DNA of 35,713 bases from positions 1 through 35,713 of the IMG/VR virus record IMGVR_UViG_3300035562_000049, one strand, 5' to 3'. This document shows, one piece after another, positions 1 to 35,713 of this stretch (position 1 is the stretch's first letter; every line of letters begins with the position of its first letter). A program made the translations under genes and the position numbers. A model generated the notes under the pieces. The model did no database searches and had not been told where the DNA came from. It saw only the letters and a program-made list of their open reading frames with translations. The stretch comes from a virus (lineage: Duplodnaviria > Caudoviricetes).

Positions 1-54
1 TGTCCTGGAACCTCTCCGGCTGTAGAAAATCAGCTTTACGGCTTATTGCTGGAT

Positions 55-89
55 ATTATAACAAAAACACCCAGCTGAATTGATTCAAG
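55..89 (-). promoter_or_regulatory. Probable promoter of the next host gene (pfkA by synteny) with an overlapping Cra-like site
   Basis: Minus strand reads TGTTATAAT (extended -10, 55-63). The palindrome GCTGAATTGATTCAAG (74-89) resembles the Cra box of enterobacterial pfkA. The order cpxP-fieF-pfkA is established; pfkA itself is outside the window. Confidence 0.55.
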
Positions 90-179
90 TCACGCAATAT
101 TGCGGTAAAAAACCACTATGGCACGCTGAGCTAACTCCGCCATTCACCCGTTGCACCAATCTTACAGGCCCTGTATTGA

Positions 180-1082
180 TTATAGCTCCCAACGCCCCTG
201 TCGGCCCTCTGGTACCACAGAACAGGGATCCTGGTGGATGAGGACATCCGCCCCAGGGAAACGATGCAACAGTGCCTGCTCCACCTGCTCGGCCAGAAGA
301 TGCGCCTGCATCAGCGGCAGCGCATCGTCCATCTCCAGATGCAACTGGATAAAACGCGTCGGGCCGGACTGGCGGGTTCGCAGATCGTGCGCGCCTTTCA
401 CTCCTGGCCAAGAGGAAATCACATCAATGATCGCCTGACGTTCATCATCCGGCAATGCCCTGTCCAGCAGCGATTGCACAGCTTCATTGCCCATCCGCAG
501 CGCGCTATAAAGAATGTAGACGCCAATGGCCAATGCAAACAGCGCATCCGCCCGTTGAAAACCGTACCAGCTTAGCGCAAGCGCTATAAGAATAGCACCA
601 TTCATCATGACATCTGACTGATAATGCAGCATATCTGCTCGTACTGCCTGACTGCGGGTTTTTCTTACCACCCAACGCTGATAGGTAACCAACAGCAAGG
701 TGCTGAACAACGCCACCACCGTCACGGCAATACCAACACCAGGGTCGCGCAGCGTTTCCGGGGAGTACAGATGCTGGAAGCCGGTCAGGAACAGAAATAG
801 TGCCGAGCCGGAAATAAACATGCTTTGCGCCAACGCGGCCAGCGACTCGGCCTTGCCATGCCCGAAGGTGTGTTCCTCGTCGGCCGGCTGCAGCGAATAA
901 CGCACCACCAGCAAGTTTGTCAGCGACGCGGCAATATCCACCAATGAATCTACCAGCGCCGCCAGCAGGCTCACGGAACCGGTGTGATACCAGGCGACAA
1001 TTTTGATCAGTAGCAGTATGGAGGCCAACGCGGTGGCTGCTAACGCGGCGGATTTCACCAGACGCGCATATTGCGGTTCCAT
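180..1082 (-). CDS. fieF: Cation diffusion facilitator family transporter FieF (YiiP)
   Basis: 300 aa; motifs [38 protein letters not shown]; downstream of cpxP. Confidence 0.97.
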
Positions 1083-1129
1083 AACCCATCCAGGTTAAAC
1101 ATTGAGAGGGTCAATATAGCGGAATGATG

Positions 1130-1165
1130 GACAAAAAAAACCCCGCCATCATGGCGGGGGAAGAC
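1130..1165. repeat. Third, shorter copy of the att core (CpxQ terminator hairpin)
   Basis: GACAAAAAAAACCCCGCCATCATGGCGGGGGAAGAC, identical to 3170-3205 (36 bp direct repeat). Confidence 0.95.
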
Positions 1166-1528
1166 TCACCTTGCATGATATTGCCTAAGTCGGGCCAGTT
1201 TTGGTGCTACGAAAAAATGTAATATTTAGCTTTATACGTCACGGAATACATATCGTCGGAACCGGTTACGACAAAAAATACTTTTTATATTGTGCGCGAC
1301 CTATCTAAATTATTTTATCCGATAACTTAACTTATTATTTTTTCACAAAAAAATAATAATCATGATGAAATAAAAACACACTGGCAAAAAACAAACAATA
1401 TTACAACTACAACCTCAACCATAAACAAAAAAACAATTTATTGAAAAAAAATAACTATCCCACTATAAAATACCATTCATCTTTCAATTACAGTTAGTTT
1501 AAACTGTATATAATCACAAGAAGCGGCA

Positions 1529-3103
1529 ATGAACAAATTAATAACAAATTTAACCTACCCCATCAAATTATTTATAATAATTTACATCGTTGGTTTTTCG
1601 CACAGTATTTTACTCCCCTTCATCATGGAAATGACAGCAATCACTTTGCTCGTGCGATATAGATCATATTTATTAGTTAAAATAATTGCGCTGTTTTTTG
1701 TTGTAATTGAAGGGGCTCAGCTGTCCTCAATATTTAACACGGGATTTTACATACAGCCATTAACCATAACAAACCTTGGCGAAGCTAGTGTGGTAGGCGT
1801 TGAAATTATTGCATCAACAATATTAATCACTCTGCTTTATTTTGCTTTATCTTTTAAATTATCGCAAAAGCCGCTTAAAGGCTTACCACTGGTTTGTTTA
1901 TTATTTTCTTCAGTGATGGCAATTTTATTATGGAAAAACACACCAATATATAAATTTTCAAATAGCGTTTATGAAGCATATAACCAATATAGCAGCATCT
2001 ATGCGATAAACCCAAGCAATGCGAAATACTTTAAAAGGGAGTCTATCTCATCTGAAAAAGACAGCCTTCCTCAGTCGCTACATTCAAAAAACCAAAATAT
2101 AGTCGTCATCTTTACCGAAGGACTATCCTCTGTGGTTATGAGTGATAATATGACACCTAATCTTATCAAGCTCTCCCGGCAGTCTTTCAATTTTTTAAAT
2201 TACTATAACCATACAGCAGCGACATTTCGTGGTATCCGGGGACAACTGACATCAGGTTATCAATTCCTCGGTGGATTCAATCCAGAACATGTTGGTGTAG
2301 GTGAAGTATCAGCCACCACGGTAAAGAGACGTTTTAACGGAAAATTGATCAGTATACCAAACATACTTGCAACGCATAATTATACATCTTATTTTATCGC
2401 TCCGAACAGCAGACAAGAAAATCTTAGCCAAATGATATCCACACTAGGATTTGATGATGTTTATGGTAACGAGGATTTCAATGATGCCACAGATATTAAG
2501 TTAACCGATAAACAAACCTATGAGTTACTGTGGGAAAAAATCAATGAACCCCATGATAAACCTTTCTTTATAGGCGTCTACACCGTAGGCACTCATATTG
2601 GAATGGATAGTCCGGACGAAAAATTTGGTGACGGCAATAACGAATACAATAATAAATTCCATAATCTTGACCATCAGTTCGGCGTTTTTTTTGAAAAGTT
2701 TAAAAATAGCAAAGTTGCAGACAATACCATCCTTGTATTTACAGCTGATCATGCTGCCTTCCCTACGCCAAAATTCAAGGAAACATTTAACTCAGAAAGC
2801 GATGTATTTGTTGATCAAATACCATTGATGATTTATAAGAAAAACGCACCAACAATAAATTTTAATGTGGATGGTAAAAATTCACTAGCTCTGGCTCCAA
2901 CTCTGCTAGATATACTTGGAGTAAAGAATGGAGGGAATTATTTCCTTGGCTGTTCTTTATTTGACAGTCATTGTTCAAGTGTCTTTGAGAATACTACGGC
3001 TATTGGAAGCTTCATTGTTAACACTAAAAATTCAAAAATGAGCATTGGTGAAAAAACAGAAATAACAGAGAAAATCAATCGCTACTATACAATTAGTGGA
3101 TAG
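1529..3103 (+). CDS. Membrane-anchored LTA synthase / sulfatase-like (alkaline phosphatase superfamily) transferase
   Basis: 524 aa; several N-terminal hydrophobic segments, then NIVVIFTEGLS, HTAATFRG (candidate Thr nucleophile), VGTH and FTADH metal-ligand motifs. Confidence 0.8.
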   Translation: MNKLITNLTYPIKLFIIIYIVGFSHSILLPFIMEMTAITLLVRYRSYLLVKIIALFFVVIEGAQLSSIFNTGFYIQPLTITNLGEASVVGVEIIASTILITLLYFALSFKLSQKPLKGLPLVCLLFSSVMAILLWKNTPIYKFSNSVYEAYNQYSSIYAINPSNAKYFKRESISSEKDSLPQSLHSKNQNIVVIFTEGLSSVVMSDNMTPNLIKLSRQSFNFLNYYNHTAATFRGIRGQLTSGYQFLGGFNPEHVGVGEVSATTVKRRFNGKLISIPNILATHNYTSYFIAPNSRQENLSQMISTLGFDDVYGNEDFNDATDIKLTDKQTYELLWEKINEPHDKPFFIGVYTVGTHIGMDSPDEKFGDGNNEYNNKFHNLDHQFGVFFEKFKNSKVADNTILVFTADHAAFPTPKFKETFNSESDVFVDQIPLMIYKKNAPTINFNVDGKNSLALAPTLLDILGVKNGGNYFLGCSLFDSHCSSVFENTTAIGSFIVNTKNSKMSIGEKTEITEKINRYYTISG

Positions 3104-3172
3104 AGTGCATCTAAGAACAATCATTAATTCCGTGGTCTTAATCAACAACTCAAGAACGGCTAAAAAATTGAC

Positions 3173-3215
3173 AAAAAAAACCCCGCCATCATGGCGGGGG
3201 AAGACAGGGATGGTG
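3173..3215. repeat. Prophage att core, fieF-side junction
   Basis: 43 bp AAAAAAAACCCCGCCATCATGGCGGGGGAAGACAGGGATGGTG, identical to 35588-35630. Confidence 0.95.
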
Positions 3216-3266
3216 AAGAAATCCAGCAAGTAACAAATTGGAATAAAAGGATTTATTCTATCCATC

Positions 3267-3284
3267 GTCTACATTTTGACTACA
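3267..3284. promoter_or_regulatory. Putative integrase arm-type sites (pair)
   Basis: GTCTACA and GACTACA with starts 11 bp apart, as at 35487-35504; the reverse complement TGTAGAC resembles the P2 arm site TGTGGACA. Confidence 0.7.
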
Positions 3285-3291
3285 CTTCGAC

Positions 3292-3320
3292 AAAAAAAAG
3301 CCCCGAATATTCCGGGGCTT
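3292..3320 (-). terminator. Intrinsic terminator after the moron genes
   Basis: AAGCCCCG-aatattc-CGGGGCTT hairpin with a T-run on the minus strand, just past the stop at 3331. Confidence 0.8.
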
Positions 3321-3330
3321 CATCCTGTAT

Positions 3331-3963
3331 TTACTTCCAGGCACAGGCTTTTTGAAGAGGTTTTAACGCCTCAGATAAACCAGTTAAATCAAACGTCACA
3401 TTCACAGGGCTTTCGTTGTACGGCGTAATTTGAGCGTACATTCCATTCGCCTGAGTCAAGGCTTTGACGAACTCGATCACATTCCCACGATAGAAAACAG
3501 CTTTCGTATCACTGGAAATGTTCCAAGCTTTCGTTTTTGCCTTTTGCTTGTCCAGACGGTATAGCATCTGCGTTTCATTCAGGCCAAGATATGTATCCCA
3601 ATTGATGTACAACTCCGTTTTCTTCTCCCTGCAAGTAATGTACAACTCAGGAGTAACTGACTCACCAAACTGGGAACGGAAAGACTCATTAGCAGAAAGA
3701 CTAACGAAAACATTCTCTGAATCGTCTACCGGTGAAGACTGTGTTGATACTTGCCATTTTCCAACACCTGCCGCAGGTTTAGCATCTTCGACGACTTTTG
3801 GCGGTAAAGCTCTATCATAGCAAGCCAAACGATCTTCACCCTTTGCTTCTGACTGACATTTTAGTAAAGCATCTTTATCGAAGTCAGCCTTAGCCTCTGT
3901 CGCTGCATACGCTGTAGACACAGCCGTAAAACAGAGCGCCATAGCAATTATTATCTTGTTCAT
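3331..3963 (-). CDS. Exported protein resembling T6SS-associated TagO/VasI family (moron)
   Basis: Start reassigned to MNKIIIAMALC (signal peptide, AAAGG upstream). C-x9-RLACYD motif and C-terminal 'LKPLQKACAW' recall VasI/TagO-like proteins; family call from memory. Confidence 0.6.
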   Translation of the reverse strand: MNKIIIAMALCFTAVSTAYAATEAKADFDKDALLKCQSEAKGEDRLACYDRALPPKVVEDAKPAAGVGKWQVSTQSSPVDDSENVFVSLSANESFRSQFGESVTPELYITCREKKTELYINWDTYLGLNETQMLYRLDKQKAKTKAWNISSDTKAVFYRGNVIEFVKALTQANGMYAQITPYNESPVNVTFDLTGLSEALKPLQKACAWK

Positions 3964-3974
3964 GTACACACCTT

Positions 3975-4307
3975 TCAGGCTTTTGGGCGGGTCAAAAAAA
4001 CAAACATCCCGATAATGATATCGCCAATAACCCATATAGTTCCCAGCATCATCATTCCCAACCCCGTGCCAAGTGCAGCGCCGGCACGTTCAGCATCTGA
4101 GGCCGCGCTATTGATCACATCACTACTGCCACCGGCTCCGGCAAAGATGCAATAAATCATAAAAACGTTGAACAGGATAAATACCCATTTCACAACTTTG
4201 CCAAAAAACGAGCGTTTCGGCTTCTTTACCTGATGCCCACAAGACGGGCATTTAAACGCTGAATCACTAATTTCTTTACTGCATTCCGGGCAGTTTACTA
4301 ATGCCAT
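3975..4307 (-). CDS. Zinc-ribbon domain inner-membrane protein (moron)
   Basis: CPEC...CPSCG ribbon followed by two hydrophobic helices; start taken at MALVNC after GGAGAGTAGGA. Confidence 0.8.
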   Translation of the reverse strand: MALVNCPECSKEISDSAFKCPSCGHQVKKPKRSFFGKVVKWVFILFNVFMIYCIFAGAGGSSDVINSAASDAERAGAALGTGLGMMMLGTIWVIGDIIIGMFVFLTRPKA

Positions 4308-4375
4308 ATTCCTACTCTCCATAGATATGGTTACATAACCGCTATAAAGCCTATCAGTTGATTTTGTTTGGATAA

Positions 4376-4402
4376 ATAAAAATAACCCGCCTCAGAGGCG
4401 GG
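4376..4402 (-). terminator. Intrinsic terminator after ogr
   Basis: CCCGCCT-cag-AGGCGGG (4386-4402) followed by a T-rich tract on the minus strand. Confidence 0.7.
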
Positions 4403-4407
4403 GTAAT

Positions 4408-4650
4408 TCAAAGTGTGAGGGATAACTGATCTTCGCCGTGATGACTTCGCGGGAAAACATCTTGCGGAACCAGCGCGCCGGGGGCAGGCTGGGTTTGGTT
4501 TAATGCTCCGTCGATCTCTGTCATGCTGGTAAAGCAATAGCCGCACAACATATTTTGACACTGGTGATAACTGCGCCGCACCAGTACGCTCAACTCTACA
4601 CTGGTTCGAGTTTTCGCAACTGCACGGCAGCGAGGACAGCGCATTGCCAT
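4408..4650 (-). CDS. ogr: Ogr/Delta-family zinc-finger late transcription activator
   Basis: CPRC...TRTS...YHQCQNMLCG..F; follows gene D as in P2-like phages. Confidence 0.93.
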   Translation of the reverse strand: MAMRCPRCRAVAKTRTSVELSVLVRRSYHQCQNMLCGYCFTSMTEIDGALNQTQPAPGALVPQDVFPRSHHGEDQLSLTL

Positions 4651-4696
4651 ACGCGGGCCTCCTCTGGACTGGTTAATATCACGTCAAGTATAACGC

Positions 4697-5824
4697 CTAA
4701 CCCGTTGACTCGTCACCCGCCTCCGCCGTCCACTCGTCGATCTTAACTTCCAGTTCCAGCGACGTTGTAAAACCACCGCCGCCGATATCATGTACACAAC
4801 GGGTGATCGTCCAGTACCCGCTATCAATCGTGGACTTAAAACCCGACACGCTGGCCGGTTGCTCAGGGTACAAATCAGCGCGGCCCCGCGCCAATGTGAT
4901 AGAGAATGATGCTGCGCCCCGCTGTAGTTGGCTCCACTTCGCCGCCGCTGCTCGCTTTGCCGCTCGCTCAGTTTTGAACGTCTTGCGGATCACAAATACG
5001 TTACCGTCCGCACCGGCCATATAATCCCCTTCCTTGCTGCTTGAGGCGGGTTCTTTGACCTTTTTCCGCCTGGTTGTTCTGCGGCGTCTTCGGCTGGTTG
5101 TCTTCACCGTTGTGGAAGGCTTCTTCCCAAAGTTGAGATCCAGCCAATAGGCAGTAACGCCGGTATAGGCGTCACGGTCTGCAATGCTAAAGCTGTGCTT
5201 ATCACCGCTGGCCCGCACTACGCTGATTGCTGGTAGCGGTTTACCGCTCTGGGTTAAGCCCTGCCCTGGCGTGATGAATAGCAACATGCCGTTTTTGACG
5301 GTAGCAACTGCGCCCAGCATATCCGCCATTCTGGTAAGAAAACTGATATCTGATTCGCTGGTCTGGTCTGCGTGATCAATCTCAATCTTCGCCAGTTCCT
5401 CGCTCACTCCAGCGCGCAGGTCATACCGGCTGGCGATACTGGCGACCACATCGCCAACGGTAATATCATGCCAGGAGTACTCACGCTTCACGTTGAAGGT
5501 GTCGCGAAAGTCTGCGCTGCGAGCGCTGATTGTGAGCTGGTCAGGCGGGCCACGGTGGGCAACCTCATCAACGGTATACAGCCCCTTGAATATCAGCGGG
5601 TCGTTATCCCAGCCCAGTGAAACGGAAATCTTAGCGCCGCGCGATGGCATAACGATCTGCCCATCTGAATCGTCCAGCGTCAGATCCAAAGTATCCGCCT
5701 CAAAGCCCCGGTTGTCCGTGAGTGACAACGATATCAAGCGCTCATCCAGCGCGGTGAGCTGTTTGCTTTCAATCTGAATACTGAACGCCGGGCGGGGAGA
5801 GTACCGCGCATCATCATCCAACAT
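4697..5824 (-). CDS. D: Phage late control / baseplate hub protein gpD
   Basis: LISLSLTDNRGFEADTLDLTLDD, HADQTSESDISFLTR, GRADLYPE; start moved to MLDDDARY because the longer ORF runs through the promoter region. Confidence 0.92.
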   Translation of the reverse strand: MLDDDARYSPRPAFSIQIESKQLTALDERLISLSLTDNRGFEADTLDLTLDDSDGQIVMPSRGAKISVSLGWDNDPLIFKGLYTVDEVAHRGPPDQLTISARSADFRDTFNVKREYSWHDITVGDVVASIASRYDLRAGVSEELAKIEIDHADQTSESDISFLTRMADMLGAVATVKNGMLLFITPGQGLTQSGKPLPAISVVRASGDKHSFSIADRDAYTGVTAYWLDLNFGKKPSTTVKTTSRRRRRTTRRKKVKEPASSSKEGDYMAGADGNVFVIRKTFKTERAAKRAAAAKWSQLQRGAASFSITLARGRADLYPEQPASVSGFKSTIDSGYWTITRCVHDIGGGGFTTSLELEVKIDEWTAEAGDESTG

Positions 5825-5892
5825 CTTATTGGTTCCCTCATTGGTGAAGGTACCATCGTCGCCACGCGCGCGCGTACAGACAACGCGGGGCT

Positions 5893-5914
5893 GTTGTTGC
5901 GGTCTGCTGACAAC
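5893..5914. promoter_or_regulatory. Ogr-binding site between divergent D and FI genes
   Basis: GTTGT-tgcggtctgctg-ACAAC matches TGT-N12-ACA; about 80 bp from both start codons. Confidence 0.8.
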
Positions 5915-5984
5915 GCTCACCTCTCGCACCGTCTGGCAATTGTCGCAATGATAAGTGGCAATCACTGACTGGCGAGGCAACTAC

Positions 5985-7178
5985 ATGGCCACAAATTACC
6001 ATCACGGTGTAACCGTCAAGGAAACCACCGACCTGAGCACGATGATCACCGATATTGATTCAGCGGTGATCGGCGTCGTTTGTATCGCTGACGATGCAGA
6101 CAAAGACGCCTTCCCGCTGGATACCCCTGTACTCATCACCCGCGTGGCTTCCATGCTGGGGAAGGCAGGAAAAACCGGCACCCTGTTTACCACGCTGAAA
6201 GCCATTTCAGACCAGACCAGCCCGCAAACCATCGTGATCCGCGTTGCTGATGCAAGCAAAATCCCCCCCGTTGAAGGGAAAGCAGCAAAAACACAGGATC
6301 AACTGGTGATCGGCGGCACCGACGACACAGGGCGCTTTACCGGCCTGTATGCGCTGCTGTCGGCAGAAATGCGCGTTGGCGTACGTCCGCGAGTGCTGGC
6401 CGTTCCTGGCCTTGATACTCAGCCCGTAGCGGCACAACTTGGCGTTATCGCTGAGAAGCTGCGCGCCTTTGCTTATGTATCAGCTAATGGCTGCAACACC
6501 ATCGCTGAGGCGAAGACGTACCGCGAGAATTTTTCCCAGCGTGAAATGATGGTTATCTGGCCTAATTTCATCTGCTACGACACCAACGCGGGAGCAAATG
6601 CCACCGTGCCGGTGGGTGCTCATGCGGTAGGAATGCGCGCCAAAATCGACGCCACGCAGGGCTGGCACAAAACCATTTCCAACGTGCCGGTAAATAACGT
6701 GCTGGGGATGGATCGGGATATCTATTTCACCCTACAGGGTACCGATACCGACGCGGACGAGCTGAACGCGGCAGGCGTCACCACCCTGATCAAACAGGAC
6801 GGTTATCGCATCTGGGGATCGCGCACCTGCGACGAAGAAACCTACATCTTTGAGAGCTATACCCGTACCGCTCAAATTGTGGCGGATACCGTCGCAGAAG
6901 CCCATTTTTTCTACGTTGATAAGCCGCTTACACCATCACTGGTTAAAGACATTGTGGACGGCATCAACAAGAAACTGACGTCCTATGTGACGGCAGGCAA
7001 GCTACTGGGTGCGCGCTGCTGGTACGACCCTGAGCCGAATACCAGCGAGACGCTGCGCAACGGGCAGCTCACCATTAAATACAACTACACCCCTGTTCCG
7101 CCGCTGGAAAATCTCAGCCTGGTGCAGGAATTCACTGACGAATACTTCGCTACGTTTTCCAGCGCAGTGAATAACTAA
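5985..7178 (+). CDS. FI: Tail sheath protein gpFI
   Basis: YHHGVTV, GWHKTISNVPV, IWGSRTC, YTPVPPLENL; start at MATNY after GAGG. Confidence 0.95.
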   Translation: MATNYHHGVTVKETTDLSTMITDIDSAVIGVVCIADDADKDAFPLDTPVLITRVASMLGKAGKTGTLFTTLKAISDQTSPQTIVIRVADASKIPPVEGKAAKTQDQLVIGGTDDTGRFTGLYALLSAEMRVGVRPRVLAVPGLDTQPVAAQLGVIAEKLRAFAYVSANGCNTIAEAKTYRENFSQREMMVIWPNFICYDTNAGANATVPVGAHAVGMRAKIDATQGWHKTISNVPVNNVLGMDRDIYFTLQGTDTDADELNAAGVTTLIKQDGYRIWGSRTCDEETYIFESYTRTAQIVADTVAEAHFFYVDKPLTPSLVKDIVDGINKKLTSYVTAGKLLGARCWYDPEPNTSETLRNGQLTIKYNYTPVPPLENLSLVQEFTDEYFATFSSAVNN

Positions 7179-7190
7179 CCGGGGGCGCAT

Positions 7191-7706
7191 ATGGCTCTGC
7201 CTAAAAAACTTAAATACTTCAACATGTTCTTTGACGGGGATAACTATTTTGGCATGGTGCCGGAAATCACCCCGGCGAAGTTAACCAGGAAGACCGAGGA
7301 TTACCAGGCCGGTGGTATGCCTGGTTCTGTCGCCGTCGATCTCGGCTTTGATGCCGGGGCACTGGATATGGATATCACCCTAGGCGGCATGGATGCCGGA
7401 TTACTTAAAAAATGGGGTATTGCCACCGCCGATGGTATGCAGACACGTTACGCCGGGTCATACCAGGACGACTCTACCGGCGAGGCGGTACCCGTTGAAA
7501 TCCAGACGCGCGGACGCTTCACGGAGATGGATCCCGGCACGTCCAAGACCGGGGATGATACTTCCCATAAGTACACCCTGAAAAATACCTATTACAAGCT
7601 GACCATCAACAGCGAAGAAATCATTGAAGTTGATGTGCTCAATATGATCTACAAAGTTGGCGGCGTTGACATGATGGAAAAACACCGCGCTAACATTGGC
7701 TTATAA
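7191..7706 (+). CDS. FII: Major tail tube protein gpFII
   Basis: MALPKKLKYFNMF...HRANIGL, typical of P2-like FII. Confidence 0.95.
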   Translation: MALPKKLKYFNMFFDGDNYFGMVPEITPAKLTRKTEDYQAGGMPGSVAVDLGFDAGALDMDITLGGMDAGLLKKWGIATADGMQTRYAGSYQDDSTGEAVPVEIQTRGRFTEMDPGTSKTGDDTSHKYTLKNTYYKLTINSEEIIEVDVLNMIYKVGGVDMMEKHRANIGL

Positions 7707-7720
7707 GGAATTAATACACC

Positions 7721-8059
7721 ATGACCAAAGCAACCAAAAAAGAGGGCGTTCAGCTTAATACACCAATCGTGCGCGGCAAGACAGAGATCACCGAAGTCAC
7801 GATCACGCCCGTGTTAAAACAGGCCGGGTCACTGCGTGGCTTAAAAGTGTATGACGTGCTGACGTCTAACTATGATGCGCTGATTGTCCTGCTGCCGCGC
7901 GTCACCGCTCCGGCGTTGACCGCTGACGAAATCGCCCGTATGGATACATGGGATTTCTGTCAGCTCGCCAATGCGGTGGTTGATTTTTTGCAGCCACCTT
8001 CGGATCAGAACGAGACGGATACGGGCAATTCGTCATTAGATGCCCCTGCGAGCGCATAG
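7721..8059 (+). CDS. E: Tail assembly chaperone gpE
   Basis: PIVRG, AGSLRGL, LPRVTAPALT, VVDFL; between tube and tape measure genes. Confidence 0.9.
   Translation: MTKATKKEGVQLNTPIVRGKTEITEVTITPVLKQAGSLRGLKVYDVLTSNYDALIVLLPRVTAPALTADEIARMDTWDFCQLANAVVDFLQPPSDQNETDTGNSSLDAPASA
7984..7990 (+). other. Programmed -1 frameshift slippery site (TTTTTTG)
   Basis: Same T6G motif as P2 gene E; the -1 frame is open from 7984 to TAA at 8182-8184. Confidence 0.85.
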
Positions 8060-8184
8060 AAAACTTAATGGCGGATATCGCCGTCATTTTCCACTGGCGA
8101 CCTGCGGAGATGGACGCCATGACGGTAGAGGAACTTCTGTTATGGCGTGACCAGGCCGCTGCGCGTAGTGGCGGAGATCACTAA
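7984..8184 (+). CDS. E' extension of the gpE+E' frameshift product (absent from ORF track)
   Basis: -1 frame reads ...RIENLMADIAVIFHWRPAEMDAMTVEELLLWRDQAAARSGGDH*, the GpE' signature. Confidence 0.88.
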   Translation, partial: FFAATFGSERDGYGQFVIRCPCERIENLMADIAVIFHWRPAEMDAMTVEELLLWRDQAAARSGGDH

Positions 8185-11115
8185 ATGGCAGACCGCAATT
8201 TAAATATTAAGGTGGCATTCAGCGCCCTTAATAACATGTCTCAACCTGTCAACGCAGCGCGCCAAAGTGCCGCTGCGCTGGCATCTCAAATCAATCAGAC
8301 AAAAACCAGTATCAAGGGGCTTGAGCGTCAAGCTTCCAGCTTCGATCGGCTGACCGCAGCCAATAAGAAAACCACTGACCAACTGGCCCAGGCAAAGACG
8401 CAGGCGCGTGAAATGGCGGCGGCTTTCGGCCCATTACGCCAGCGTAGCGCCGAGCAAGTTACCGCCCTCAATCAGCAGCGGGCAGCAATTCGCAACCTTA
8501 CCGCCCAGCAGAAAACGGAACAGGCCCAGCTCAACCAGTTACGCGCCAGCTTCTACAGTGAAGGAATTGCGATCAGCAGTACCAGCCGGGCGACGGAGCA
8601 AATCAGCCAGCGCACCGCGCAGTACAACCGCAAACTAACTGAGCAGCAGAGGCGGCTTGAGTCTGTCACGCAAGCACAGGCACGCTATGCTCGCGCCAAA
8701 GAAACGGGTGAGAAACTCAAAAGCGGCGGTATGAAGACCGCAGCGACCGGCGCGGCGGTGCTAGCCCCAGTAGCCGCTGCCATCAAAAGTTACAGCAGCC
8801 TGGAAGATGCCATGAAAGGCGTATCCAAACAGGTGAATGGCCTGCGTGATAATGACGGCAACCGCACAGCTCAGTTTGCTGAGATGCAAAAGGCCATTAA
8901 AGACGCTTCCGAAAACCTGCCCATGCCCAACGGGGCGGTTGATTATGCCGCTCTGGTAGAAGGCGGCGCGCGCATGGGGGTAGCGAACGGTGATGACCCA
9001 TGGCAAAAGCAGAAAAAAGACCTGTTGGACTTTGCCAACACTGCCGCCATGGCTTCTAAGGCGTTTGAGTTACCCGCTGACCAACTATCGGAAAGCCTGG
9101 GTAAGATTGCTGGCCTGTACAAAATCCCCATTCAGGATATAGGTAATCTCGGCGACACGATTAACTACCTGGACGACAACGCAAAATCAAAAGGCTCTGA
9201 CATTATCGACGTGTTGCAGCGTGTAGGCGGCGCGGCCGATCAGCTCGGCTATCAGAATGCGGCGGCGCTGGGTTCTACGTTCCTTACTTTGGGCGAACAA
9301 TCAGAAACTGCTGGGACAGCAGTCAAAGCTATGGTGCGTGAGCTGGGTAACGCAGAAGTTCAACCTAAGCGATTTATGGAGGGGCTAGATGCCCTGGGCC
9401 TAAGCGCCGAAAAGGTGCAGAAAAACATGGCAAAAGACGCCATGGGCACCATCATGGCTGTAATGGAGTCTACCAAAAAGCTGGAACCGGATAAGCAAAT
9501 GAACGTGCTCACCCAGCTCTTTGGTGATGAATATGCCATGGCAGTATCCAAAGTTGCCAACAACCTGCCGGAACTACGCAGACAGCTAGAATTAACCCAC
9601 GGCACCGCGTCGAAAGGCTCTATGAAGAGGGAGTCTGATATTGATAAAGATTCGCTATCCTCTCAATGGCAGATAACAAAAGCTCAGTTCAGCAACAATT
9701 TTAGCGCCCTGGGTGAGTCAATGCGCGGCCCGATGATGGGGATAATGAACTCAGTCGGCGGCGTTCTGAAATCGATCCGGAACTGGATTGAAGCCAACCC
9801 CGCCTTAGTCGCTACCATCATGAAAATCGTCACTGCAATTGGCGCTATTCTTGCGGGTGTTGGTGCGCTTATGTTGGCGTTAGGTGCCTTACTCGGCCCG
9901 ATGGCGCTTGTCCGCCTGAGCTTCACCACGCTGGCAGGTGAAGGCGGGATTGCAAAAATGATGGCCGGTATTACCCGCCTGGGTGGTGCGTTCCAGTGGC
10001 TCGCAGGTTCCCCAATGCAGGCGCTGTCAACTGCCGGGCGGGCAGTCTTCGGCCCACTTATCACGCTGTTAGCTGGCGTCACTGCACCTGTCTGGGGTCT
10101 GATCGCCCTATTTGCTGTCGTCACTATTGCGATCATTAAGTTCTGGCAACCCATCAAAGCATTTTTCAGCGGCTTCTTTACTGGGCTAATGCAAGGGTTG
10201 CAGCCTATTTTCTCAGTCGTGTCTTCCGTATTTTCACCACTGGCCCCCATGTTTGACGCTATCGGCTCGGCGCTCAACACCGTCTGGGACTGGTTTACCA
10301 AACTGTTTGAACCTATCAAGTTTTCCAGTGAGGCCCTGGAAACTTGCACCAGCGCGGGTGAAACCTTCGGGCGGGTTTTCGGTGCAGCATTAAGCGGCCT
10401 GCTGTGGCCTCTTAAAAAGCTGATGGAAGGTATCGGATGGGTACTTGAGAAGCTAGGCTTAATTCCTTCGGGATTAGATGCAGCACGAGCCAAGGCAGAA
10501 AGTCTAAAAAAAGAGCCGGTTGCGTGGGAGTGGGATCCGAAGCAGAAAAAAATGGTTAAAAAGGCCTGGAGTTGGTCGCCAAAACAACCAGTGACAGATC
10601 CATCCTCTTTAATGGCTAAGTTGCAATCACTGTTCGCAACTCCTGACCTGAAAGGCCCGGCCAATCTGACACCAAAAATGAGCAGCAGCCTGGATAAGAT
10701 TGCTGACAATACGGGCAAGATGGCCGCAAAAGATGGCCCCGGCGAAATCGTCTTCAAAAATAAACAGCCGTACATTCCGATCCGTGGGGGATACGCCGAG
10801 CCGGTGCAACAGGCAAAGCGTCAGCTACCATCACTCACGACATGGATACAGCAGCAGGCGGGTGCGCTGGTTTCTTCGGTGCTTCCGTACAGCGTCCAGC
10901 AGCCTGCGGCCCGTTCGCCAGTCTCTGCGGTTCCATCTGCGGCATCCGTGGCGGCGCTGATGCCTGGCGGCGACATGTTCAACTTTGAGATCAATATCAC
11001 CGACGCGGGCAAACTGGATGAACAAAAGCTTGTCCAGCGCATCCGCGAAGAGTTCACCCTTGCCCAGCAGCAGACCGCACGGCGCAAGCGCTCACAACTG
11101 ACCGATCACGAATAA
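8185..11115 (+). CDS. T: Tail tape measure protein gpT
   Basis: 976 aa, Ala-rich helical N-terminus, DTINYLDDN core, hydrophobic region and W/F-spaced repeats. Confidence 0.95.
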   Translation: MADRNLNIKVAFSALNNMSQPVNAARQSAAALASQINQTKTSIKGLERQASSFDRLTAANKKTTDQLAQAKTQAREMAAAFGPLRQRSAEQVTALNQQRAAIRNLTAQQKTEQAQLNQLRASFYSEGIAISSTSRATEQISQRTAQYNRKLTEQQRRLESVTQAQARYARAKETGEKLKSGGMKTAATGAAVLAPVAAAIKSYSSLEDAMKGVSKQVNGLRDNDGNRTAQFAEMQKAIKDASENLPMPNGAVDYAALVEGGARMGVANGDDPWQKQKKDLLDFANTAAMASKAFELPADQLSESLGKIAGLYKIPIQDIGNLGDTINYLDDNAKSKGSDIIDVLQRVGGAADQLGYQNAAALGSTFLTLGEQSETAGTAVKAMVRELGNAEVQPKRFMEGLDALGLSAEKVQKNMAKDAMGTIMAVMESTKKLEPDKQMNVLTQLFGDEYAMAVSKVANNLPELRRQLELTHGTASKGSMKRESDIDKDSLSSQWQITKAQFSNNFSALGESMRGPMMGIMNSVGGVLKSIRNWIEANPALVATIMKIVTAIGAILAGVGALMLALGALLGPMALVRLSFTTLAGEGGIAKMMAGITRLGGAFQWLAGSPMQALSTAGRAVFGPLITLLAGVTAPVWGLIALFAVVTIAIIKFWQPIKAFFSGFFTGLMQGLQPIFSVVSSVFSPLAPMFDAIGSALNTVWDWFTKLFEPIKFSSEALETCTSAGETFGRVFGAALSGLLWPLKKLMEGIGWVLEKLGLIPSGLDAARAKAESLKKEPVAWEWDPKQKKMVKKAWSWSPKQPVTDPSSLMAKLQSLFATPDLKGPANLTPKMSSSLDKIADNTGKMAAKDGPGEIVFKNKQPYIPIRGGYAEPVQQAKRQLPSLTTWIQQQAGALVSSVLPYSVQQPAARSPVSAVPSAASVAALMPGGDMFNFEINITDAGKLDEQKLVQRIREEFTLAQQQTARRKRSQLTDHE

Positions 11116-11125
11116 GGGCACCACT

Positions 11126-11575
11126 ATGATGATGATCCTTGGCATGTTCCCGTTTGCGCTGCAATCCACGCCTTACCAAACATCGAACCAGGCCAACACA
11201 TGGCGGCACGTCAAAAACGATCGCGTAGGGAAGTCCCCGCGCTATCAGTACATCGGGCCAGACGAAGAGCCGATCACGCTCTCCGGTACGCTGTACCCTG
11301 AAATCAGCGGCGGCGACGTGTCACTAACCACACTGGAAACGATGGCGTATACCGGCAGAGCCTGGCCCCTGATTGAGGGCACCGGCAAGATTTACGGCAT
11401 GTATGTGATCGACGGCTTAACCCAGAATCGCACTGAGTTTTTTCAGGATGGTAAAGCGCGGAAAATTGATTTTACCCTCAGCCTGAAAAAGGTCAGCGAG
11501 GATATTCGGGAAAAGCTGGCGGAAATCACCAATGATGATGTGTTGTCTATGGTCAAGGCGGGGGTGAATTTTTAA
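11126..11575 (+). CDS. U: Tail protein gpU
   Basis: MMMILGMFPF, ITLSGTLYPEISGG, AWPLIEGTG, KIDFTLSL. Confidence 0.93.
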   Translation: MMMILGMFPFALQSTPYQTSNQANTWRHVKNDRVGKSPRYQYIGPDEEPITLSGTLYPEISGGDVSLTTLETMAYTGRAWPLIEGTGKIYGMYVIDGLTQNRTEFFQDGKARKIDFTLSLKKVSEDIREKLAEITNDDVLSMVKAGVNF

Positions 11576-11593
11576 TCTTGATTGTTCTGACCA

Positions 11594-11680
11594 ACACGAC
11601 CATTTGCGGCAGTGTTGGCCAATTTGCATCGAGCACCGTCATTTTTGACACTGCTGCAGCCCGATCATTTTAGACAGTGC
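11594..11680 (+). repeat. Palindrome-array element, copy 1 (three 22-bp units)
   Basis: Units at 11594-11615, 11633-11654 and 11659-11680; aligns with the reverse complement of 26706-26791. Confidence 0.9.
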
Positions 11681-11689
11681 CGCATGGCA

Positions 11690-12121
11690 CTATCGGGCCG
11701 CAGGCTTATCCGGCCAGATGATATCTGGTGCGGTTGAAGCATCAACACGCGACAACAACACGCGATATTTTCGCCATTCTGAATACCTTTTCAACTCTTC
11801 GTCAGTGGCTATGTCTAACTCCACAGCATCTTGTAACGGGGCGATCAACACTGTTGCTTCCGCAAGCAGATTCTGCCGTCTACTTTCTGCCTCCGCAATG
11901 ACGACCTCTTTCGTCTTTGATGGAGTATTAGCCCAGGCGGGATAACCATCATTCCCAGCTTCGCGATATTTCCCCAATGGGGGAGTATTTATAAAGTATT
12001 CCATAAACACGCCCTCCGATATTTCAACCAAATCTTCCGGCAGCGTTCCGGCTGCCCTATAGGCAGGCATGAGCGTTTGCGGATAGGCAACGTTTTGCGA
12101 CGGTGAATAATAAGTTGTCAT
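11690..12121 (-). CDS. Tail fibre assembly chaperone (gpG/Tfa-like)
   Basis: IAPLQDAVELDIATDEE...WRKYRVLLSRVD...WP.KP C-terminus; directly after the fibre gene. Confidence 0.92.
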   Translation of the reverse strand: MTTYYSPSQNVAYPQTLMPAYRAAGTLPEDLVEISEGVFMEYFINTPPLGKYREAGNDGYPAWANTPSKTKEVVIAEAESRRQNLLAEATVLIAPLQDAVELDIATDEELKRYSEWRKYRVLLSRVDASTAPDIIWPDKPAAR

Positions 12122-12122
12122 A

Positions 12123-13268
12123 TTAGTACCCTATAGCCAGCCAGTGAATTGTCGGTGTATAGCCCAACACGCGAGAGGTTACAGACACACAGGCCTGACT
12201 CCTTGAACCTGTTTTCCCATCACCCCCCGCACTCATATTCGAACGCACGAACGTATTAAACTCACTTGATTGGCTCTCAAACGTTGAGCCGGCCAAATTC
12301 ATGAAATTGACCAACGCCATGTTAGGGAAGGCAATGTGATAATCTGGCTTTGAGAAATGCGTATACCATGTAATTCCGCCAACGGATTCGGGGTTATAAT
12401 TTCCAGTTGGCTGTAACGACCATATTCCCCACTGAATGACAATGCCGCTTGGCAGGTACTGAATACCGTTAGACCCTTTTAACCCTTGGAAATATGACAT
12501 ATCCGGCAATTGTAAGCTGCCATTCCCCGCGCTGCGCTTTGCTGCCGACTTCAGCCCCAGATTATTACAAAATTCATCAATATCAGGAATATCAGCCCCA
12601 TTTTCGTCTTTTGCCAGACCGCCTTTGGCAAGGTCATAAGCGGCCTTTACGGCTTTAGGTGTTGCCGCTAGCGTCTCACTACTGCTGTCCGTGTCGCTGC
12701 TCAGTTGTACGAAACCTTTTTCTTTCAGCGTACCATCCGGGTGATCGCGTGATTCAGCATGGCTTTTAATCACACCGTCAACATAGTTTTTTACCTCAAT
12801 GATCGCATCATCAACATACTGCCGGGTTGCCAGTACTACGGACGGATCAATCTTGAGCGTTATCGCCTGGGTGCTGCTGACAATCAGAATGACGCGGATC
12901 ACCTGCACCCGCCCGCTACCTTCCTGCAACAGTGGCTTGTAGGTTTCTGCACAGTTGGCGATAGCAATTAAATCGCCCGCGCTGTCATACAGACCAATCT
13001 CACGGATCCACCACCCGCCCACGTCTTCCGGGATCACCTGTTCAGTAATAATCTGGTTGGTGTTTACGGGGTCAATGGTCAATGTGTTAAGCGGTGCCCG
13101 ACGCAGCTCATGCACCAATGTCGTTTGCGCCGGGTTGGGTGTCGGCAGTACGCCGTTGCCATCGCCTACCGCCATTTGAGTGATTTCAACCTTCTCACCC
13201 AATGCTGTGGCGTTTGCCAGCTTTGCGGCCCCGATATTGGTCAGCAGGGCATAATATTTAGTTGCCAC
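12123..13268 (-). CDS. H: Tail fibre protein gpH (short form)
   Basis: P2 gpH N-terminus (GGWWIREIGL, YKPLLQEGSGR, DPSVVLATRQYVD), KGFVQLSS / AATPKAVK repeat, LPSGIVIQWG distal domain. Confidence 0.92.
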   Translation of the reverse strand: MATKYYALLTNIGAAKLANATALGEKVEITQMAVGDGNGVLPTPNPAQTTLVHELRRAPLNTLTIDPVNTNQIITEQVIPEDVGGWWIREIGLYDSAGDLIAIANCAETYKPLLQEGSGRVQVIRVILIVSSTQAITLKIDPSVVLATRQYVDDAIIEVKNYVDGVIKSHAESRDHPDGTLKEKGFVQLSSDTDSSSETLAATPKAVKAAYDLAKGGLAKDENGADIPDIDEFCNNLGLKSAAKRSAGNGSLQLPDMSYFQGLKGSNGIQYLPSGIVIQWGIWSLQPTGNYNPESVGGITWYTHFSKPDYHIAFPNMALVNFMNLAGSTFESQSSEFNTFVRSNMSAGGDGKTGSRSQACVSVTSRVLGYTPTIHWLAIGY

Positions 13269-13875
13269 TTGTTGTGATCTCCACGGTATCTATCAAATGA
13301 ATCGCACTGCCCACATATTCCGCACCACCCACAGCGATGGTTTCAGGGAAGTAGGGGTACACGGTTAGCGTGTCGCCCAGGTAAGCGGACGCACCAACAT
13401 AAAAAGGGCCAGTAGTCTGTAAGTGCAGGCTCATGCCCAGCATGTGACGGCTACACGGCTTAACATCGGCAATCAGCCGTTCAAGCTCCTGGTAGGTTTC
13501 TTCGCTGATCCCTTCCTCTTCAACGCCAATATCCAGCGTGAACGTGCCGGGGTCGGTGTTGATGTTCCACCACTCATTAACCCGGATGAAGTAGCCGAAC
13601 GGCTCCACCACGCGCCGCATGGCTCCGGTGGTACCCTTGTGCTTGTGCAAGTAAAACGCATCCTCTATCGCTTTACGCTTCGTCGCCTGGGGCCAATTCT
13701 CATCCCAACGATCGACAGAGAACGCCCATGCAAGGTAGGGCAGCAATTCAACCGGGCAGGTGGTCGGATCCCAGAGCTTGCGCAGCGGTACCCGCACTTC
13801 GCCAAGTGTGGCGCAGACGCGGGCGGCGATACGTTCAAGACGTGAAGCACTCGGCGGCAGAAGGGATTTACTCAT
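13258..13875 (-). CDS. I: Tail/baseplate protein gpI
   Basis: LLPP, CPVELLPYLAWAFSVDRWD, HKGT, KPCSRH. Confidence 0.95.
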   Translation of the reverse strand: MSKSLLPPSASRLERIAARVCATLGEVRVPLRKLWDPTTCPVELLPYLAWAFSVDRWDENWPQATKRKAIEDAFYLHKHKGTTGAMRRVVEPFGYFIRVNEWWNINTDPGTFTLDIGVEEEGISEETYQELERLIADVKPCSRHMLGMSLHLQTTGPFYVGASAYLGDTLTVYPYFPETIAVGGAEYVGSAIHLIDTVEITTSGN

Positions 13876-14779
13876 CGTAGCCCCCCACCGTTATGGTGTA
13901 GCCGGTGCAGTGAGAAGCCTGCGTATCATTAAGCACGATATCCGCCACAGGCTGCGCCAATTCCACCCTCTGCACCCCTTCGACGTGCAGTGCGGCATAA
14001 ATGGCAGACAAACGGATATCGCGCCCCAGACGACGCTGATCGGCAATGTATGCCTGTAACTTCTGTTCAGATGCCTGCCGCACCGGCTCGGACTCTGGCC
14101 CCGGATAGATATACAGCGTGGCATCAATCTCATAGGGTACGATTTCCGCAGCCTGCACGGTCACGCGGTCGGCAACCGGGCGCACCTCTTCGCCATTCAG
14201 AGCGTTGGCAACAATATCAATCAGCTCTTGGCTGGCGGTACCGTCCCCTTCGCGGGAAAGCACAGAGACAGTAACGCAGGCAGGTGTTGGGCTGACGGCA
14301 GAAACATCAGCAACGCGCCCATCCGCAGACAGACCAAAAAATTCATATGCCGCCGTTGGCCCGGCAACGCTCAGCCCCTCAAACGCCTGCGGGGTGCGAA
14401 CACGCAGATCGGCATCAGACTCCATCACGGCAGGTACAGGCGGCACAACGCTGTCATTCTCAGGTGTGATGGTCAGGCGCTCTACATTGAAGTTTGCCGC
14501 CAGCTGATCCAAATCACTGCCCACGGAGTACGCCACCATCACCGCCCGCGCCGCTTCGTTCACGCGCTGGCGTAGCAGTAACTCGCGGTAGCAGTTTTCT
14601 TCCAGCAGCAGGGTGATCGGCTCAGATTCCAGTGAAAGGGTGCGGGCAATGGCTTCCTGCTCATCCTCCGGGTAAAGGGCGATAAATGCCGCCTTACGCT
14701 CATTGAACAGCGTTTCAAAGTCCAACGGCTCAACCACCACCGGGGGCGGTAATTGGGAAAGGTCAATAGTTCCGCTCAT
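13868..14779 (-). CDS. J: Baseplate assembly protein gpJ
   Basis: IDLSQLPPP, RQRVNEAA, SVAGPTAAY, VRPVADRV. Confidence 0.95.
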   Translation of the reverse strand: MSGTIDLSQLPPPVVVEPLDFETLFNERKAAFIALYPEDEQEAIARTLSLESEPITLLLEENCYRELLLRQRVNEAARAVMVAYSVGSDLDQLAANFNVERLTITPENDSVVPPVPAVMESDADLRVRTPQAFEGLSVAGPTAAYEFFGLSADGRVADVSAVSPTPACVTVSVLSREGDGTASQELIDIVANALNGEEVRPVADRVTVQAAEIVPYEIDATLYIYPGPESEPVRQASEQKLQAYIADQRRLGRDIRLSAIYAALHVEGVQRVELAQPVADIVLNDTQASHCTGYTITVGGYDE

Positions 14780-15141
14780 GCGTGCACCTGCCTGCCGATC
14801 GTCACATCTGCGGTAAAGAGTGATTGTGTATCGGTGCGGCTGGCTTTGATGGTGGCAACCATTTGCCCGGTGCCGGTTTCTGTCAGCACGATATTGGTCA
14901 GCGAGATCCGCGGCTCCCAGAGGAACAGCGCGCTGTATATCGCGGACATAATGCGAAGACGCGTTACCGCATTACCTGGCTGATCAATCAGGTTATTGAG
15001 CTGCGAACCATAAGCGCGGCGCATGACACGCGACCCCACTGGCGTTAACAAAATATCGCTGATGGACTGTGTAATGTGCTCGTTATCGGTAAGCACTTTG
15101 CCGGTATCGGCATTCATCCCGCTATACCTTGCGCCGGTCAT
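14776..15141 (-). CDS. W: Baseplate wedge protein gpW (gp25-like)
   Basis: DILLTPVGSRVMRRAYGS, WEPRI. Confidence 0.95.
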   Translation of the reverse strand: MTGARYSGMNADTGKVLTDNEHITQSISDILLTPVGSRVMRRAYGSQLNNLIDQPGNAVTRLRIMSAIYSALFLWEPRISLTNIVLTETGTGQMVATIKASRTDTQSLFTADVTIGRQVHA

Positions 15142-15773
15142 TGCGGGCCTTCCGTCTGGCTTCCGCCACGCTCTACGCCGCCGTGTTTATGGGTATGCAA
15201 CACAACGCCATTTGATGTGATGCTGCCGCCGCCATGTTCAAGGTTGCCGGTCATTTTTCCGCCTTGCTTCATCTCAAACGTGGCACAAGAGAGCTTCTTA
15301 GTGCAGACCACCTCCGGCGTATCAAGGGTGATCGAAGTTGTTGCCGTACAGGTTATTTCTGGCGCGGTCGCTGCGATGGATTCAGAGGCCTCAACGGTTG
15401 CACTCTTCACCCCGATAGCAACCAGCGCACCGGTTGCCGGGTCGTAGGAGACTTGCGCGCCGTCAGGGTGCTTTGTCACACTGGATGTTTCGCCACTATC
15501 TGGCGGCTTGGCGCTGTCGCTGTACAAACTGCCCATGATGACGGCATTTTCCAGATCACCACAGGGGGCAAAAAGTAACACCTGTTCGCCTGGTGTTGGT
15601 GCCCACCATGTAACAGCCGTTCCGGCACGCATTGCCGCCCAGCGGATCCAGTCCGTTGTATTCTCCCCCGTTGAGACTCGCGCAACTGGCGGCTCAGCAG
15701 CAAGATCAACATCCGTCACCGTACCAATGCGGATAAGGTTACAGATCAGGCGATAGAGTTCATTCAGGTTCAT
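15138..15773 (-). CDS. V: Baseplate spike protein gpV
   Basis: NLIRIGTV, WWAPTPGEQV, C-terminal HTHKHGGV metal-binding tip. Confidence 0.95.
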   Translation of the reverse strand: MNLNELYRLICNLIRIGTVTDVDLAAEPPVARVSTGENTTDWIRWAAMRAGTAVTWWAPTPGEQVLLFAPCGDLENAVIMGSLYSDSAKPPDSGETSSVTKHPDGAQVSYDPATGALVAIGVKSATVEASESIAATAPEITCTATTSITLDTPEVVCTKKLSCATFEMKQGGKMTGNLEHGGGSITSNGVVLHTHKHGGVERGGSQTEGPQ

Positions 15774-15841
15774 AAGCTGGCTGCGTCAGTAAATTTACAG
15801 CCAGTTTCATGATCCACGCGCGCGCAAGCAACGCGCGGCAG

Positions 15842-15861
15842 TTGTCAGAGGTTGGTAACAA
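15842..15861. promoter_or_regulatory. Ogr-binding site of the V-operon promoter
   Basis: TTGT-cagaggttggta-ACAA matches TGT-N12-ACA, upstream of V. Confidence 0.8.
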
Positions 15862-15880
15862 TCGAAGGTGATACCGGCAG

Positions 15881-15944
15881 GCACTGCCACGTATGGCAGT
15901 AGTGGCCATACGTATCGATCACGGTCACTTTTAACCGTGCTGCA
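15881..15944 (+). repeat. Palindrome-array element, copy 2 (two 22-bp units plus linkers)
   Basis: Units at 15881-15902 and 15919-15940, linker TGGCCAtacgtATCGA and trailing TGCA as in the other copies. Confidence 0.85.
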
Positions 15945-15952
15945 GGATGGGG

Positions 15953-16585
15953 TCAGGGTTGCAAAAAGCTGACAACAGCACCCGCCAGCCAGTCAAGATC
16001 ACCGTCCGTCAATCCCAGCAGCTCACGCGCCGGGTAGCGAGTGCGGGCACCGGGTGCCACAGTATCAACCTCACCGTACTGGTGAACGCTGGCGATCTCC
16101 GCTGTATGGCCTTTGTAACCCACAACGGCAGCGCTGGCGGTACCGTAGGCTTTGAGAAAGCGGGCGGTACGCAGACGGCGGAACATCTTTTCTTTACGGT
16201 TAGTGGAGCGTTTGGTCTGGTTGAGATGGATCTCAATATAGCGCTGAATGTCACGCTTGTAGAAAGTGCGTAGCCCGCCCTTTTCCACATCGTAACCGGT
16301 GATAGCGCGCTGTTCTCCCCGTCCGGTGGTTCGCCAGTTACTCAGCTCACGCGTTTCATCATTCCACAGGAATTTCACACCGCCCTGGGTGCGGAGAATT
16401 TTACGGCGGCGGGCGGCATAACTCTCACCGCTGGGGTTCTTCTGGCTGTTGATGCGCTGTTGCTGGCGCTTACGCAGGCCAATAGCCACCTCACGCGTGA
16501 GCTTACGGCGCTGGCCCGGCGCAAGCTGCGCCGCCACGGTGGCAAGATATTCATCAAGGACGTGAAACAGCGGATCAACGTTCAT
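15953..16585 (-). CDS. S: Tail completion / virion morphogenesis protein gpS
   Basis: QQQRINSQKNPSG..Y..R, MFRRLR, VHQYG, YPARELLG. Confidence 0.9.
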   Translation of the reverse strand: MNVDPLFHVLDEYLATVAAQLAPGQRRKLTREVAIGLRKRQQQRINSQKNPSGESYAARRRKILRTQGGVKFLWNDETRELSNWRTTGRGEQRAITGYDVEKGGLRTFYKRDIQRYIEIHLNQTKRSTNRKEKMFRRLRTARFLKAYGTASAAVVGYKGHTAEIASVHQYGEVDTVAPGARTRYPARELLGLTDGDLDWLAGAVVSFLQP

Positions 16586-17053
16586 TTAGTCCGTCCATGT
16601 TTCGCCGCTCACCTGATCGGAGAAGACCAGCGACCAGGCACCCAGCTCCGGCCCCGGCATAGGATCGGCGCGGTGTGAAATGACCGGCTTACCGTTTTCA
16701 ACTTTAACCACTACCGCCTCACTGGCCTGGATCTTGATAAGCACGTCCATGGTGGAGTTGCTCAAAATATCCGCTTCAAAGGTGATACCGTCGCGGGCAC
16801 GATCAGGGTTAAACAGCAGCTCAGGCTGATACAGACGCGCCCATGCAAGGATCGGTAAGCTGATGGAGTCCAGCGGCTCCGGGTAATCCATGACCAACAC
16901 TTCAATGGTGTATTCGTATTCAAATGAGGCAGAACGCTGCCCGGTGCTCACCATGCGCCCTTTCTGGACATATACCGCCAGATTGTCAGGATTATCACGC
17001 AACCACGGCACCGCCTGGCTGATGTGTTGCCGCAACAGGTCAGGTTTTAACAT
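16586..17053 (-). CDS. R: Tail completion protein gpR
   Basis: MLKPDLLR, NPDNL, SFEYEY, QPELL, FEADIL. Confidence 0.9.
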   Translation of the reverse strand: MLKPDLLRQHISQAVPWLRDNPDNLAVYVQKGRMVSTGQRSASFEYEYTIEVLVMDYPEPLDSISLPILAWARLYQPELLFNPDRARDGITFEADILSNSTMDVLIKIQASEAVVVKVENGKPVISHRADPMPGPELGAWSLVFSDQVSGETWTD

Positions 17054-17055
17054 CG

Positions 17056-17598
17056 TTATTTCTCCACCGCTTTGACCACTGTTAACGCATCATAAGCCGT
17101 TTCACAGGTTAGCCCTCGGATCCTTGCCTGATCAGCAATTGCCGCCAGCTCTCCCGCTCGCTGGTCAGCGCGGCGGAACAACTCGGCAAGCAGCTCGCTG
17201 CCGGAGGTGCCTGCCGCGCTTCCGCTGGCAGTTGCGGCACGGCGGGCGCGCTCACTTGCTGCCAGTCTGGTGGCAAGTTTTGCGGCTTCGTCATGCAGCC
17301 CGTCAGAAACAGCGCGGGCGCGGTCAGCATCAGCAACGGCCTGAGCAATCTGCCCCTCAGCCCTTTTCTCAATCGCATCTATTTCCCCTTGTCGGCGCTG
17401 CTCTTCGGCGCGGGCGCTGGCCTGCCGCTTTGCCAGCGCGGTAGCATCGTCGGCATCCCGCTGTTTCCATTTCAGTGCCCAGGCGGTGTCAGCCTCACCG
17501 TACCCAGCGGTATAGAGCTGATGGCTGAACCACCAGACAACCAGACCACATAGCACAGCGATCAACGCCGGTTTCCAGTAAGACAGCAGCCAGCTCAT
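17056..17598 (-). CDS. Rz-like inner-membrane spanin (DUF2514-like)
   Basis: One N-terminal TM helix, Ala-rich coiled coil, C-terminal GLTCETAYDAL; follows the endolysin. Confidence 0.85.
   Translation of the reverse strand: MSWLLSYWKPALIAVLCGLVVWWFSHQLYTAGYGEADTAWALKWKQRDADDATALAKRQASARAEEQRRQGEIDAIEKRAEGQIAQAVADADRARAVSDGLHDEAAKLATRLAASERARRAATASGSAAGTSGSELLAELFRRADQRAGELAAIADQARIRGLTCETAYDALTVVKAVEK
17109..17378 (-). CDS. Rz1-like outer-membrane lipoprotein spanin embedded in Rz
   Basis: Basic N-terminus, hydrophobic stretch, lipobox LTGC and Pro-rich mature part; lies wholly inside Rz in another frame. Exact start uncertain. Confidence 0.8.
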   Translation of the reverse strand: MRLRKGLRGRLLRPLLMLTAPALFLTGCMTKPQNLPPDWQQVSAPAVPQLPAEARQAPPAASCLPSCSAALTSERESWRQLLIRQGSEG

Positions 17599-18035
17599 GA
17601 CAGGAACAGCGAACGCTCAGCAGCGCGGCGCTTCACCAGGCCATTGAGCACTTTGCCGCCTGCCTTGTTCCACTTAGGGAACTCATCAGCCGCGCCAGTG
17701 TAATCACCCGCATTCAGCTTTTTCAGCAGCGTAGAACCTTCCAACGCTTTCACGCCCAGGTTGTAGGCAAAATCAACGAGCGCATCAAACTGGTTTTGGT
17801 TAATGCCAACGCTCACCAATCGCGTAATGCCCTTTTCATACTGTATGACCCCGCTACGTAGCAGGCTGTCAGCGGTTTCTTGTGTGATGGTCGTGCCCTT
17901 GCCAACCGGCTTACCGTTAACGGGTTGCGTCCAGCCGTAACCAATCGTCCAAACACCCACCGTATCCTGATAAGCGGCAAGTTCGCAGCCCTCAAAGGTT
18001 TTCAGCAGACTCAGGCCGTTATTACTCATTTCCAC
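17595..18035 (-). CDS. Endolysin, GH24 lysozyme
   Basis: FEGCELAAYQDTVGVWTIGYG (E-D-T triad), NQFDALVDFAYNLG, GLVKRRAAE; GTG start after GGAGG (alternative ATG at 18029). Confidence 0.93.
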   Translation of the reverse strand: MEMSNNGLSLLKTFEGCELAAYQDTVGVWTIGYGWTQPVNGKPVGKGTTITQETADSLLRSGVIQYEKGITRLVSVGINQNQFDALVDFAYNLGVKALEGSTLLKKLNAGDYTGAADEFPKWNKAGGKVLNGLVKRRAAERSLFLS

Positions 18036-18354
18036 TTTTCGCCCCTCCGATCCTGTTTTCAATAAAGCCGGTGACTTTGCTGCGTACCTTGTCCGCCCCC
18101 ATAAAGCCAATTGATGCGCCAATAAAGGTGACGGCATTGGACGGTAAGCCCAGGTACTCCAGAGAGCCGGCCACCGCCAGCGTGACGATCCCACAGACCA
18201 ATGAACCGGTGGCGGTTTTCAGCAGTGACTGACCGTCATAAAGGCTCATAAGCGCCGATATGCTCAGCGCAGCGCCAGCCGCGTAGAGCGTCGGCAGATA
18301 AGTAGCAATCCATTTCATTGTTTGTTCCAGCATTCCCGTAGGCATGTCGCTCAT
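18022..18354 (-). CDS. Holin, lambda family
   Basis: 110 aa, three hydrophobic segments, IGFMGADKVR, charged C-tail; upstream of the lysozyme. Confidence 0.87.
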   Translation of the reverse strand: MSDMPTGMLEQTMKWIATYLPTLYAAGAALSISALMSLYDGQSLLKTATGSLVCGIVTLAVAGSLEYLGLPSNAVTFIGASIGFMGADKVRSKVTGFIENRIGGAKSGNE

Positions 18355-18364
18355 GGCAACCTCT

Positions 18365-18574
18365 CTAATCCCAAAGCTGTACGGTTTCCCGCTGGGCGGG
18401 TGGGGGTAACTCCGGGAGGTAAACGACTTGCCCGGCGCTCAGCAGCGGCCCACTGTCACAGAGGCCCGGATTCGCTTCATGTACGGCTTCGGTTACTCCG
18501 GCCGTCCTGCCGTAATAGCGCCAGCAAAGCTCATCAACAGTGTCATCCTGCTGCGCCTGCACGTTCATCAGCAC
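18365..18574 (-). CDS. X: Tail protein gpX
   Basis: DTVDELCWRYYGRT, ANPGL, VQLWD. Confidence 0.93.
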   Translation of the reverse strand: MLMNVQAQQDDTVDELCWRYYGRTAGVTEAVHEANPGLCDSGPLLSAGQVVYLPELPPPAQRETVQLWD

Positions 18575-19056
18575 AACTCCGCAAGGCCGCGATCTTCATT
18601 CTGGATATCGCGAATTGACCAGCGCACGTCACGCCAGAGCGTATCTATCTGAGTGCTCAGTGCCTGGGCGTGGTCTTCCCCTTTACTGGTGGTATCAATA
18701 TCGCGATACCCCTCTATCAGCAGGGCTTTGGTCAGTGACCAGACGGCGTTTTTATAGCGCCAGACCTTCACCGATTCGCCATTCACCGGATCGGCGGGGA
18801 TCTCCGCCAGAGCCTGATAACCGGCATCAATCTGAACCTGACGCCACAGAAAAAGCTGATCGTTGACATGGGCCACGGCCTCAATAGTGCGAGAAAAAAG
18901 CCGATCGGTAGTGACCTGCCCATCTAGCCGCATTGCCCGGCGCAACTCTGCCAGCACAATCACCGGCCAAAATGGCAGGCTCTCGACTTTCGCGCCGCCA
19001 TCATCAGGCGCGGGTTCTGATGGCGGTCTTACCGGTTCGGTGGCGACCAAGCTCAT
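18568..19056 (-). CDS. L: Head completion/stabilization protein gpL
   Basis: FWP, MRLDGQVT, YRDIDTT.KG, WRDVRWSI; start at MSLVATEP after GGAG. Confidence 0.92.
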   Translation of the reverse strand: MSLVATEPVRPPSEPAPDDGGAKVESLPFWPVIVLAELRRAMRLDGQVTTDRLFSRTIEAVAHVNDQLFLWRQVQIDAGYQALAEIPADPVNGESVKVWRYKNAVWSLTKALLIEGYRDIDTTSKGEDHAQALSTQIDTLWRDVRWSIRDIQNEDRGLAELC

Positions 19057-19155
19057 ACAGGCATCTCCAAAAGTCAGGCGGTGGACGGCGTGACGCAGTG
19101 GAGGCAAAGCCTTGCTACGTCACACCGTGCCGCCTGGTGCGCGGGGGCACGTTCG

Positions 19156-20001
19156 TTATGGCGTCGCGCGCTGGCGCGTTGCCCTGTTCTTTGTTGCCGC
19201 TGTTGCCGGGTTGCCTTTTGGCTTCTTAGCGGCGGCGGTGCGGGGTACGGTCGAAGATGCTGGCTTTTTAGCCTCCGTCTTCGCTTCCGGCTGGGCCGGT
19301 GGTGCTTCAATATCGCTGGCGTCGTCGCTTACTGCGGTCAGTTTTTTGATGTTGCGATCCAACAGTTCAATGTCACGCGCAACGCCGATTTTTGCGTTGA
19401 GCTTGATTGCGTCCTGCAAGTGCGCTCTGGCGAGCTGTTGCGATTCAACATCCTGCTGAATGCGAACGGTGTAGCCCATGGCTTTAAACAGCTTTGCCCT
19501 GACCTGATCGGGCATATCTTCATGAAGAGTGATGCCGTTCAGCGCGTTAAGGTTATCAATGCTTACCGTGACCTTTGCCGGGTTCGCTTTGAACGCGGCA
19601 AGGATGGGATCGCAAATCTCTTCAACCAATACCGTGGCAGTGGTGCGCTTGTACTGGTCTGGCATCGGGATTTTATGCCGTAGCACGTACTGACCTATCC
19701 GCAGCGCCTGCGCGATATCCCCGGCATCTGCCGCCCAGATCATCACGGTGGTGATCACCTCATCCGCCTGGCCGGTGTCCGCTGCCAGTGCGCCATCTAT
19801 CCACGGCTGATAGTCCGGCAGGCGTTCGCTTTTGAGCTTCGCTTTACCGGCATTCGACTGGATGCGGCTAAGGTCGGCTTTGTCCATACGCAGGCGAAAA
19901 AGTACCTGTTCGTAGGCTGTCTTTTCGGCTGATGATGCCCCGCGACTATTGCGGCGTTCCGCCATCACCCGATCAAAGTGTCTTTGTGCTGGTGTTAACA
20001 T
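19156..20001 (-). CDS. M: Terminase small (endonuclease) subunit gpM
   Basis: MLTPAQRH, MIWAADAGD, DMPDQVRAKLFKAMG. Confidence 0.92.
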   Translation of the reverse strand: MLTPAQRHFDRVMAERRNSRGASSAEKTAYEQVLFRLRMDKADLSRIQSNAGKAKLKSERLPDYQPWIDGALAADTGQADEVITTVMIWAADAGDIAQALRIGQYVLRHKIPMPDQYKRTTATVLVEEICDPILAAFKANPAKVTVSIDNLNALNGITLHEDMPDQVRAKLFKAMGYTVRIQQDVESQQLARAHLQDAIKLNAKIGVARDIELLDRNIKKLTAVSDDASDIEAPPAQPEAKTEAKKPASSTVPRTAAAKKPKGNPATAATKNRATRQRATP

Positions 20002-20045
20002 TGATGCCCCCTGAGCAGGCCAGCTAACTGCTGGCCTGCGGCGTC

Positions 20046-21092
20046 TTATGGTGCCGGTTTTGGTTCTGCGGCGGTGATGCCTTCGATCAGACAGCCAAAG
20101 CCGTAATCCTCAATGACATAGGCGTCATTTGAAGAGCTGTACGTTGAGACGCGGTTATATTCCGGCTCTTCGACAATACGGCGACGGTGCCCGCCTTCCT
20201 GCCAGTAGATGGACAGGTTTTCCCAGGAGGTAATAAACATGCTGCCGTCAGGGAAGAAAGGTGCGATAAATGACGGCAGGTTGCCGATCGTTTTACGTGA
20301 CGCAATCAACTGCCCGGCCAGCGCTTCGGAGTTCGGGTTATTGGTGCTTACGGCGTTGATAATGGGGAACGAGCGGTTAACCGTCAGATTGCGCCCGGTG
20401 ATCACCACCAGATCGGGCGAATCTTTGTACCACTCATCCATCAGGGAGTTAACGCCATCAAAAACAATCGAATCGTAGTTACCGTAATCCCCTTTGGCGA
20501 TCACCTGGTTGGTGTCGTCGCGGCTGGTCACGGTAACGTTTTTCATGACACGATGCGGCGCATTGCCCCGGTACTGCTGGAGCCAACCCACCCCACAATC
20601 CTGCAACAGCGGATTGGTGGCGCGATCTGACTTCTCCGCGTAGCTCGTACCGTTGAAGCCGATCATGATGCGATCGAGCGCAATACGCTTGATGATCTGA
20701 TTGCTCAGACGCTGCTGGAAGTCCGGGAATTTTGCCCAGGCATCAAGCTGCGTATACGGCGTAAAGGTATCGGCGTTCACCTTGTTACAGGTGTATTTAT
20801 TCGAATCCAGCACCGCCAAAGAGGTGGGCTGGCGGCGATCCGTGGTGGAATTGTTGGTACTGGAAACCGGGCCGCTGACACCCAGGCCAATCTTTTCACC
20901 TGTCTGATCATTGACGCCGTAGATATTGATTTTCTTGAGCATCTCAGAAGAGTTCTGCACTTTGTCTTCAAGCGTCTGCTCGACGCTCGGATCAATGCTG
21001 TACGCCTTGGTGATGTGGGCAGCGCTGATATGATTGAGTTCAGCCTGTCGCTGGATGTACTTGTCAAACAAATCGCGGGTTGTATTACGCAT
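20046..21092 (-). CDS. N: Major capsid protein gpN
   Basis: PSVEQTLE, LDAWAKFPDFQ, ALDRIMIGFNG, NPLLQD, NLSIYWQEG. Confidence 0.96.
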   Translation of the reverse strand: MRNTTRDLFDKYIQRQAELNHISAAHITKAYSIDPSVEQTLEDKVQNSSEMLKKINIYGVNDQTGEKIGLGVSGPVSSTNNSTTDRRQPTSLAVLDSNKYTCNKVNADTFTPYTQLDAWAKFPDFQQRLSNQIIKRIALDRIMIGFNGTSYAEKSDRATNPLLQDCGVGWLQQYRGNAPHRVMKNVTVTSRDDTNQVIAKGDYGNYDSIVFDGVNSLMDEWYKDSPDLVVITGRNLTVNRSFPIINAVSTNNPNSEALAGQLIASRKTIGNLPSFIAPFFPDGSMFITSWENLSIYWQEGGHRRRIVEEPEYNRVSTYSSSNDAYVIEDYGFGCLIEGITAAEPKPAP

Positions 21093-21131
21093 TATATTTT
21101 CCTTTCCTGTGCCTGATGCGACGTTGCCTTA

Positions 21132-21971
21132 TCAGCAATCAGCCAAATGTTGAGTTGTTTGACCATCGCCACCGGTAGCGGGCGGACGCTGGCTGTACTG
21201 CTCGGCGTCCTGGCCTTTCAGTTTTTCTTCCAGCGCTTTGAAGTCCTTGCGCAGAGTGTCCAACTCGGCGGCGTCAGCCTTACCTTTCACCGCTGCGGAT
21301 AGCTTCGTCGTGCTGTCCAGCAATTGGCCCTGACTTTCAGCGATGGCCTCAATCGCCTCACGGTTCTCACCGTTCTGCTGGCTGAGTTGCTGTTGTGTAC
21401 CGCCCAGCAGCGCCTTAACGCGGGCAAAGAAGTTTTTGCCTTCATCCTGTGAGGGTTGTTCGTCTTCAAACTCCATCGTGGATTCAACGGAAGCGGTGAA
21501 GAAACAGGCCGGGTCATGTTTGCGGGAGGCCAACGGGTTAACGGGGTTGTTAGCACAGAACTGCATCATTTCCGTGCCCAGGCTGGCAGGGCTATCGGTA
21601 CAAGCCAGCCCCATCAAGTAGGCTTCGCCGGTATCAGCAAAGGAGGGGTGCACTTCAATACTGTGATAAATCTTCTGGCGGCTCTTTTTCATGGCAACCA
21701 GATCATCAGTGGCATCAACCTGCACATACAGGCCCATTTTGCCTTTCAGCGGCTCCTCGGTGATTTCCTCTGCCTGGACGGCAATAACATCGCCATAAGC
21801 ACGAAAATCACTGTTTGGAGAGTAGCCCCGCAGGTGCTCCAGATTGACGCGAGCACCGTAAACCGTAGGGTTGAAGCGTTTAGCCATCTGCACAATATGC
21901 TGACGCTCCAGCGTCCGACCGTCACAGGTGGCACCCTCGACAGCGACGCGAAATAATTTTGACTTTGGCAT
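21132..21971 (-). CDS. O: Capsid scaffolding protein/protease gpO
   Basis: FRVAVEGATCDGR, YGARVNLEH, GLACTDSPASLGTE, RPPATGG. Confidence 0.95.
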   Translation of the reverse strand: MPKSKLFRVAVEGATCDGRTLERQHIVQMAKRFNPTVYGARVNLEHLRGYSPNSDFRAYGDVIAVQAEEITEEPLKGKMGLYVQVDATDDLVAMKKSRQKIYHSIEVHPSFADTGEAYLMGLACTDSPASLGTEMMQFCANNPVNPLASRKHDPACFFTASVESTMEFEDEQPSQDEGKNFFARVKALLGGTQQQLSQQNGENREAIEAIAESQGQLLDSTTKLSAAVKGKADAAELDTLRKDFKALEEKLKGQDAEQYSQRPPATGGDGQTTQHLADC

Positions 21972-22051
21972 GTCGAAATCCCGAATAAGTGAATGATATT
22001 AACCAGTGCCCCTATCATTCCCGCCCCGGCCGGTTCGCGCAAAGCGTTGCC

Positions 22052-22072
22052 GTTGTTGCCGCCGCCTGACAA
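22052..22072. promoter_or_regulatory. Ogr-binding site between divergent O and P genes
   Basis: GTTGT-tgccgccgcctg-ACAA matches TGT-N12-ACA; -10-like TACTCT at 22106-22111. Confidence 0.8.
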
Positions 22073-22117
22073 TCACAACCCAGAGCGACGCGCGCGCGGG
22101 CGCGGTACTCTGCGACG

Positions 22118-23836
22118 ATGAAACAGACTTCCCACGATGAACCACGGATTGCCGCTAAGGTCATGTACTGGCAGGCATACAGCATCACGCAGATCGCAAA
22201 ATCGATCGGCGTGAGTACCAACACCCTGTATTCCTGGCGGCGTCGTGATAAGTGGGATGAATCCACGGCACTGGAGCGCGTACAGGATCGAATGCAGGTG
22301 CGGCTATTGCGCCTGACGGAAAAGCCAGACCTGACGCCGCATGACTTCAAAACCATTGACCTGCTAACCCGTCAACTGGTGCGCATGGAACGCGAAGAAC
22401 GCCGAGGCGAAGAGAAAGGCCGCGAGAAGAAGCAGAAAAACCACTTTGCGGAAGAGCAGATCGCGCAGCTTCGCACCCTGGTGCTGGATTCGCTCTACGA
22501 GCATCAAAAACGCTGGTACAAGCAGCGCGAACGCCGCAACCGTTTCATCCTCAAATCGCGCCAGATTGGTGCTACCTGGTACTTTGCCCGCGAGGCATTG
22601 TTACGGGCCCTGGAAACCGGCAACAACCAGATATTTTTATCCGCCAGCCGTGCCCAGGCGTTCCAGTTTAAAAAGTTCATCCAGTTGCTGGCGGCACAGG
22701 TTGGCGTTGAGCTGAAAGGCGGCGACGCCATCACCCTGAGCAACGGCGCAACGTTCTACTTTCTCGGCACCTCAGCAGCAACGGCACAGAGTTACACCGG
22801 GGATCTGTATCTGGATGAGGCATTCTGGATCAACAATTTCCTTGAGCTGCGTAAAGTCGCCGCAGGCATGGCAACCCATGAAGGGCTGCGCCGTACCTAC
22901 TTTTCCACGTCATCCACAGAGGAGCATGAAGCCTATAGTTTCTGGACTGGCGACCTGTTCAACAAGGCAAGACCCAGAGCCGAACGGGTAGAAATAGACG
23001 TCAGCCACAAGGCGCTGAAAAATGGCAAGCTGTGCGGAGATGGGATCTGGCGGCAGATTGTCACCATTGAAGACGCGATAAAACTCGGCTTTGACCGGGT
23101 GAAGATCGAAACCATCAAGGGGGAAAACTCCCCAGAGGATTACGACAACCTGTACCGCTGCCGCTTCGTTACCGTGGGTGAGCGCGCCTTTAACTACAAC
23201 GCCATGATCGGCTGCTGCGTCGACGGCTTCAATGATGATGTATGGCCCGACTGGAACCCATTCGCCCCCAAACCGATAGGCGATCGCGGGGTGTGGATTG
23301 GCTACGATCCCAACGGGGGAAGCGGTAACGGTGACTCTGCCGGGTTGGTCGTGATAGTCCCGCCAGTGGTACCGGGCGGCAAGTTCCGCATCATCGAACG
23401 TGTCCAGCTTCGTGGTATGGAATTTGAGGAGCAGGCCGAGGTCATTGAGGGGCTGACAGAGCGTTACAACGTCCAGCATATCGCGATCGACGGCACTGGC
23501 GGCTTTGGTGATGCGGTTTGGCAGTTGGTCGTAAAATTCTTCCCGCTGGCGGTGAAATACCAGTATTCCGTCCAGCTCAAGCGCGCCATGGTACTGAAAG
23601 CGCTCATGCTGATCCGTGCCGGTCGTCTTGAACTGGATGCGGGAATGATGGATCTCATCCAGTCATTTATGACCGTGCGTAAGGTGCAAAAAGGCAACGT
23701 AATGACCTATGTTTCCGATCGCAAGCGCGGCAGTAATCACGGCGATCTCGCCTGGGCATCAATGACCGCGTTATATAACGAGCCGATCGGCAGCGAAAGC
23801 GGCGGCAATAATGACAGTTTTGTAGAGGAGTTTTAA
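22118..23836 (+). CDS. P: Terminase ATPase subunit gpP
   Basis: LKSRQIGATWYFA, YLDEAFW, WIGYDP, HGDLAWA. Confidence 0.96.
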   Translation: MKQTSHDEPRIAAKVMYWQAYSITQIAKSIGVSTNTLYSWRRRDKWDESTALERVQDRMQVRLLRLTEKPDLTPHDFKTIDLLTRQLVRMEREERRGEEKGREKKQKNHFAEEQIAQLRTLVLDSLYEHQKRWYKQRERRNRFILKSRQIGATWYFAREALLRALETGNNQIFLSASRAQAFQFKKFIQLLAAQVGVELKGGDAITLSNGATFYFLGTSAATAQSYTGDLYLDEAFWINNFLELRKVAAGMATHEGLRRTYFSTSSTEEHEAYSFWTGDLFNKARPRAERVEIDVSHKALKNGKLCGDGIWRQIVTIEDAIKLGFDRVKIETIKGENSPEDYDNLYRCRFVTVGERAFNYNAMIGCCVDGFNDDVWPDWNPFAPKPIGDRGVWIGYDPNGGSGNGDSAGLVVIVPPVVPGGKFRIIERVQLRGMEFEEQAEVIEGLTERYNVQHIAIDGTGGFGDAVWQLVVKFFPLAVKYQYSVQLKRAMVLKALMLIRAGRLELDAGMMDLIQSFMTVRKVQKGNVMTYVSDRKRGSNHGDLAWASMTALYNEPIGSESGGNNDSFVEEF

Positions 23837-23838
23837 AC

Positions 23839-24891
23839 GTGAGCCGCAAAAAGCAAAAATACCAGGCCAGAGAGCAACAGCAGCCTGCCAGCATGGACAC
23901 CAGCGCTATCGAATCATTCAGCTTTGGCGACCCGGTAGCCGTCACCGATCGCAGCATGTTCCTTGACCTCATGGAGTGCGCAGATAACGGGGTTTGGTTT
24001 GAGCCACCGATCAGCCCCTACGGCGTGGCAAAGATGTTTGATTCAGCGGCTTACCACCAGTCACCGCTTATCTTTAAGCGTAACGTGATCGCATCCTGCT
24101 ATATCCCTCACCCGCTGCTGAGCAGGCAGGAAATGAGCGCCTGGGTGCTGGATTATCTGGTGTTTGGCAACAATTACATGGAAGTACGCCGCAACATGCT
24201 GGACGAGCCTATCGCGCTGAAACATGCCCAGGCTAAATACACGCGACGCGGCAGCGATCTGAGGAAAGATCAATACTGGTTTATCACCCGCCGCGATGCG
24301 GATTACCCCTTCAAACCGGGCAGCATCTGCCAGATAAAAAATCCCAGCATTCACCAGGAGATCTACGGCGCACCTGAATATATGGCCTCACTGCAAAGCG
24401 CTATGCTCAACAATGAAGCGACCATATTCCGCCGTAACTACTACATCAACGGCAGTCATGCCGGGGTCATTGTTTATCTGACCGATCCGATCGCCAACAA
24501 CAAAGACGTTGAGAGCCTGAAAAAGTCATTGAAGGACGCGCGCGGCGGCGGCGCATTTAAAAACCTGTTTGTCTATGCAGCGGGCGGGAAGAAAGACGGC
24601 TTGCAAATTATGCCGTTCAGCCAGATAGCAGCAAAGGACGAGTTTACCGGCATCAAAGACGCAACGCGTGATGATATGCTTGCCGCGCATCGCGTCCCGC
24701 CCCAGCTCATGGGGGTGATGCCTGGCAATGCTGGCGGCTTCGGTGATGTCGAGAAGGCGGCGCGGGTGTTCTCCATCAATGAGCTGACGCCGATACAAGA
24801 GAGCCTGAAAGAGCTGAATGACTGGCTGGGGATCGAAGTGATCCGGTTCAACCCCTACGCCCTCACTGCACCGGCAACACCCGCCGCCTGA
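23839..24891 (+). CDS. Q: Portal protein gpQ
   Basis: FSFGDP, QEIYGAPEY, AAHRVPPQLMG, GGFGDVEKAA; GTG start after GAGGAG. Confidence 0.96.
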   Translation: MSRKKQKYQAREQQQPASMDTSAIESFSFGDPVAVTDRSMFLDLMECADNGVWFEPPISPYGVAKMFDSAAYHQSPLIFKRNVIASCYIPHPLLSRQEMSAWVLDYLVFGNNYMEVRRNMLDEPIALKHAQAKYTRRGSDLRKDQYWFITRRDADYPFKPGSICQIKNPSIHQEIYGAPEYMASLQSAMLNNEATIFRRNYYINGSHAGVIVYLTDPIANNKDVESLKKSLKDARGGGAFKNLFVYAAGGKKDGLQIMPFSQIAAKDEFTGIKDATRDDMLAAHRVPPQLMGVMPGNAGGFGDVEKAARVFSINELTPIQESLKELNDWLGIEVIRFNPYALTAPATPAA

Positions 24892-24962
24892 CCATTCAAA
24901 AAGATTGATACATCACCCTGACACAGGGTGAACGCAACCCCTATCAAAACCACACGCCCTGT

Positions 24963-25000
24963 AAGCCCCTCAGCGCCACGCTGGCAGGGGCTTTTGTTTT
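24963..25000 (+). terminator. Terminator after portal gene
   Basis: AAGCCCCT-CAGCG-cca-CGCTG-gc-AGGGGCTT then TTGTTTT. Confidence 0.65.
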
Positions 25001-25102
25001 ACACCCCCTGACACGACCACAGCGCAACCACATCAAAGCAGAGCCGCCCAGGCACGAAAAGCGGCATGAACAGGTATACCCTCCTTACCCCCTCAGCGCG
25101 CG

Positions 25103-25121
25103 ATATATCCCCCGCCTCGCC
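25103..25121 (-). other. cos site (19-nt cohesive end)
   Basis: Minus strand gtgcg-GGCGAGGCGGGGGATATAT-cgcgcgctg versus P2 GGCGAGGCGGGGAAAGCAC; located after Q as expected. Confidence 0.85.
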
Positions 25122-25288
25122 CGCACACAAAACCCGCGTCTTTTTGTGCAATCTTGCAGTGAACGGCAGGCCGTGCCGCGTCTAGGCTTGACTGGTAAAA
25201 GTACCATCAAAAAAATTGTGCATTTTAATGCAGAATTGTGCGGTGATTTTTGAAAGAAAAGAAGCCGCCAATATCAACGACTTTTTCG

Positions 25289-25672
25289 TTAGCGGGAAGC
25301 ATGGGAAAGCTGGCGAAGAACAGCAGAAATATCTGCGGTACTGCTGGCTCCAGTGGCAGCGGAAACCGTTAATTCTTCCAGTTCGTTACCTTCGTCACGG
25401 ATCTGGATACCGTTGCGGTTTAAAAACGCCATCGCCACAAAAAAAGCGGTTCGTTTATTCCCGTCATTGAAGATATGCCCGCGAGCAATGGCAATAAGAT
25501 ACATCGCCGCAAGCTCGTGAATATCCTCAACACCTTCATAGTAAAGCTGGTTCTGAACGCGATAGATGATTGCCTCAGCCCGACCCGGCTCCGGCATACC
25601 TGGAACCCCCGGCAGAGCGGCGAGCAAGCGATCGTGAAACGCTATCACCTCCTGAGCGCTGATCCATTTCAT
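25289..25672 (-). CDS. doc: Doc (death-on-curing) family toxin
   Basis: Fic-variant motif HIFNDGNKRTA; overlaps the upstream antitoxin stop. Confidence 0.92.
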   Translation of the reverse strand: MKWISAQEVIAFHDRLLAALPGVPGMPEPGRAEAIIYRVQNQLYYEGVEDIHELAAMYLIAIARGHIFNDGNKRTAFFVAMAFLNRNGIQIRDEGNELEELTVSAATGASSTADISAVLRQLSHASR

Positions 25673-25890
25673 CTGTCAGCTAATGCCTCAATGGTGCGCC
25701 CATGACGTCCCATGATCTCGGCAAACTCTGCATCAAGCTTTGCCTCTTGCCATGCATTGAAATCATCACGGCTGATGAGCACGGCGGCAGAGCCATCACG
25801 GCGGGTGATTTCTACTGGTTCGCCAGCCGTCGCAGCTTCCATTACCTCGGCAATATTTTGTCGGGCCTGAGATGTAGTGTAAGTTCGCAT
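25669..25890 (-). CDS. phd: Phd/YefM family antitoxin
   Basis: 73 aa MRTYTTSQARQN...GEPVEITRR...LDAEFAEIM; GGAGG upstream. Confidence 0.92.
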   Translation of the reverse strand: MRTYTTSQARQNIAEVMEAATAGEPVEITRRDGSAAVLISRDDFNAWQEAKLDAEFAEIMGRHGRTIEALADR

Positions 25891-25903
25891 ATAGCCTCCT
25901 TTA

Positions 25904-25936
25904 ATGTACACCTTAAATGTACATCACAAGCGTACA
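25904..25936. promoter_or_regulatory. phd-doc operator palindromes
   Basis: ATGTACAC, ATGTACAT and GCGTACAA with GTAC cores at 25906, 25919 and 25932 (13-bp period); similar to P1 phd operator GTGTACAC. Confidence 0.75.
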
Positions 25937-25952
25937 ACAAACAACGATAACG

Positions 25953-26681
25953 CTATATCTCAGCATCAACTGTATTAAGCGCTGCCATAATTGCCAGGCG
26001 TTCAGCAGGCGGCAACGCCGCGTACTTAGCCCGCCAGCGCTCAACTTTTCGCTTAATCCGGCTGCGATCGTTGTAATCTTTGCCCGCAAAGGCGTGAGAA
26101 TATGCCCGCCCTTCACCGTAGTTCATCCAGATTTTCTCTGTTCTCACGCCGCCACGCGTCATGGCCTGAAATTCCATACTACGCCAGCCCGTTAACGTCT
26201 CGTCATAAAGCGGCGATGGGTACCCAGACAAGATCACGCTGACGTTTTCCGGCAACCCCATCAGGCAGGCTAACAGACGCTCATGATCGGCAACGGTATA
26301 CTCATGTCGATAACGGGCGCGACTGGTACGCGTCTCCGGCATATAGGGCGGATCACAATAGACCAACACCCGCCCCAGCTTGTTAAAGCCGGTCACGCCA
26401 TCCGACGCGCCGGATGATTTCAGGCTTTCCAGAAAATAGACTGCATCACCGTGAAAAAAATCAAGGCGCGGGGGTTTGATGCCCCGGTCTTTCCATCGCT
26501 GCAACGTCTGTATGCGCGCCGTTTCATCCAAATCCGCGCCATAGTTCCGCAACGCTGGCGGCTTATGGAACATCACCGCCCCGCTGCCCAGGTGGGTTTC
26601 AATGTAAGTATCATGCGGCGGCATTTCAGCAATTATCTTTTGATAAACCCCGCTACCGCCCTTACTTCCTAAATAACTCAT
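25953..26681 (-). CDS. Atypical short Dam-like (D12 class) amino-methyltransferase
   Basis: YLGSK, motif I variant YIETHLGSG, catalytic YCDPPY, LSGY; little room for a target-recognition domain; basic C-terminal extension. Confidence 0.8.
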   Translation of the reverse strand: MSYLGSKGGSGVYQKIIAEMPPHDTYIETHLGSGAVMFHKPPALRNYGADLDETARIQTLQRWKDRGIKPPRLDFFHGDAVYFLESLKSSGASDGVTGFNKLGRVLVYCDPPYMPETRTSRARYRHEYTVADHERLLACLMGLPENVSVILSGYPSPLYDETLTGWRSMEFQAMTRGGVRTEKIWMNYGEGRAYSHAFAGKDYNDRSRIKRKVERWRAKYAALPPAERLAIMAALNTVDAEI

Positions 26682-26705
26682 CCGTAAAACCTCGCGTTAC
26701 AGCTG

Positions 26706-26832
26706 GCACCACCATAAATGATCGGGCTGCAGCACTGTTAAAAATGACCGTGCTCGATGCGCATGGCCAACACTGTTAAAAACGATGGTGTTTGCCGGTA
26801 ATCCGGTACCACACTGCCATTTATGACTGCGT
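26706..26832 (-). repeat. Palindrome-array element, copy 3 (four 22-bp units)
   Basis: Units at 26706-26727, 26732-26753, 26770-26791 and 26811-26832; inverted relative to copies 1 and 2. Confidence 0.9.
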
Positions 26833-29412
26833 TTGTTGACGACGATGTAACGCTTCCATACGCGCTAACAGCAATGCGCTGCGGTCTTCTTCCTTTGATG
26901 CCATGCGAAGCAGCACCCCCTCTTTCGTCCCTCGATAACGTCCGTCCCTCGTTTCAATGACCTGGCCCATTGACAACCGACGCAGCCCGGCCCGGCTGAT
27001 ATCAAGTCCAATTGAGCGGGCATGATCGGCAAGCCTTGCGACCTGCTCACCAATTTCAGGCGATAGCGCCCGCTCCCCCTGAGTTGGCGGACGTTTTTTC
27101 ACCGGGGTTTCGCGATGCAATGAGTTATCTGGAGGGAGATCGCGCAGACGGTGCAGAAGTTGCCGACGCTGATGTCGGGTTAACGTCTCAAAATCAGCGA
27201 TTTTTCCCAACTCCTCCACAGGAGGATTATTGGTTACATTCCGCTCAGGCGGACAGTTATTGCCACGAGTCCAAGGGACGGCAAAGCCGCCCTGACGGTC
27301 AAGGTCAACACCCTGGCGCACGGCTACGCCGCCCGCTGATTCGGTTTTTCTTACCCGCTGCCAATTTTCAGCGTGTGTGCAAACACGCGATTGCTCACCC
27401 AATAGCGGTGACCAAACGCCATAAATCTGCATACCGATCTCACCGTAGTCATTCGGCTTGTCGGCTGCGTTATAGGCCGTGCGAACTACATGATCACGGC
27501 GCGGGGAAAGAACGCCGCCTTGCTTCAAGATGTAAGTGGCAATGCACCCCGCATCAGCAGCAGACAGCACATCATCCATGGCTTTATCCGTCAGCCGTGG
27601 CGATTTTTTACCGGTAATCCCCTTGCGGGCCATTTGCCCAGCCAGTAGACGTAACTCACGGTAAGTCTGCCGGGAAGGAATGCCGAAAAACTGGAACTGG
27701 CGCACACGATGCAATGACGCCCAGGCGATCGCATGTTCCACGGTGTCGGCCATGCTTTTACCGCTCTCGTGATCAAGCGGCAATTCACCGGTTTTCGGGT
27801 CTGGCTTGCGGAGCGGTGCGCCGTCAAGGTTCTTGCCAATATAGGCCGCGATGTAACTTGTTGGCGTACCTTTATCCCTGGTGATCAATTCAGCCTTGAA
27901 GCGTGGCGTAATGTCGTTGCCGAGTTCAGCCCTATCTTCTCGAATGGCAAACTCGCGCAAAATATCGGTCACATCCTCCCGTTCATCCGGGTGGGTAAAA
28001 ATCATCATATGCCAGTGAACCGTACCATCGTGGTGAGGCTCGGCTACGCGGATGCCATACCACCGCAACCCCTTGCGGTTCAGCTTTTTGCGCACACTGG
28101 AAAACATGTTGACCAGATAATCGCTGCTGTCACGCACAGTGCGGGCAGTCCATTTAGGGTTTGGCTTGCCGCTTTTCAATGTGGCGTGATACTTCGATGG
28201 GCAAGTGATGGTGCACCACACGGCACTGTCTTCGCGATACTCGGCTACATTCTCCATCCCTTTCATGGTTGCCATCATTTCGAAGCGCCGATGCTGCGGG
28301 TTACTGTTACCTGCGTAATAGACGTCCTCCATGTCCAGCGTCACACCTTCGTCATTTACCAACTCGTGGTTTTTCAAAAACTCACGCGTCAGGCGGCGCT
28401 GCTCTCGCTTATGTATCAAGGCATCGTGGCTGATAAAGGCCGAAGCATTGATGTTAACCAGGCAGGCAGCGCGTAAAAGTTCTTCGCGCCACTCGCAACG
28501 GTAACGCCATAACCGCCGCTGCCACCAATTGGCGCAGCACAGTCGGGCTAATGCACCGGGCAATAGGTGATAAGGGATCTGACCGCGCTTGCGTCGCTGA
28601 ACATCAAGCGCTGACCATTGCGGGGGAATGATGTTTATCCGAAGCGCTTCGCGAGCAACCACCTGATAAACACGCAATGCCGCTTCCGGCGTCATACCAT
28701 TGGCAAAATGTGTCTCACACTGCTGATTAAAGAGCGAATCCATGAAGCCCGCCGCCAGTGTGGCAAGCAATTTTACCTCCCGCTTGGTCAACTCAGGCAG
28801 GCGTAGCAGTTCGTCCAGGCGTTCACGCCCCGCAATATAACGATAAGCAGCGGTGAGATTACGGGCATTAACCTGCTCTAAACGGGGCAGCACACGCTTG
28901 ACGGTTTTTTGCAAGAATGTGCTGGCCGGTTTACTGCTTTTGCCGTCAAGCTCAGCGGCTACCTGTAATTTACGAAAATGATTAAGACGGATCAGCAGAG
29001 GCTGGCGAAGGTATTGCGGCAAGGTATGCAGGGCGGAAACCAATTCAGCATCAGGATCACCGTCAATTGCACGTTTGGCATCTTTGTTTCTGGCAATCTG
29101 CCCTTCACGCTGTAATTCGCGTTCTTCGGCTTCTGCAATGAGGTAATCACGGCGAGTCAGACGCGCGCGTTCCTTATCGGAAAGCGAGCCACGGACAAGC
29201 GAAATTTCTCGCAGCTCTGCGGCCTTGCGCTCTTCAATGCCAAGCTGGATCCATTGCGCCAACGGTGATAAAGGCGGGATGATTTCAATATCGGCAGGAT
29301 TTATCGCCGCGTGAGACATATTCCACGAGTAAACCCCGGTAAACGGCTCATCGTTTCCGGGGTATGGGGCAGGTTCAGAGGGTGTATAGCGTCCCCGCGT
29401 TGTTTCAGTCAT
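26821..29412 (-). CDS. A: Rolling-circle replication endonuclease gpA
   Basis: TITCPSKYH, HUH motif EPHHDGTVHWH, YIAAYIGKN, RQFQFFG; ATGA overlap with the upstream gene supports the start. Confidence 0.95.
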   Translation of the reverse strand: MTETTRGRYTPSEPAPYPGNDEPFTGVYSWNMSHAAINPADIEIIPPLSPLAQWIQLGIEERKAAELREISLVRGSLSDKERARLTRRDYLIAEAEERELQREGQIARNKDAKRAIDGDPDAELVSALHTLPQYLRQPLLIRLNHFRKLQVAAELDGKSSKPASTFLQKTVKRVLPRLEQVNARNLTAAYRYIAGRERLDELLRLPELTKREVKLLATLAAGFMDSLFNQQCETHFANGMTPEAALRVYQVVAREALRINIIPPQWSALDVQRRKRGQIPYHLLPGALARLCCANWWQRRLWRYRCEWREELLRAACLVNINASAFISHDALIHKREQRRLTREFLKNHELVNDEGVTLDMEDVYYAGNSNPQHRRFEMMATMKGMENVAEYREDSAVWCTITCPSKYHATLKSGKPNPKWTARTVRDSSDYLVNMFSSVRKKLNRKGLRWYGIRVAEPHHDGTVHWHMMIFTHPDEREDVTDILREFAIREDRAELGNDITPRFKAELITRDKGTPTSYIAAYIGKNLDGAPLRKPDPKTGELPLDHESGKSMADTVEHAIAWASLHRVRQFQFFGIPSRQTYRELRLLAGQMARKGITGKKSPRLTDKAMDDVLSAADAGCIATYILKQGGVLSPRRDHVVRTAYNAADKPNDYGEIGMQIYGVWSPLLGEQSRVCTHAENWQRVRKTESAGGVAVRQGVDLDRQGGFAVPWTRGNNCPPERNVTNNPPVEELGKIADFETLTRHQRRQLLHRLRDLPPDNSLHRETPVKKRPPTQGERALSPEIGEQVARLADHARSIGLDISRAGLRRLSMGQVIETRDGRYRGTKEGVLLRMASKEEDRSALLLARMEALHRRQQTQS
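27253..27277 (-). other. Putative replication origin (gpA nick region) inside A
   Basis: Minus strand CCCTTGGACTCGTGGCAATAACTGT resembles P2 ori CCTCGGAGTCCTGTCAATAACTGT at the equivalent position. Confidence 0.7.
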
Positions 29413-30356
29413 ACCTGTGCCCGGCAGCACTGAATAATTTCACACATGGCTTTTGGGGGTACTGCATTGCCCGCCATGTGGACGGTTAGCTGGTGTGACG
29501 ATGGCCTGATGTAATCATCAGGAAATGACATTGCCCGCATATTTTCATCTGCGCTCAGCATTCTCATTCTGTTGCCATCGACAATAGCCCACCGATCACG
29601 CGTTGTGATGGTGCCAATAGGCCGAGAAAGAGACCGCCCGGACTTAGAATTACCGTAATAGGATATTAGGAACCGGCTACCAAATTTCGCGCGACCATTT
29701 CTTACCCGCTCAAGGGTAGCGACAGCTCTCCCTGCTTTCTCAATGGGTTGCCAATTCCCGATGGTCAGATCGATAAACGAATCGGCAGCAAGATGCGGCA
29801 ATTTGGGTAACGTCAGGTGCAGCGGATTTTTGCTGCGAGTACAGACAATGAACATGCGCACACGGTTTTGCGGCACACCCAGATCGGCACAATCCACAAT
29901 GTGTGGCGCGAGTGAATAACCTAGTGCGTGCATTGCCGCTTCCCAAGCGGGATAAAGCGCCCATTGCAGAAACTCGGGCACATTTTCCACAATGATTATT
30001 TCTGTCTTATGGAATTCGGCAGCAGAGATCACCGCCCAGGCCGTCGACCTGCTGGCATCATGCTGTGGATTGCCTGCCTTTTTACCGCGTGCCCTGCTAT
30101 GCCCCTGACAGCAGGGTGACGCCATCATGAGATCATGCGCAGGAACCTGTGACCAGTCCGCCTGGTGCAAATCCTGACAAACATGGATTGCGTCAGGATG
30201 ATTCCTGGCATGAGTATCAACAGCGGCCTGCCAATGATTGCCAGCCCAGACAACAGTTGCCCCCGCCATGGTTGCGCCAGTCGAGGAACCACCCAGACCA
30301 GAAAACAAATCGATTACTCTCAGTGGGTTCTGGGTTCCTTTGTTGAATTCGCTCAC
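29409..30356 (-). CDS. DNA cytosine-C5 methyltransferase
   Basis: DLFSGLGG, SPCCQGHS, ENV, QNRVR, GNAVPP motifs. Confidence 0.93.
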   Translation of the reverse strand: MSEFNKGTQNPLRVIDLFSGLGGSSTGATMAGATVVWAGNHWQAAVDTHARNHPDAIHVCQDLHQADWSQVPAHDLMMASPCCQGHSRARGKKAGNPQHDASRSTAWAVISAAEFHKTEIIIVENVPEFLQWALYPAWEAAMHALGYSLAPHIVDCADLGVPQNRVRMFIVCTRSKNPLHLTLPKLPHLAADSFIDLTIGNWQPIEKAGRAVATLERVRNGRAKFGSRFLISYYGNSKSGRSLSRPIGTITTRDRWAIVDGNRMRMLSADENMRAMSFPDDYIRPSSHQLTVHMAGNAVPPKAMCEIIQCCRAQV

Positions 30357-30580
30357 TTTTTGCTCTCCACGTTGTAAGTCTCATGGGTCAGCAATAACCA
30401 GACCTTGCCTTTGTTCTTACTCAGCAAGCGCCAGCGGCAACCGATACGTATCACCAGGTAAAAATTGGGCTTTATACGGGAATAATTTTTAAAACCGCGA
30501 GAGAACAAATTCAGCGCTGCCGTTGCACGACTACAAACGTGCAGCGGGGCTTTGCTTTTGACTTCAAGGCGAACAGGCAT
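30353..30580 (-). CDS. Small basic protein, possibly ParE/RelE-like fold
   Basis: Coupled to both neighbours by overlapping start/stop codons; RWRLLS...THETYN recalls phage ParE-like proteins (from memory). Confidence 0.5.
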   Translation of the reverse strand: MPVRLEVKSKAPLHVCSRATAALNLFSRGFKNYSRIKPNFYLVIRIGCRWRLLSKNKGKVWLLLTHETYNVESKK

Positions 30581-31521
30581 CAGAACCCCCCTTGATCATC
30601 AAAAACACCCGCAGCAACCATCGCGCCATAAGTCGAACTACCACAGCACGGCCCACAGTCTGGACAGCATCCGCCGCCAGCTCGCCCGCACCCTTCGCAT
30701 ACCTTGAGGACGCCGATCACTTCTTGGGCCTTCTGGCGGTTGCTGGTATCGGTACTGACTGAGCGTTGCACGTCAATTTCATGCAGGTGGAAATGGCGGT
30801 AGATCTCGCGGGTGGTTTCGGTGTCGCTGTTGGAAATGACAACCGGCGCGCCATATTTACGATTCACTTCCAGCAGTTCCGCGGCTAACTGGCGGTGATG
30901 GCTCTCCGTGAATGGCTCGGTGTGGTATTGGGTAAAATTGGCGGTATCGCTGGCAGGCAGGTACGGCGGATCGCAGTAAATGGCTTCATCCGCGCCAACC
31001 ATCACCTTGAGGGTGTTTTGAAACGAGCTGCACAGGAAAATAGCTTTGGTGTCGTTGGCCTTCTCCGCAAACTGGCGGATCTCCGCTTCGGGGAAGTAAG
31101 GCCCGGTTTTATGCTGACCAAACGGCACGTTGTAACCGCCGCCCTGGTTATAGCGCACCACACCGTTGTAGCCGTGGCGGTTGAGGTACAGGAACAGCGC
31201 AGCCCGATTCACATCAAGTAGCCCTTTCGCGCTGTTGAATATCTTGCGGTTGCGGAAATATTCCTCTTTTGAATTGCCCACCGTGAACAGCTTGCGCGCC
31301 ATATCGATCAGCAGGTCAGGATCGCTTTTCACTTCGCGATACAGGCGGATCAAATCCGGGTTGATATCAGCCAGCACATAACGGCGGTAATCGGTATTGA
31401 GAAATACCGACGCACCGCCAACAAACGGCTCAACAAGGCAATCGGCTTTTGGCAGGTGCGGCAGCAGTGCAGGTATAACCCGGCTTTTGCCACCGGGCCA
31501 TTTGAGAAGGGAGCGGATCAT
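30580..31521 (-). CDS. dam: DNA adenine methylase (Dam family) with Cys-rich C-terminal tail
   Basis: LKWPGGK, EPFVGGASV, YLNRHGYNGVVRYN..G.YNVPFG, YCDPPY. Confidence 0.93.
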   Translation of the reverse strand: MIRSLLKWPGGKSRVIPALLPHLPKADCLVEPFVGGASVFLNTDYRRYVLADINPDLIRLYREVKSDPDLLIDMARKLFTVGNSKEEYFRNRKIFNSAKGLLDVNRAALFLYLNRHGYNGVVRYNQGGGYNVPFGQHKTGPYFPEAEIRQFAEKANDTKAIFLCSSFQNTLKVMVGADEAIYCDPPYLPASDTANFTQYHTEPFTESHHRQLAAELLEVNRKYGAPVVISNSDTETTREIYRHFHLHEIDVQRSVSTDTSNRQKAQEVIGVLKVCEGCGRAGGGCCPDCGPCCGSSTYGAMVAAGVFDDQGGF

Positions 31522-32096
31522 AACATCGGCTCCTTATCGGTGGTCAGGCGTTGCCAGATCTCTGATACGTAAAGCGCCTGGTGTACGGCATCATCAAGCG
31601 CGTTGTGCCGGTCGCCATTGAATGGGCTGTTACGTTTAGGATCGAAGCCGAGTGCGCGCCCCATTTCCACAACGGTGCGAACGTCACGATCATTCCACCA
31701 TTGCCAAGGGATCTCTAAATCAGCTCGGCCAAAAGCGGCGCGGAGCAACACACAATCAAATGACGCGCCATTACCCCAGACTTGCAAAAATTTTAAGTCG
31801 TTAGGGATAGCATTCTTTTCAATAAAATCATGGAGCCGGGTTAATGCTTCCCAGGCCAAAGGGGCATCATCCGCCACTAATTCCGCGCGGGCTTCACTAT
31901 TCTGTTTTAACCACCATTTGATAGTGCTGCCATCAGGTTTAGCCCCCTGATCCATGTCGCTGGCGAAATCCACGCGCGTATAAAACCGCGCACCTGTACA
32001 CCCGGTAGACGGCTCAAAAAACACCGCACCAATAGCCGCGATCGGCGCATCTACACCGGTACCCAGGGTTTCTAAATCGATCATTAAGTGGTTCAT
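31518..32096 (-). CDS. 3'-5' exonuclease (DEDDh, exonuclease VIII-associated type)
   Basis: MIDLETLG, WGNGASFD, RDVRT, HNALDDA; start at MNHLM. Confidence 0.88.
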   Translation of the reverse strand: MNHLMIDLETLGTGVDAPIAAIGAVFFEPSTGCTGARFYTRVDFASDMDQGAKPDGSTIKWWLKQNSEARAELVADDAPLAWEALTRLHDFIEKNAIPNDLKFLQVWGNGASFDCVLLRAAFGRADLEIPWQWWNDRDVRTVVEMGRALGFDPKRNSPFNGDRHNALDDAVHQALYVSEIWQRLTTDKEPML

Positions 32097-32101
32097 GGCG
32101 G

Positions 32102-32311
32102 TTAAATTCCGTATGGAGATGAAGGGGTAACGGGACGCTGCAATGCCGAGGTAAGACGCTGGCGCATGTTTTGAACGAAACAACCCACTGTTGGATCTTC
32201 TGGTGGGAGCGTTAGCTCACCACATCTGTGGGTCTTGATCGTCAACCCATCGCGCTCAATCGTTGGTAATAAAACGTTCAAAATGAAACTGTATTTTTCG
32301 TGTTTAGTCAT
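32102..32311 (-). CDS. Hypothetical early protein
   Basis: MTKHEKYSF... preceded by GAGGT; fills the operon gap. Confidence 0.65.
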   Translation of the reverse strand: MTKHEKYSFILNVLLPTIERDGLTIKTHRCGELTLPPEDPTVGCFVQNMRQRLTSALQRPVTPSSPYGI

Positions 32312-32330
32312 GATTAGAAACCTCATAAAG

Positions 32331-32350
32331 TTGCCGGGTTTCCCCGGCAA
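32331..32350 (-). terminator. GC-rich hairpin in early operon (weak terminator or processing site)
   Basis: Perfect 8-bp stem TTGCCGGG/CCCGGCAA with GAAA loop on the minus strand, followed by only CTTT. Confidence 0.45.
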
Positions 32351-32354
32351 TCTG

Positions 32355-32537
32355 TTACGGGTGATCAGTCGATTGGCTGGCCGTCTTAAGTGCAGGCCAT
32401 ACGAGCAGGAGAAGCGCGCCAACGAAGAAGGCGTCACCAATCACTGAAAGCAGATAGCTGGTGAAATCCACTGCAATGACCATGAAGGCCAGCAGAACAG
32501 CCAGCACAGGGCGCAGTGAGTTCAGTACGCGGTGCAT
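32355..32537 (-). CDS. Small two-TM membrane protein coupled to TerB
   Basis: 60 aa, two hydrophobic helices; start overlaps the TerB stop (TGATG). Confidence 0.75.
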   Translation of the reverse strand: MHRVLNSLRPVLAVLLAFMVIAVDFTSYLLSVIGDAFFVGALLLLVWPALKTASQSTDHP

Positions 32538-32968
32538 CAGAGATAATCCTCAATGCGCAAGCCCAGACGCCGCCCTACTTCTTCCAGTACCTTTTGTTCT
32601 TCCGGCTCGATCTGGCCGTCAGCTTCGGCAATGGTCAGCATGTTGACGAAGACTTCTTCCGCCTCTTTCGGGTCGTTTTTAATGTCCTCAATCTCACGCA
32701 AAATATTCATGCGCCCAACACGGAAGCCCGCTTCAAGCTGTTCCGTGAAACGGGTGATCAGTGCAGTAATTTCATTGCCGTAGTGGCTCAGGCGTGGATT
32801 AGAGCGCAGCAGCTGATCGAGCTTTGCGGTTTCCTCTTTCTCAATTTCACCATCGGCGGCAGCAACCAACAGACAGCCACCAACAATGGCTTCCATCAAA
32901 TCGCGGTTTTCAACTTTCTTTAATTCAACTTTTACAGCAGCGGTTTTTTTCTTGAACATGCCAAACAT
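32537..32968 (-). CDS. TerB-family (tellurite resistance-like) protein
   Basis: Twin motifs VAAADGEIEKEE and IAEADGQIEPEE. Confidence 0.88.
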   Translation of the reverse strand: MFGMFKKKTAAVKVELKKVENRDLMEAIVGGCLLVAAADGEIEKEETAKLDQLLRSNPRLSHYGNEITALITRFTEQLEAGFRVGRMNILREIEDIKNDPKEAEEVFVNMLTIAEADGQIEPEEQKVLEEVGRRLGLRIEDYL

Positions 32969-33055
32969 AATTAACCCTTTTTTTGGGTGAGTGAGTGCGC
33001 CATCACTTAATAAAGTGACGACAGTTGGAAAAAGTCATTTAAATAAACTTGTTTT

Positions 33056-33292
33056 CTAAAACAGTTTTCTTAACAAAATTGCGAGGGAATTAAATAAACC
33101 TTTGTTTATCTTCTTCGTATAAACAAAGGGCTTATTCATGCCTTTAATAAAACGCACTTTATTAGGTTCCGGCTTAAAGAAGCGTCCGTCCGGGCATTCA
33201 AGCCAGCCGTGTGAATGGCGATAGTGTGTAACCTGACAGCCATGTTTTAGCAGGCTGGCAAAAGATGGAGTGTTATCGTTCATATCGTGCAC
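33056..33292 (-). CDS. Fil-like (DUF2724) early protein
   Basis: PSFASLL...HGW...DGR.F.P resembles phage 186 Fil. Confidence 0.65.
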   Translation of the reverse strand: MHDMNDNTPSFASLLKHGCQVTHYRHSHGWLECPDGRFFKPEPNKVRFIKGMNKPFVYTKKINKGLFNSLAILLRKLF

Positions 33293-33295
33293 CTG

Positions 33296-33481
33296 CTACA
33301 GTTGTCTACGTGCCTTGCGCTCAACTTCTTCACGGCGGGCTTTAAATTCAGAGAGCGCCTTTAATTTCTGCTGCCTGACTTTTTCGCACCGCTGCCTGAC
33401 TAGAAACTGAATTAAATTAACAATCAGCACAGCAAAAATAAAAAGGCCAATGATTATTTCAGCTTCCATGGCTATCACCAT
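33296..33481 (-). CDS. Hypothetical single-TM protein
   Basis: Hydrophobic N-terminus and basic coiled C-terminus; fits the operon spacing. Confidence 0.6.
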   Translation of the reverse strand: MVIAMEAEIIIGLFIFAVLIVNLIQFLVRQRCEKVRQQKLKALSEFKARREEVERKARRQL

Positions 33482-33719
33482 TTTTTAACTTGTCGATAGT
33501 TTGCATTGCCTCAGCCAAGGCGAAGTCTCGACCATAATAATTATCAATTGCGCCGCTATCATCCCGTTTATTAATCAGGTAAGCGTTACTGCTATTGAAA
33601 TAATTTCGTGACGATTTGCGGATAGTAAAGCCGGAATATACATAAACGTTTTTTCCTACCGGAACCAACCCCGGAAAGCTTCCAGCATGTGATCCATGCT
33701 TCGAATAACGCTTTTTCAT
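33459..33719 (-). CDS. Hypothetical early protein (possibly DUF4761-like)
   Basis: ATG 2 nt after the cox stop; Y.GFTIRK...YYGRDFALAEA pattern recalled from P2-like prophages. Confidence 0.6.
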   Translation of the reverse strand: MKKRYSKHGSHAGSFPGLVPVGKNVYVYSGFTIRKSSRNYFNSSNAYLINKRDDSGAIDNYYGRDFALAEAMQTIDKLKNGDSHGS

Positions 33720-33721
33720 AA

Positions 33722-34003
33722 TTAAAGCCCTATCCACAACAACCAGGCGTCGCGTTGTTCTTTCGGGCGGTTGAAGTAAGCATCACGCATTGCACGGTTA
33801 AACTCAGGGATGTAGATCCAGTTTTCAGCGCGAGCGCCCAAGCTTTCCGGGTTCTTCCACGGGATGATTGGTAACTTACCGTCTTCAATCATGCTTTTCA
33901 CTGTGGCAGCTTTTTTACCGATCAACTCGGCAAATTTTGGGTAAGGCACAGCGTCCACGGCGTGACGTACCTCAATGAATCCCTCTAACTCTTTTTCGGT
34001 CAT
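33722..34003 (-). CDS. cox: Cox excisionase / lytic repressor
   Basis: DAVPYPKFAELIGK, KLP, IPEFNRA, PKEQRDAWLLWIGL; divergent from the repressor. Confidence 0.92.
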   Translation of the reverse strand: MTEKELEGFIEVRHAVDAVPYPKFAELIGKKAATVKSMIEDGKLPIIPWKNPESLGARAENWIYIPEFNRAMRDAYFNRPKEQRDAWLLWIGL

Positions 34004-34081
34004 ATGTCATAATCCCCTTGGCGCTGCGCGCTTACTTCATCTTGTAACTGCCTATTTAAGCAGTTGCGTCTTCTTAACCAG

Positions 34082-34132
34082 GTCAATATTCACTGACCTA
34101 ACAATGCGGATAATAGTCAAAGGTTACTGACC
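34082..34132. promoter_or_regulatory. Two putative immunity-repressor operators
   Basis: GTCAatattcacTGAC (34082-34097) and GTCAaaggttacTGAC (34116-34131): GTCA-N8-TGAC twice, 34 bp apart. Confidence 0.65.
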
Positions 34133-34432
34133 ATGTCAACAGACTACACAATAAAATTGCACGACATTCGGAAGGCAGAAGGGCTTACTCAAAAGCAATT
34201 CGCTGATCTAACAGGTATTTCACTTGGAACAATAAAAAATTATGAAACAGGCCAACACGCGGCTACTGCCCTAACCGCTGAGAGGGTATTGGGGGTTGAA
34301 AGCCTCCAAAAATACACGATGTGGCTAATGACAGGTAAGACAGCACCACAAGCCGGGCAAATTGCTCCGCCTCTCTCCCCTGATGGGCAAGGAAAAATAA
34401 AATCTCGCCATTCCGCCCAGAAGACTGGCTAA
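34133..34432 (+). CDS. C: Immunity repressor C (XRE HTH)
   Basis: IRKAEGLTQKQFADLTGISLGTIKNYETG, KYTMWLMTG, AGQIAP. Confidence 0.92.
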   Translation: MSTDYTIKLHDIRKAEGLTQKQFADLTGISLGTIKNYETGQHAATALTAERVLGVESLQKYTMWLMTGKTAPQAGQIAPPLSPDGQGKIKSRHSAQKTG

Positions 34433-34498
34433 GACTCTATTTTTTCTACGCGCTAGACCAAGGTGCGCACAATGACAACCTCACTGGAGGGCTTCGCT

Positions 34499-35479
34499 AT
34501 GTCGATTAAGAAGCTCGAAGGTGGTCAATATGAAGTAGACGTATGGCCCCGCGGACGTAATGGAAAACGAATCCGCAGGCGATTTGAGAAGAAACAAGAG
34601 GCTGTGCTTTTTGAACGTTATGTTCTAGCCAACGCCGACAAAAAAGAATGGCTGGGCGCGAGCGTAGACCGCCGCACCTTAAGTGAATTGTTAGATACCT
34701 GGTGGCTGCTGTACGGACAGACTCAGGAAAATGGTGAGATAGAAAAGCGACACCTGAATAAAACGATCAGGGCATTGGGAGATCCAGCCGTTAACAGGTT
34801 GAGTAAACGCACCATTGCACAACACAGAGGCCAACGGCTGGAAGATGGGATCAGCGCGGCAACGATCAACCGCGATGTATACCGTTTCTCAGGTATGTTC
34901 AGCACGCTGATCAAGCTGGATGAATTCAGGAAGGAAAATCCCTGCAAAGGGCTGGAACCACTGAAAGAAACGCCGCCTGCTATGACTTACCTCGCAAAAT
35001 CAGAGATCAGCAGGTTGCTGAATACCCTGACCGGCGATGATCGGCGCGTAGCATTGCTATGCCTTAGTACTGGCGCACGATGGGGAGAAAGTAGCACATT
35101 GCGTGGTGAGCAGGTAAACCATGGGCGTGTCACATTCCTTAAGACCAAAAACGGGAAAAAGCGGACGGTTCCGATATCGGAAGAACTGGAGGGGGAGATC
35201 AAGACCAGCGACACCGGGCCGCTGTTCAAAGTTGATTATGAAAACTTCTGCGAACGGCTCAAACAGGTTAAACCCGATCTGCCACGCGGGCAGGCCACAC
35301 ATGTGCTTAGGCACACCTTTGCAAGCTGGTTCATGATGAACGGGGGAAACATAATCGCGCTACAGCAAATTCTGGGGCACGCCAGCATACAACAGACGAT
35401 GGTTTATGCTCACCTTGCCCCCGATTACTTGCAATATGCGGTGACGTTAAACCCGCTTGGTGGTGGGCTGTCGGTGTGA
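34499..35479 (+). CDS. int: Tyrosine integrase, WPhi-type
   Basis: STGARWGE, KTKNGK, HVLRH, LGH, Y in TMVYAH; start MSIKKL after GGAGG; resembles the integrase of WPhi, which uses the cpxP-pfkA locus. Confidence 0.95.
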   Translation: MSIKKLEGGQYEVDVWPRGRNGKRIRRRFEKKQEAVLFERYVLANADKKEWLGASVDRRTLSELLDTWWLLYGQTQENGEIEKRHLNKTIRALGDPAVNRLSKRTIAQHRGQRLEDGISAATINRDVYRFSGMFSTLIKLDEFRKENPCKGLEPLKETPPAMTYLAKSEISRLLNTLTGDDRRVALLCLSTGARWGESSTLRGEQVNHGRVTFLKTKNGKKRTVPISEELEGEIKTSDTGPLFKVDYENFCERLKQVKPDLPRGQATHVLRHTFASWFMMNGGNIIALQQILGHASIQQTMVYAHLAPDYLQYAVTLNPLGGGLSV

Positions 35480-35486
35480 CAATGTT

Positions 35487-35504
35487 GTCTACATCTTGTC
35501 TACA
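35487..35504. promoter_or_regulatory. Putative integrase arm-type sites (pair)
   Basis: GTCTACA twice, starts 11 bp apart, same orientation as 3267-3284. Confidence 0.72.
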
Positions 35505-35587
35505 CCCGCAATGCTAAACGCTTCCTGTAACTGCTTATAGCGGTTGCAGGATAGCTTGATTTAAAAGGGATTTTTTCTAAGCACCTG

Positions 35588-35630
35588 AAAAAAAACCCCG
35601 CCATCATGGCGGGGGAAGACAGGGATGGTG
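35588..35630. repeat. Prophage att core, cpxP-side junction
   Basis: 43-bp identity with 3173-3215. Confidence 0.95.
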
Positions 35631-35646
35631 TCTATGGCAAGGAAAA
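35588..35646 (-). ncRNA. cpxQ: CpxQ sRNA (3' UTR of cpxP) including intrinsic terminator
   Basis: Minus strand TTTTCCTTGCCATAGACACCATCCCTGTCTTCCCCCGCCATGATGGCGGGGTTTTTTTT matches the conserved CpxQ sequence. Confidence 0.9.
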
Positions 35647-35653
35647 ACAGGGA

Positions 35654-35713
35654 CTACTCAGTCATACTTAACTTCTGGGCAGAAGTTTGCTGCAAACCAG
35701 AAATTTGTTGCTC
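35654..35713 (-). CDS. cpxP: C-terminus of CpxP (partial)
   Basis: ...EQQISGLQQTSAQKLSMTE* ends just upstream of CpxQ; identity rests on synteny. Confidence 0.75.
   Translation of the reverse strand, partial: EQQISGLQQTSAQKLSMTE

Follow-up and report, generated by a model that had tools for sequence, protein, structure and literature searches.

Upstream of a short, Dam-like methyltransferase gene in a P2-like prophage stands an array of 22-bp palindromes, and the same array recurs at two other loci of the prophage. This raises the question of which protein the palindromes serve and what that protein does there. We examined the 35,713 nucleotides of IMG/VR record IMGVR_UViG_3300035562_000049 (here called the window), which hold a whole P2-like prophage with an inverted FI-U tail block and the gene order of Salmonella phage SEN4. 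An earlier note, made from the letters of the window, had offered three roles for a protein bound at these sites (autoregulation, loading for methylation, or an epigenetic switch on late genes) and considered the system to be undescribed.

Palindromic units and arrays of the prophage

All nine palindromic units were found where the earlier note had placed them (Table 1), and arrays 2 and 3, on the plus strand, equal array 1 on the minus strand. Among inverted repeats in the window, these array matches rank first and second in length (74 nt at 76% and 56 nt at 86%). The spacing does recur as claimed, with exact start-to-start distances of 39/26, 38, and 26/38/41 bp in arrays 2, 3, and 1, respectively. 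Array 1 had been assigned to the gap between gene A and the methyltransferase gene; it lies there, except that the unit at 26811-26832 covers the last 12 nt of the gene A open reading frame.

The half-site had been given as RCACNRYYA. While the palindromes are real, this loose pattern is weak (18 matches at 3 mismatches versus 9.9 by chance), and the family consensus RCACnGTCA-nWWn-TGACnGTGY replaces it. A matrix built without the window units found eight sites of at least 10 bits, namely, seven of the nine units and a tenth, missed before, inside gene P. Dinucleotide-shuffled versions of the window gave a mean of 1.4 matches (maximum of 5), with a pair of matches within 60 bp in 3 of 100 shuffles. 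Relatives carry a unit at the same place within gene P, and many have a further unit inside gene A that is degenerate in the window (27355); the DNA palindrome inside A is kept across relatives despite differing half-site bases. The arrays of relatives are also found at G|U, S|V, and K|Rz and before Q, and single units occur inside A, P, and M. Sites in the window are unevenly spread, with none in about 20 kb and none outside 11.6-26.8 kb, which rules out evenly spaced loading sites.

Table 1. Positions of the arrays, of the single unit, and of neighboring features in the window
Feature	Position	Strand	Remarks
Array 1	26706..26832	-	Four units (26811, 26770, 26732, 26706); last ends 25 bp before start codon; flanks GGTACC, CCGG, TGGCCA, TCGA, TGCA, CAGCTG
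Array 2	11594..11680	+	Three units (11594, 11633, 11659) between convergent ends of genes U and G; flanks TGGCCA, TCGA, TGCA, CATG
Array 3	15881..15940	+	Two units (15881, 15919) between gene S stop and Ogr-type site of V promoter; flanks CCGG, TGGCCA, TCGA, TGCA
Tenth unit, single	23657..23678	.	Inside terminase gene P; GATC flank in register
TGT-N12-ACA Ogr-type activator site	15843..15860	.	Upstream of gene V, 20 bp from array 3
Short methyltransferase gene (Upf31-family, 242 aa)	25953-26681	-	Dam-like (D12) fold, no target recognition domain (TRD), basic helical C-terminal domain
Replication gene A	26821-29430	-	3' end overlaps first unit of array 1
C5 methyltransferase gene	29409-30356		One of three methyltransferase genes in prophage
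Dam-like methyltransferase gene	30580-31521		One of three methyltransferase genes in prophage

The upstream array accompanies the gene

Among the closest viral loci, 78 of 80 had two or more units within 250 bp upstream of the gene. Distinct upstream regions carried at least one unit in 188 of 218 cases and at least two in 169, and they yielded 515 matches versus 3.4 in shuffles, with a matrix trained on these same regions. To avoid this bias, we picked phages by their portal protein, and 72 of 80 such loci had the whole A-Q interval. In this sample, whose members are related so that the counts are not independent, the upstream array was present in 23 of 26 phages with the gene and in none of the 46 without it. 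Late arrays were present in 16 of 26 and 15 of 46, respectively. Thus, independence of the arrays from this methyltransferase family, which would have spoken against the proposal, was seen for the late-gene arrays and not for the upstream array. Neither gene nor array was found in any of 72 members of the P2 clade.

Late arrays without the gene did not appear to have decayed, with a mean score of 20.5 versus 20.9. In a set of 35 motif-bearing records chosen from outside one earlier record set, the gene was absent from 18, and 16 of these were at least 90% complete or full records. Phage phiT5282H is an example. Arrays without the gene fit frequent gene replacement at the A-Q hot spot; they could also be used in trans or by a second binder. 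In phiT5282H itself (L182 15769-19052), the G|U array is kept, and an AAA ATPase and S8 peptidase pair occupies the place of the methyltransferase. The same hot spot of our prophage holds a Phd/Doc toxin-antitoxin pair (window 25289-25911) directly downstream of the short methyltransferase gene.

A Dam-like fold without a target recognition domain

The structure of the 242-residue protein was predicted with confidence (pLDDT of 92.8), and its residues 1-190 matched DpnM (Z 16.7, rmsd 3.3, 165 residues aligned across DpnM 15-284) and T4Dam/Dam (Z 15.8). The protein matched PF02086 at 26 bits against a cutoff of 22, and motifs X, I, and IV (DPPY) of the class I fold are present. Its score of 36.6 bits with TIGR00571 (NCBIfam dam) was far below the cutoff of 114.85, and its similarity to the phage's own Dam was marginal (38% over 37 amino acids). 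The TRD of Dam presumably lies between motifs II and III. Between strands 45-50 and 73-77 of the phage protein, we found one short helix (54-65) and no TRD. Two C-terminal helices (203-241) carry a conserved RIKRK-x-x-RW motif. Among 222 homologues encoded at the loci, DPPY was present in 221 and E..LG.G in 219. Model and homologue alignment thus upheld the earlier description of a DPPY motif, a variant motif I, little room for a TRD, and a basic C-terminal extension. A homodimer prediction scored 0.32, below the mark of 0.42.

The protein therefore shares with Dam, DpnM, and T4Dam (D12 class, PF02086) the catalytic fold (Z 15.8-16.7), DPPY, and motifs X and I, but about 20 residues replace the TRD and a helical C-terminal domain is added. 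M.SsoII and M.Ecl18kI are autoregulated methyltransferases that bind a long inverted repeat upstream of their own gene, an arrangement resembling the one described here. Both are C5 enzymes and possess an HTH at the N terminus, a TRD, and a partner endonuclease, none of which the phage protein has, and the phage system differs further in having arrays across the replicon.

The plasmid homologue Upf31 and its repeats

A search of plasmids returned full-length homologues annotated upf31.0 in IncP-1beta plasmids. The 242-residue protein is 46% identical to pB3 Upf31 over 240 amino acids (E=4e-69), including the C-terminal domain, and residues Y180, F185, and W198 of Upf31 align to F198, Y203, and W216 of the phage protein. 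With the phage matrix, the repeats of pB3 were recovered at -146, -102, and -56 upstream of upf31 and in two further clusters. Units and linkers at all three places (the upstream array and the two clusters) in the 38-kb part of pB3 that was examined are the same as in the phage. The likeness thus extends from the protein, with its conserved C-terminal aromatic residues, to the 22-bp unit, the linkers, the array directly upstream of the gene, and further clusters in the replicon, some within coding sequence.

Thorsted et al. in 1998 reportedly described four groups of IncP-1beta repeats without an explanation. The repeats and the gene have been described in IncP-1beta plasmids (PMC11997246), so the system cannot be called undescribed. 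According to the available text of that report (Elg et al. 2025, PMC11997246), Upf31 represses its 68-bp upstream region, which holds one repeat, about 50-fold, and repression requires the C-terminal domain and Y180, F185, and W198. Upf31 also raises the Kor regulon and, by prediction, binds KorB; in its plasmid, expression of the regulon gene klcA, which encodes an antirestriction protein, goes up about 5.7-fold. The authors propose that Upf31 binds to the four repeat groups, as cited from Thorsted 1998 (PMC11997246). They did not detect methylation by Upf31, and a dam- strain with the whole plasmid showed no GATC methylation of genomic DNA, a further difference from Dam (PMC11997246). The cloning primer of the SMRT test begins 15 nt before the start codon, i.e., by pB3 coordinates, downstream of the operator (PMC11997246). 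The SMRT construct therefore lacked the operator, and the published test leaves room for operator-tethered methylation.

Our prophage differs in that no KorB-type gene was seen, with no KorB/ParB family member among the 34 window open reading frames scanned (a subset of all), and the KorB contact of Upf31 is itself a prediction. The main text of PMC11997246 covers plasmids and no phage, and in the text available the repeats are left unexplained and a fixed +4 register (see below) is not noted. Our literature search did not find the Upf31 module in P2-like phages, other plasmids, or IS66 elements, nor the fixed geometry, although older IncP-1beta work (Thorsted 1998, Akhtar thesis) may already link repeats and restriction sites. 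The parts available of PMC3091744, PMC6312765, PMC4914505, PMC7728920, and bioRxiv 2025.08.13.669769 do not describe the phage-borne element. We conclude that it is a phage-borne variant of a described but unexplained plasmid system and that it is real and conserved.

Breadth of the family and putative operators embedded in promoters

The family is large, with 576 representatives at an E value of 1e-30 or better. For the locus search, we used a 15-sequence alignment since a 98-sequence one was too diverse. The motif accompanies the gene into Vibrio, Shewanella, Acinetobacter, Methylobacter, Caulobacter, and others, and on a 68-kb Acinetobacter contig the sites are again in separate clusters. 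At 28 distant loci, as in pB3, the promoter of the gene has a TTGACN -35 box and a -10 box with a unit fitted exactly into the space between them. Judged from these sequences, this is the layout of an autorepressed operator. The phage array differs from that of Upf31 in this respect, as a promoter scan at array 1 gave nothing above chance and no overlapping sigma-70 consensus -35/-10. Nonetheless, the promoter-embedded units and the matching repression by Upf31 make autoregulation, one of the three proposed roles, likely. Taken together, the arrays are very probably operators for the phage's own Upf31-family protein, a putative assignment drawn from the comparison of loci.

The module is common to P2-like phages, several plasmid types, and IS66 elements, and its core job therefore cannot depend on KorB. 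Several of the 28 distant loci are IS66-family elements of about 2.25 kb. In such elements (L227, L229, and L233, about -150 to +2130 around the gene; also L237), a Upf31-family gene is followed by the transposase gene, and its promoter contains a single operator, often with GATC at offset 5. Terminal inverted repeats of 15 bp were seen in L227, L229, and L233. At four other loci (L217 6570-8669, L214, L236, and L232), the neighbors of the module include an open reading frame of the Zot family (probably from a filamentous phage), a plasmid gene for RepA, a TraG-like gene, and a P2-like gene A from Shewanella with a PapB-family regulator behind it.

Restriction-type motifs in a fixed register at the ends of the probable operators

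The ends of the operators abut GGTACC, YGGCCR, CTGCAG, TCGA, CAGCTG, CCGG, CCWGG, or GATC, each at its own offset: TGCA and TCGA at 1; GGCC, GTAC, and AGCT at 2; CCWGG and GATC at 3 (GATC also at 1); and CCGG at 4. A palindromic 4-mer was present at offsets 1-2 in 70% of array flanks versus 15% at offsets 7-8. The fixed register of these restriction-type linkers, which we regard as the key feature, had escaped the earlier note. As a result of the offsets, A or C occupies position +4 in most distinct array flanks; in three identity bins, the share is 87% (n=280), 88% (n=302), and 92% (n=112). We take this base to be the one modified by the cognate methylases of PstI, TaqI, HaeIII/BalI/EaeI, KpnI, AluI/PvuII, Dcm/EcoRII, Dam, Sau3AI, and MspI/Cfr10I. 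Using a list of 32 motifs and only those loci that have at least two units, we found the presumed methylase target base at +4 in 79, 72, and 75% of flanks in the three bins and at any other top-strand offset in at most 29%. Of the 20 flanks in the window, 18 show A or C at +4 and 17 have an in-register motif. The flanks are related by descent, and the real sample is about nine motif classes; we roughly estimate the chance of matching the cognate base, given A or C at +4, at about 0.02.

There are exceptions. GATC at offset 2 puts T at +4 in 13 of 280 flanks, and in 20 of 26 promoter-embedded operators the +4 base is T or G. On a quick tree, which gives pB3 Upf31 a long branch, 49 of 66 representatives across the phage and plasmid branches had in-register flanks of at least two types, compared with none of the 10 in the branch to which the IS66-borne copies belong.

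Some of these sites are rare elsewhere in the 32-kb prophage. All three CTGCAG sites are at arrays, with none outside and 11 expected; TGGCCA occurs three times at arrays and once outside, with 11 expected; and CAGCTG occurs once at arrays and twice outside, with 17 expected. Because P2, which lacks the system, is also depleted of PstI and TGGCCA sites, it is their retention at arrays that is the special feature. GATC is not depleted in the prophage (window 3200-35600; 189 versus 186 expected), and neither is GGTACC (10 outside arrays versus 12 expected), while GATC is depleted in P2 (25 versus 128), as is GGTACC in SEN4 and SI7. The Dam-like and C5 methylases that the phage itself encodes may account for this.

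Cleavage positions presumably differ from motif to motif and the modified base is constant, which argues that selection acts on the methyl position. The idea that cargo was naturally cloned at the linkers was rejected, as in the 39 loci inspected no cargo had the same site at both of its ends. The upstream array of SEN4 contains an insert of 293 bp with a small open reading frame, which splits the GGTACC...CCGG linker (L082 30949-31321).

Possible reading or writing of the base at position +4

Our preferred explanation, which we place just short of probable, is that the protein is a TRD-less, Dam-fold autorepressor that reads host methylation at +4. It would bind each 22-bp palindrome as a dimer and repress its own gene. 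The operator-bound protein would flip the base at +4, its pocket would read whether the host has methylated that base, and methylation there would change operator affinity. The methyltransferase pocket probably does engage the +4 base, as the simplest reason for such a register would be a base-flipping pocket placed about one helical turn away from the half-site. With a panel of common restriction-modification and Dam/Dcm targets, at least one operator would respond in most hosts, and a newly arrived element would learn whether its DNA carries the marks of its new host. The output in the phage would be the level of the Upf31-family protein and the occupancy of sites in late operons.

The Dam-OxyR switch at Mu mom, the Dam-Lrp switch at pap, and Dam at IS10 are methylation-dependent switches in which, similarly, binding of a regulator depends on methylation of an adjacent site. 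Each of those reads one host methylase, whereas here eight or nine target motifs are held in register, and the reader that we propose would itself have a methylase fold. A broader possibility, which we hold somewhat more loosely, is that mobile elements use the module as a sensor of the host methylome, with the panel of restriction-modification targets showing phages and broad-host-range plasmids which methylases a new host has. If so, it would account for the clusters of restriction sites and repeats in IncP-1beta plasmids, for which an explanation has been missing since 1998. That old puzzle now yields a precise, testable prediction, namely, that the +4 base matters.

In the main rival reading, the protein is a writer tethered to the operator that would methylate A (N6) or C (N4) at +4, or spread methylation locally from loading sites; the mark would shield the retained sites or the element from restriction and feed back on repression. 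We regard this as rather unlikely, though it has real arguments on its side. DPPY and the SAM-binding residues are nearly invariant in a Dam-like fold close to DpnM, which fits an active enzyme better than a pure reader, and the intact catalytic site argues for a writer. The prevalence of A or C at +4, the survival at arrays of hexamer sites purged elsewhere, and the missing operators in the published SMRT construct (PMC11997246) point the same way. However, any A or C would suffice for a writer, which would have no need of conserved palindromic restriction contexts, and sites under its protection would be expected to drift. A reader would need the host target contexts, and this is why we favor it. 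At adenine sites, moreover, host m6A would equal the writer's own mark, so that the contexts would carry information only if the protein reads. The dam- strain with the whole plasmid showed no GATC methylation (PMC11997246), and the 20 kb of the window without sites also sits poorly with a writer.

It is less likely still that the protein is a plain autorepressor derived from a methyltransferase fold, with linkers kept as cleavage or insertion hot spots or by descent or copying of an ancestral cassette. Autorepression is the only function shown, in the plasmid homologue (PMC11997246), and IncP-1beta regions of clustered restriction sites have been described as possible integration hot spots (PMC3590792, in the text available). 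The phage arrays at A-Q, S|V, and G|U also match accessory sites of P2, and IS66-borne operators lack registered flanks. Against this, the constant feature of the motifs is presumably the modified base and not the cleavage position, same-site brackets around cargo are missing from the 39 loci, and the register is maintained from Enterobacterales to Vibrio, Shewanella, Acinetobacter, Caulobacter, and IncP-1beta.

A true reader would mean that mobile elements can sense which restriction-modification systems their host contains; a true writer would be a small methylase aimed by a long operator and not by a TRD. In both cases, many genes that carry the annotation "DNA adenine methylase" would be regulators.

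Other binders and hairpins

We also considered that another phage or host protein (e.g., LexA, C, Cox, or Ogr) binds the arrays and that the methyltransferase is a mere neighbor. This is very unlikely. The late arrays of phages without the gene and the CTG-N10-CAG-like spacing of the unit would suit such a binder, but the motif accompanies the gene into plasmids and IS66 elements otherwise unrelated to the phage, and P2-clade phages lack both. A LexA SOS box (CTG-N10-CAG) was rejected since both triplets occur in only 1 of 10 window units and position 5 holds 0.12 bits. With TGT-N12-ACA taken as the Ogr-type activator consensus, the window has two more such sites (5895 and 22054), neither with an array nearby. 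An array thus lies near only one of three Ogr-type late promoters, which leaves the suggested switch on late genes weakly supported. P2 itself has no array, just isolated matches of at most 14.5 bits. The Z region of P2, which we take to be flanked by an inverted repeat, was a candidate identity for the arrays and was rejected, as the repeats flanking fun(Z) differ in sequence.

That the units work as RNA or single-stranded DNA hairpins can be set aside with little hesitation, palindromic and located at gene ends as they are: many positions do not pair, units also lie within coding genes, mismatches over 318 units showed no favoring of G-U on one strand (311 G-T versus 335 A-C, p=0.37), as the earlier note had observed, and RNA folding of the arrays was no better than that of shuffles (z=+0.70), with no Rfam match at the arrays at the gathering score. 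The absence of strand bias and the folding result indicate double-stranded protein-binding sites, and together with the association of the upstream array with the gene, they sustain the proposal that the sites belong to this protein.

The only Rfam match in the window was the sRNA Hrs1 at 35588. Identical 43-nt repeats at window 3173-3215 and 35588-35630 are likely attL and attR, and a third copy (81%) lies at 1133-1175. Beyond ogr, window 3331-4322 holds two accessory genes, for a VasI-like protein and a zinc-ribbon protein.
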